Assembly: GCA_951406725.2 (NCBI GenBank)
Contig: OX597820.1
Coordinates: 102,362,001-102,426,000 of the forward strand
Reading direction: 5' to 3'
DNA length: 64,000 nucleotides
From: Octopus vulgaris
Lineage: Eukaryota
Below the pieces are notes generated by a model that did no database searches, had not been told where the DNA came from, and saw only the letters and a program-made list of their open reading frames with translations. Made by a program: the position numbers and the translations under genes. This document shows positions 1 to 64,000 of this stretch, one piece after another. Numbering within the stretch: position 1 is the stretch's first letter; the number at the start of each line of letters is the position of its first letter.

Positions 1-360
1 TCAGTCCCACTGTGTGGCACCTTGGGCAAGTTTCTTATACTATAGCCTTGGGCCAACCAAAGCCTTGTGAGTGGATTTGGTTGATGGAAACTAGAAGAAG
101 CCCATTGTATATATATATATGTGTGTGTGTGCATGTGTGTGTATTTGTGTATGTTTGTATGTTTGTGTGTCTGTGTTTGTCCCTCCAGCATTGCTTGACA
201 ACCAATGCTGGTGTTTTTACATCCCTGTAACTTAGTTTGGCAAAAGAGACCGATAGAATAAGTACTAGGCTTACAAAGAATAAGTCCTGAGGTCGATTTG
301 CTTGACTAAGGCGGTGCTCTAGCATGGTCGCAGTCAAATGACTGAAACAAATAAAAGAAT
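1..360 (+). mobile_element. tRNA-derived SINE, family A (internal TA/TG microsatellite), 5' end cut by the window
   Basis: Matches the copies at 7461, 19268 and 44547: ...cagtcccactg...gagtggatttgg...(TA/TG)n...caaaagagaccgatagaataagtact...gactgaaacaa tail. Confidence 0.9.
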
Positions 361-635
361 ATCATATTCTTCCTTTTATTCCTTTATTCTTTTACTTGTT
401 TCAGTTATTTGACTGCGACCATGTTGGAGCGCCACCTTGAAGGGTTTTAGTAAAACAATTTGACTCCAGGACTTATTTTTTAAGCCTAGTACTTATTATA
501 TCAGTCTCTTACGCTGAACTACTAAGTTATGCAGATGTAAACACACCATCACAAGTTGTCAAGCAATGATAGGGTGATAAACACAGGCAGAAGGACATGC
601 ACACACATAGATATATGGATATATATATATATATA

Positions 636-868
636 CCGGAGTAAACACATAAATGTGAAACAAGGTGGAAAAAAGAGTACTCAATACCAGTGGTAGAGTA
701 ATATGCTTTATTTAAAGCAGCAGAAAATTCAACAAAACCTGTTACTCTGAGTTTCCCGTTCCCATTCATCGGACAGTTTTTTCCAGCAAAAACTGTCCGA
801 TGAACGGCAACGGGAAACTCAGAGTAACAGGTTTTGTTGAATTTTCTGCTGCTTTAAATAAAGTATAT
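636..868. mobile_element. Penelope-like pseudo-LTR remnant with ~80-bp inverted repeat, flanked by (TA)n
   Basis: Arms 701-782 and 788-868 are near-perfect reverse complements; each carries a hammerhead fold; TA repeats on both sides. Confidence 0.7.
789..835 (+). ncRNA. Type I hammerhead ribozyme motif (U4C core variant); mirror copy on the - strand at 734-780
   Basis: Stem I AAAACTGT/ACAG(G)TTTT; core CCGATGA 797-803; short stem II CG-GCAA-CG; GAAA 814-817; stem III ACTC-A-GAGT; GUA site, cleavage predicted after 826. Confidence 0.7.
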
Positions 869-1365
869 ATATATATATAGATATATACAATGGGCTTCTT
901 TCAGTTTCCGTCTACCAAACTTACTTATGTGGCTTTGGTCAACCTGAAGCTATTGAGAGACTGAACCTGGAGCCATGTGGTTGGGAAGCAAGACTTTTAC
1001 TACACACCCACATACATATATGTATATATATATATATATATATCAATTGATTTGGATCTTAATGATTGTGATTATCAACTCTATAGCCTCTTGTGTAACA
1101 GAGGAATGCTGATAATTATTCCAATTTCATCATCTTGTTAACAGAGTAAATGACATAATCTCTACTTGTTTAATAATGTTAGGTACTCTTCAACTCCAAT
1201 CCCAAGCAAAATTATGTTTGCATATATCTATTCATCGTCATATATGAAAATGAATGGACATGTGCAGCTAATTTTGTTACAGATATTATATATATATATA
1301 TATATATAAATTTAATTTGCCAAAATATTTTCGTCACTTTCAGACTGCAACCTGTTCACTGACAA

Positions 1366-1435
<70 letters not shown>

Positions 1436-1438
<3 letters not shown>

Positions 1439-1645
1439 GTGACCACGTGTGTACTGTTGGTGATTTTTTTCCTCCGTCTTCCCTTTTCTGGATCTTTCCT
1501 TTTCCTATGTTTCTGACGAAGAGCTCCGCTCAAAACGTTAAACCCTCCTTCTTCCCTTCCTTCCTGAGCATCCAATAATACTATATTTGTTCCACGTCCT
1601 CGCGTTGTTGTGTTTTCTCTTTGTGTTTTCATGTTTGGATTAACT
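1436..1645 (+). mobile_element. TA-flanked Penelope-like pLTR fragment with minimal hammerhead (1509-1543, G12 mutated to A)
   Basis: GTTT-CTGACGA-A-GAGC-TCC-GCTC-aAAA-CG-TT-AAAC; same family as 24851-25060. Confidence 0.7.
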
Positions 1646-1686
1646 ATATATATATAAACAGATAGATATAATGTGTGTATACATAT

Positions 1687-1875
1687 ATCTTTTATCTTTT
1701 ACTTGTTTCAGTCATTAGACCAGCCATTAGACTGCAGCTATACTGGGGCACTGTCTTGAAGAAGTTTTAGTCAATTGTATTGGCTCCCCAGTACTTATTT
1801 CTTTAAAGCCTGGTACTTACCCCATTGGTCTCTTTTGCCAAACCACTAAGTTATGCGGACATAAACACACCATGG
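1687..1875 (-). mobile_element. SINE family A, 3' fragment
   Basis: Reverse complement of the family A tail (cttttacttgtttcagtca...). Confidence 0.75.
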
Positions 1876-2246
1876 TGTTATATGCCCCAATACTGGATTT
1901 TCTACTCCTAACCTGCATTTCTAATCTTAACCATTAATTCACTGATGCCAGTACTAAAATGAGGTGAGTAGTCTGAAAAATTATAATTTTATCAACAATT
2001 TCTATCAGATATTTAATCTCCATTTGTGTTTATCAAATGTAATTTTGTCTGTGGGGCTCAGATCTTTCTCTATCACTTGATCCCATAGCTTTCTTAGTCA
2101 TGTAACTCTTAAACTTCAAATCTAGTATTTCACCTGACTTAACTGTATTATTATCAACTGACATAGATTAAGTTGGAAATTGTGATTCAAAACTTTTCTA
2201 ATTATCTCTTTTCATTTGTTAGGTTTTTATTTTGCTTTACATTTTT

Positions 2247-2260
2247 TCAGTTTTTAAATT
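2247..2260 (-). CDS. Candidate terminal coding exon start of an unidentified minus-strand gene
   Basis: Strong acceptor cttctttttttccccccaccattttAG; a stop follows within a few codons in both phases compatible with exon 3877-3914. Confidence 0.2.
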
Positions 2261-2512
2261 CTAAAATGGTGGGGGGAAAAAAAGAAGTCAAATTAGAGCA
2301 AATGTTAAGATTCTCATTGTAAAGTGAAGCTCTAGTTACAATACAATAAAATTCAAAATAAATATTTGTTTATGTCTTTGGTTTGTAAGATTCTTAAAAT
2401 AAAAACTATCGCTGAAAAAGATTTAGATGTATCTTAGGAGAGTCATTATGCCAAAAAGAAAAGCATACACTGGCTCTATTTCACTTTTTTTAATTAATAT
2501 TACTCAACTACA

Positions 2513-2930
2513 AAGCAGCAAGCTGGCAGAATTGTTAGCATGCTGGACGAAATGCTTAGTGGCATTTTGTCAAGCATCACATTCTGAGTTCAAATTCCAC
2601 TGTGGTTGGCTTTACCTTTCATCCTTTTGAGATTCATAAAATAAGTACCATTTAAGCACTGTAATTGACTTATCCTCTTTCTCTAACATGCTGGCTTTGC
2701 ACTGAAATTTGAAACCATCATTATTTGTCAACTACTAAAGTGGTGAGCTGGCAAGATTGTTAGCATGCTGGACAAAATACTGCTTCCATCTTTGTGCACT
2801 GAATTCAAATTCTGCTGAGGTCAACTTTGCCTCTTATCCTTTTGGAGTCGATGAAATAAGTACCAGTTGAGCACTGGGATCCATGTAGTTGACTAGCCCT
2901 TCCTCCAAGATTTCAGCCTTGTACTTATAG
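2513..2930 (+). mobile_element. Two adjacent degenerate SINE family B copies
   Basis: agctggcagaattgttagca...ttcaaattc...cctttcatcctttt...ataagtacc motif twice, CpG-decayed. Confidence 0.8.
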
Positions 2931-2934
2931 TCAC

Positions 2935-3200
2935 ACATGATCACGTGACCGACCAGGCTATCAGATGTTGTTACATATCACTGGTCACAATGCGTTTTAC
3001 GTTGTTTTGACCTTCAAATAATGCTGCCCCTCTGGCTAAGTGAGCAGGCCAATGTTCCTTCTTGATCAAAAAGGGAACTGGAGCAATGTGAAATGAAGCA
3101 TTTTGCTCAAGAACACAATGCACTGCCCAATCAGGGAATTGATCCCATGATCTAGCAATTGTGAATGCAATGACCTAACCTCTAGGTCATGTGCCTTCAT
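2935..3200 (-). mobile_element. CORE-type SINE with a family C tail
   Basis: Tail gatcacgtgaccgaccaggctatcagatg shared with 46257 and 60318; head carries the CORE-like gtgttcttgagcaa...ttcacattgctccagtt. Confidence 0.75.
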
Positions 3201-3876
3201 TGTACTTATAGTAGAAATGATTATTAGTCAGCTACTTAACCATTTAATCAATTAACTAATCAATCATTTGATCAAACATTGAAACAGTCAATCAGTTGAG
3301 TATCTAATTGGTTAAATAACTAATTAGTTGACTATCAGTAAAAAAATAAGCAAAAGAGAACCTGTACATGTGTTTACCAATATTAGCATAATGATCCTCT
3401 CAAGATATAACTGAAAAATAACTAACTGAAATTGAACTTTACATTAAAATTGATAAATATTTTTGCTGTATAATTTAAATTTCAGAGTGTTCATTTTTCT
3501 CTCTGTTTTATCCTTTTAAAATTTCAAACTTAAAGAAAAAAAAGGAAGAGAGTGCAACACATTTGATGAAAATTTCCGTTACTCTGTAGGTTACTAAAGT
3601 TAATTATTGCAAGATGCATTTTTCTATTTGATATGGATTCAAATATTCTAACATAGATGTAGAAATGTCTTAGGTGGAGAAATTTCTTCCTGCTTGTATA
3701 TGTCTTTATTTATTTATTTATTTATTTATTTATATATTATATATATATTTATTTATTTATATATTATATATTTATATATTTATTTATTTATTAACAGAAA
3801 TTAGAATTGGAATAGTGTAGTAGAGTGCTTAACTTCCTGGTAAATAATCTACATAATTTGATTCCTATATCCTCAC

Positions 3877-3914
3877 CTGGGAATAAAAAACGTTTTATAA
3901 ATGACATGCAACAT
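3877..3914 (-). CDS. Candidate 38-nt internal exon, unidentified gene
   Basis: Acceptor ttttgttttgctcttcattcacAG and donor CAG|GTGAGG; two open frames (CCMSFIKRFLFP or MLHVIYKTFFIP). Confidence 0.35.
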
Positions 3915-4837
3915 CTGTGAATGAAGAGCAAAACAAAACAAACAACAAAAAAAATGAAAAGGAAAGGAGAGAAAGTAAACTGATTGAGAGATTCTGCATA
4001 TTCTCAGAGGCATTGCAGAAAAACAAACAAGGAAAAAGTGGAAGTTGTACTGTACTGTGAACATAATTATAAATGAAAATAGCAGCTTCATATAATATAT
4101 TATTTACATGATTTATTGTAGATGATAGCACTTCATAAGATTTTCATGACATCAAATACAAGATTTTTCAGTGAATTACTAAATACTTAAGGCTACAAAT
4201 TAATTATTTTTTTTGCTGTTGTTGCTAATATTTCATAAATATTTCTTATATTTGCTGCTAATATTGTTACTTTTATAGTTGCTTAGCTCCACTTCTTTAC
4301 TGATTAATCAAAGGGGTTTTAGTCATAAATATTCCATCGTTTTTGAAGAAAACATTGTCGAAAGGGATAAAATAAATTAAAATAAAGGAATAAGATATTT
4401 ACTTATGAATTGGCCAGAATGTATTGAGGATGAAAAGATAACTTATTGTTTGAGTTCTCACTGTTCTGCTTGCATCCCACGACAATCTTATTTTCTGTCA
4501 TAATTGGCGCTAAATGGTATTGTTAGTTAGGGGCTTTGCAATAAGTCATTTCCTGAGATGCCACATGTTTGATTGTGAGAGGAATACTTGCACTGAACAA
4601 ATATCAACAGGAACATGAGATAAATAAATAGCATCAATCTTCCAATCTTCTCTCTGATATTTACATCCTACATTAATACAGACTGATGACAGAAATTTAG
4701 CACGTTTATCAAACCATATATATGTGTGTGCATGTGTGTGTGTGTGTGTGTGTGCATGTGCATATGTGTATGTGTGCATGTGTGTGTATGTGTGTGTATG
4801 TATTCTTTGTGTCCTGTTTTTCATTTTATTTCATTTG

Positions 4838-4903
<66 letters not shown>

Positions 4904-4904
4904 C

Positions 4905-5205
4905 TGTGGCTCACTAGTTAGAGCATTGGGCTCACAATCATGAGGTAGTGGGTTCGATTCCCGACTGGGCTCTGTGTTATTTTCTTGAGCAAGACACTTT
5001 ATTTCACATTGCTCCAGTTCACTCAGCTGTAGTGACAAACTGTGACAGCCTTTGCCTTTCCCTTGGATAACATCGGTGGTATTGAGAGGGGGAGCTGGTA
5101 TGCATGTGCAACTGTTAGTCTTCCATAAACAACCTTCCTGGACTTATGCCTTGGAGGGGAACTTTCTAGGCGCATCCCATGGTTATTTATGATTGAAGGG
5201 GGTCT
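4905..5205 (+). mobile_element. CORE-SINE family D
   Basis: tRNA-like A/B boxes (tagttagagc...ggttcgattcc) followed by the CORE-like segment; matches 49917-50235. Confidence 0.85.
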
Positions 5206-5227
5206 CTCTCTCTCTCTCTCACTCTCT

Positions 5228-5266
<39 letters not shown>

Positions 5267-5269
<3 letters not shown>

Positions 5270-5870
5270 TGGGCTGGTAAGTAAAATTCATTAACAATAT
5301 TTACTCAACCACAGATTTCCCGTTTTGTTCCACTACCTTTCACCATCACTGAGGCAGCTTCATGATCCCAACCTCTCAAAACTTGGCATCTTTATGGGTC
5401 GTTAATTGGTCTAAGTAGTTTTTGCACTCTTTTAAAGACTCGAAGTTCTTCCCATTAAGAGAATCTTCTAGGGATCAGAATGAAGGATAATCTGAAGGCG
5501 CAAGGTCAGGTGAGTATGGTGGATAGAGTAGAACATCCCACCCAAGCTGCATTAATTTCTGCCTGGTCTGCAAAGAAACATGTGGTCTAGTGTTGTCTTG
5601 ATGTAAGATGGCACCCTTTTGGTTGGCCAATTCTGGAAGCTTTCCATCCATGACTTCTTTTAATCAGTTTAACATGGAACAATAATAGTCTGAATTCAAC
5701 GTCTGATTTTGTGGAAGTAGCCCATAATTCACAATGCCCTTCCAATCCCACTAGATACAGAGCATCACCTTTGGATATTCCACATGACTTTTTTCATTTT
5801 ATGTTGTCATAAATAATACATTTCTCATCTCGTGTGATCATTCTTTTCAACAGACTGACCACTTAATTGG
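5267..5870 (-). pseudogene. mariner transposase 3' half, degenerate, with TIR remnant
   Basis: Minus translation gives KVMLCI*WDWKGIV, LHQDNTRPHVS and YPPYSPDLAPSDY; homologous to 53150-53690. Confidence 0.9.
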
Positions 5871-5874
5871 TACT

Positions 5875-6125
5875 CAGAAGATAGTACTAATTAATGTTGG
5901 GTCCTTGGGAACACTATCAGAATGCATCAAGAGGAATATAAAGGAAATTGGTGCAAAGTGTCCAATAGAACTATTACAAAAGGTTTGCCACCTTGGCACG
6001 GCCAGAATAATCAGGAAAGTATCAGATAGCTGAAAAGAATGAATAGCATAGTACTGTAAGCTGCAGCTAGTAAGCCTGCTATGCATGCAAGACTCCAGGA
6101 GCTCCAACAAAACCTGTGATAAAGA
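5875..6125 (+). mobile_element. 5'-truncated Dong/R4-like (RLE) non-LTR retrotransposon 3' end
   Basis: KIVLINVGSLGTL...ELLQKVCHLGTARIIRKV, stop at 6031-6033, short 3' UTR ending in a GAG/GAT repeat. Confidence 0.7.
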
Positions 6126-6359
6126 GAAAGAGGAGGAGGAGGAGATGATGATGATGATGATGATGATCCTTTCTGCTATGAGCATAAAGCCTGAAATTTT
6201 GGGGAGGAGGCTGGTCAATTACATTAACCCCAGTGCTTGACTGGTACTTGCTTTATCGATCTTGAAAGGAAGAAAGGTAAAGCTTTCCTTGGTAGAATTT
6301 AAACTCAGCACATAGAGATGGAAGAAATGACAGTAAACTTTTTGTCTAACGATTTTGTC

Positions 6360-6461
6360 TAATGATCATTGTCACCACTATGATTGTCATCATCATCATC
6401 AATTCATTCATTATTGTCATCATCGTCGTCATTGTCATCATCGTCGTCATTGTCATCATCG

Positions 6462-6493
<32 letters not shown>

Positions 6494-6790
6494 GCTGTTG
6501 TTACCAACATTGTGTCATCATCATCATAACCATCATTGTCATTGTCAGTGTAATCATCCTCCTCATCATCATCTCCATCATCATCATCATCATAACCATC
6601 ATTGTCATTGTCAGTGTAATCATCATCATCATCATCATCACTGTTGTTACCGTCATTGTGTCATCATCATAACCATCATTGACATTGTCAGTGTAATCAT
6701 CCTCATCATCATCATCATAACCATCATTGTCATTGTCAGTGTAATCGTCATCATCATCATCATCATCATCCTCATTGTTATTACCATTAT
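6360..6790. repeat. Imperfect (CAT)n microsatellite with a higher-order ~37-bp unit
   Basis: catcataaccatcattgtcattgtcagtgtaatc recurs four times. Confidence 0.9.
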
Positions 6791-7097
6791 TTGTATCTGT
6801 TTGTTTGCTGTTGTCCTACTGGTATGATTAGAGCTGTTTGTCTTTACACCAAACATTTCTCAATATGAATTCCACATTAATCTTCTCTTCTCTGAAGCAC
6901 AATGTTCTTAATTTCTCACCTAAGTACTCTATGTCTTTGATCAGATATAACATATACAATGCCACTAGAACTCTCTTGACAATTTCTCTCTCAAAATGAG
7001 ACTTTTTCTCTTTACTCTCAAGCATCATACAGTCACCCAAATAACAAGCAATTACTATAAACTCTTTTCTCTATGTTTCTCTAAGAATATTTCTGCC

Positions 7098-7166
<69 letters not shown>

Positions 7167-7169
7167 AAT

Positions 7170-7382
7170 CTTTTCTATTGAAGTCATAAAGCCTTAAATT
7201 TGGAGGGAGGGAACTAGTTGATTACATTAACCCCAGTATTTCTCTGGTACTTAATTTATCAACCCTGAAAGGATGGAAGACAAAGTCGACCTCGGTGAAA
7301 TTTGAACTCAGAACGTAGCGTTGGGTGAAATACCGCTAAGCATTTCATCCAGCATGCTAATGATTCTGACAGCTCACTGCCT
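7170..7382 (-). mobile_element. SINE family B
   Basis: ggtacttaatttatc...aaagtcgacctcgg...tttgaactcag...gctaatgattctgacagctc. Confidence 0.85.
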
Positions 7383-7460
7383 TAATAATAATAATAATGA
7401 TAATAATGATAATAATAATGTTGGAAAAGGTAATGGAAATAATAATGTTGGAAAAGGTAA

Positions 7461-7866
7461 AGGCGCAGGAGTGGCTGTGTGGTAAGTAGCTTGCTAACCA
7501 ACCACATGGTTCCGGGTTCAGTCCCGCTGCATGGCATCTTGGGCAAGTGTCTTCTGCTATAGCCCCGGGCCGACCAATGCCTTGTGAGTGGATTTGGTAG
7601 ATGGAAACTGAAAGAAGCCTGTCGTATATGTGTATATATATATATATATATGTGTGTTTGTGTTTGTCTCCCTAGCATTGATTGACAACCGATGCTGGTG
7701 TGTTTACGTCCCCGTCACTTAGCAGTTCAGCAAAAGAGACCGATAGAATAAGTACTGGGCTTACAAAGAATAAGTCCCAGGGTCGATTTTCTCGACTAAA
7801 GGCGGTGCTCCAGCATGGCCGCAGTCAAATGACTGAAACAAGTAAAAGAGTAAAGAGTAAAAGAGA
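7461..7866 (+). mobile_element. SINE family A, full length, young
   Basis: ggcgcaggagtggctgtgtggtaag (A box), ggttcagtccc (B box), internal (TA)n, (gtaaaaga)n tail. Confidence 0.92.
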
Positions 7867-8355
7867 GGATGAAAAGAGAAAAGCAAAAGGCCACTTGGAC
7901 TTTGAGTTCCAGACAGACAGGGTGTTAGAGCACCGAAGGCCAGATGTGGTAACCTTTAAGAAGGACAAACAAGAGGGCCTAATAATCGACATCGTAGTGC
8001 CAGGAGATCAGCATATTATCATGAATGAAAGAAAGAGAAAAGATTGATAAATATGGAGACCTGAGAATTGAGATCGATAAAATGTGGCTGCTATGAGAGT
8101 CAAACATAAAAGTTATCCCTATTGTCATTCGAGCATTGGGTCCAGTACCACCCAATCTGAAAAAAACATCTGGAAGCTTTGGAAATACCCTACAATTTAA
8201 TGCAAAAATCAGCTTTACTTGGGACAGCATGCATATTGTGTAAAGTACTTGCTGTCTGAGGTCCTTGTTGTGACCTGACAAACAGTATAAAACCCTGGTA
8301 CACACAACATCTTCAATCAGCAACATCACAATATTAGATACTGTGCGACATCTTA
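7867..8355 (+). mobile_element. 5'-truncated Dong/R4-like element, restriction-like endonuclease domain (frameshifted)
   Basis: DFEFQTDRVLEHRRPDVV...LIIDIVVPGD...KIDKYGDLRIEI...VIPIVIRALG...MQKSALLGTACILCKVLAV*; followed by (TAA)n. Confidence 0.85.
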
Positions 8356-8426
<71 letters not shown>

Positions 8427-8428
<2 letters not shown>

Positions 8429-8735
8429 TCTCTAGGAATGATAAAAAAGAAAGGTACTGAAACCTATTTGAAAATGATTCCAGGCTTACCATCCCTACAG
8501 GAAATTCAAAAAATCGTATTAACTGGAACGGCTCATGTACTGAGAAGTGCATTATCGCTGTGAAAACAACATCCATCCATGAATTTATTTATTTATTAAT
8601 TTTTAAATACATATTTTATCTGTGAAATTGCTCGTGTAATCTGGGAATGCATACAATGAGCTTCTCTGCCCTAGGTGTATGGAAAACACTCAGCGAGAAA
8701 CGGAAGAAGATTTGAAGAAAGAAGGAAAAAACATA
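8427..8735 (+). mobile_element. Second Dong/R4-like 3' end (different subfamily) between (TAA)n tracts
   Basis: SLGMIKK...PSLQEIQKIVLTGTAHVLRSALSL* (stop 8561-8563), 3' UTR, then (TAA)n 8734-8837. Confidence 0.8.
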
Positions 8736-8838
<103 letters not shown>

Positions 8839-9506
8839 GAAGAAGAAGAAGAAGAAGAAGAAGAAAAAGAAGAAGAAGAAAATGAAATAAAAAACAAAAT
8901 ATAAAAAAAGTTGTAACAAAAAATTATTTTTGTTTTTATTTTATTTCTTTGTTTGTGTATTGATAATTAGGAGTGACTGTATGGTAAGAAGAGCCTAGAC
9001 ATGTTTGCGTGGAAAAATTGGATACAAATGACACCATATGGAAGAGTGTCTTGTTTACAAACATCATTCACCTTGTCAAGTCATGTCAAGAAAAAGAAGA
9101 GCTTGCAATTGGAAGTTCATATATACATACTCGTACATACACTCATATGTACACACTCATACATGCACTCACACAGAAAGAGACACACACAAATACACGT
9201 ACACATATATATACATATGATCTTCAATGGCACTCAGGGCAGAGACACAGAGAATGAATCATATAGTGAAGAAAGAAGGGAGTTTGTAAATAAAACTTCC
9301 TCTGTTGCACATGCACACACATACATGCTCACACACAAACACACATACACATGCACAATTACACAAACACACAAACTTTAACCCTTTTGAAGTACACAGT
9401 GTTTTGGTATGTGTAGCCAAAAAGAGCAAAATCTTTTTCTGTTTTTTGAAATTGATGGGTGCATGTAGAAAACAAAGGAAAAAGTGCCTAAAACTACTTT
9501 GTATGT

Positions 9507-9547
<41 letters not shown>

Positions 9548-9667
9548 ACGTAAAGTTTATAACCGGTACAATACATATCCTTAAATCCTTAAAAATGTTT
9601 TAGCCTGAAGGGCGCGGCCATGCTGGGGCATCACAATAAGCAAACCTAAAGCAACACAATACAGGTA

Positions 9668-9801
9668 AGTGCTGTGTGGTAAATAGCTTGTTAACCAATC
9701 AAATGGTTCCAGGTTCATGCTCAGGTGTATTCTACTATAGCCTCAGGCTAATCAAAGCCTTGTGAGTGGATTTGGTAGATGGAAACTGAAAGAAGCCCTT
9801 C

Positions 9802-9848
<47 letters not shown>

Positions 9849-10051
9849 TGTGTGTCTGTGTTTGTCCCCCACCACCACTTGATAACCGATGTTGGTGTGT
9901 TAACGTCGCTGTAATTTAGCAGTTCGGCAAAAGAGATTGATAGAATAAGTACTAGGCTTACAAAGAATAAGTCCTAGGGCCGATTTGTTTGACTAAAGGT
10001 AGTGCTGCAGCATGACCGCAGTCCAATGACTGGAACAAAAGAATAAAAGAA
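9668..10051 (+). mobile_element. SINE family A
   Basis: Head, internal (TA)n and tail all present. Confidence 0.88.
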
Positions 10052-10254
10052 TAGATATTTCTGTGAAAAAAAACAAAAGAATAAAAAAAATGTACTGAAA
10101 GATGATCTCTGATTGGTTATTACACTGCAAAACCAACCATTTACAATGTATTTTTTATCATGGATCAACCCCAAAGCACTTTCATCTTATATCACTTGGG
10201 CTGATCAATTGGCCTGGGTGTCCCAAGAGAGTTAACCCTCTAGCATTTAATATA

Positions 10255-10488
10255 TGTTTCTTTACTACCCACAAGGGGCTAAACATAGAGGGGACAAACA
10301 AGGACAGACAAACAAATTTAAGTCGATTATAACGACTCCAGTGCATAACTGGTACTTAATTTATTGACCCCGAAAGGATGAAAGGCAAAGTTGACCTCGG
10401 CGGAATTTGAACTCGGAACGTAATGGTAGACGAAATACGGCTACGCATTTCGCCTGGCGTGCTAACGGTTCTGCCAGCTCACCACCTT
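10255..10488 (-). mobile_element. SINE family B
   Basis: Near-identical reverse complement of 18558-18790. Confidence 0.9.
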
Positions 10489-10780
10489 CATAGCATTTAA
10501 TATAGCCTAATATTCTACCTGTTTCATATTCAAATTGGCTAGTTCTGGCTTCTCATTCTAAAAATCCTACTATGTCATTTTGAAAATAAACAATCACATC
10601 AATGAAATCTCAAAGCTAGGAGATAATGCATAACTAATGCAAAACAATGAATATAAGCCTTACATGTGAAAGAATAATCTGAATGATAAAGGGTTAAATT
10701 TGAAAAAAAAAGAAGGAAGAAAATGAAACAGAAGAGGAGAAAGGAGAAAGGGTACTCGTAAATATTTTGATATTTGGCAT

Positions 10781-11069
10781 TGGTGTGGCTGTGTGGTAAG
10801 AAGCTTGCTTTCCAAGCACATGGTTCAGTCCCACTGAGTGGTACCTTGGACAAGTGTCTTCTACTATCACCTTGGGTTGGCCAATGCCTTGTGAGGGGAT
10901 ACGGTAGACAGAAACTGAAGGAAGCCCATCATATATGCATATCAACACACACACACACGCATATATATATGTATGTATATATATGTGTATAGATATATAT
11001 ATATATATTCTTTTATATCATATTCTTTTACTTGTTTCAGTCATTTGACTGTGGCCATGCTGGAGCACC

Positions 11070-11109
<40 letters not shown>

Positions 11110-11380
11110 TATATTATATATATATATATATATATATATGTTTAATATATATGTATATATGTTTAATATATATATACTGTCCAACCCATGCTAGCATGGA
11201 CGTTAAACGACGATGATGATGATGATGATGATGATGATGAGGATATCCGTGTGTGTGTGAGTGTGTCTTTATGTCTGTGCTTGACCACCAGTGTAGGTGT
11301 GTTTACACCCCCTTAACTTGGTTCAGTAAAAGAGAGTGATAGAATAAGTAGCAGACTTAAAAAAAAATAATTACTGGGAA
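10781..11380 (+). mobile_element. SINE family A containing an inverted SINE tail and an RTE 3' tail in its microsatellite
   Basis: Head 10781-10930; inverted tail 11008-11072; RTE tail ccaacccatgctagcatgg...(gat)n 11178-11240; SINE tail 11260-11380. Confidence 0.8.
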
Positions 11381-11686
11381 ATTAAATTGTTGAGAGGAGA
11401 CACAGAGAGGAGGAAATAGAGTCAGAAGACAATTTAAAATACCAAAATCATATTGAACTATCAAAGTGCAAATAAAAAATAAAAAAGAATGATTGGAAAC
11501 ATTGAAACATAAAGAAATGTTAACTACGCAGAATGAAAAAGATTCGTAGTTGTAGATGTGTACTGCATTGTTTATGCTATGTCAAAGATATATAGGTTTT
11601 TAGTACTGGGTGGTCTTATGCCTGCAGTGATGGCATCATCCTAAAATACGGTACAATGTAATATTGTTTAGAATACAAAACAAAGC

Positions 11687-11723
<37 letters not shown>

Positions 11724-12039
11724 TAATAATAATAATGATAACATTTCATCTTTATATAGTTTGTTAACCTTTTTGATACCAAACTACCTGAGATTGCCCT
11801 TTGTTCTATAACACAAACCTCTTGTTTTTAAATTATTTAAATTAAATACGTCTGTCAAAATTTCATGTCAATTTATGTTTCAAACACTAGCTTAATAACA
11901 ATAGAGTTATTTTACTAAGTTCTTTGTTATGTTAAAAAATAATTGAAATAAAAGTAGTGTATTTCAATAGAAATATGGTAGCAAAAGGATGAAGTAATAT
12001 TTCAAGGCAAATAAACTTGCTACTACACATGATTTTGGA

Positions 12040-12370
12040 GAATATTTACTGGCATTCCATCAGTTATGATGATAAAGATTCCAGTTGATCCAGTCAATGG
12101 AACAGCCTGCTCCTGAAATTAATGTTCAAGTGGCTGAGCACTCCTCAGGCATGTGTACCTTTAATGTAGTTATAAATGAGATTCAGTATGACAGAATGCG
12201 ACAAAGCTGGCCTCTTGAAATACAGGTACAACTCATTTTTGCTAGCTGAGTGGACTGGAACAAGGTGAAATAAAATGTCTTGCTCAAGGACACAACATGC
12301 TACCAGGAGTTGAATACATGACCTTACAATCATGAGCTGAATACATTAACCAGTAAGCCACATGCTTGCA
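12040..12370 (-). mobile_element. CORE-type SINE (distinct tail)
   Basis: gctgagtggactggaaca...tgaaataaaatgtcttgctcaaggacacaac is the reverse complement of the CORE-like segment. Confidence 0.75.
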
Positions 12371-13656
12371 CTGGAGAATATTTACGGATATGGAGAAGCT
12401 GATATATATTAAATAATAGCCAATATTCGGTAATTTTTTTTCCTGGCACTGAAGGTTGTAATGTGACCTTCCTTAAGATATTTTAAGATATTTTTTTCTA
12501 TTGCCTCGTCAACCTAAGTAGGTATTACAAGGGAGTATAATGGCAATGCTATAAAAGTAATGACACTTTTATTAGCTTGCTGCACTGAGTCAAACTCTTC
12601 CCTTAGCTATAAGAGGAAGAGGTGCTGAGTTGCACAGCCTTTAGAAAATAGGTGAGCGTCTGGAACTGTAGCAATAGCTATGATACCTAAGACATAGTCA
12701 CAAGGATTAGAAAAGCGTTAGTATATTCTGTTTCTAAATTTGCTAACATAAGAGGTGAATTGGAAAGGATAGACTAGGAATTAAACTGTTAATGTAGACT
12801 AAGCACTGCTGGGGCTTAAAAACTACATTCCCCTTATAGTGCTCAGATGTAGAGACAACTATACTGTAATGAATCAATAAATAAGCTTTTACCCTGTCAC
12901 TCAACTTGCTAGAAATAGCATGTTAAACATCCTCAAATTACACTCCATCTTAAAAAGAAATTGGAAAGGATAGACTTTAGATAATGTAATCCTAGATGTC
13001 TCCAAATGGAATGGATAGTCATTGACAGATTGTCTTTGATCAAAGTCTATTTCATCAGGGTTGTCCTGGAGTTAAACAACAGCAAAAACTATATTGTGTG
13101 AATAAGATGCAATATATCGTATTGAACAATCTGATGGAATGAGATTAAGAAATATTATATTCTGAATTAATATTCTAATGGAGATGTTCTGCAATATAAA
13201 TCATAAAATAAAAGCAAAATCCTTTCACATGGAGTGAAAAATAAGAACAATACATTATAGAAAATGGCATCTATTACACTTGGTTCTATATCACTAGACA
13301 TACTGCCAGTCTGAATGCTGTGTTGCAAACATTTAACTAAGACCATAATTCCAATTATTCTTTGTTTATTGAGTATATAGTGGTATATGAAAGGAAGCAT
13401 ATTGATATCTGCTGATATCTACTTTCAAAAGTATTTTGTATTTTGTTGATGTCATAAGTATTTATGAACTTTCAAGAGAATGCGAAATAATTCCTTTTTG
13501 AAACTGGATCTTGAAGTAAATATAAAGCTATAAAGAATAGTTTGAAAATATTGCACTGAAAATCTCATTTGCATGGAAAAGTCACTTGGGCAGCCTTCGA
13601 CTTTTTTTTATCCAAAAGTGTTTTTCAATTCAATCTTTATATATTACTGTTTTTAG

Positions 13657-14840
13657 ATTGGTGGTCAATGAGGAAACTAGGGATAGATGAATGGCTGGTG
13701 AGGACTGTGCAAGCCATGTACAGAGATGCCGTAAGTAAGGTTAGGGTTAGCAACATGTACACAGAAGAATTCAAAGTAGAGGTTGGGGTCCACCAGGGTT
13801 CAGTACTCAGCCCCCTCCTATTTATCATAGTCCTACAGGCAATTACGGAGGAATTCAAGACAGGTTGTCCCTGGGAGCTCCTCTACGCTGACGACCTTGC
13901 TCTTATTGCTGAGTCACTATCAGAGCTGGAGGAGAAGTTCCAGGTGTGGAAGGAGGGTTTAGAATCGAGGGGCCTTAGAGTCAACCTAGCTAAAACCAAA
14001 GTACTAATAAGTAGGAAGGTAGACAATCCACAAATGTCTTCAGGAAGATGGCCCTGCTCGATCTGTAGAAAAGGTGTAGGTAGAAACTCTATAAGATGTA
14101 CCCAGTGTAAGCTATGGACACATAGGAGGTGCAGCAATGTCAAAGGTAGGCTAACTGGGAAGATAGTTTTTGTATGTGGCAGATGCTCAGGAGCATTAAC
14201 CTCCGAAAATCTGCAGAAAATAACTTCAGTCACTTTCCAAGGGGAAAAACTAGAAGTAGTTGATAGCTTCCGTTATCTAGGTGACCAAGTCAGTAGTGGG
14301 GGTGGGTGCGCTGAAAGTGTAACTGCTAGAATAAGAATAGCCTGGGCAAAGTTTAGGGAGCTCTTATCTCTGCTGGTGACTAAAGGCCTCTCGCTCAGAG
14401 TAAAAGGCAGACTGTATGATGTGTGTGTACGAACAGCCATGCTACATGGCAGTGAAACATGGGCCGTGACTGCCGAGGACATGCGTAAGCTCGTGAGGAA
14501 TGAAGCCAGTATGCTCCGATGGATGTGTAATGTCAGTGTACATACTCAACAGAGCGTTAGCACCTTGAGAGAAATGTTGTACCTAAGAGGCATCAGTTGT
14601 GGTGTGCAAGAGAGACGATTGCGCTGGTATGGTCATGTGGCGAGAATGGATGAAGATAGGTGTGTGAGAAAGTGCCAATCCTTAGCAGTTGAGGGAACCC
14701 ATGGAAGAGGTAGACCCAGGAAAACCTGGGACGAGGTGGTGAAGCACGACCTTCGAACTTTAGGCCTCACTGAGGAAATGACCAGCGACCGAGACCTTTG
14801 GAAATATTCTGTACGTGAGAAGACCAGGCAGGACAAGTGA
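13657..14840 (+). pseudogene. Reverse transcriptase C-terminal part of an RTE LINE, with a PHD-like Cys/His finger insert; frame intact but 5'-truncated
   Basis: GVHQGSVLSPLLF, LLYADDL, NLAKTK, CSIC...CTQC..WTH..C...CGRC, FRYLG, LHGSETW, RRLRWYGHV, GRGRPRKTW; the first ~29 aa of the listed ORF are flank read-through. Confidence 0.92.
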
Positions 14841-14921
14841 GCCCAGCCCACTTATGAATGCCTTTCCTCCCTTGGACACAAAGACCTGTTGAGGCAAGCG
14901 AAGTCGATATAGAACCTCATC

Positions 14922-15505
14922 CGACGACAGGCACCCATGCCAACCCCCTTTGCTTGCGAAGACATGTTGGGGCAAGCGAAATCGAAATCGAAGTCAAAAT
15001 CGAATTGAACCAGCCAGGATCCCTGGTCTGGTGGTACGTAAAAAGCACTATCCGACTTGTGGCCGATGCCAGCGCCGCCTCCACTGGCTTCTGTGCCGGT
15101 GGCACGTAAAATACACCAATCTGACCGTACGACAGGCACCCATGCCAACCCCCTTGCTTGCGAAGACATGTTGGGGCAAGCGAAATCGAATTGAACCAGC
15201 CAGGTTCCCTGGTCTGGTGGTACGTAAAAAGCACTATCCGACTCGTGGCCGATGCCAGCGCCGCCTCCACTGGCTTCCGTGCCGGTGGCACATAAAATAC
15301 ACCAATCTGACCGTACAACAGGCACCCATGCCAACCCCCTTGCTTGCGAAGACATGTTGGGGCAAGCGAAATCGAAATCGAATTGAACCAGCCAGGATCC
15401 CTGGTCTGGTGGTACGTAAAAAGCACCATCCGACTCGTGGCCGATGCCAGCACCGCCTCGTCTGGCTTCCGTGCCGGTGGCACATAAAATACACCAATCC
15501 GACCG
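14922..15505 (+). repeat. Three tandem ~190-205-bp units in the RTE 3' UTR
   Basis: acaggcacccatgccaacccc recurs at about 14927, 15133 and 15318. Confidence 0.93.
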
Positions 15506-15765
15506 TGGCCGTTGCCAGCCTCGCCTGGCACCTGTGCAGGTGGCACGTAAAAAGCACCCACTACACTCACGGAGTGGTTGGCGTTAGGAAGGGCATCCAG
15601 CTGTAGAAACACTGCCAGATAAGACTGGAGCCTGGTGCAGCCTTCTGGCTTCCCAGATCCCCGGTCGAACCGTCCAACCCATGCTAGCATGGAGAACGGA
15701 CGTTAAACGATGATGATGATGATGATGAACACTGGTTGATTTATAAATACAACCAGTGGTTGATG

Positions 15766-15945
15766 CACTCACGGAGTGGTTGGTACACTCATGGAGTGGT
15801 TGGCGTTAGGAAGGGCATCCAGCCGTAGAAACATTGCCAGATCAGACTGGGCCTGGTGCAGCCTTCTGGCTTCCCAGACCCCAGTTGAACCGTCCAACCC
15901 ATGCTGGCATGGAAAGTGGATGCTAAATGATGATGATAATGATGA
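15766..15945 (+). mobile_element. Second copy of the RTE 3' terminus with (GAT)n tail
   Basis: cactcacggagtggttgg...ggaagggcatccagc...ccaacccatgc repeats 15565-15727. Confidence 0.88.
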
Positions 15946-16114
15946 AATAGTAATATGAAAATTCAGTCTCCCAAAAGAATTATTTTGTATTTAGTTTGAG
16001 AAGGTTCTATGGCAGTTTTACACAGAAGAAGATGCTGAAAATATAGAAATTTATTCAAAGGGTCCTTTTAGGTAACTGGTACTTAATTTTATTATAACTG
16101 ATCTTGAAAAAGCA

Positions 16115-16838
16115 TTGAGCTGGCAGAATTGTTAGCACACTGGCCAAGATGCTTAGCAGCATTTTGTTCATCTTTATGCCCTGAGATCAAGTTCTGCTGA
16201 GGTTAACTTTGCCTTTCATCCTTTTGGGGTCAGTAAATTAAATACCAATTGAATACTGGGGTCAATGTAATCAACTAGTCCCTACCCCTTAACTTGCTGG
16301 CCTTATTACTGATCTTGGAAGGTAGCAAACTGGCAGGATTGTTAGAGTAACAGAAAAAATCTTTGCTGCATTTGTTCTGGCTCTTTACTCTCTGAGTTCA
16401 AATCCAGTTAAGGTTAGCTTTACCTTTCAGCTCTCTGGGATTGATAAAATAAAGTAGCAGTCAAGACCATGAGTGTTGATATTAACCATTTCCTTTCTCC
16501 TCAAAACTCCACAAAACCATTATTGCCAATCTCAGAATAGTAAATAAGAAAATAAACCATTTGACAACAAGAATTCAGAACAGGCAAGTGTCAGACCAGA
16601 TGTTGTAAAGAATACATTTATATTGGTTTCAAATTTTAGCACAAGGCCAGCAATTCTGGGGGAGTTGGTAAGTTGATTACATCAACCTCAATGCTCAACT
16701 GGTACTTATTTTATCGACCCAGAGAGGATGAAAAGCAAAGTTGACATTAGAGACATTTGAAATCAGAATGTAAAGACAGACGAAATGCTGCTAAGCATTC
16801 TGCCCAGCATGCTAACAGTTCTGCCAGCTAGCTGCCTT
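16115..16838. mobile_element. Cluster of three degenerate SINE family B copies (+, +, -)
   Basis: Family B motifs at 16115-16290, 16320-16530 and 16620-16838. Confidence 0.75.
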
Positions 16839-16989
16839 AAAAGAATGCATTTATATTGACACAACAAATTGAACATCAGCAACATTCAGTGAGGATTTCT
16901 ATTTATGTCATGAACCTCTGATTAATTCACACACTATACACATTTGGATATTTCTTTGACCCACTTTAAAACTACAATACATTAGATCT

Positions 16990-17080
16990 CTTAATCTTTA
17001 AATCTATGAACACCAATGTTTGTAAAACTCTAAATCTTTAAATCTATGAACATTAAGGTTTGTAAAAACTCTAAGTCTAT
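16990..17080. repeat. ~40-bp tandem duplication
   Basis: aatctttaaatctatgaaca...gtttgtaaaactctaa occurs twice. Confidence 0.85.
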
Positions 17081-17950
17081 CAACCTCTTGATCAGAGTCC
17101 TTTAGATCTATGAATCTCTAGATCTGAGTATTTTTAGATTAGAAAATCTTAATATTTCTGAAAGCAAAATATTAAGAAAATAAGAATAATAAAAATAGAT
17201 ATGTTACTACATTTCTTAACAGAGTAGGATATTCAGTTATTCCAGTCATGGAAGCAGAATGTTCTATAGTTCTACTTTTTGAGCTATGGTAAAAGAATGT
17301 TTGCCATCCCAGATTTGTGTTTCAATGTCTGCAACATTTTGATTTAGGAAAAAAGGGAATAAGAAAGCCACAGTTAACACAAAGATGCATTATGGGAATA
17401 TAATATATTATGCTCTTTCCCATTATTCATTTGTGACATAACTGATGGGACTTCAATATGGCTTCAGTTTAGAATGTAGTAAGCAGGCAGAATTGTTAAC
17501 ATACTGGACAAAATGCTTAGCATCATTTCTTCCAGTTGTCTTTCATTTGTTCGGGGTTCATGAAATAAATGCCAGTTGAGCACTGGGATTGATGTTTTTA
17601 ACTAAATCTGCTCACATAAAATTTCAGGCCTTATGCCTAAAAAAAATGAAAAAAAAAAAAAATGAAGTTTCAGTTTAGAATCAAAACTTTGGTTAGATGG
17701 GAGAATAATAACAGTAATGAAAGAGAAAAGTGCTGCACAAACAAACAAACAAGCAAACTAACAAGCAAACAAACCAACCAAAAAAAACCCAAATGAACAC
17801 ACACACATACATAAAACAAAACATACATACATACATACATACATACATACATACATACATACATACATACATACATACATACATACATACATACACACAT
17901 ACACATGTACATACAAGGATTAATCCAGTAATTATATTTTTATTACTAAC

Positions 17951-17996
17951 CATCCCTGCATAGAACTTTTTAAAGCAGTAAATGGTTTTCTTGAAT
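17951..17996 (-). CDS. Candidate 46-nt exon, unidentified gene
   Basis: Acceptor gtcctgtcatAG, donor GTTAGT; open in the phase left by exon 22522-22627 (DSRKPFTALKSSMQG). Confidence 0.2.
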
Positions 17997-18557
17997 CTAT
18001 GACAGGACATTACTAAAATCATCAGTCTACACAAATTGCAATTTATGAACGCCAACCTCAAACAGCAGGACCATTATAAAAAGGATATGGTCACAGCTTG
18101 AACATTGATGGACATGATGGCGTTCAGTTTGAATAAACATAGCTAACATCGTATAGTCTGGGTGAGTGAACATGAGAGGTTATCCTAGGTTATTGATTGG
18201 CTAATTCTGTGTCAGATTTTTATAAAGCCAAGCTGACCAATGCTTCAGAAAGAAAAAATAATGATAGATTAGATACATAAATGACAACAACAGAAACAAG
18301 AGTAGCAGTTTAATTGACATTAGATTGCTCAATTATAGTAAAAATAGAGGTTGTTGCCATTACCATTCAATGAACTGATGTCTGTATTAATAAAATATCA
18401 GACAAGTAATTGAGAGATCAGCAGTTTAAATCATATCCAGTGATATATTTAATCCCTGTTCATAATATGTAACTCTCAGCAGTCAAGTTCTAGCTCTAAG
18501 CAGACAGTGCAGCTATAGCTCACTATTGTCATAAGAAACAGCTCTGTACAATGGATA

Positions 18558-18790
18558 AGTGAGCTAGCTGGCAGAAACGTTAGCACGCCGGGCGAAATGC
18601 GTAGCCGTATTTCGTCTGCCTTTACGTTCTGAGTTCAAATTCCGCCGAGGTCGACTTTGCCTTTCATCCTTTCGGGGTCGATAAATTAAGTACCAGTTAC
18701 GCACTGGGGTCGATGTAATCGACTTAATCTGTTTGTCTGTCTTTGTTTGTCTTCTCTGTGTTTAGCCCCTTGTGGGTAGTAAAGAAATAG
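18558..18790 (+). mobile_element. SINE family B, young reference-like copy
   Basis: agctggcagaaacgttagcacgccgggcg...gagttcaaattccgccgaggtcgac...gtaaagaaatag. Confidence 0.92.
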
Positions 18791-19267
18791 CTTCCTGATA
18801 GTGACTGAAAAGGTTACTTTGAATAGTCTCCTATTCAAAATGGTATTTACTTGTCATCTACTCCTTAGAGCTAGCTGATCTTGAACCATCTCCAATAAAA
18901 TTCTTTTGGCTCACTAATCTATCCTCTTCTCATCACCTATAACATATCAATCTCTAACTAACCACAGTTAGCAGACTTTCCATTTCAGAATATCAGCCCT
19001 CAGAAATACTCGAAAAACCTTCCTGTTTTTTTTTTTGGGGGGGGGGGGGTTGCATTCAACATGCAACTATTCAAAAAAGTCTTCAACGACATCAGTCTCA
19101 GCTGTGTTGGTGATGATGAGAGCTATGAAGGCAATGCCCCATAGCTTCATCTTCCATACTGAGCCAAAAACAGAAAGGAAAACATAACTAAGCACTGGAT
19201 TCTAAAATGTTTGTAATTCAAGGATGGATTAATATCTTTCTCAATTATTATTATAAAAATGCACATA

Positions 19268-19675
19268 GGTGCAGGAGTGGCTGTGTGGTAAATAGCTTGT
19301 TTACCAACCACATGGTTCCGGGTTCAGTCCCACTGCGTGGCACCTTGGGCAAGTGTCTTCTACTATAGCCTCGGGCCGACCAAAGCCTTGTGAGTGGATT
19401 TGGTAGACGGAAACTGAAAGAAGCCCGTCGTATATATGTATATATAATATATGTGTGTGCGTGTATGTTTGTGTGTCTGTTTGTCCCCCTAGCATTGCTT
19501 GACAACCGATGCTGGTGTGTTTATGTCCCCGTCACTAGGCGGTTCGGCAAAAGAGACCGATAGAATAAGTACTGGGCTTACAAAGAATAAGTCCCAGGAT
19601 CGAGTTGCTTGATTAAAGGTGGTGCTACAGCATGGCCGCAGTCAAATGACTGAAACAAGTAAAAGAGAAAGAGAA
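19268..19675 (+). mobile_element. SINE family A, full length
   Basis: Near-identical to 7461-7866. Confidence 0.92.
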
Positions 19676-20009
19676 TATGATTATCATGATTTCACTAAGT
19701 AGTAGTTAGAGGCCAGAGCTTAGTTTGATCTCCAAGAAGTCATCTAATAGATGAATGGTGGATAAATTATTTATGAACTGGACATGGTACTTAATACTGC
19801 CTAAATCCAGAAGCTTGATAGAATACTGAGGGTAGCATTATGTATATCACCTATATTGATAAAATCTTTTAGTGATTTTGAACTCAAACCAGTGAATTCA
19901 TAATCAAGTGACAGAATGTGTGAGAAAAATGTTGAAGGAGGAAAGTTAGGAAGGAAGTGTTTTAGATAGACATTTTTGTAATTTAATTTTAGAGAAGAGA
20001 TGGCATAAT

Positions 20010-20225
20010 ATTAGTTTCAAATTTTGGCACAAGGCCAGCAACTTTGGGGGAGAAGTAAGTTGATTACATTGATCCCAGAATTCAACTGGTACTTATTTAT
20101 CAATCTCCAAAAGAATGAAAGGTAGAGTGAACTTTGGCAGAATTTGAACTCAGAATGTAAAGATGGATGAAATGCTACTAAGCATTTTGCCTGCTATGTT
20201 AATGGTTCTGCCAGCTCACTGCCTT
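20010..20225 (-). mobile_element. SINE family B, degenerate
   Basis: Family B motifs in reverse complement. Confidence 0.8.
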
Positions 20226-21074
20226 GATACAACAATATCTATTAGTGTTGTTATGCTGACTTCTGACATCCAGTGATGGAAACTAACGTGGCAAAAGACA
20301 TCCTAAAGAAATTTTTATTTGGTCAATTGATCTGCTAGAAATAATATTCAAATAACCTTCAAAAAACAATCTATTGTTCTCAGACATAGTTATACTATGC
20401 CTAGAAAATGATGGGATAGTCAGGAGTGAAATGCCTTTTGATCAAACATCTGCTGAATCAGAGTTAACCTGGGATAAATTATTAATTTTGCCAGCATGGA
20501 AAAATTGGGGTAAAAAAAAAAAGAAACATAAAAAAGCAAAATCCATATCAATGATCTTAATTGATGGTGATTATGATGATAAAAAGACTGATAAAAATCA
20601 ACAATGATGATCATGTTAACGAAGATGATAATAATGGTGGCTGTAGTTCTATAGCTTCAGGTAGTTTCTCATCAGAGAAACCTATCTAATACAGCATGAT
20701 GGCTGGTTGATAAGGCACAGTTGATACATTAGAGATGCCATGTGTTTGTCTAGTTGAAGACCATACCTCACACTCCTACATATAATACTGAGAACAGTGT
20801 AACAGTTTTCTTGGCCTGTTTCACTCTCTCCTCAATTGTCCAGTCTATTTCTGTATTACTTTAGATTCCAGAATGGCAGCAAAATTATAAGTAGGTAAGG
20901 TAGACTTGTCAAGTGAGTGACACAGTGTATAGAAATGAGGTAGAAGTGTAAGTGCCACAAGACCAACGGACTCTAAGGAGTATATAAGAAATGAATCTCT
21001 TTTAAGACAAGACACTGGTTTATTGCAGGTAGCACACTCGATACACAATGCATAGATATGTACAAACCACCCCC

Positions 21075-21320
21075 ACAAAGTGTAAGGGGTTTTCATACGT
21101 GATAGTAATAGCTTTGACAATCTCCTCTGGAAAATCATAATTCAACAAGATATCTATCATGATTCTTCTGCTGATAATGCCAAATATCTTGGAGAAATCC
21201 ATTAATACAAATAATGCAATTTTGCTAGGAAATTCTGAGTTCTGTGATTCTTCTAAACAGTGAAAGAAGTTTTCAAGATAATAAGTGATTTTCTTGAATC
21301 CTTGACAGGTCATCATTATA
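21075..21320 (-). pseudogene. Ancient LINE reverse transcriptase fragment
   Basis: LFVLMDFSKIFGIISRRIMIDILLNYDFPEEIVKAI resembles the RT motif F.DFSKAFDSI.R..M..IL..YGIP. Confidence 0.65.
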
Positions 21321-21514
21321 CAGATCTCAGTTTATGCAAATTCCATTTTATGAATACCATATTGACTTTATATTTGGGATAATATGTTGTTATATCCTGT
21401 AATATCCTGGTCAGAAATAGCTTATTCCCCATTTTTGTGTTTAATACCATTGAGCACAATCTAGCATAATCCTTAAGGTTAATTAAGCTTTATTGGCAGC
21501 AGTTAATACCAAGT

Positions 21515-22085
21515 ATCATCATCATCATCATTTAGCGTCCATTTTCCATGCTAGCATGGTTTGGACGATTTGACTGAGGACTGGTGAACCAGATGGCTGC
21601 ACCAGGCTCCAATCTGGTCTGGCAGAGTTTCTACAGCTGGATGCCCTTCCTAATGCCAACCACTCCGAGAGTGTAGTGGGTGCTTTTATGTGCCGCCGAC
21701 GCAAGGGCCAGTCAGACGGTACTGGCAATGGCCATGCTCAAATGGTGTTTTTTATGTACCACCTGCACAGGAGTCAGTACAGTGGCACTGGCAACGACTT
21801 TAAATGTTTTGTTCACGTGCCACAGGCACAAGTGTTAGTAAGGTGATGCAGGTAATGATCACGCTCAAATGGTGCTTTTTACATGCCACCGGCACAGAAG
21901 CCAGACAGCTGCTCTAGCAGTGATCCCGCTTGGAAGGAGCTGTTAGCACTCCACTGGCATGGGTGCCACTCATTGAATTTGGTTCAATTTTGATTTCACT
22001 TGCCCCAACAGGTCTTCACAAGCAGAGTTTAGTGTCCATTGAAGGAAGGTTGACATGGGGGCCAGTCGTCGAATTTGGTTCAATT
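21515..22085 (-). mobile_element. RTE LINE 3' UTR fragment
   Basis: (atc)n tail, then reverse complement of 15500-15720 and the ggtggcacgtaaaa sub-repeats. Confidence 0.85.
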
Positions 22086-22521
22086 TGTATAAATGTTTTA
22101 TTTTAACATCTGTATGAATTGAATTTGAGAGATAGCATTTTAAAGATGTTGCTGTTGTTGTTGTAGTGTTCTGCTGTGTTGTGTATGTCTGGATATTGGG
22201 GGGTGGGTGGTTGAAGGTAATTGTACACAGAGTTGCAAGGGTCTGTGAGGGCTGGAGTTTCCTGCCATAACAAGTAGGTATTTCATTCTTGATGTATTTG
22301 CTTTGGTTGTGGGTGTCTGTGAACTTCCTGCATTGATTTGTAGTGAGCTAAGGGTGATAATGGTGATAGCGATGATGATGATAATGATGAAGGTAACAAT
22401 GGTGACAGTGATGATGATGATGATGATGATTACAAAGATAGTGACATTCACATTAAGGGTGATGATGATGGCAGCCACAACCATGACAATGAGAAGGGAA
22501 CTGCGCCCACTTCTCTCTCAC

Positions 22522-22627
22522 CCAGGTTCCTGCTCTCAAGTTTTAGCATTATTCGCAAGAAAAAAGCCTGGTTGTTGACATTTCTGAAAACCATTGTAAC
22601 AAAGGAGAATTTATCAACTGTTTTAAT
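22522..22627 (-). CDS. Candidate 106-nt exon, unidentified gene
   Basis: Acceptor ttttcagtttctttcAG, donor G|GTGAGA; the only open frame is phase 0 (IKTVDKFSFVTMVFRNVNNQAFFLRIMLKLESRNL), matching the upstream MANE exon. Confidence 0.35.
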
Positions 22628-22814
22628 CTGAAAGAAACTGAAAATTCTGGCATTAATTGGTTTAACACAACCAATTATTAAAACAGGTTACTGATTTCAA
22701 TGCTAAAAAATATTTTTTTATAAAAAAAAAATTGAAAAGCAAGAATCAGAAAGAAGGTTGATGATGATGATGAGGAAGAGGAAATAATCATAATAATTAT
22801 TTCTGATTTTAAGG

Positions 22815-23020
22815 TATTGAGCTAGCAGAATTGCTAGCATGCAGGGCAAAATATTTAGCAGTATTTCATCCATCTGTGCATTCTGAGTTCAAATTCCATT
22901 GAGGTCCACTTTGCCTTTCATTCTTTCAGGGTCGATAAAATAAGTGATAATTGAACATTGGGGTCATTGTAATCGATCTGTCTCTGCCCCGAAATTGCTG
23001 CCAAAATTTGAAACTGATTA
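22815..23020 (+). mobile_element. SINE family B
   Basis: Family B head, core and tail. Confidence 0.8.
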
Positions 23021-23244
23021 TTATTTCTGATTTTGGTATGAGACGAGTAATTTCTAAGGGAGAGAGAGAAGGGTGATTAGTCAATAACATCAACCCTTGT
23101 ATTTGAGTGGTACTTTGAAAAGATGAATGTAAAATTTGACCTCTAAAAGATTTGTACTCAGGACATAAAGATTTAGAACAAATACTATAAGGAATTTTCT
23201 TTGATGCTCTAACAGTTTTGCTAGATTGCCACCCTCTATAACAA

Positions 23245-23570
23245 GATCCCCTTTGGTCATGAATGACCATGGGATTGCACCTAGAAAGTTACCCTCTGAG
23301 GCATAAATCTGGGCAAAGTTGCTTATGGAAGACCAGCAGTCACCCATGCATACAAGCCTCCTCTTTCCATGCCACTGATGTTATCCAAGGGAAAGGCATC
23401 GGCCGATATAGCTTGGCACCTGTGACATTGCAATTCATTTCTACAACTGAGTGAACTGGAGTAACATGAAATAAAGTGTCTTGTTCAAGAACACAACACG
23501 CCTGGTCTGGGAATCAAACTCACTACCTCATGATTGTGAGCCTGACACTCTAACCACTGAGTCATGCCAC
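23245..23570 (-). mobile_element. CORE-SINE family D
   Basis: Reverse complement of 49917-50235, CpG-decayed. Confidence 0.88.
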
Positions 23571-23994
23571 TTCTCTCTAACAACAACAACAACAGCAACA
23601 ATGTTAATGGTTCTAATTTAAGCAGAAAGCCAAAAATTTTTGAGGGAAGGGGCATTAGTTGATACTATCACCCCCAGCTCTTGATTAGTACTCTATTTTA
23701 TTGACCTTGGAAGAAGGAACGACAAAATAAACCATGGTGGTATTTGAACTCAGAATCTAAAGAGTTAGAACAAATATTGATATGCATTTTTTTTTTTCAA
23801 TTTTCTAATGATTCTGCTAGTCTACTACCATTTTTTTTTAGCTGTTGCTCTACTGATTCTGACCTTTAATATCAGACTAAAAGAATAAGAGAATAGTTGA
23901 AAAGACAAATTAAAGTACAAAAATTGAGGTTAGACACAATAACAACGAAAATAATAATAATTTTCAACTCGAAGTAACCACGCCTTGGATTTAC

Positions 23995-24172
23995 CTCATT
24001 GGCCATGGTACTGCCTCTTGACGACAATAAATACACATAATCGAAAAAAGATTAAAAAATAGGAAAAGTAGGAAAAGATGAAGATAGATAATTAAATGTT
24101 AAACACAAATTCAAAGAAAAGAGACATCAAAATCGCAAAAAAGAAAAATAGAACACACGACATGTTTGTTGT
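23995..24172 (-). CDS. Candidate 5' UTR / first coding exon (ATG at 24006, MANE)
   Basis: accATGG context, GAG|GTAAAT donor, ttttgtttaacAG acceptor; lies in a local CpG-retaining patch. Confidence 0.35.
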
Positions 24173-24435
24173 CTGTTAAACAAAAACCAGGATGAGAAAA
24201 TATTTAAAAAGAAAAATCATTATAATAAATGATTACTAAAAAGAAGGAAAATAATTAAGATGTGGTTTTGAATTTTGTGAGATTATCACGATCGTAATCT
24301 CTTGTGATTATTGGTTATTGATGACTGTGAGGAACTGATGAACATCATGAGGAATATGAGATAAAGAGATTGGGAGTATGTGATAGTGAGAAAGACGCAT
24401 ACACAGAGAGGAACATAATATATCTGTATCTGCAT

Positions 24436-24481
<46 letters not shown>

Positions 24482-24626
24482 CATCACCATTTAACGTCCA
24501 TTTTCCACATGCTGGCAAGGGTTAGAAGGATCTGACTAACTTGAGAGTTGTATTGGTTTCCAAAGTCTGCTTTGGCAATGTTTCTGTGGTTCGATGCTAT
24601 GAGCTATATATATATATATATATTAT

Positions 24627-24820
24627 ATCACAATGATAGATCGGTAGCAACTACACACATTTTTTTTCTCTCCTTGTTTCTTTCTGTGTTCCTTTCTGTG
24701 GAAGAGCATAGGCTCGAAATGTTAAAGACTTTTTCAATTCCCAAGTGTTATACTAATACATCTGTTTGTTTTCTACACCACCCGTCTTCGTCTTTTGTTT
24801 TCTTTGTGAATTCTCCCTAT
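24627..24820 (+). mobile_element. TA-flanked Penelope-like pLTR fragment with decayed minimal hammerhead (24692-24727)
   Basis: Same family as 34998-35170 and 54267-54458. Confidence 0.7.
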
Positions 24821-24850
24821 CTATCTATATATATATATATATATATATAT

Positions 24851-25060
24851 AAAGTTAATCTAAACAAGGAAACAAAAACAAAAAAACAACAACGCAAGGA
24901 CGTGGAACAAATAAAGTATTATTGGACGCTCAGAAAAGAAGGGAAGAAGGAGGGTTTGACGTTTCGAGCGGAGCTCTCCGTCGGAAACATAGGAGAAGGA
25001 AAGATCCCGAGAAAGGAAGACAGGGGAAAAAATTCGCTAGTGATACAGACGAGGTCACAT
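24851..25060 (-). mobile_element. TA-flanked Penelope-like pLTR fragment with minimal hammerhead variant (24954-24988)
   Basis: Minus: GTTT-CCGACGG-A-GAGC-TCC-GCTC-GAAA-CG-TC-AAAC; same family as 1436-1645. Confidence 0.7.
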
Positions 25061-25208
25061 GCATATATAAACATATATATATACATACATATATATACAT
25101 ATGCATATATATATATATACATATATATATATACATACATACACACATACATATATAATAACATATATATATATATACCTACACATACACACACACATAC
25201 ACACGCAC

Positions 25209-25850
25209 ACAGATGTCCTCAGAAAGTGCATATGCACTTTGACAGCTGCTGTCAACTCGATTTTCATTTCCTTTTACATTTAACTTATTAGGAATAATAA
25301 AGGAAATTTGACTAAGCTTTGAACAAAGGAAATTTATCCTTAAGTGCTATTGGATGTTAGTAAGTGCAATACTAGTGCAATGGCAGTTTAGGAGGGAGTT
25401 TCAAACGGATCCATGTATGTGACTTACCATCACTTGGATCAGTAATTAGTTCGAAGCAGATGCAACTTTTGTGGATGTCCACCTGAGATGTTCTGGATGA
25501 CTTCGGACATCAATGAGCCCCAGAAAACAAGAATGGGTACTAGAAATGTCTTGCCAGAATTCAAGAAAATCTGTGCAACAATCAAGTCATAGAACAGGAA
25601 TTTCAAAATCACCAGGTAAAGTACATTCCAAGAATAGTCCATTCTCACAATGAAGATGATCTGGACCAAAGAGTGGCATTTTGCAAGTGGTACTTAGGAA
25701 GGTGTGTAAAATATGCATGCTTTCTAACAAAGATTGTAAGTGTCACAGCTGCACATATTAGGGACCTGAGAATCCGCATATTACAGAGAAACATCATGTT
25801 AATTTACCAGGGATTACAGTATGATGTGCCTTGTCATAGGGTAGGGGCAG
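25209..25850 (+). mobile_element. Tc1/mariner-superfamily transposon 5' remnant
   Basis: cagatgtcc terminus; degenerate transposase-like translation (RTGISK, NEDDLDQRVAFCKWYL). Confidence 0.55.
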
Positions 25851-25971
25851 TGTTTAAGACCCTCTCCCTTCCCTTCGGTCATGAAAGGCCATGGGATTGC
25901 ACCTAGAAAGTGCCCATCTGAGGCACAAGTCCATCGTCCATCTCTCTCATTAATCAAATATATACACACAC

Positions 25972-26322
<351 letters not shown>

Positions 26323-26454
26323 TGCACAAATATTTTGCAAGTGACTAGGGTTGAAAATACACATTGAAACTGACTCTTGGAAGAGCCATGTAGCCATTAA
26401 AAAAAAAAAAAGAATAAACACAAAACTGTTAAATTCATTGTAAATATTTATTCT

Positions 26455-28600
26455 TATGTGTACAAGTAGGGGTTCACCAAAGCTCAGTTCTCAACTCACT
26501 CTTATTCATTATAGTTCTCCAGGCCTTAACAGAGGAATTCAAAACTTGATGCCTATGGGAACTGCTATATGCTGATGCCCTTGCTCTTATTGCAGAATCT
26601 TTGGAAGAATTGGAGAAGAAATTCCAGGTATGGAAATGAAACCTGGAATCAAGAGGCCTTAAAGTTAACTGAGCAAGGACCAAAGTTGTTGTTAGTAAGA
26701 AAGAAGATAAGACCCTCTTTTTGTCTCTAACTGGCCCTGCTCAATGTATAACTCGGAAGAAATTCCATTCTCTGCACCCAGTGTAAACTATGGACACGTA
26801 TGAGGTGCAGTGGCATCTCAAGTAAATTAATATATAAAGTTGTCTTTGTCTGTGGTAGATGTGCAGGAACAATAAGCACTAAGAGCACATCAGACTTAGA
26901 TTCTCTCAAATGTTTAGGAGGCTCTCTTGTGGTAGAGAATGCTCTGAAAGTATTGTTTCTAGAATAAGAATAGGGTGGAGGAAGTTCAGAGAGCTACTAC
27001 TTCTGTTGGCAAAAAAAATGGACTCTCTCTCAGAGTGAAAGATAGACTGTATGATGTTTGTGTGTGAATGGCTATGCTCTGTGGTAGTGAGACATGGGCT
27101 CTGAATGCAGATGACATGTGTAGACTGGAGAGAAATGTAGGCAGTATGCTCTGTTAGCTGTGCAACATCAGTGTGCATATACAACAATAAAGTGCAAATG
27201 TACTGAAGGAAAAGTTGGGCATAAGGGGAATCAAATGTAGCATGCAAGAGAGAAGACTATGTTGGTTTGGACATGTGATGTGTATGAATGAGGACAGCTG
27301 CATAAAGAAATGCCGGTCACTGAAAGTGGATGGTACCCGTGGAAGAAGGAGACCCAGGAAGATGTGGGATGAAGTGGGCCCCATGGAGGAAATGACAATG
27401 GACCAAAACATGAGGTTCTTGAGAAAACCTGCCCACATCAGTGAAAGTGAGTTCTAGAAGTGCTGTGTGTCCCACCCACACACAACAAGAAAACTTCTCA
27501 CACACTCTTCCACAGTAAACCAAATTACATCTCTATATCTCTTCTCTTCCTTACATTTCCACTTCATGCACTATGCTTACCTCCCACTCCCCAATCCTGT
27601 CCTCTTGGCCCTGTCTCACTGTATCATTGCTATCTGCTAGCCCCCAACCATAACACGAAAACTTTTCACACACCTTACCCCAACAAACCAATCTACATCT
27701 CTTCTCTTCCTCACATTTTTTCCTTCATGCACTATGCCTACCTCTCACTACCTAGACCTGTCCTCACAGACCTTGCTATCCGGTAGCCCTGGCCCTGGCT
27801 CTATATGCCCAGGTTTTCACCACTGACTTTCCTTCCCCACTCTCTAATCATGCTTCTTTGGCAATATCCTGCCACATATTATGACCTTCAAACCTGAAGG
27901 GTATGCCCTGGTTCTTGCCACCATCTATTTCTCGCTCTGCCTTTCCTCGACCATCCCATTTATATTCTGATTCCTATCCCTTGTCAGTATGCCTGGCACT
28001 TTGCTACTAGCCCTATCCGGATGTCTCCTACTCTCCCTCTCCTTCTCCTGCACTTCCCTCAGGTTGAGTAACCATGAATCTCCTTTGCAGCAACACACCT
28101 GTTTCTGTCTTCATTCCTTCTCGCTCTCTCTCTCTCTCCAGCTGGGTAACCTTGTATCTTCTCTACTGCAAGACACCTATTTCTATCTCTCTGTCTCACT
28201 ATAATCTTTCATCATCTGACATAAGATCACTTCCTCCACTGTCCCCTCCCCTCTCAAAAGATTTTTGTCTTGCAGATTACTTGGTGACCCTGTCAGTGCA
28301 GGTGCCAGTTAAAAAGCATCCAGTCCACGCTGTAAAGTGGTTGGCATTTGGAAGGGCATCCAGCTGTAAAAACCTTACCAAAATTCACCTGTGCTTGTGC
28401 CATGTAAAACGCACTAAGCCCACTCTGCTGGGTGGTTGGTGTTAGGAAGGGCATCTAGCTGTAAAGATCCTGCCAAAACAGTCACAGAAGTCTGGTGCAG
28501 GCTTTTGTCTGGCTGGCAGGCTCTTGTCAAAACCATACTGTCCATGCCAGCATGGAAGGCAGATGTTAAACAATGATGATGATGATGATAATGATGATGA
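26455..28600 (+). mobile_element. Degenerate 5'-truncated RTE LINE related to 13657-15727
   Basis: GVHQSSVLNSLLFII, WELLYADAL, CTQCKLWT, CGSETW, ERRLCWFGHV with stops and frameshifts to ~27450; long pyrimidine-rich UTR; ggaagggcatccagctg motif twice; (gat)n tail. Confidence 0.88.
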
Positions 28601-28601
28601 T

Positions 28602-28659
<58 letters not shown>

Positions 28660-28765
28660 ATATGTATGTATGTATATGTATTCATATATATATAGCAAAA
28701 AAGATGAAAGAGAGATAGAATTCAATTTGGAGCCAGAAACAGAGAAGGACATAGAAAGAGAGGGT

Positions 28766-28824
<59 letters not shown>

Positions 28825-28919
28825 GAGTGAAAATAACAAATATCTCGTCTGATGTAAAAAGAAAATTCCAAAAACTCTGTAGAAGATTGTTGAGTTGTTG
28901 ATATCTAAGTTATTTTAGA

Positions 28920-29392
28920 GGTGGTGGTGGTGATGGTTGTGCTTGTGGTGGTGGTAGTTGTGATAGTGGTGATGTCTGTAGTAATGTTAGTAGAATAGGT
29001 GGCTGTAGTAGTTGTAGAGTACTGGTGGTGGTAGTCACATAGTGATGGTGGTGTAGTAGTTGCAACAATGATGGCGGTGGCAGCGGTGGTGGTGGTGATG
29101 ATGCTGGAGGTGCTGGAAGGGGGCTGTAGTAGTAGTAGTAGTAGTTTTGATAATAATGATAATGATGGTGCAGGTGGTGGTAGTTGGTATGGTAATATAG
29201 GTGGTCATGACAGTGAGGATGTGGTGGTGGTGGTGGTGGTAGTAGTAATAGTAGTCATGATAAAGGGATTGTTGCTGGTGATGATGCTTTTGATGCTGAT
29301 GTTAGAAGTGTTTCTTATTACAATAAATGGTAGTAGTAGTAATAGTAGTAGTAGTAGTAGTAATGGTGGTGGTGGTGAAGGTGGTTGTAGGG

Positions 29393-29423
<31 letters not shown>

Positions 29424-29474
29424 CAGCAGTAGTAGTAGTAGTAGTAGCAGTAGTAGTAGCAGCAGCAGCAGCAG
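28920..29474. repeat. Compound GGT/AGT/GAT trinucleotide low-complexity tract
   Basis: Direct inspection. Confidence 0.9.
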
Positions 29475-30067
29475 TCGTTCAAGAATTTGGACCTGGAGAT
29501 CTCCATTTCCAGTGACTTCGAGGGCCACCTCCCAGTGGTGTCAGGCGTCAATGAAGAGCCCTCGACTACAAGACGACCAAAGCTTTTTTTCTTCCAAGGT
29601 CTAGGGTCTCCCGCCCCTAAGCCCTAGACCATCACCTAATCACCCTTACCCATCTTGTTGCTTAACAACAACAACAACAACAACAACAACAGCAGCAGCA
29701 GCATTGTTTAGTTCCAGCTTGGCCCTGATTAGACAGTAATTTGAGAAAAGTTGTTCCAATGACTACTATCTTGTTTTTTCTTATTTTTATTTCAGTCACT
29801 GTACATCTAGAACTACATTATGCAATGTCCTTCCCCTTTTTAACAGGTCAGTGTGATTCAAGAGAGATCTGACTGCTATTTCTAGCACATTGAGTTGCCA
29901 CATAGAGGTGGTACTCTCATTGACTTGTTGGTGTTAGTTACTTGTTTATTTAGTTTTGAGTGAACCTTGATTAAACAGACCAATGATGAAAGACAATTCA
30001 GTTTGGACCATCCTGTATGATGAAAGTGTTTAAAGTGACTTCACTATTTTAATATTGGAGGGTGTGA

Positions 30068-30400
30068 AAGCAGTGAGCTGGCAGAAACATTAGCACACCA
30101 GGCGAAATGCTCAGTGGTATCTCATCTGTTTTTACATCTGAGTTCAAATTCCATTGAGGTCAACTTTCGGGGTTGATAAATTAAGTACCAGTTGCATACT
30201 GGGGTTGATCTAAGCAGCTTTACCTTTCATCCTCTCAGGGTTGATAAATTAAGTGCCAGTTGCATACTGGGGTTGATCTAAGCAGCTTTACCTTTCATCC
30301 TCTCAGGGTTGATAAATTAAGTACCAGTTGCATACTGGGGTTGATCTAAGCAGCTTTACCTTTCATCCTCTCAGGGTTGATAAATTAAGTGCCAGTTATG
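30068..30400 (+). mobile_element. SINE family B with internal 68-bp tandem amplification
   Basis: gggttgataaattaagt at 30170, 30238, 30306 and 30374. Confidence 0.9.
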
Positions 30401-30424
30401 CAAGTAAGGCAGTGACACATGCTT

Positions 30425-30572
30425 GTTTGTTTGCTTCAGTCAATGCATGTGGCACCCATTTTCCAAGCTTGCCGAGACGATGCAGGTGGTTGATCGTGAC
30501 ATGGGAGACGCCAAACTGTACCGCCAGTTGACGTGCAGTTTACATTGGATCGGCTTCAATGACTTGCCCAAG
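30425..30572 (-). pseudogene. mariner transposase fragment
   Basis: LGQVIEADPM*TARQLAVQFGVSHVTINHLHRLGKLGKWVPHALTE (WVPHxL motif). Confidence 0.85.
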
Positions 30573-31798
30573 AACTTTCTTACCAATGTAATATATATAT
30601 GCCTGTATACACACACAGAAAGGCATAATACACACATACACGCACCCGCACTTACTCAGCAAGTCATCTACGCATACATACAAACAGCAGGTGTTTTTGC
30701 GCTAAAAACATTACATTTAAATTATTTGAAATTATTTCGTTTTTGGATTTGGTTTGCAAGATTCTTTACATGAGTTCGTGTGTTGAAACATATTCTGTTG
30801 TGTTTGGGGAGAGTCATTCTCTTTTAGTGCCTTATTATTTAACACACCCACCGGTAAAATTTCCACTTATTTCTTATTTTTATTAGCACTTCACTTACAC
30901 AACATACTTTCTGTCTCCCACACCCTATCAAACATACACACACACGCACATGTACATCAATGCTTCCCATGCACGGTAACTTCAAAAGAACTTCCCACGT
31001 CATACAATCGCTTTCTCTTAGTCTCTTTCGCTCTCATTACTTCAAAAGTTCTCGCAAGCCCATATGTAAAAAAATAACAGTTTTTTTTACGGAAATCGAC
31101 GGAAAAGTATACTAGAACCGCATATGTATGTATGTGTGTGCATCTGTATGTACGTATCCTGCATATTTATGTGCTTGCCTGTCTGTGTTTGTGTATTTTC
31201 TATGTTTGTGTATTTTCTATGTATGTGTGTGGAGCATGTGTTTGTATATGTATGCACCTCTGTCTCCTTGTGTGTGCATATCTGTGAGTGTGTGTTATGT
31301 AACTATGTACCATGTTTGTATTTGAAATTAGCCGTTGAGATAACCGAACTCAAAGCAAGGCCCGTAACTCTGAATCACCAATATTCGCCTGGCTAGCAAT
31401 TCATTCGGGCAATAAAATTCACTCTTGGTTGTTCGTAACGAGACCAAAGTATGCCCAGAATTGTTTTCTCTGCTCACTGAAAAATGGTAATAATAATAAT
31501 ATTGCTTTGGGTAACATTAGTTTTATCTCACTGCGTAATTATTTCTTGTTAAGTGTTTTTTTTAAAATGCTCTCTGCAATAAAATATGTAAACATTAAAC
31601 TGAAAATGAATCATTAAATAAGTAAATTCCATTGCTGCTTTGTGCTCGAGTAATTAGCATGTACTGTAATCCCTCGCCATATCGCGGTTCATCTATCGCG
31701 GATTATTATCTAAGCTTACGTCAATTCCTCCGTGATGTTTTGCATTTATAATAAAATAAATACATACAAATTATATATATATATATACATATATATAT

Positions 31799-31988
31799 GT
31801 AGGTCCCGGGTTGAGTCGGGGTTAACCACAGTAAATAAGGTACTCAATACATAGCAGAGTAAATTAATTTATTTTATAGAAGGAGCTTTACAGGACTAGA
31901 ACTGTTTCATTCAAAAGAAATCATCAGGAAGCTTCCTGATGATTTCTTTTGAATGAAACAGTTCTAGTCCTGTAGAAGCTCCTTCTAT

Positions 31989-31994
<6 letters not shown>
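31799..31994. mobile_element. Penelope-like pLTR palindrome in (TA)n
   Basis: 31870-31994 is a spacerless palindrome centred on AAGCTT; shares gtactcaatac...agagtaa with 636-868. Confidence 0.75.
31930..31980 (+). ncRNA. Type I hammerhead ribozyme with canonical core; mirror copy on the - strand
   Basis: Stem I AGCTTC/GAAGCT; CTGATGA 31936-31942; stem II TTC-TTTT-GAA; GAAA 31955-31958; stem III ACAG/CTGT; GUA site, cleavage predicted after 31974. Confidence 0.8.
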
Positions 31995-32050
<56 letters not shown>

Positions 32051-32143
32051 ATATATACGGTACGGTACTGTTTCTACTTCGCGGACTTTCACCTATCGCG
32101 GTGATTTTTGGAACTATGACCAACACACACTCACACACGTACA

Positions 32144-32174
<31 letters not shown>

Positions 32175-32546
32175 CTTGTACGCGTATGGCGGAAAGAATT
32201 GGCTGTTATTGCTGTCAGCTGAAGAGCCGAGTAAAATTGTTTACTGTCTCCTCACTGGCAAGATATCAGGAAGATGAGGAAGCTATCATTATGTCGTCGA
32301 TACTAACTGCTGTGCCGCCAGTACCAGAAAGAAGGGGTAGTGGCACAAGTTTTGATAGACTGTAACTGTGTATACCACTTAAGATGCTTGTTAGGAAAAA
32401 TTTGGTAATTCTACGATATATTTGTCCATTAGAAAATTTGTCTTGTGAGTTATAGATAACAATAAATAGTGTAAGGGAGATAAATCCTTATAAAGCTTTT
32501 TATTTTTTTAAAGATAAAGGTTTTATATTCAATAAACACTGAATAT

Positions 32547-32712
32547 ATTTCTTTCTTTAGTACCCACAAGGGGCCAAACACAGAGGGGACAAACAAGGAC
32601 AGACAAACGGATTAAGTCGATTACATCGACCCCAGTGCGTAACTGGTACTTAATTTATCGACCCTGAAAGGATGAAAGGCAAAGTCGACCTCGGCGGAAT
32701 TTGAACTCAGAA
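32547..32712 (-). mobile_element. SINE family B, partial
   Basis: Reverse complement of the family B core and tail. Confidence 0.88.
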
Positions 32713-32871
32713 CACTGAATATATTTAAATAATACTGTCAGAAGACATGGCGACGATGATAATGATGATGATTATACTTTTCTTGTTTGGTTTGATGATG
32801 ATGACGATAATGATTACAACAACGACTACGATGATGATGATGACGGCGATGAAGTTGATAATGATAATAAC

Positions 32872-33127
32872 GGTACTACATGAGAATAGCGGTCTCAGTG
32901 CGCGCACTCGCGTAGTCACGCATCCGCGCTAGCTAGTCGTGACTAGTCGATCCTACGACTACCAAGCAAAAATAAATATTTTTTTTCACACACGGTAAAT
33001 AATTTTTGTTAAACAAAGTAAATAACACACAAAAACACAAAGTAAGGATCGACTAGTCACGACTAGCTATTGCGGATGCGCGACTACGCGAGTGCGCGCA
33101 CCGGGACCACTGTTCTCAAGTAGTACC
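32872..33127. mobile_element. MITE with ~83-bp GC-rich TIRs and probable 9-bp TSD (Mutator-like)
   Basis: ggtactacatgagaa...gtcgatcct / aggatcgac...ttctcaagtagtacc; flanks gataataac and gataataaa. Confidence 0.85.
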
Positions 33128-33526
33128 GATAATAAACGGCGACAACGACGACTCGACGATGACGATTGTGGTAACAACGACCACGATGATGATGATGATG
33201 ATGATGATGATGGCAACGACGTTGATTATGACGATGGTGACGACGACGAAGATTTCACTTATGACAACAGTTACTTCTACTACATAGAGTAACCACCTCT
33301 TACTTCTACTACTCTTTCAATCATTACAACTACCATCAATCAACATCACAACTTGATATCACTGAAAAAAAAAATGACTAAACAAAAAAAAAAAAACACA
33401 AAAAAGAGAAAAAGAACGATAAGTATGTACGCAACGAAAATTCTAGAAAGGTATGAATACTAAGTCAGTGGTTCCCAACCTTTTTATTCAAATGAATTTT
33501 CCACGGACTCCTTTTAATATGCTTAT

Positions 33527-33569
<43 letters not shown>

Positions 33570-33576
33570 TATATAT

Positions 33577-33903
33577 AAGTGTCTTCTGCTATAGCCTCGG
33601 GCCGACCAAAAGCCTTGTGAGTGGATTTGGTAGACGGAAACTGAAAGAAGCCTGTCGTATGTATGTATATATATATATGTGTGTGTGTATATGTTTATGT
33701 GTCTGTGTTTGTCCCTCTAGCATTGTTTGACAACCGATGCTGGTGTGTTTACGTCCCCGTCACTTAGCGGTTCGGCAAAAGAGACCGATATAATAATTCC
33801 TGGGCTTACAAAGAATAAGTCCCGGGGTCGATTTGCTCGACTAAAGGCGGTGCTCTAGCATGGCCACAGTCGAATGACTGAAACAAGTGAAAGAGAGTAA
33901 AGA

Positions 33904-33905
<2 letters not shown>
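33577..33905 (+). mobile_element. SINE family A, 5'-truncated, nested in the hAT MITE
   Basis: Family A body and tail. Confidence 0.9.
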
Positions 33906-33962
<57 letters not shown>

Positions 33963-33966
<4 letters not shown>

Positions 33967-34345
33967 ACAAAGTAAGATTGGGGTTATGGGTGAAACCCAC
34001 TATGGGATATCATTTATCCAATATACTGTTGGTAAATTACCCAAATTCTTAATACATATGTGTTTTTAATTGCAATGCAATTAATTCATTCATAGTATTG
34101 AACGGGTGAAAGTAAAGAAATATTTTTACCGTAAATTTATAATACAAATAAGAAAATGGAGAAACGAATTTAGTTTGTTCATCAACTTACGGATATTATA
34201 ATGCTGGATTATTTATTCATTTTACAAATGAGAACATCAAAAGCATACAAAAATATTATATAAATCAGAATAAATAATCTAGCATTATAATATCCGTAAG
34301 TTGATGAACAAACAAAATTTGTTTCTCCATTTTCTTATTTGTATA
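33963..34345. mobile_element. TA-flanked element with ~77-bp internal inverted repeat (possibly Penelope-like)
   Basis: 34142-34218 is the reverse complement of 34269-34344. Confidence 0.55.
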
Positions 34346-34946
34346 TGTATATATATATATACATTTATATATTTATATGACCTTTTGAATTTAGTTTACG
34401 GACCCTCAGTACTACCTTTGCGGACCACGAAGGAGTCCCGGGCCCCAGGCTGAGAACCGTTTATCTAAGTCATAGTATCATGTCTTAGAAATTAACCCGT
34501 TGTCTGAATCCATCGCCTATTTGGACATCGTCCACCCTGGCTCTTTATACATTTTGCAGCAGTGTATATAGTGTTGCAAGCCTTTGAGCCAGGTCTCAAT
34601 GTTAGGGTAAATTTCTTCTCCTTTTCCACCAGTTTCGGAAGGCCTGAAAACTGCCATTGGGCGCTCCCTTTCTTCCTCTGAGTCTTAAATAAACAAATAA
34701 TAATTCTAAGGTTGCTTTAAAGTTGATTTAACGTTTTAGTAAGAATCCAGTAATCTAAGGGAGATAACTCTATGTAACATTTTGTGTGAAAGTATTTTCT
34801 TCGAAGAAACGTACTTACAGAAGATTAAAAAAATGTGTAATGTGTGTGAAAATCTATCTATCTATATGTCTGCCTGTTTGGACTCAACCAACCCGCTCCG
34901 TCTTTCTGGCTGTCTGTCTGTCTGCTTCTCTCTCTCTCTCTCTCTC

Positions 34947-34997
<51 letters not shown>

Positions 34998-35002
<5 letters not shown>

Positions 35003-35170
35003 GAATTTACCAAAAAAACAAAAAATAAAAAACGAACACGGGTGTGTAAACAACAAACAGATGTATTAGTTTAACGCTTGGGAAGTGGGAAAGTCTTTTA
35101 CGTTTCGAGCCTACGCTCTTCGACAGAAAGGAACACAGAAATAAGCAGGGAGAGAAAATAGTACCGCAAC
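34998..35170 (-). mobile_element. TA-flanked Penelope-like pLTR fragment with minimal hammerhead, A6U variant (35095-35130)
   Basis: Minus: CTTT-CTGTCGA-A-GAGC-GTAG-GCTC-GAAA-CG-TA-AAAG. Confidence 0.7.
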
Positions 35171-35270
35171 TGCGGATGACAACAGGTAACCTAAACAAAT
35201 GCCGGTGCTCTATTCAACATTTAAACACACTAATCAAATTATACGTATTTGTCCAAATTATTTATTTATT

Positions 35271-35795
<525 letters not shown>

Positions 35796-35799
35796 TACG

Positions 35800-38446
35800 A
35801 CAACAACAAAAGCAAAATACAACCACATTTCACCTTCTACAACCAAACAACGAAGACAGAACTATGGAAAAATCATAACACCAAATAACATAAACATGAA
35901 CTATGTATCATCTGATCAAGTGGCAAACCAAAGAGGCAACTCCTTTTTACTAACTTATCTAGAAAATATGAAGGCCGACCTAAGCTAAGAGACTCAACAA
36001 GCTATCAGCAACCATTTATGCAAAACACAAGGAACACACACCTACCACCAACTAGAAAATCACACATACATAGCTCCATACAAAAACTACCCTCATTGCT
36101 ACCCCTGAACAACGTAAAATATAACACTGAGCTCTTAGAATAATGCAAACATCAAACTACCCTTACCTCTGTTAAATGTACGTGACATCAACCCATCACT
36201 CATCGCTCAAAAATGGAAGATCCCATGCATAGAGAGTTGGCTTGCCGAAACGGCACATTGCTTCCCTTTCTTTATCCTTACTGAAACTCACCTAAGCAGC
36301 ACACATATGGATGCCGAGGTGAAAATAAAAGCTTTCACCATCATCCGTGCTGATCGCACAGACCGAAATAAAGGATAGCGGGGAACAGCCATCTTTTTCC
36401 ATGACTCCTTTTCAGTTGATGCCAAGGACATATTTTCTAATGGCTATTATGAATCTATATCACTATTCAACAAGGCCAAAGACAATCATTGTTGGTCTTT
36501 ACAGGCCTCCCGAAGCACCTCTAAAGTGCTTTGAAGAGTGCCTCAACAAAATCAGGTCCTTCCTTCAAAACTACAACTCCGGAAACATACTAGTGATGAG
36601 TGATTTTAACCTCTCTCATATAAACTGGCCCACAAATATTCTGAAGTTAGGCAAATGCTCTACATCAGACAAAGCAACAGCAGCAGAATTACTCCTTAAT
36701 GGATAAATTTTTCCTGACCCAGCTAGTACTCTAGCTTCGTTCACAGTATTTCTGTTGAATGACTCTCCTCTCAGACCACGACATGATACTCAGCAATTTT
36801 AATTTCTGGAATATCAAAACCAAACCAGCCAATCTCACTCCACTGCACTTATTTGACAACATAAACTTCTACAAAGCAGATTGGGGAGCAATCAGAAAGG
36901 ATCTGTCTCATCGACTGGTCCTTCACTCTCAGTTCCACTCACATTGAGACCGCATGGCAGCACTTTGGGAACATTGTCACCTATACATGCTCAAAACACG
37001 CTCCTACGAAATTCACTAACACAAACAGAAACCGGCTCCCTAGAAAGAAAAACAAAGCACTCATCTGGCGGATCAAAAGACTCAATAAAAAAAAACCAAC
37101 CAATTAAGTTACTCCCACATACAGCATCCACATTCAACAACAATGAAAAGGCTGGAGGTGGAAAAACTTAATCTGCAGACCGACTTGAAAACCTCCATTG
37201 AAAATCAGACAGCTGCAGAGGAACAGTGGGTAATCAAAAAAAAAAAAAAAAGTCAAACAGAACCCAAAAGTGTTCTATTCTTATGCAAATAAGCATAGAA
37301 CCATTGTCTCACCCATTGGGCCATTGATCGATGATAACGGCATTCCCCAACACGATGCTAAAGAAATAGCAGAAATACTGCAGAAACAATACTGCTCTGT
37401 CTTTAGTGATCCCACTGATATTGACGTAAGAGAAGCGAACGAAGTTGATTCCCAACATAAAATCTCAGACATAACCTTCACTGCCTCAGACATCATAGCA
37501 GCAATAAATGAGGTCAAATACTATTCTACTGTAGGCCTTGATAGATTCCCCGCTAGTCTCCTGAAGGAATGTAGACACCAACTTGCAGTCCCTCTGACCA
37601 ACCTCTGGAGAAATTCTTTAGACTCAGGTTATATACCGAAACAGCTCCTATCCCAGTCTGTCATCCCAGTTTTCAAACAGGGAAGCAGATACCTCACAGC
37701 CAACTATCGCCTACTCTTACTCACCTCCCACACCATTAAAGTGTTTGAAAGAGTGGTAAGATCAAGGATAACTGGCTTCCTGGAAATCCACAAACTCCTA
37801 AATGTAAATCAGCATGGCTTTCGCTGTGGCAGGGACTGTCTAACACAGCTCTTACACCACATTGAAGATATACTCAAAGCCTTGGGAATAGGTTCGAACT
37901 CTGACTTCAGTAAAGCGTTCGACAGGGTTGATCATAATATCTTACTCTCAAAATTGGCAAATGTTGGAATCCGTGGAAAACTTCTACACTGGATTGAGTA
38001 TTTCTTGGCGAATAGAACACAACATGCTGTGGTCGATGGAGTCCACTCAAGCCCAGTAAAAGTCATCAGTGGTGTCCCTCAGGGAACTGTCTTGGGCCTG
38101 CTCCTCTTTATAATCTACATAAATGTCCTTTCCAGCGTCGTAAAACACTGCAAAGTGAAAATATTTGCTGATGACACTAAACTCCAGCAAATCATCAATG
38201 AAGGGAAACCGAACTCAACTCCAGTCTGATCTAAATGCAGTGAGTCAATAGGCAAACAAAAACAAAAGGCAACGTTGAGGATGTACTTAAAGTCTTGGGA
38301 ACAGGTTCGAACTCTTATGTCATGTATCCTGACTTCAGTAAAGCGTTCGACAGAGTTGACCATAATATCTTACTCTCAAAATTGGCAAATGTTGGAATCC
38401 GTAGAAACTTCTACAATGGATTGAGTATTTCCTGGCGAATAGAACG

Positions 38447-38447
<1 letters not shown>
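35800..38447 (+). mobile_element. CR1-clade LINE, degenerate ORF2 (APE endonuclease + RT), 3'-truncated
   Basis: ILTETHL, RADR, IVGLYRPP, MSDFNL..INW, SDHDMI; NQHGFR, DFSKAFDRVDH, SGVPQGTVLG, IFADDTKL; multiple frameshifts. Confidence 0.9.
37270..38229 (+). pseudogene. CR1-type reverse transcriptase domain
   Basis: 319-aa open stretch with RT motifs through FADDTKL, then truncated. Confidence 0.9.
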
Positions 38448-38479
<32 letters not shown>

Positions 38480-38915
38480 CCCGTTTTACTATTGGCACGA
38501 AGCCTGAAAGGAGCCAGTCGATTACATCGTGCCCAGTCCTCAACTGCTACTTACTTTTTTCGATCCCGAAAGGATGAAAGGCAAAATCGACCACGGCAGA
38601 ATTCGGAATCAGACTCGGACGAAATTCGGCGGAATTTGAACTCAGATCGTAAAGACAGATGAAGCATCAGCAAGCATTTCGCCCGGCGTGCTAACGTTTC
38701 TGCCAGCTCGCCAACTTTCTTTAGTAGAAATATTGTTTTCTACTCTAGGCACATGGCCCGAAATTTTCGGGGAGGAGGCCAATCGATTAGGTCAACTCCT
38801 GTACACAACTGGTACTCTATTTATCGACCCCGAAAGGATGAAAGAACGTAAAGACAAACGAAATACTGTTATGTATTTCACCCGGTCTGCTAACGTTTCT
38901 GCCAGCTCGCCGCCT
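38480..38915 (-). mobile_element. Two tandem SINE family B copies
   Basis: gctaacgtttctgccagctcgcc at about 38690 and 38889. Confidence 0.8.
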
Positions 38916-39244
38916 TTCTTTAGTAGAAATATTGTCAGTATAATTTAATATCAGGACATCTTTAAGCCTTTACGGAAGTATAAACACATAAATTATGTAT
39001 TTTATTATGGTAATTTAATCTAATTTAATTTCATTTATTTTTTCTATTGTATTTCCTTTAAAGTATTAAATTTAAATTTATTTTAATGTTACTTTCACTT
39101 GCACTTTATTTGTTTCTAACACTTGGAATTTCATTAATTGTTTAATATAATGATGTCTATGTTTATTTCAAACACGCTGCTGCAAATTAGAACGTGTGTT
39201 TGTATTAAATTAACTAATTAATTATTGTTTAATCATTTTATTTT

Positions 39245-39480
39245 TTTTCTCTTACTAGTTTAAGTCTTTGGACTGTGGCCATGCTGGGGTACTACCTCGA
39301 AGGATTTAGTCGAGCAAACCCACCCATGGTATTTATTTTTAAAGCCTGTTACTTATTCGATGGTTTTCTTTTGCTGAACCGGTAGCTAACGAGGACATGA
39401 ACGAACCAACACGGGTTGACAAGCGGTGCTGGTGGGAGCCCAAACACAGTCAAAGATACACCCATTCCTCATAAGCATTA

Positions 39481-39522
<42 letters not shown>

Positions 39523-39672
39523 GACAGGCTTCTTTCAGTTTCTGTTTTCCAAATCCACTTACAAGGCTTTTTCGGCCTGGGGCTATATTAGAAAACACCC
39601 AAAGTGCTGCGCAGCGGGACTGAACTCAAGATCACATGGTTGGAATACAAGCTTCTTACCACATAGCCACAT
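39245..39672 (-). mobile_element. SINE family A
   Basis: Diverged reverse complement with internal (TA)n. Confidence 0.82.
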
Positions 39673-39696
39673 GGTTTAATATTTATAGAATTTTTA

Positions 39697-40095
39697 AGGC
39701 GGCAAGCTGGCAGAAACGTTAGCACGCCGGGTGAAATACTTAGCGGTATTTCGTCTGCCGCTACGTTCTGTGTTCAAATTCTACCGAGGTCAACTTTGCC
39801 TTTCAGTCTTTCGGGGTCGATAAATTCAGTACCAGTTACGCACTGGGGTCGATGTAATCGACTTAATACCTATGTCTCTCCTTGTTTGTCCCCTCTATGT
39901 TTAGCCCCTTGTGGGTAATAAAGAAATAGGTATTTCGTCTGCCGCTACGTTCTGTGTTCAAATTATACCGAGGTCAACTTTGCCTTTCATCCTTTCGGGT
40001 TCGATAAATTAAGTACCAGTTGTGTACTGAGGTCGGTCTAATCGACTGGCCTCTTCCCACTAAATTTCGGTCATTGTGCCTAGAGTAGAAAAGAA
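39697..40095 (+). mobile_element. SINE family B, dimeric
   Basis: gtatttcgtctgccgctacgttctg at about 39746 and 39930. Confidence 0.9.
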
Positions 40096-40359
40096 TATTT
40101 ATGGAATTAAAAAAAAAGTAAACAAAGCCTTATAAAATTGTTTCTTAAAGCATAAATGAATTTTTTCGCCAAAAATGATTTCTCCGAGTAATTAATAAAT
40201 ATTTACTTTGCAGAATATAATGATTCCATTCTTTCGTTCACAGCAATTGTTTTCTCACTTCTATTGTTATCTACAGCAGCTTAATTTGATTGCTTTTCTC
40301 TCGCTTTAAACATCTGCTTTACGTTTCTCTACATCTATATTCACCGGCGACACATATAC

Positions 40360-40730
40360 GTTCTTTTACTCTTTTACTTGTTTCAGTCATTTGATTGCAG
40401 CCATACTGGAACACCGCTTTAAGATGGGTTTTAGCCGAAGAAATCGACCACAAGACTTATTCTTTGTAAGCCTAGTACTTATTCTATCGGTCAAATTTGC
40501 TGAACCGCTACGTTATGGGGACATAAACTCACCAACATCGATGGTGGAGGTACAGACACACAAAAAAAACACACACACGGGCTACTTTCAGTTTCCGTTT
40601 ACCAAATCCACTCACAAGGCTTTGGTCGACCCGAGGCTGTAGCAGAAGACACTTGCCCAAGGTATCACGCAATGGAACTGAACCGGGAACCATGTGGTTC
40701 GGAAGCAAGCTTCTTGCCACGCCTGCCCCT
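40360..40730 (-). mobile_element. SINE family A
   Basis: Reverse complement of family A. Confidence 0.88.
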
Positions 40731-40918
40731 ATATACACAGACATCTATATATCTATTTTATCTTTTTTTTCTGGTCTCATTTTCATCTGTTTCGCTAACT
40801 ATATATCTTTAGCATTTTGTCTATCTTCTAGACTGATTTATATAACTTGACTTTAGTTTAAATTTTATTTATATCATCATCATCGTCGTCGTTGTTGTTA
40901 TTGTTATTATTATTGTTG

Positions 40919-40994
<76 letters not shown>

Positions 40995-41024
40995 GATGAT
41001 GATGATGATGATGAAGGCGGTAAC

Positions 41025-41230
41025 AAGGCGGTGAACCGGCAGAATTGTTAGCATGCCAAGCAAAAGGCTTAATGGCATTTCGTACACAGTTCAAATTCCA
41101 CCGAGGTCGACTTTGCCATTCATCCTTTCAGGGTCGATAAAATAAGTACCACTTGTGCACTGGGGTCGATTTAATCGACTAGCGCCCTCCACCGAAATTG
41201 CTGGCCTTGTGCCAAAATTTGAAACCATTA
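41025..41230 (+). mobile_element. SINE family B following a (TTA)/(GAT) microsatellite
   Basis: Family B motifs. Confidence 0.85.
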
Positions 41231-42979
41231 TTAAGGAGACGACCCGGATGAATCGTTATCACGCCGGATAAAATGCTCAGCGGAATTTCTTTCGGATTTA
41301 CGTTCTGAGTAAATAGACACACAAACATAGACACACAAACACACACATAATTTATAAACGACGAGCTTCTTTCAGTTTCCGTCTACCAAATCCACTCACA
41401 AGGCTTTGGTCGACCCAAGGATATAGTAGAAGACACTTACCCAAGGTGCCACGCAGTGGGATTGAACCCGGAACCATGGCTAATGTATTTATACTTCTGT
41501 AAATGTTTCAAAATTTCAGGAAACTGATTTTGCAGCCAATGTTTTCACTATATTTTCCGTCATCATAAATTAATATATTTATGAAAATCTGACAGTAATT
41601 CCTTGACGTACTTCTAACAAAATTCAACTAACCACATACTTCAACCTTTCTCTCACTTAATATCTTTCTCTATTTCAACTATACCTTTCTACTTATTCGT
41701 TTTCCCGCTGTTTTCCTACTTCTTTTCATACATTTCAATTAATTAGAGTTTTCCTCTGCTTCTTTTCCCTGCATCTCAATCCCCCTAGTTCGTTCAATAT
41801 TTAGCGAGGGAAAACTCTACGTTAAAATCATCTTTCTTCTTAACCATTTCTATCTCAATTGACACCTTTCTCTCCTCTTTCTCTCTCTCTCTCTCTCCTT
41901 ATTTTTGAAACTTTTCTAGATACACAACATACAGGAACGTAACTGAATACCCCAAACCATTTGGTCTGGCGTTCCAAAGATTCTTTCAACTCACTGCCTT
42001 GTTAAAGCAATAACATCGGTTCATTCGTAGTACAGAAAATATGTCCTTCTCTTTCAGAATTATGAAGAAAGCATTGCAAGTTAGAAACTATCTCAGCCAA
42101 CAGTTTCTGTTAAATAATAAAGAAAAATCAATGCAACAGTAAAAAAGAACAGCAAGGAAACAAAGAAGCGATGTTCAAATCAATGGAAAACTTTTCTGAA
42201 GCTTTATGTGATGCTTTGCGATTTGTTATTATCGTAGCATCATATAAAGTGTGAAATGGAAATACGGTAACGCATGAATGTTTTCGGTTTAGGCATAAGA
42301 CTAACAACTTATAGGACAGGGAATTAACCGATACTATCGACCCCAGAACAAAACTAGCACTTTATTTGACCCCGCCATCACTTCCCCGAAAGGGATGAAA
42401 GGCAAAATTGACCTCACCGGAATTTGAACTCTGGATATGAAAAGTAAGCGCAAAGCTCTAATGATTCTGAGCGCTCTAGTGATTCTGCTAACTCGCTGCA
42501 TTACGGCAACGTATAATATAAATATTTGTATGTATTCTTTGCAGACGTTCAAAAGATTGTATATTTATATATTTTAGATTCCTTGAGCATCACTTAAAGA
42601 CTTCATTGAATTGTGGTACTTCTTTGAACTTTTCTGAGTGTATGGCTGGCAAGTGTAGCTTGTCCCCATTGTTCTTTAGGCTATACCAATGGATGTATCA
42701 TATGCTAACAAGATACTAGTCAAGTTAATGTCGAAAGTTTTTTTTTAAAGCATTCGATCGTTACAAGGTCCTTAGACCACTGACAACGTAAGAGTTACTA
42801 GAATAAAATGGACGCTAGACAGAAGTCAATAGGTGACGGTGTACATTAGACTTGAAAGACTGGGAGCAATATTGAAGAGGAAAACAAGACTGTAGAAGGG
42901 GATTCCAAAGTTCAGAGGTGCGTATAAAAAAGAGCATTTTAAAAATGTATGGCTAATATTATTTTATTCATTTTCTAAA

Positions 42980-43150
42980 TAAGGGAAACAAATCCAGGTA
43001 GACATTTTTCGGTCATAAGACCTCCTCAGCGGAGGCTGTAACATTCTAACATTATTGAAGGTTTTTCAAGTAAGGGAAGCAACTCTAGATAGACATTTTT
43101 CGGTCTTATAAGGCCTCCTCAGCAAAGGCTTCAATGTTTTAACGTAATTG
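42980..43150 (-). ncRNA. Two tandem ~91-bp units, each with a minimal hammerhead core
   Basis: Minus: CTGAGGA-GGTC-TTAT-GACC-GAAA-AAT-GTC and CTGAGGA-GGCCTTATAAGACC-GAAA-AAT-GTC; stem I pairing poor. Confidence 0.5.
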
Positions 43151-43419
43151 CTGAAAACGTGAGAAATGCATCATCAAGTAGGTGTACATTCAATGCGTAA
43201 TTATTTTTAATTCACTTTTATTACATTAAATATATTAACACTCACTTAACTATTCTTTTTCTTGTGGATGACGTCCCTGGCCCATTTCTCTCAGTGATTT
43301 ATTTCTTTTTAAATATATTAGTGATTATTCTCATTACTAATTCAGCAAGAAACTGGAAGGTACTAGTGGATATCATCGACTTCTACTACTTGACTGTAAC
43401 TTTATTTTACCTTTTTTTA

Positions 43420-43970
43420 GCTTTATTTTCTTTTACTTGTTTCAGTTATTAGACTTCGGCCATGCTGGGGCACAGCCTTGAAGAATTTTCATCGAACGAA
43501 TCGAGCCCAGTACTTATGTTTTGTAAAGCCTAGTATTTATTCTGTTGATCTCTTTTGCCGAACCGCTAAGTAACGGTGACATAAACACACCAGCACCTGT
43601 TGTCAAGCGATAGCGAGGAACAAACACCGATAAAAAGACGCGCGTGCACACACACACATGCACACACACACACACATGCACGCACACACACGCATGCACG
43701 CACACACACGCATGCACGCACACACACGCATGCACGCACACACATGCACGCGCACACACACATGCACACACACACACACATGCACGCACACACACGCATG
43801 CACGCACACATACGACGGACTTCTTTTAGTTTCCATCTACCAAATCTACTGACAAGGTTTTGGTCGACCCGAGACTATAGTAGAAGACACTTGCCCAAGG
43901 TACCACGTAGTGGAAATGAACCCAGGACCATGTGATTAAGAAGCAAACCTCTTACCACACCGCCACGCCC
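43420..43970 (-). mobile_element. SINE family A with expanded internal (CA/GCAT) minisatellite
   Basis: Tail 43420-43630; 18-bp unit cacacacacgcatgcacg at 43645-43810; head 43812-43970. Confidence 0.88.
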
Positions 43971-44079
43971 AGACAAAGTTAATTTCAGATGGATTGGGAC
44001 TCAGGAAGTAAAGAGTTGTGGGAAATACCGCAAGGCATCTTAGCAAACGTTCTGCCAATCCCTTTCTCTGAATAATTTC

Positions 44080-44540
44080 TTCCATTGGCAGAAGGCCACA
44101 AATTTGGGGGAAAGTCAGTTATACAAACCCCAGTACATCAGGGAGAAAGAAGGCAAAGTTAATTATGGCAGAACTTGACTTCAGAACGTAAATAAGTGGG
44201 GAAAATATAGCTGTCATTTTGTCCAATGCTCTATCCCCTAAATCCCTTTTATTATAGGTCTAAGGCCTGGAATTTGATGGGTAGGAGACTGGTCGATTAT
44301 ATCGACTCCAATTCCCGACTGGTACTTAATTTATCGTCCCCCGAAAGGTTGTAAGGCGAAATCGACATCGGCGGAATAATCCTAAAGATAATATTTTCTC
44401 ATATAGGCACAAGGCTTGAAATTCGAGGCAGTGGGATAGTCGATTACTTCGACGCCTCTATTTCTCTGGTATTTCATTTTATCGAGCCCTGAAAGGACGA
44501 GAGGCAAAATCGACCTCGGAGCAATTTGAACTCAGTACGT
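44080..44540 (-). mobile_element. Cluster of degenerate SINE family B fragments
   Basis: Repeated ggcaaagt/aaatcgac..cgg and gtcgattatatcgac motifs. Confidence 0.7.
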
Positions 44541-44546
44541 ACCCTA

Positions 44547-44970
44547 CAGGAGTGGCTGTGTGGTAAGTAGCTTGCTAACCAACCACATGGTTCCGGGTTC
44601 AGTCCCACTGCGTGGCATCTTGGGCAAGTGTCTTCTGCTATAGCCCCGGGCCGACCAATGCCTTGTGAGTGGATTTGGTAGACGGAAACTGAAAGAAGCC
44701 TGTCGTATATATGTATATATATATAAGTGTGTGTGTATATGTTTGTGTGTCTGTGTTTGTCCCCCCAGTATTGCTTGACAACCGATGCTGGTGTGTTTAC
44801 GTCCCCGTCACTTAGCGGTTCGGCAAAAGAGACCGATAGAATAAGTACTGGGCTTACAAAAAAAAGAATAAGTCCCGGGGTCGATTTGCTCGACTAAAGG
44901 CGGTGCTCCAGCATGGCCGCAGTCAAATGACTGAAACAAGTAAAAGAGTAAAAGAGTAAAAGAGTAAAGA
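44547..44970 (+). mobile_element. SINE family A, full length, young
   Basis: Near-identical to 7461-7866. Confidence 0.93.
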
Positions 44971-45356
44971 GCATTGAGCCCATTGTTATCCAAACAGCTT
45001 GCTAACGAATGAACTCCAGAATATTCGATCACCATCCAGCTTAGGACAATAATGGCTGCAATAACTTGCTGCGAAAATCAGAAATTCATCGATTCATTAA
45101 CCGATGTCCTCATTAAGAGGATTGTATATCACTTAGCAGAAATATGTTATATATGCCAAAGTCGTGAACATACCATATATTTTCTTATGTTCGCATATGT
45201 TCTGTCAATGAACAACGTAATAAATTGTGACCAGATTTTCCTGTATCATTGCGAAAGAATATTGATTTTTTCCTGATTGAATGGGTAACATTGCATTAGA
45301 TTTCCTTATTTGTTATATCAAATAATTTTTTTGTTTTCTTCTCGTGATGAAAAATG

Positions 45357-45428
<72 letters not shown>

Positions 45429-45481
45429 ATATCTGATATATATTGATATGTAATTACATGTTGCAATATCTGGGAACATAT

Positions 45482-45579
<98 letters not shown>

Positions 45580-45655
45580 ATATGTATAGATATACATATA
45601 TACATATATATATAAACATGTATATATGTATATACATATACATATTCATACATAT

Positions 45656-45704
<49 letters not shown>

Positions 45705-45705
45705 C
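45357..45705. repeat. (TCTA)n and (TA)n/(CA)n microsatellite cluster
   Basis: Direct inspection. Confidence 0.95.
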
Positions 45706-46231
45706 ACGACTATATCATAATATATCATGATAATAATATATATTCTCCGATTTAAAGCGACGTTTTTAATATATAAACAAGTGACTGAAAAATGATGAGC
45801 TAAAGCCAGCCAGAATCGAACTCCCGTATCAACGCTTACACGGCCCCATGCTTATCCGATTCTGGCTGGGGTTAGCTCATCATACTTCAAAGGATAAAAA
45901 CAATGTAAGTTATACATAGCTGAAAGAACTCAACTACACCGCTGAACGTTGCTGATATACCCTCCAACTTTTATCAGCTTATTATTATTATTATTATCAT
46001 ATGATTGAACGCCACGCATCTTCCAAGTAAGTTTTATCTATCTATCTAACTATCTATCTATGTATATGACAGGAGTCTTCCATTTTCCGCGAACCGAATC
46101 CACTCGTAAGGCTTTGGTCAGCTAGTCATTATAGGTGATACTTGGTCAAGATGCCACACAGTCGGACTGAACCTGCAATCATATAGCAGAGGATCAAACT
46201 TCTTTCCAGGCATCCACGCCGCTGCCTATGC

Positions 46232-46256
<25 letters not shown>

Positions 46257-46263
<7 letters not shown>

Positions 46264-46557
46264 ATTACCCGACCGACCAGGCTATCAGATGTTGCTACAC
46301 ATGCTGGTCACAATGCGCTTCGCATTGTTTTAGCCTTCAAATGACGCCACCCCGCTGGCTAAGCGAGCAGGCCAACAGATGAAAGAGTGAGAGAAAGTTG
46401 CGGCGAAAGGGTACAGCAGGGGTCGCCCCCCCTGCCGGAGCCTCGTGGAGCTTTAGGTGTTTTCGCTCAATAAACACTCACAACGTCCGATCTGGGAATC
46501 GAAACCGCGATCCTACGACCGCGAGACCGCTGCCCTAACCACTGGGCCATTGCGCCT

Positions 46558-46560
<3 letters not shown>
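46257..46560 (-). mobile_element. tRNA-derived SINE family C
   Basis: Minus head tggcccagtggttagggcagcgg...ggtttcgattccc; matches 60318-60628. Confidence 0.92.
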
Positions 46561-46607
<47 letters not shown>

Positions 46608-47223
46608 CCATGTATATGTGTGATTGCGTGTTTATGTATACATACATACATACACACCTGTATAAACATAAGCAGAATAAATATAGGAAGTTAGGAAATA
46701 GACAGGTAATTGTGTTGTAGACACCATAAAACATAAATGATTAAGTAAAATAAATATATGAAACAAACTGAATATATGAATTAATTTGTTATAATCGATA
46801 TCTTAAGTTCATGGTTTTGTTATACAATTGTTTTCATACCCAGAAGAGGATTTCAGAGTTAATTGGGAGTAGACACAAGAAATATAACTGAATAACATAA
46901 TTTAACGACGGTGAAAATATATGACGGCGGCGTTCACAGCTCCTGATTCTTCTGTAATTTTAATTTTTATCTTTTACTCGTTTCAGTCGTTAGGCTGTGT
47001 CCATGTTGGGGCACCGCCTTGAAGGGTTTTCAGCCGAACAAATCGATCCCAGGACTTAATTTTTGAAAATGTACTGCTTTTTCTATCGGTGTCTTTTGCC
47101 GAACTTCTAAGTTACTGGTACGAAAAAAACACACCAACACCGGTGGTCAAGCGGTTGTAGGGGACAAACACAAACACAAAGGCACACACATACATACATA
47201 CATACATACATACATACATACAT

Positions 47224-47318
<95 letters not shown>

Positions 47319-47331
47319 CGAACACACACAT

Positions 47332-47762
47332 ATAGTAATGTTTATATGCTAACAACGTGGCAGTCCTGTAAAAGACATGTTACTGTTGCTTCAGCCCCAG
47401 GAGAACATTTCTTCTACCTGGCTAACGACGCAGTCTGTGATCGTATATAGCATTTGCAAGAGTGGATGGGTGTTTGTCATCGCTTCCATCTTTAGCCTTA
47501 CGTGATACTAACAGACTTAGGTTTCTAGATGTTATCCGTCTTCAGTGTGAGACCATCACCAGCTAGTGACGAAAACTATCTCCACTCGCAAATACTATAT
47601 ATTCTTTAAGCGATGCACTGTCGTTGATATCGTATCGAGAAAAAGAATATGTTTTAAATCTCTGGGCGAGAGAAATACAGCAATAGTATCGGATAGCAAT
47701 GTTTATATGCCAACATGACGTGGCAGTTCTGTAAAGGACGATGTTACAGTTGTTTTAGCCCC
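47332..47762 (-). mobile_element. Retrozyme-like element: 361-bp unit plus ~70-bp terminal redundancy, one hammerhead
   Basis: Direct repeats 47332-47398 and 47693-47762; internal complementarity 47446-47467 with 47579-47599; no ORF. Confidence 0.65.
47508..47551 (-). ncRNA. Type I hammerhead ribozyme with canonical core
   Basis: Minus: CTCACA-CTGAAGA-CGGAT-AAC-ATCTA-GAAA-C-CTAA-G-TC-TGTTAG; stem I 5/6 paired; GUC site. Confidence 0.75.
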
Positions 47763-47779
47763 CTCCATATATATATATG

Positions 47780-47815
<36 letters not shown>

Positions 47816-48299
47816 TAAATTAGAGATAAATAAATATAAAAATATAAAAATATAGAAAAATAAAAAATAAAAAACATAAATTAAATAATTAAATAATAAA
47901 AAAATAAATAATATAATATAATAATAATAATATATATATATTTATAATTTATAAGTTTAAATTATTAATTTAAATCATTTAAAAAAATTTTAACTTTAAT
48001 TTAAATATTTTAATTGGATTTTTATATTTTATATTTTATATTTTTTATATATTTTTTAACTAATTTTATTTCTATGTATTGGCTTATGATTTTCACTGTT
48101 TAATTTGCCTAATAGTGGTTTTTATCTCTAATTTAATATAATATATATTTATACTATAAAATTAGATTTAATCCTAAATCTAATTTTTCCCGAGTTTGTA
48201 AGTTTGGATTTACTTTAATACCTCTAAATAAAATCTCTTTTTCTTAATTAGAAATCTAAAATTTCTTATTTATGCAAATATTGTAATATTATTATCAAT

Positions 48300-48558
<259 letters not shown>

Positions 48559-49171
48559 CGGTTTCTTTCAGTTTCCATCTGCAAAACCCATTCGCAAAGC
48601 TTTGGTTGGCCCGAGGTTACAGTAGAAAATACCTATGTTTGTATGTATATTCAGTGAATTATGTTTGTATACAGATGCCTCACGCTTTATAGGAATTCTG
48701 GTTACGGAATTCTGCATTTACGGAAATTGTAAAGTTGGATCAAATTGCAGAATTTCGCACCAATAGAAATTGTAAGATTAGATCACTAATTTTAAGATAC
48801 GGTCTGTGATTCCAATCTTTGCCGAAATTTGAAGAAATTTAAGAATTATAAATACGAGCCACATATATAGACGTATAAAATTTAATAATTTCTTTTTAGA
48901 GATGATACATATTTATAGTAACATTCCGTCTACCAAAATAATTCTTTAAACTTGTTTTTCCTCCCACGGCTCGTTCTTTTTCTATCTCAGTGCTCTGAAC
49001 ATTCTCGCTTGCACCTAAAAACACAAATATCCTCATCTTTCATCTTTCTCCACACCTTGGTTTTAATTGCTCTTAATAATCTTCTACAAAATTACCCTCT
49101 CTCCTTTCATACCCACTTTGCTTGTGCATTTACCATTTCCATTGACCTTGTGTTTCCTTATACGCAGCATT

Positions 49172-49755
49172 AAAGCGGCGAGCTAGCAGAAACGTTAGCA
49201 CGCCGGACGAAATGCGTAGCCGTATTTCGTCTGCCGTTGTGTTCTGAGTTCAAACTCCGCCGAAGTCGACTTTACCTTTCATCCTTTCGGGGTCGATAAA
49301 TTAAGTACCAGTTAAGCACTGGGGTCGATATAATCGACTTAATACCTATGTCTATCCATGTTTGTCCTCTCTATGTTTAGCCCCTTGTGGGTAATAAAGA
49401 AATAGGTATTTCGTCTGCCGTTATGTTCTGAGTTCAAATTCCGCCGAAGTCGACTTTACCTTTCATCCTTTCGGGGTCGATAAATTAAGTACCAGTTAAG
49501 CACTGGGGTCGATATAATCGACTTAATACCTATGTCTATCCATATTTGTCCTCCCTGTGTGTAGCCCCTTGTGGGTAGTAAAGAAATAGGTATTTCGTCT
49601 GCCGCTACGTTCTGAGTTCGAATTCCACCGGGATTGACTTTGCCTTTCATCCTTTCAGGGTCGATTAAATAAGTACCAGTTATGCACTGGGGTCGATGAA
49701 ATCGACTTCCCTCTCCCCTAAATTTCAGGCCTTGTGCCGTTAGTAGAAATGATTA
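49172..49755 (+). mobile_element. SINE family B, trimeric
   Basis: gtatttcgtctgccg at about 49222, 49406 and 49590 (period ~184 bp). Confidence 0.92.
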
Positions 49756-49916
49756 TACTCAGCATTCTCGTCTGTGTTTCGTCTGATAGGACACACTTTC
49801 TACCTTTCAATACCATCCCTCCATCCTTTTCACCTTATTATTTATAGAAACAGTACATCATTAATTTCCTAGGATTCTACCATTTTACTATTTGGTGTGA
49901 TTTTCTTGCCTATTAC

Positions 49917-50235
49917 AGTGGTTAGAGCGTCGAGCTTACGATCGTGAGGTTGTGAGCTCGAATCCCGGACCGGGCTGCGTGTTGTGTTCTTGAGCAAGGC
50001 ACTTTATTTCACGTTGCACCAGTTCACTCAGCTGTAGAAATGAGTTGCGACGTCACAGGTGCCAAGCTGTATCGACCTTTGTCTTTCCCTTGGATAACAC
50101 TGGTGGCGTGGAGAGGGGAGGCTGGTATGCATGGGCGACTGCTGGCCTTCCATAAACAACCTTGCCCGGACTTGTGTCTAGGAGGGTAACTTTCTAGGTG
50201 CAATCCCATGGTCATTCATGACCGAAGGGGGGCTT
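49917..50235 (+). mobile_element. CORE-SINE family D
   Basis: tRNA-like head, then tgtgttcttgagcaaggcactttatttcacgttgcaccagttcactcagctgtagaaatg, similar to the MIR CORE domain. Confidence 0.9.
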
Positions 50236-50417
50236 TACCCTTACCGTCACTGTAGGATTCGGTACGTCAAGCGTACAACACAGCACATTACTCTTATTCA
50301 CGATGACTGAAAGGAGACCATTAAATGGAAGCGAAGGCATTAGTGTCAAAAGAAGACCTAAAGGGATATAGGTAATTCCTTCAGGACTATTTCCTCTCTA
50401 CTTCTTTAAACCCATAG

Positions 50418-50455
50418 CCGTGTGTCTCGTAAGATGAAATCAGTATTATTTCATG
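50418..50455 (+). CDS. Candidate 38-nt exon, unidentified gene
   Basis: Acceptor ttcctctctacttctttaaacccatAG, donor ATG|GTAAGT; open frame RVSRKMKSVLFH. Confidence 0.25.
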
Positions 50456-52420
50456 GTAAGTTCAACCTTCGGTTACATATATGTCCTCAAATAAAGCTTA
50501 CATCAAATTCTGTGCAGGAAGAAGTAAATTTCCAGTGAAACAGTTCCACAATCTATTTTCACTTCATAGTTATAAGCGTTTAATATTTTATGTAAGATTT
50601 ACTCCTTTGAAAGGCACGATCTTTAGAATATTTGCCCTTTCCTATGGACACAACTCATTTGTGACAATTACAATCTTAGTGATTGTGTTGTGGCGTGTCT
50701 GACTGAAACTAAAATAGTGAGAGAGAGACTGTTGGAAGTTGTTATTGTCAGTCTGACCTTTAACATTACATCGTTTACACGTCGATTGCAGAATTGATGA
50801 ATAATTATAACACAAACGAACGGAGATCATTTCCTCGTTCCATCGAATCGATTAATCTCAGAACAACTTCCTTTCGTCTCAAGTCTGTCATTGATTTGGC
50901 TTCTGGAAAGAAAACAGTTTAGCTTCGATTCTTTGTCAGGAACTGTGTGCTAATTAATTCTTTGAAGTTTAGCTTTGATTCATTGTGTGAAGTGTAGCTA
51001 CAACTCCTTGTGAAGATGTTATATAAAGATAGTGCTTCAATACCCAATAGCTTCGATTTCTCATATGAAGATAATATTTAAGGAAACATAGTTAAATCCA
51101 GCTCACTGACAACTGCTCTTAGTAAGACAATGAAGGTAGCACATTAGCTTAATCCTATTTGATAAGACCTAAGAACAGTGTAACATATGTTATCTGCTAT
51201 AATTTGAAACACATTACATTTGACTTTGTTGTTGAATTTCGGTAACTTAGATACAAAGTTTTGTCACCTAACGCTTTCAATATACTAAATAAAAAGTTAA
51301 ATAAATAAACTAAACTAAAGAAATCATTGAATCAGCTGAGATACATTAGTTAGCTTCTTCGAATTGGCTAGACATTATATAATTACTATTGAACTGAGGT
51401 TCTGTTGATAATTTTGTCTTGAAAGTTATAAATTGCGTCAAGAATTTATTTTAAGCTTGAAGGTTACAAAATTAAGAATATACGGCAAAATACAATGGTT
51501 TTCTTTGTACGTTAGTACATTTTCAATAATTTGTAAGTTAAAATGATAGTTAAAATCATTTGAATTGACTATACAGAATTTTCGCCTCTTTTCTTTTATT
51601 CTTCTTTTTAATAGTTTCAGTAACTGGCCAGCCCCATAATGAGATATCACCTTCAAATGATTTTAGCTAATTATTACAGCCCCAGTATTTTGTCTGACAC
51701 TCATTTAATTGTTCTCAAAGTAAAATGCAAAATATATCATTGACGCGATAGGATTTGTGACGCTTATATAATCACACACAAACACTCATTGTTAAAGCCA
51801 AATGCAAGGTGACTGTGACTTCTAAGTTTAATTGACTGAGTCATCAGACATTAAAGTAAAAGCGTTGATGACTTGAATAAATATTAGAAGGGCTGGGAAT
51901 AGTTACACTGGCAAAAGGGACATAAAAAAATAAAAGCTGGATGAGAGGGAAAGACGCGAAATAGTGTTGAAGTAGAGCCCATTAGAATGATAAATAGTAT
52001 ATGTGCAACAAACCGGTAAGTTTGTGAGCGTAATGTAAGGTAATTTGTGTAGTTATATAAGACAGGTAAGTTCAAAAAAAGCTTCTCATACATGCTCGTC
52101 ACCGTTATTGTGATACATTTACCTTTCTAATTCTTTTCCCATCTAGTCTTTTGTTTATTGCTTTTACAAATTCATATGCATAAAGATTATTAATATACTA
52201 ATATACTCACTTTAATGGCCGTACCTATTCCACTGTATTATAATTTAACATGTGTTCGCTCATTAAAAAAAATGAACCAATCTTTTCACATATTACTTTG
52301 TTTGACAATATCTCTTTCAACTCCGGTTCATTTTTTTAAAACCTAAAACACATGAACGGGGAGGAAATTTGTTGTGTTGACACTTTGGGAAGAACTTATG
52401 GGATGATCTGATATATATAT

Positions 52421-53691
52421 ATTGGGTTGGTAAAAAAGTTCGTAGTGTTTTTCAATTGGTGATGTTTAATCACGTGATCTGTTTTATCACGTGACAGGAA
52501 CATATGATATATATATATATTCTGAAAGAAGAAATCTTAACGCATTTTCCTATTTGAATTTTGTGTGGATTATTTACTTCTACATTGTTCTTAAGATAAT
52601 GTTGAAAATAAAGGAAAATGAAATACATTTTCATAATTTAATGCTCTTTTGTTTCCGGAAAGGTAAAAATGCTGCACAAATAGCAAAGAAGATATGTGCT
52701 GTTTATGGAGATGGTATCATTGCTGCAAATACTGTTCGTAAATGGTTTGCTAGGTTTAGAACCAAAACGTTTGACCTGGAAAATCGTGAGCTTTCTGGCA
52801 GACCTACAGTTGTTGACAATGAACAAATCAAGACTTTAATAAAAAATAATTCATGTCACATAACGCAAGACAATGTAGAAATTCTCCACATATCTTATGC
52901 GAGCATTATAAAGCATTTAAAAACATTTGATTAGGTGAATCGCTAAGATGTTTGGGTGCTTTATAACTTAACGGGGGAAAAAAACTTAATAGAGCGCATT
53001 TCCATCTGCGATTCTCTGCTCAGACGAAATAAAAAATGATCCAGTTTTGAAAAGAACGATCACGTGTGATAAGAAATTAATTATTTATGGTAACATAAAA
53101 CGAAAAAGTCCTGGGGAAAACGAGATGAACCGCCTGCAATCTCCTCAAAAGCTGGTCCGTATCCAAAGATGATGCTCTGTATCTGGTGGGATTGGAAGAG
53201 CATTACGAGCTGCTTTCAGGAAATCAGACATTAAATTCAGACTATTTATTGTTCCCAATTAGACCGCTTAAAGGAGGCAATTAACGAAAAACGACCAACC
53301 GAAAGAGTGCCGTCATACATCAAGACAACACTAGACTTTACGTTTCTTTGCAGACCAAGCAGAAATTGGTGCAGCTAGGGTGGGATGTCCTATCCCATCC
53401 ACCGAACTCACCTGACCTTGTACCTTCAGGTTATCATTTATTACAATCCCTACAAATTTCTCTTAATGGGAAGCACTTCAATTCTTTAAAAGTGTGTAAA
53501 AAACCCACTTAAACATGTTCATGAACTTAGATCAGAAAGATGCCAAGTTCTGGGAGGATGGGATCAAAAGGTGGCGAAAGGTAGTGGAACAAAATGGGAA
53601 ATATGTGGTTGAGTAAAAGTATGTCCAGTTATCTAAGCATTGTTAATGAATTTTACTTAAGAAACGCTTCGAACTTTTTTACCAATCCAAT
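52421..53691 (+). mobile_element. Full-length non-functional mariner element
   Basis: ~28-bp TIRs attgggttggtaaaaaagttcg / cgaacttttttaccaatccaat in TA context; ~1.27 kb. Confidence 0.93.
52599..53616 (+). pseudogene. mariner transposase with stops and frameshifts
   Basis: HTH (KICAVYGD..TVRKWFARF..SGRP), WVLYNL, TCDKK, MLCIWWDWK, HQDNTR, HPPNSPDLVPS. Confidence 0.92.
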
Positions 53692-53859
53692 GTATATATA
53701 AGGTGTAGATCGATAGATTGATAGACAGACAGATAGATAGACAGATAGATAGCTACATGCATGCATGCATGCATGCATCCATCCATCTATCCATCCATCC
53801 ATCCAACCATACATCCATCTATCCATCCATCCATCCATACATACATACATACATACATA

Positions 53860-54070
53860 CAGAGTGCGGCAGAAATACCTCCCACATTTTAAACTTTCAC
53901 CTATGTGTTGCTAATAAACTTATGCAAATGCCAATGATGTTTTCATTTAGCTAATGAACAAAAACTGTAACCCTCTCTTTAAACAACAGTAAAATTAATT
54001 TTTCATAAATGTTGTTTCTTTTCCCTTTTGTCAATCTTTCAAATGTGAGAGGTATTTCAGTTGCACCCTG
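53860..54070. mobile_element. Tc1/mariner-type MITE, TA TSD
   Basis: TIRs cagagtgcggcagaaatacctcccacattt / aaatgtgagaggtatttcagttgcaccctg. Confidence 0.85.
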
Positions 54071-54266
54071 TACATACATACATACATACATACATACATA
54101 CATACATACATACATACATACATACATAAACAGACAAATATTAGAACGGAAACATATTTCTTACTCCAATGATAATTATATTTCTATATTTCAGTCAATA
54201 TACATGCATATATTATTGAGTCATTTCTCTATCATATATATGAATATATATATATATATATATATA

Positions 54267-54458
54267 AAGGGAAAGTTTACGAAGATAAACAGAAGACGAA
54301 GGCAGGTGGAGTACAAACAAACAAATGTATTAGTATAGCGCTCAGGAATAGAAAAAGTCTTTTACGTTTCGAGCCTACGCTCTTCGATAGAAAGATACAC
54401 AGAAAAAAAACAAGGAGAAAAAAAAATGCGTGTAGAAGCTAACGATCTATCATGGCGT
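54267..54458 (-). mobile_element. TA-flanked Penelope-like pLTR fragment with decayed hammerhead (54359-54394)
   Basis: Same family as 34998-35170; core reads CTATCGA. Confidence 0.7.
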
Positions 54459-54825
54459 CATATACATACATACGTGAATGCTTGTATGCATGTATAAGTG
54501 TGTGTGCGTGCGCTTGTTTAGCATTTTATACATATGCACATGCAAATTAATTCTGTCCATACGTGAATTTGTGGACACACAAATGCGTGTATGTGCTTTA
54601 GCTGAGGGTGGGTATTTGTGTAATTGTGTGCATGTTTGTATTTATCCGTAGGATATGTTTCTTTCTTATCTATGAGGAAAGAAATATTCCTATGATGTAC
54701 ATATGCATACAGACTGAGGAATATAGACTTGGACAGCTATAAGTGTACATATAAAAACAAACAAAAAATGATAGCTGTCTCTAATAATATCTATATATAT
54801 AAATTTTCTTATACATGACACCTGA

Positions 54826-55800
<975 letters not shown>

Positions 55801-55801
55801 T

Positions 55802-55923
55802 ATTGGCCTGCTCGCTTAGCCAGCGGGGTGGCGTCATTTGAAGGCTAAAACAATGTGAATCGCATCGTGACCAGCGATGTGTAGCAACATCAGATAGCCT
55901 GGTCGGTCACGGTGATCACGGTG

Positions 55924-55926
<3 letters not shown>
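55802..55926 (+). mobile_element. SINE family C 3' tail
   Basis: ggcctgctcgcttagccagcggggtgg...ggtcggtcacggtgatcac. Confidence 0.88.
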
Positions 55927-55961
<35 letters not shown>

Positions 55962-55966
<5 letters not shown>

Positions 55967-56400
55967 GAGCAGTAGAGATACAGATGTCAATCCATTATGG
56001 CCGTTTCTAACGACTCCTTTATTTGATTAATGTATACAATACATCACTGTAAAGAAACCGTTTTCCTCAGATGAATTCTTGAACTTCAAAATGAAGGACA
56101 TTCAGAATGATTTAACATAGTTTAAAGTCCATGGAGCAAAAAACATTTACGGTGATTCTGCTACTATTTCTGGGAAATCCATTCTGACAACTGAAATAGT
56201 AGCAGAATCACTGTAAACGGTTTTGATCCGTGGATTTTTAAACTATGCTAAATCATTCTGTATGTCCTTTACTTTGAAGTTCATGAATTCGTTTGACAAA
56301 AACGGGTTCTTTACACTGATGTAATGTTTTCATTAATCAGTTAAAAGAGTCGTTAGAAGCGGCTGTAATGGATTGACACGTGTACTTCTACTGTTTCTCA
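55962..56400. mobile_element. Foldback MITE with ~208-bp inverted arms, unclassified
   Basis: 55962-56170 aligns to the reverse complement of 56193-56400 around a 22-bp spacer. Confidence 0.85.
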
Positions 56401-56630
56401 TTAATATTTTTTTCATCTTTCTCGGAATCTACCCTTCGCAAATATTATGGATAGTATACTTAATATAATGTACATATCTGAATAGCTCAAGAGCCGATTT
56501 CTTCATTCAGCAGGGTCTAATCGTCTACATACACTGCAAGAATACCATTGGGCCAGTACTTATGTACCAAATTTGATATTTACTCAATGTTATTGTGTGT
56601 GTATATTATTCCGACCTAACAAGGTGCCCC

Positions 56631-56679
<49 letters not shown>

Positions 56680-56749
56680 TCACCTTAACTCATAATTTGC
56701 GATTGACGACTACTGGAAATACTCTTAACTATGAGTACCAAATGCAAGT

Positions 56750-56825
56750 GAATAACTCCCTGTGTAATTGTCTAAACAAAACTGTATGCCCTTTAGAAAA
56801 TCAGTGTTTAAAGAAAAATATAGTG
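56750..56825 (+). pseudogene. Penelope-like element ORF remnant (Cys-rich linker preceding GIY-YIG)
   Basis: CNCLNKTVCPLENQCLKKNIV fits the CNC....CPL...CL...[IV]V motif of PLE proteins. Confidence 0.65.
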
Positions 56826-56879
56826 CGCGCGCGCTCACACACACACACAAATGTATATGTATGTATAAACATATATAAT

Positions 56880-57019
56880 CACAGATGTGGCTCTGTGGTA
56901 AGAAGCTTGCTTGCCAATCACATCGCTCCAAGTTCAATTCCACTGCGTGCCACCTTGGGCAACAGTCTTCTACTGTTGCCTTGTAGACAAAAACTGAAAG
57001 AAGCCCGTCATATATCTAA

Positions 57020-57071
<52 letters not shown>

Positions 57072-57285
57072 GTCTGTACCCCAACATTGCTTGACAACCA
57101 GGTTTGGTGTGTCCCCGTAACTTAGCAGTTCGGCGAAAAAAAAAAAAAACGATAGCATAAGTATCAGGCCAAAAATAAAAAGTACTGGGGTAGATTCATT
57201 CGACTAAATTTCATCAAGGTGGTGCCCCAGCATGGCCGCAGTCTAATGACTGAATCAAGTGTAAGAATAAAAGAATAAAAGAATA
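56880..57285 (+). mobile_element. SINE family A
   Basis: Head, internal TA/TG tract, tail. Confidence 0.87.
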
Positions 57286-58024
57286 TACATGTGCGTGCGC
57301 GCGCGCGTATGTGTGTGCATGCGTATATGTGTGTATGCATGCGGAAAGTGAAAGAAAGGAACAGAAGAATCAGCTCTAAACTACGTATGTTTCGAAAATG
57401 TAGGCATCTATGTTATATAACATAAAGAAAGCAGTTACATAATTTTACCATGCACCTAATCTTCAGTCTCATTTTTCCTATGTTGCGAAATTATTTGCCG
57501 TAGAAATGAGAGAAAAAGATTAGAAGCAATATACACATTTTGACAGTCAAAGAGGAAAGCAGTTTTAGTAAACACTTTGAAATGGGTGTAGCCTCGGGAG
57601 ATTTAATTATCTGCCTTCTATAATTTATGATTTGAGTAGGAAGCATCTAAGGTGATTAATATTATCACGATGAGCTTAGAACGCGTCATCCGCACTGGAA
57701 AGGAATGGAGAAGATAAGACGAATTATAAAAGACCAACAGAAGAGAAGAAAAAGTGAAAAAAAATAAAGAAAAGAAAAATATAATAGTGTTAGTAATTTA
57801 CACGTAGCAGCACATACACACAATGCCCGCACGCAAAAATGACGTAAAAGCGCTCACGTACACAACATAATGATATATATGTATATAAGTATGTATGTGC
57901 GCGCACGTGTTGTGTGTGCGCGTATGCTATATGTATATATATGATATTAGATAGCACATACTCATACATATTGCATATAATACCATTTGAGAGAATAATA
58001 TCCCATCTTCCCTTTACTTTTGCT

Positions 58025-58082
58025 CGTCGTCGTCGTTATCATCCTCCTCCTCATCATCATCGTCATCGCCGTTGTCATCATT

Positions 58083-58118
<36 letters not shown>

Positions 58119-58200
58119 TTCTTCTTCTTCTTCTTCTTCTTCTTCTTCTTCTTCTTCTTCTTCTTCTTCTTCTTCTTCTTCGTTCTGCTGCTGCTGTTTC
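58025..58200. repeat. (CAT)n-(CTT)n compound microsatellite
   Basis: Direct inspection. Confidence 0.95.
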
Positions 58201-59231
58201 TGCTAGCGTTCTAGACCAATATTCTATTTAGAGAGAGAGTTTTATATTTCATGGCCTTAACACCATCAAATTATATTGAAACATTAATGCTCGAAACTTC
58301 ATTTGGAGCTTTTATAAACCAAACGCATACAATAGAATTATAGGAAAATCTTTATCGTAAATGGGAAATAAAATCCTCTCACGTCTCAGCTCCTACATTG
58401 GACATGTTCAGTAGTTTGTAATGTATCTGAATGAATTCGTGGAGAATGAGTCTGTTCAAAATGTAACACTTACTCCGTCAGATCCACACCTATTTTACAA
58501 AGAATTCTGTATATTGTCACCATTTTTAAAAGAGATGTGAAATCTATAACTGGAAGAATATCGGAGAAAATGTCTAATGTTATTTTGTTATAGGTCTTCA
58601 AATTTTGAGTTCAAATGCCATTGATGTCGACTCTGCCTTCATTCTTCCACAAATCAGTAAAATTAGGACCATTCATTTTATCGATGTCCGATTTCACTGT
58701 TTTAAAGCGTCAAAAAGATCATGCAACATCCATGGAGATAGTGAGGAAATCTTTCAGAATAAAGGATTGCGTGTTCCACTAGATCTACCCCTGGGATCCC
58801 ATTTTAATATCTTAGTATCTTTCACAGACTTCCCCCTTCAGGAGTACATCTCACATATAAGGGACATTATTTCTGCTACTGAATGTCAATGAACTATTTG
58901 CTAGAAACCAACAACGCTCTCTGTCCTACCATTGCGAAGTTAACTTCTGCATCTCAGAGAATATGTAGAAACCTACGTACTCTTTCTTCTTGGGCTATCC
59001 CATACACCTATCTCTATTTTACTCTCGTCATCGCTGCTATGTCACATACACCGAATCTTGCACTAAATATATACCCAAACCAATCCTCACCAGAAATGAA
59101 GTCCTCTGGAATACCCTTTCCTTCGAGATTTTTTTCAGATTTCGACTTCCAGATTTTTAAGTTTTATATCAACCGCCCACATCGATCTCACTGGTCTAAG
59201 AGAGAAAGAAGAGGAGGAAGTGGAAGTGTAG

Positions 59232-59265
<34 letters not shown>

Positions 59266-60050
59266 AAAAAGAGAGGGAGAGAAAGTGAAAGAGAAAGAGA
59301 GAGAGAGAGAGAAATAGAGGGTGTATAACAGAAGCTATGAGAGCTGTTTCAGTTCCTTTAATTAAACTTAATTTATTAATATAAAATTGCTGTAAATGAG
59401 AATTTTCGTTTGAATTATTGAGAGTCATAGCCCTCTCCTGTTTTTTTTTCAACTTTCGGGGCGTTTATATATTCTTATTTTCTTCTTGCTTGCTGCGGAC
59501 CTATTATAACAAGCCTTTAAAATGGCAACGGCTGTAAAACACCGAACAAAACACTTTTCAGTATCTGTTTCCTTTCCGTCTTGCTATATTCTGCGTTCAA
59601 ATTCCACTCATCTCGATTTTACCTTTAATCCTTCTACGGATCGATAAAATATGCCATTATCAGTCAGTGCGGGTGATCTAACTGGTCACTCTCTTCCTGA
59701 AAATGCGTGGCATTGAGCCAGTTAAAAATCATCCGTATTCATTAGCGACAAACCCGTCGCTGAAGATTGGGTGTTTGAATACACTCGAATTAAATTCCTG
59801 TTGGCATAGGAAAAAGTTATTGTGGGAAACTTCTACTATCTCAGCAAATCGGTTGAGTCAACAGACAAGAAAATAAATGAAAATATGTACAACAATCAAG
59901 ACACACACACACGTTCGAAATTTTTACCGGCATCTTCTATGTCGCCGGATATAATCTGCGTCTGCGCAGTGGTTTGAAAAGTTAGGATATACAAACCGTT
60001 AGTTCTACGTGTGGATCTGGCTGTCTGTACGTCTGAAATCTAGAGGCTAT

Positions 60051-60118
60051 CCCACTGATGAAAACTGGCCTTCAGCGAATATTTTTTTGCTGGAAATAGT
60101 TAGAAACCATGGTCTAGG
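60051..60118 (+). ncRNA. Type I hammerhead ribozyme with extended stem II, in a probable PLE pLTR ending at (TA)n near 60250
   Basis: CCCA-CTGATGA-A-AACT...TTCAGCGAA/TTTGCTGGA...AGTT-A-GAAA, palindromic stem III ACCATGGT, GUC site (cleavage after 60114), TAGG. Confidence 0.72.
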
Positions 60119-60244
60119 AAATAGTTGAGATGGTAAACGTTTTTAATTTTCATTCCTTTCAAGAATTTATCTTTTTTCTTGTAGTTTTGAGATTTCTACT
60201 GCTCTTTCTAGCACAACGCTTTCCTATTTGGAAGCCTCGTATTG

Positions 60245-60312
<68 letters not shown>

Positions 60313-60317
60313 TATAT

Positions 60318-60626
60318 AACCGTGATCACCGTGACCGACCAGGCTATCAGATGTTGCTACACATCGCTGGTCACAATGCGCTTCGCATTGTTTTAGCCTT
60401 CAAATGACGCCACCCCGCTGGCTAAGCGAGCAGACCAACAGAAGAAAGAGTGAGAGAAAGTTGTGGCGAAAGAGTACAGTAGGGATCGCCACTACTCCCC
60501 TGCCGGATCCTTGTGGAGCTTTAGGTGTTTTCGTTCAATAAACACTCATAACGCCCTGTCTGGGAATCGAAACCGCGATCCTACGACCGCGAGTCCGCTG
60601 CCCTAACCACTGGGCCAGTGCGCCTC

Positions 60627-60628
<2 letters not shown>
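60318..60628 (-). mobile_element. tRNA-derived SINE family C
   Basis: Matches 46257-46560. Confidence 0.92.
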
Positions 60629-60675
<47 letters not shown>

Positions 60676-60770
60676 GTATATATGTATATATATGTGTATA
60701 TATATGTATATATATATATACATACATACATGCATACATACATACATGCATGCATACATACATACATACA

Positions 60771-60806
<36 letters not shown>

Positions 60807-61624
60807 TAGATAGATATGTGTGTGTATTAATCGATATTGACAGGTAATTACATCTATAGTCGTTTGAAAATCAAGTTCCGATTAATTTCTTCATGGGTTT
60901 ATTAGTTGATAGTATCTGTCTGCCAAACCAAGTAGGAGACTTGAGGTAAGAAGATGATTTATCGGTTGCTAAGTTATTATCCACCGATTTAACCAACTAG
61001 AAATACCATAGTTTATCTTCTGTCACATTTTTATAGCTGGCTGTATGTATATTGTTAAGCCATCGTCATGATTTATAAACTACATTATGGAAATACAGTC
61101 AAGCGTGTCAATTTGAGGACTTCTTCGCGTTCACTCGGCTTGTTGAAAATAACTTTTCTAATCGCTCTCAAATCACAGCCTACCGTCTCACAAAGGAATG
61201 AGATACTAGAAACTACAATCTCAGATATAGAAACAGACGGTGGAGGTTAATACTAAAACGTCTTTGATTATCAGTTCTACTTGATCAGATCTGATGTCTG
61301 TTAGACAACATTTAACGGAACAAGTTATTTGCTGTTACTGTAGTCGGTTACACTAGTGACAGCCTGGACACTATAAATTTATGACCAAATACGATCAATT
61401 CGTTAACATCCCATCTTTTATTGTTACTGCATAATGTATTCAGGATAACATTACTTTGGACGCATAAATATCGTCTTATTTTTTGAAACGATAAGGTGCG
61501 ATCTGAAGACTTGGGTGCTCTTTCTTGAAGTTGGGGAGATTGCGTATCTGCTTCCTCTTTACCTCGTTAACAAGCGATTTAATTGACCATCATTAAGCTC
61601 CGTCCCTCTCATTGATCTTTGTTT

Positions 61625-61627
61625 CTG

Positions 61628-61702
<75 letters not shown>

Positions 61703-61785
61703 CCCTATCTGTCTGTCTGTCTATCTATCTATCTACTTATCTATCTCTCTATCTATCTCTGTCTGCCTGTATGTCTGCCTGTCTG

Positions 61786-61852
<67 letters not shown>

Positions 61853-61935
61853 GTATATGTCTGTCTGTCTGCCTGTTTGCCTGCCTACCTACCTGTTTGC
61901 CTACCTGTCTGCCTGTCTGCTTCTCAGCCTGTCTG
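61625..61935. repeat. (TCTA)n/(TCTG)n compound microsatellite
   Basis: Direct inspection. Confidence 0.95.
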
Positions 61936-62709
61936 TCCGTGTGTCAGTCTTTTCTTTCTCAAACTCTTTGATATAATCAATCCTTCATTTGATCCTTCTT
62001 TCATATTGATTCTTCCGTTCCCTCTTTCTCCCTGTACTTTCTTCTCCATATGCTGTCTTTTACTATTTCCTCTCCTAACTTTATCGTCGTTCCTCTCCTT
62101 CCTTACGCTTTTCCTTTCCTTATTTCTGGCGTCAATAAAATAAATATGGCCAATATCCAATAAACTGGATTTACGTGGTGACTAACGCTTCTGAAGAAGA
62201 GGACAGTGTTCCACACTTTTAGCTGGCGATAAGAATCAGACGAAATCCACAAACATTGGCAAACACTTTGCTTGAAATCAATAATTACGACTTCAGTCGA
62301 CCTATATTGGCAAGTTCTTGAAGAATTCCTAAACCCCAGGTGGCGCCTTGTCTTTAGATTAAATAGGATGAAATTGCGTACGTAGAACATCTTAATCCGT
62401 TTTCAATGATATTTTTATACAGTTTATAGCATTAATTCTGGCTCCTTCATAATCGAAAAAGCATTTGGCTATTCAGAATCGAATTGCATCCAACATCTAT
62501 AAGAAATTGTCTCTGTACATGTGGGAGGTGACAATAGTTATTGGTAAAGATCCAAGAATAATCTAAAAGAATTTTGTTTATTGATTTATTTATATATTTT
62601 CTATATTATTTCAATCTTTTGATGGCGGTAGATAAGATAATCATTACTTATGTTGCTTTATGTTCTGAGTTCAAGTCCTGTACGAAGCTGATTTTGTATT
62701 TTATATTCT

Positions 62710-62990
62710 TTCTACTATGGGTACAAGGCCTGGAATTTTGGAAGAGGGGGAAGATAGTCGATTACATCTGTCCCAGGGCTCAACTAACTGGTAGTTATTT
62801 CATCGGCAACGAAAGGATGATAGGCAAAATTGACCTCGGTGGAGTTCGAACTAGGACGGAAGGCTGAAGGAAATTCCACAAAGTATCTTGTCGATCTCGG
62901 CGGAATTGGAACTTGGACGGAAAGCTGGAGGAAATGCCACTTCAGTGTCTTGTCCAGTGCGCTAAAGATTCTGCTACTTACCGCCTTATA
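62710..62990 (-). mobile_element. SINE family B, diverged
   Basis: Family B motifs in reverse complement. Confidence 0.7.
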
Positions 62991-63075
62991 TACTTTCCTT
63001 TTCATATGACAGTCAAAAAGGGAGAAAAAAAACTAGAACGAGAGAGAGAGAGAGAGTAAGAGAAAGAGAGAGAGG

Positions 63076-63116
<41 letters not shown>

Positions 63117-63225
63117 AGTTGGCTTTTGTCTTTTGAATACCCAGAAAGAAAAACATTTTTTCCACTCCAGACGGTAAGCGAGCTTATGACTATTCAATAA
63201 AAATTCCTGTTTCTAGAATTGAAGC

Positions 63226-63357
63226 TAATACCTATTTCTTTACTACCCACAAGGGGCTAAACACAGAGAGGACAAACAAGGACAGCACGTAACGGAAGAC
63301 GAAATACGGCTACGCATTTCGCCCGGCGTGCTAACGTTTCTGCCAGCTCGCCGCCTC
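63226..63357 (-). mobile_element. SINE family B, internally deleted
   Basis: Tail joined directly to head. Confidence 0.85.
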
Positions 63358-64000
63358 TTGCTACCATCAAGTAAGTCGACTATAACTCCCACTCACTAAT
63401 CATTGTCCTTTGTGTCAAAGTTAGAAATAATTATTTGTATTTAATTTTGTTATCTATAAAATAGACAGCAGAAGAACACTGCGATACATTGTTTTGTATA
63501 CAACGATAGAATGGTCTGTGACAAAGTGTTTAACTGCAATACATTTGTGTGGAATGTGACGTTATGCTGCGAGCCATTGATGCAGTCTCCTATCTCGTAC
63601 TCGACAGATGAGGCTTCCGCAATGTCTTACTGAACAACCTGCGCAAATGATATGCTTATGGTGATCAAATATTTGTGCTGTGCATTAGCTCATCCCTTTC
63701 GTCAAATCAATGATTACCTGTACAGGTGCACGGTGCGTCACACGTCAAAAGTTGAAGTGATAACGGAGCGGCGTGAAATGAGGTGTTTTGCTCAAGAACA
63801 CAAAATATCACTCGGTCCGGAATCGAAGCTCCGAACTTGCAAACGGGAGTGCAACGCCCTTACTGTTAGGCTTGTTTATATAGTTTAATAGTTATATAGT
63901 TTTATTGACTCAATTTTTTAATAATTGTATTTTAAGTTAACTGTTACATAGCTAATGTTTTACTTATTTTTATACGTAAGTTAACCATATGAAGAAAATA

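Follow-up and report, generated by a model that had tools for sequence, protein, structure and literature searches.

A decayed 1.2-unit copy of a retrozyme-type family in Octopus vulgaris and its probable insertion by Penelope-like machinery

The 431-base stretch 47332-47762 on the minus strand of the window (the whole 64,000-nucleotide piece of Octopus vulgaris DNA analysed here) is a 1.2-unit copy of a dispersed retrozyme family, family A, whose RNA sense is the minus strand. The copy is probably a decayed animal non-LTR retrozyme, inserted in a TA tract when the enzyme of a Penelope-like element (PLE) copied a ~355-nt RNA, itself probably circular. The parts of this reading differ in strength. 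That the family is of retrozyme type is close to certain, and it is very likely that Penelope-like machinery copies such retrozymes; a covalent circle is the probable template, judging from the similarity of units within single insertions.

The window copy and its hammerhead

The features of the copy are collected in Table 1. The original prediction described a repeat of about 70 bp recurring 361 bp apart and an insertion within a TA/CA tract, and both descriptions hold: the two terminal repeats align with three gap columns, and simple-sequence tracts flank the copy on both sides. The period is 361 nt from start to start and 364 nt in a second register, against 354 nt for the family-A majority unit, and it is longer because of an ~11-nt insertion. 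The main unit is 85% identical to the majority. The copy is a single arm with its 3' end at site 1 (defined below), and no target-site duplication is detectable at its junctions. From its sequence it is an old, decayed family member, a fossil. Elsewhere in the window, a 184-bp unit at 49222-49708 forms 2.6 tandem copies with 92% matches and resembles a common dispersed repeat of the genome.

Table 1. Features of the family-A copy and its flanks (window positions; initiation sites are putative and folds are predicted)
Feature	Position	Strand	Remark
1.2-unit family-A copy	47332..47762	-	Arm of 424 consensus positions, 5'-truncated
3'-terminal repeat	47332..47398	-	47332 is initiation site 1, then TA/TG tract
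5' partial second unit	47693..47762	-	Last ~70 nt of the preceding round; 86% identical to the 3' repeat
"Tail" between site 1 and site 2	47634..47692	-	Site 2 at ~47634; read through here, internal part
~11-nt insertion	47466..47476	-	Present only in this copy among 12 aligned units
Type I hammerhead motif, decayed	47508..47551	-	Predicted cut 47514/47513
Helix I extension	47502..47559	-	GUGAU 47559-47555 with AUCAC 47506-47502, beyond an internal loop
Long rod stem, hammerhead at tip	47446..47599	-	47446-47467 with 47579-47599; 47474-47484 with 47561-47573
Multi-hairpin domain	47677..47750	-	Contains initiation site 1 (internal copy at 47693)
(ACAT)n(CA)n(TA)n tract at 3' junction	47184..47331	.	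Target microsatellite
(TA)n tract at 5' junction	47763..47812	.	

The window motif consists of helix I (CUCACA, 47551-47546, with UGUUAG, 47513-47508), the core CUGAAGA (47545-47539), helix II, GAAA, helix III (CCUAAG) and GUC, and helix III is a single pair closed by a tetraloop. It had been called a canonical minus-strand hammerhead. The position and the type I assignment stand, but "canonical" does not, because the motif is Rfam-negative (0 matches at E<=10 for 47330-47765) and its helix III palindrome is broken. A C.U mismatch interrupts helix I, and CUAA replaces the family's palindromic CUAG in the loop of helix III; the C.A mismatch at the base of helix II is family-wide in A. In the majority hammerhead of family A all 6 bp of helix I are paired, and helix III is palindromic (ACCUAGGU). 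The self-duplex of the window octamer is worth -0.2 kcal/mol, compared with -11.4 and -10.7 in intact copies. According to the available part of PMC4209133, such hammerheads work as dimers through the helix III palindrome. Because this dimer-forming palindrome is lost, the window copy is predicted to be inert, a dead end unlikely to make a circle itself, and activity is very doubtful. It carries one ribozyme only.

Hammerhead covariation was examined in 20 motifs from four families. Base pairs form in 89.1% of cells, and both partners vary in 9/16 pairs, among them the core pair (C3-G8 or U3-A8) and the palindromic loop (CUAG, UCGA, CGCG). None of 500 shuffles reached this level, in a shuffle that ignores the relatedness of the motifs, and slid controls were only 26-40% paired. 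The motif thus shows covariation between families, with a mismatch at the foot of helix II in A and B (17/20 cells unpaired). A tight hammerhead pattern had 23 exact matches genome-wide versus 0 for the reversed control. Rfam gave no hammerhead match among 98 rows for six family-A loci, and its Hammerhead_1 model matches family C at 32.2 bits (E 4.2e-6), slightly below its gathering score of 34. A 4-nt deletion at the cut site, not above background, is common to two family-A copies from different subfamilies (L002, L014). Further hammerhead-like motifs with a U3-A8 core and a CCGG helix III at L107 and L150 are unlinked to families A-C.

The complementary segments that the original prediction placed on either side of the ribozyme do pair in the predicted fold, where they form a long rod with the hammerhead at its tip. 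Circular folds in the RNA sense, compared with 40 shuffles, gave z scores of -7.4 for the A majority, -4.9 for a B copy and -9.2 for a C copy; the window copy reached only -2.0 (40 shuffles). Circular folding favours the hammerhead strand in all three families, and unit GC is 41-45%. Twelve whole units share 54 consensus pairs, 19 of them with changes on both sides. Both-side changes also occur across families in the helix I extension and in the closing stem of the multi-hairpin domain, which is conserved in families A, B, and C. The accessibility of the start sites in single folds was inconsistent.

Retrozyme families and the ends of their insertions

The homology search covered the animal's own genome (2.8 Gb, 227 contigs). 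The window unit gave 1299 first-look candidates; 40 were scored, with 61 matches, and 30 loci were kept among these 40, at 76-89% identity to the window. Copies of family A are 80-93% identical to the majority (median 88%), so the family is old. A search for two helix III motifs one unit apart returned 51 matches (control 0), one belonging to family A, a two-motif copy, and 50 to a second family, B (L054-L101). Family B is homologous to A along the whole unit in collinear order (global score 210 versus 118 for the best of 200 shuffles) and is younger, with dimers and trimers and a U3-A8 core variant. The same core variant occurs in PLE hammerheads, as stated in the available part of PMC4209133. 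One B subfamily carries U3.G8, a possible intermediate of the core swap. Family C (L148:1087-2047, L152-L196), likewise homologous and younger, was met by chance in a PLE locus. It has a 353-nt unit and 2358 candidates, and its top copies are 98-100% identical and lie on many chromosomes. Arms contain at most 1.86 units in A, 2.97 in B, and 6.02 in C.

The original prediction proposed a retrozyme family and suggested looking for multimers in the genome. Multimers are present (the 51 double-motif matches, and arms of up to 6.0 units). They bear out the family reading, as do the variability of the 5' ends, the structure of the unit and the covariation of the hammerhead. Single pieces of further families occur at L075, L102, and L116. 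In one family-A copy (L005:1087-1921) the 5' side continues into a piece of 28S rRNA in antisense (227 bits in Rfam) and another fragment of the unit, a chimera likely due to template switching during reverse transcription. None of the 24 runs listed for a family-B trimer, all of them contigs, is on record as RNA. Contigs from four runs that were guessed to be RNA cover parts of this trimer, and one bridges a unit junction; such contigs cannot show circles, strand, or ends and carry no weight here.

Insertion ends were mapped in 51 loci of family A, after removal of 3 duplicates, in 43 of family B, after removal of the A dimer and of 4 duplicates or a segmental twin, and in 37 of family C. Loci were chosen by similarity in A and C and by the presence of two motifs in B. 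RNA-sense 3' ends gather at two sites, whose windows were defined after inspection of the data. Site 1 lies ~171-179 nt after the cut (175 nt in the family frame) and site 2 a further 44-60 nt on. Ends fall at one or the other in 45/68 A arms (30 at site 1 and 15 at site 2), 59/67 B arms, and 55/59 C arms. None of the 194 arms ends at its 3' side within 5 nt of the cut site. The 5' ends vary freely, giving arms of 0.1-6.0 units, and they form no cluster at the cut site among the mapped arms of the three families. Site ends are followed by (TA)n in 52/59 cases in B and 53/55 in C. Candidate target-site duplications of 8-13 nt were seen in a few loci (L022, L052, L094, and by eye L057), and most junctions lie within TA tracts.

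Many insertions consist of two inverted arms with their tails outward. Where both ends lie at the sites, there is one arm per site in every case (5/5 in A, 17/17 in B and 19/19 in C, or 41/41); in 22 further two-armed loci at least one end lies elsewhere than sites 1 and 2. Circularly permuted copies had been among the suggested checks, and the copies are not freely permuted, as their 3' ends are fixed at two internal sites. Nor are they the fixed-end, LTR-like copies named as the contrary case: their 5' ends vary, and multimers exist. By analogy with PLEs, 3' ends fixed at two internal positions, roughly half a unit away from GUC, are the signature of Penelope-like internal initiation (PMC11167929). 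Arm lengths that are exact integers of the unit were dropped as a possible signature of circles (within 6 nt, 6/67 in B and 2/68 in A, with no clear excess in C).

Penelope-like partners and the template

The architecture of PLEs includes a tail at one end and an inverted truncated arm, as described in the available part of PMC8557442. In vitro, synthesis by a PLE protein begins within the RNA at two neighbouring sites, which define the genomic "tail" (PMC11167929). The retrozyme families have a similar anatomy, with two internal start sites and an optional tail, an inverted 5'-truncated arm, and an AT-rich target.

Candidate partners are present in the same genome. Two C-terminal GIY-YIG PLE types, together with a young 727-codon type, are abundant; they were assigned to PLEs by visual inspection of their RT and GIY-YIG-like motifs, as Pfam gave no name to either PLE fragment. 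The intact 727-codon PLE (L227-L238) has a C-terminal GIY-YIG-like domain and a hammerhead-like motif, occurs in many identical copies and is very young. It has two ends ~70 nt apart, TA targets and partial tandems, and its arms use different end sites in 6/6 two-armed loci among 12 fetched. A second type (L142:2138-5431), which we take to be Neptune-like, has a 1098-codon open frame with RT, an extra Cys motif and a GIY-YIG-like domain, and more than 10,000 first-look candidates. No PLE ORF was found within the window by tblastn. The window does hold a short tail-end remnant of the 727-codon PLE (701-887, two opposed pieces, 91-94%). It also holds a minimal hammerhead-like motif on the plus strand at 1513-1545, in which the GAAA box is damaged and which a TA tract follows; it is probably a PLE tail end. 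On the minus strand, two minimal hammerhead-like motifs at 42985-43145 lie 93 nt apart (cores at 43122 and 43029), in a tandem arrangement like that of PLE terminal repeats. The retrozyme unit differs from autonomous PLEs in lacking an ORF with RT and GIY-YIG, and it has a full helix I and a palindromic helix III instead of a minimal hammerhead.

The end anatomy of the units is that of PLEs, so they might be solo pseudo-LTRs of an autonomous PLE, that is, 5'-truncated copies of a coding element, and in the main text of bioRxiv 10.64898/2026.07.22.740005 Xenopus retrozymes are homologous to PLE pLTRs. The octopus copies make this reading improbable. Upstream of a unit there is more unit (up to six copies) and never an ORF; no unit copy is attached to one, and tblastn with three PLE queries over 101 loci found only detached fragments, in 4 loci. 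Fifty A loci share no non-unit flank other than common repeats. A search of 50+30+12 PLE loci for termini related in sequence gave none, so the unit is not homologous to any sampled PLE terminus of this genome, although its ancestral origin may lie in a pLTR. The best terminus matches (E 0.019-0.14) were rejected as short and AT-rich, and the family-C copy beside a PLE fragment at L148 is a separate insertion 1.6 kb away. A small terminal-repeat element (TRIM or solo-LTR-like), or chance hammerhead-like words in a repeat, would fit the many top matches that cover the same 431 nt and the failure of Rfam to find the window motif. But the fixed right end is an artefact of the query, copies extend to 1.2-1.9 units, and the hammerhead covaries and matches Rfam in family C, which leaves this explanation extremely improbable. 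An LTR retrozyme or TRIM with type III hammerheads in two fixed LTRs and a 4-bp target-site duplication was rejected, as the type I motif, variable 5' ends and multimers were found instead.

With the retrozyme family and a PLE enzyme taken as given, the form of the template has to be weighed. The original prediction read the copy as about 1.2 rounds of reverse transcription around a ~360-nt circle. A length of 1.2 units alone is no proof of a circle, because the ends bear the signature of Penelope-like internal initiation; such initiation and the tandems of the autonomous PLE mean that fixed ends and lengths above one unit need no circle. The two forms can be told apart by asking whether all units of an insertion go back to a single unit of the template. 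In family B, variants shared by at least five loci occur in all overlapping units 523 times versus 16 discordant cases (352 versus 5 in an earlier count without three loci and gappy columns), distances are 1.2% within insertions and 7.1% between them, and 10 variants private to one locus occur in all units of that locus. In family C, 10 variants private to one locus, in the sense of 37 sampled loci out of thousands, fill all its units (for example 5/5 and 6/6), and private variants span both inverted arms in 4 loci. Family C also has 226 single-unit private changes, and "some units" cases number 8 versus 36 "all units" cases. The signal is weak in family A (15.4% within, 18.6% between). No indel in B starts at the cut/ligation junction at ~107-fold cover, and there is no enrichment. 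This homogeneity favours a single-unit, probably circular template, so the circle of the original prediction gains indirect support; the 1.2 rounds would start at a PLE-type site and not at the ribozyme junction.

The same family and enzyme could also have used a linear template, either an uncleaved multimer or a monomer that has been cleaved but not ligated, the RT jumping between its two ends while they stay close to each other, with any circle a by-product. In vitro, PLE RT starts internally on uncleaved linear RNA, prefers unprocessed RNA, does not need the hammerhead and ignores hammerhead mutations (PMC11167929). The autonomous PLE in this genome makes partial tandems, and family C contains mosaic arrays in which all four combinations of two common variants occur. 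Against a linear template, private variants fill 5-6 units and both arms in C, junctions at the cut site are precise, 5' ends do not cluster there, and no unit-specific difference is convincingly inherited at the same rank within a B subfamily. A linear template is on balance unlikely, at roughly one chance in five; a nicked monomer jumped in cis, or homogeneous source arrays outside the sample, would look the same as a circle.

In the preferred reading, with its circular template, copies with at least two units would be transcribed, hammerheads paired through the palindromic helix III loop would cut out a monomer, and the monomer would be ligated into a circle. A Penelope-like RT/GIY-YIG protein would then nick AT-rich DNA, and cDNA would start at site 1 on one strand and at site 2 on the other. 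Each RT would round the template for a variable distance of 0.1-6 units, the window copy representing 1.2 rounds from site 1. A more specific form, rolling-circle, twin-primed reverse transcription, has about even chances: a PLE RT dimer would grip one RNA circle at the conserved structured domain opposite the ribozyme and prime the two strands of the target at fixed positions separated by 44-60 nt, and the same circle would be copied by both enzymes.

Relation to known retrozymes

Metazoan non-LTR retrozymes have units of 350-390 bp in mussel and 330/350 bp in axolotl (Cervera and de la Pena, 2020, PMC7229834, main text). The family of the window copy is, by sequence, an animal non-LTR retrozyme and has these features of that text: a non-coding tandem unit of 150-450 nt, GC below 50%, a type I hammerhead, a self-paired fold, no LTR features, and co-occurrence with PLEs. 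The one-pair helix III with a palindromic tetraloop resembles HHR_Amex1, and the U.U at the helix II base of family B resembles HHR_Amex2. Target-site duplications, when present, exceed 4 bp in the retrozymes described there. Circular RNAs were shown for those retrozymes, whereas the octopus families are known here from genomic sequence alone. In the main text of PMC7229834 the circular template and the partnership with PLEs are untested proposals, and the two fixed internal ends and inverted arms described here do not appear in it.

The octopus insertions are also like the anole Poseidon PAc (PMC11167929) and the PLEs of PMC8557442, as far as the available parts of both papers go, in two adjacent internal starts downstream of a hammerhead, an optional tail at one end, an inverted 5'-truncated arm, partial tandems, and AT-rich or (TA)n targets. 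Vertebrate non-LTR retrozymes are considered non-autonomous PLE derivatives, in 35 genomes with no mollusc, a case argued in the main text from their joint occurrence with PLEs and from homology to pLTRs; local amplification is held to have produced the tandems (bioRxiv 10.64898/2026.07.22.740005). The octopus families resemble them in having a type I hammerhead unit that occurs singly, as dimers and as multimers, and in their probable dependence on PLEs. Unlike that account, the octopus footprints suggest that multimers arise during insertion, by copying of a single template unit. By the rule of at least two complete hammerheads given in the same text, the window copy does not count as "active".

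Neither octopus nor any other cephalopod is named in the main text of PMC7229834; octopus is also absent from the main text of bioRxiv 10.64898/2026.07.22.740005 and from the available part of PMC7761336, and the available text of the giant squid genome paper counts 235 hammerhead-1 matches without analysis. In the literature covered, no paper was found that describes an octopus retrozyme or end footprints of this kind; a prior listing, for instance in Repbase or Dfam, is possible.

The mobility of animal retrozymes is an open question, and the octopus footprints connect retrozymes with PLE chemistry insertion by insertion and give exact RNA sites, 1 and 2, for testing. The value lies in the young sister families reached from the fossil in the window, with their unusually direct genomic footprints of copying. 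Family C, which is young and has a textbook hammerhead, is the best experimental target. If the rolling-circle, twin-primed reading is true, family C and the co-resident intact PLE would be a live system for showing the spreading enzyme and the circular template.
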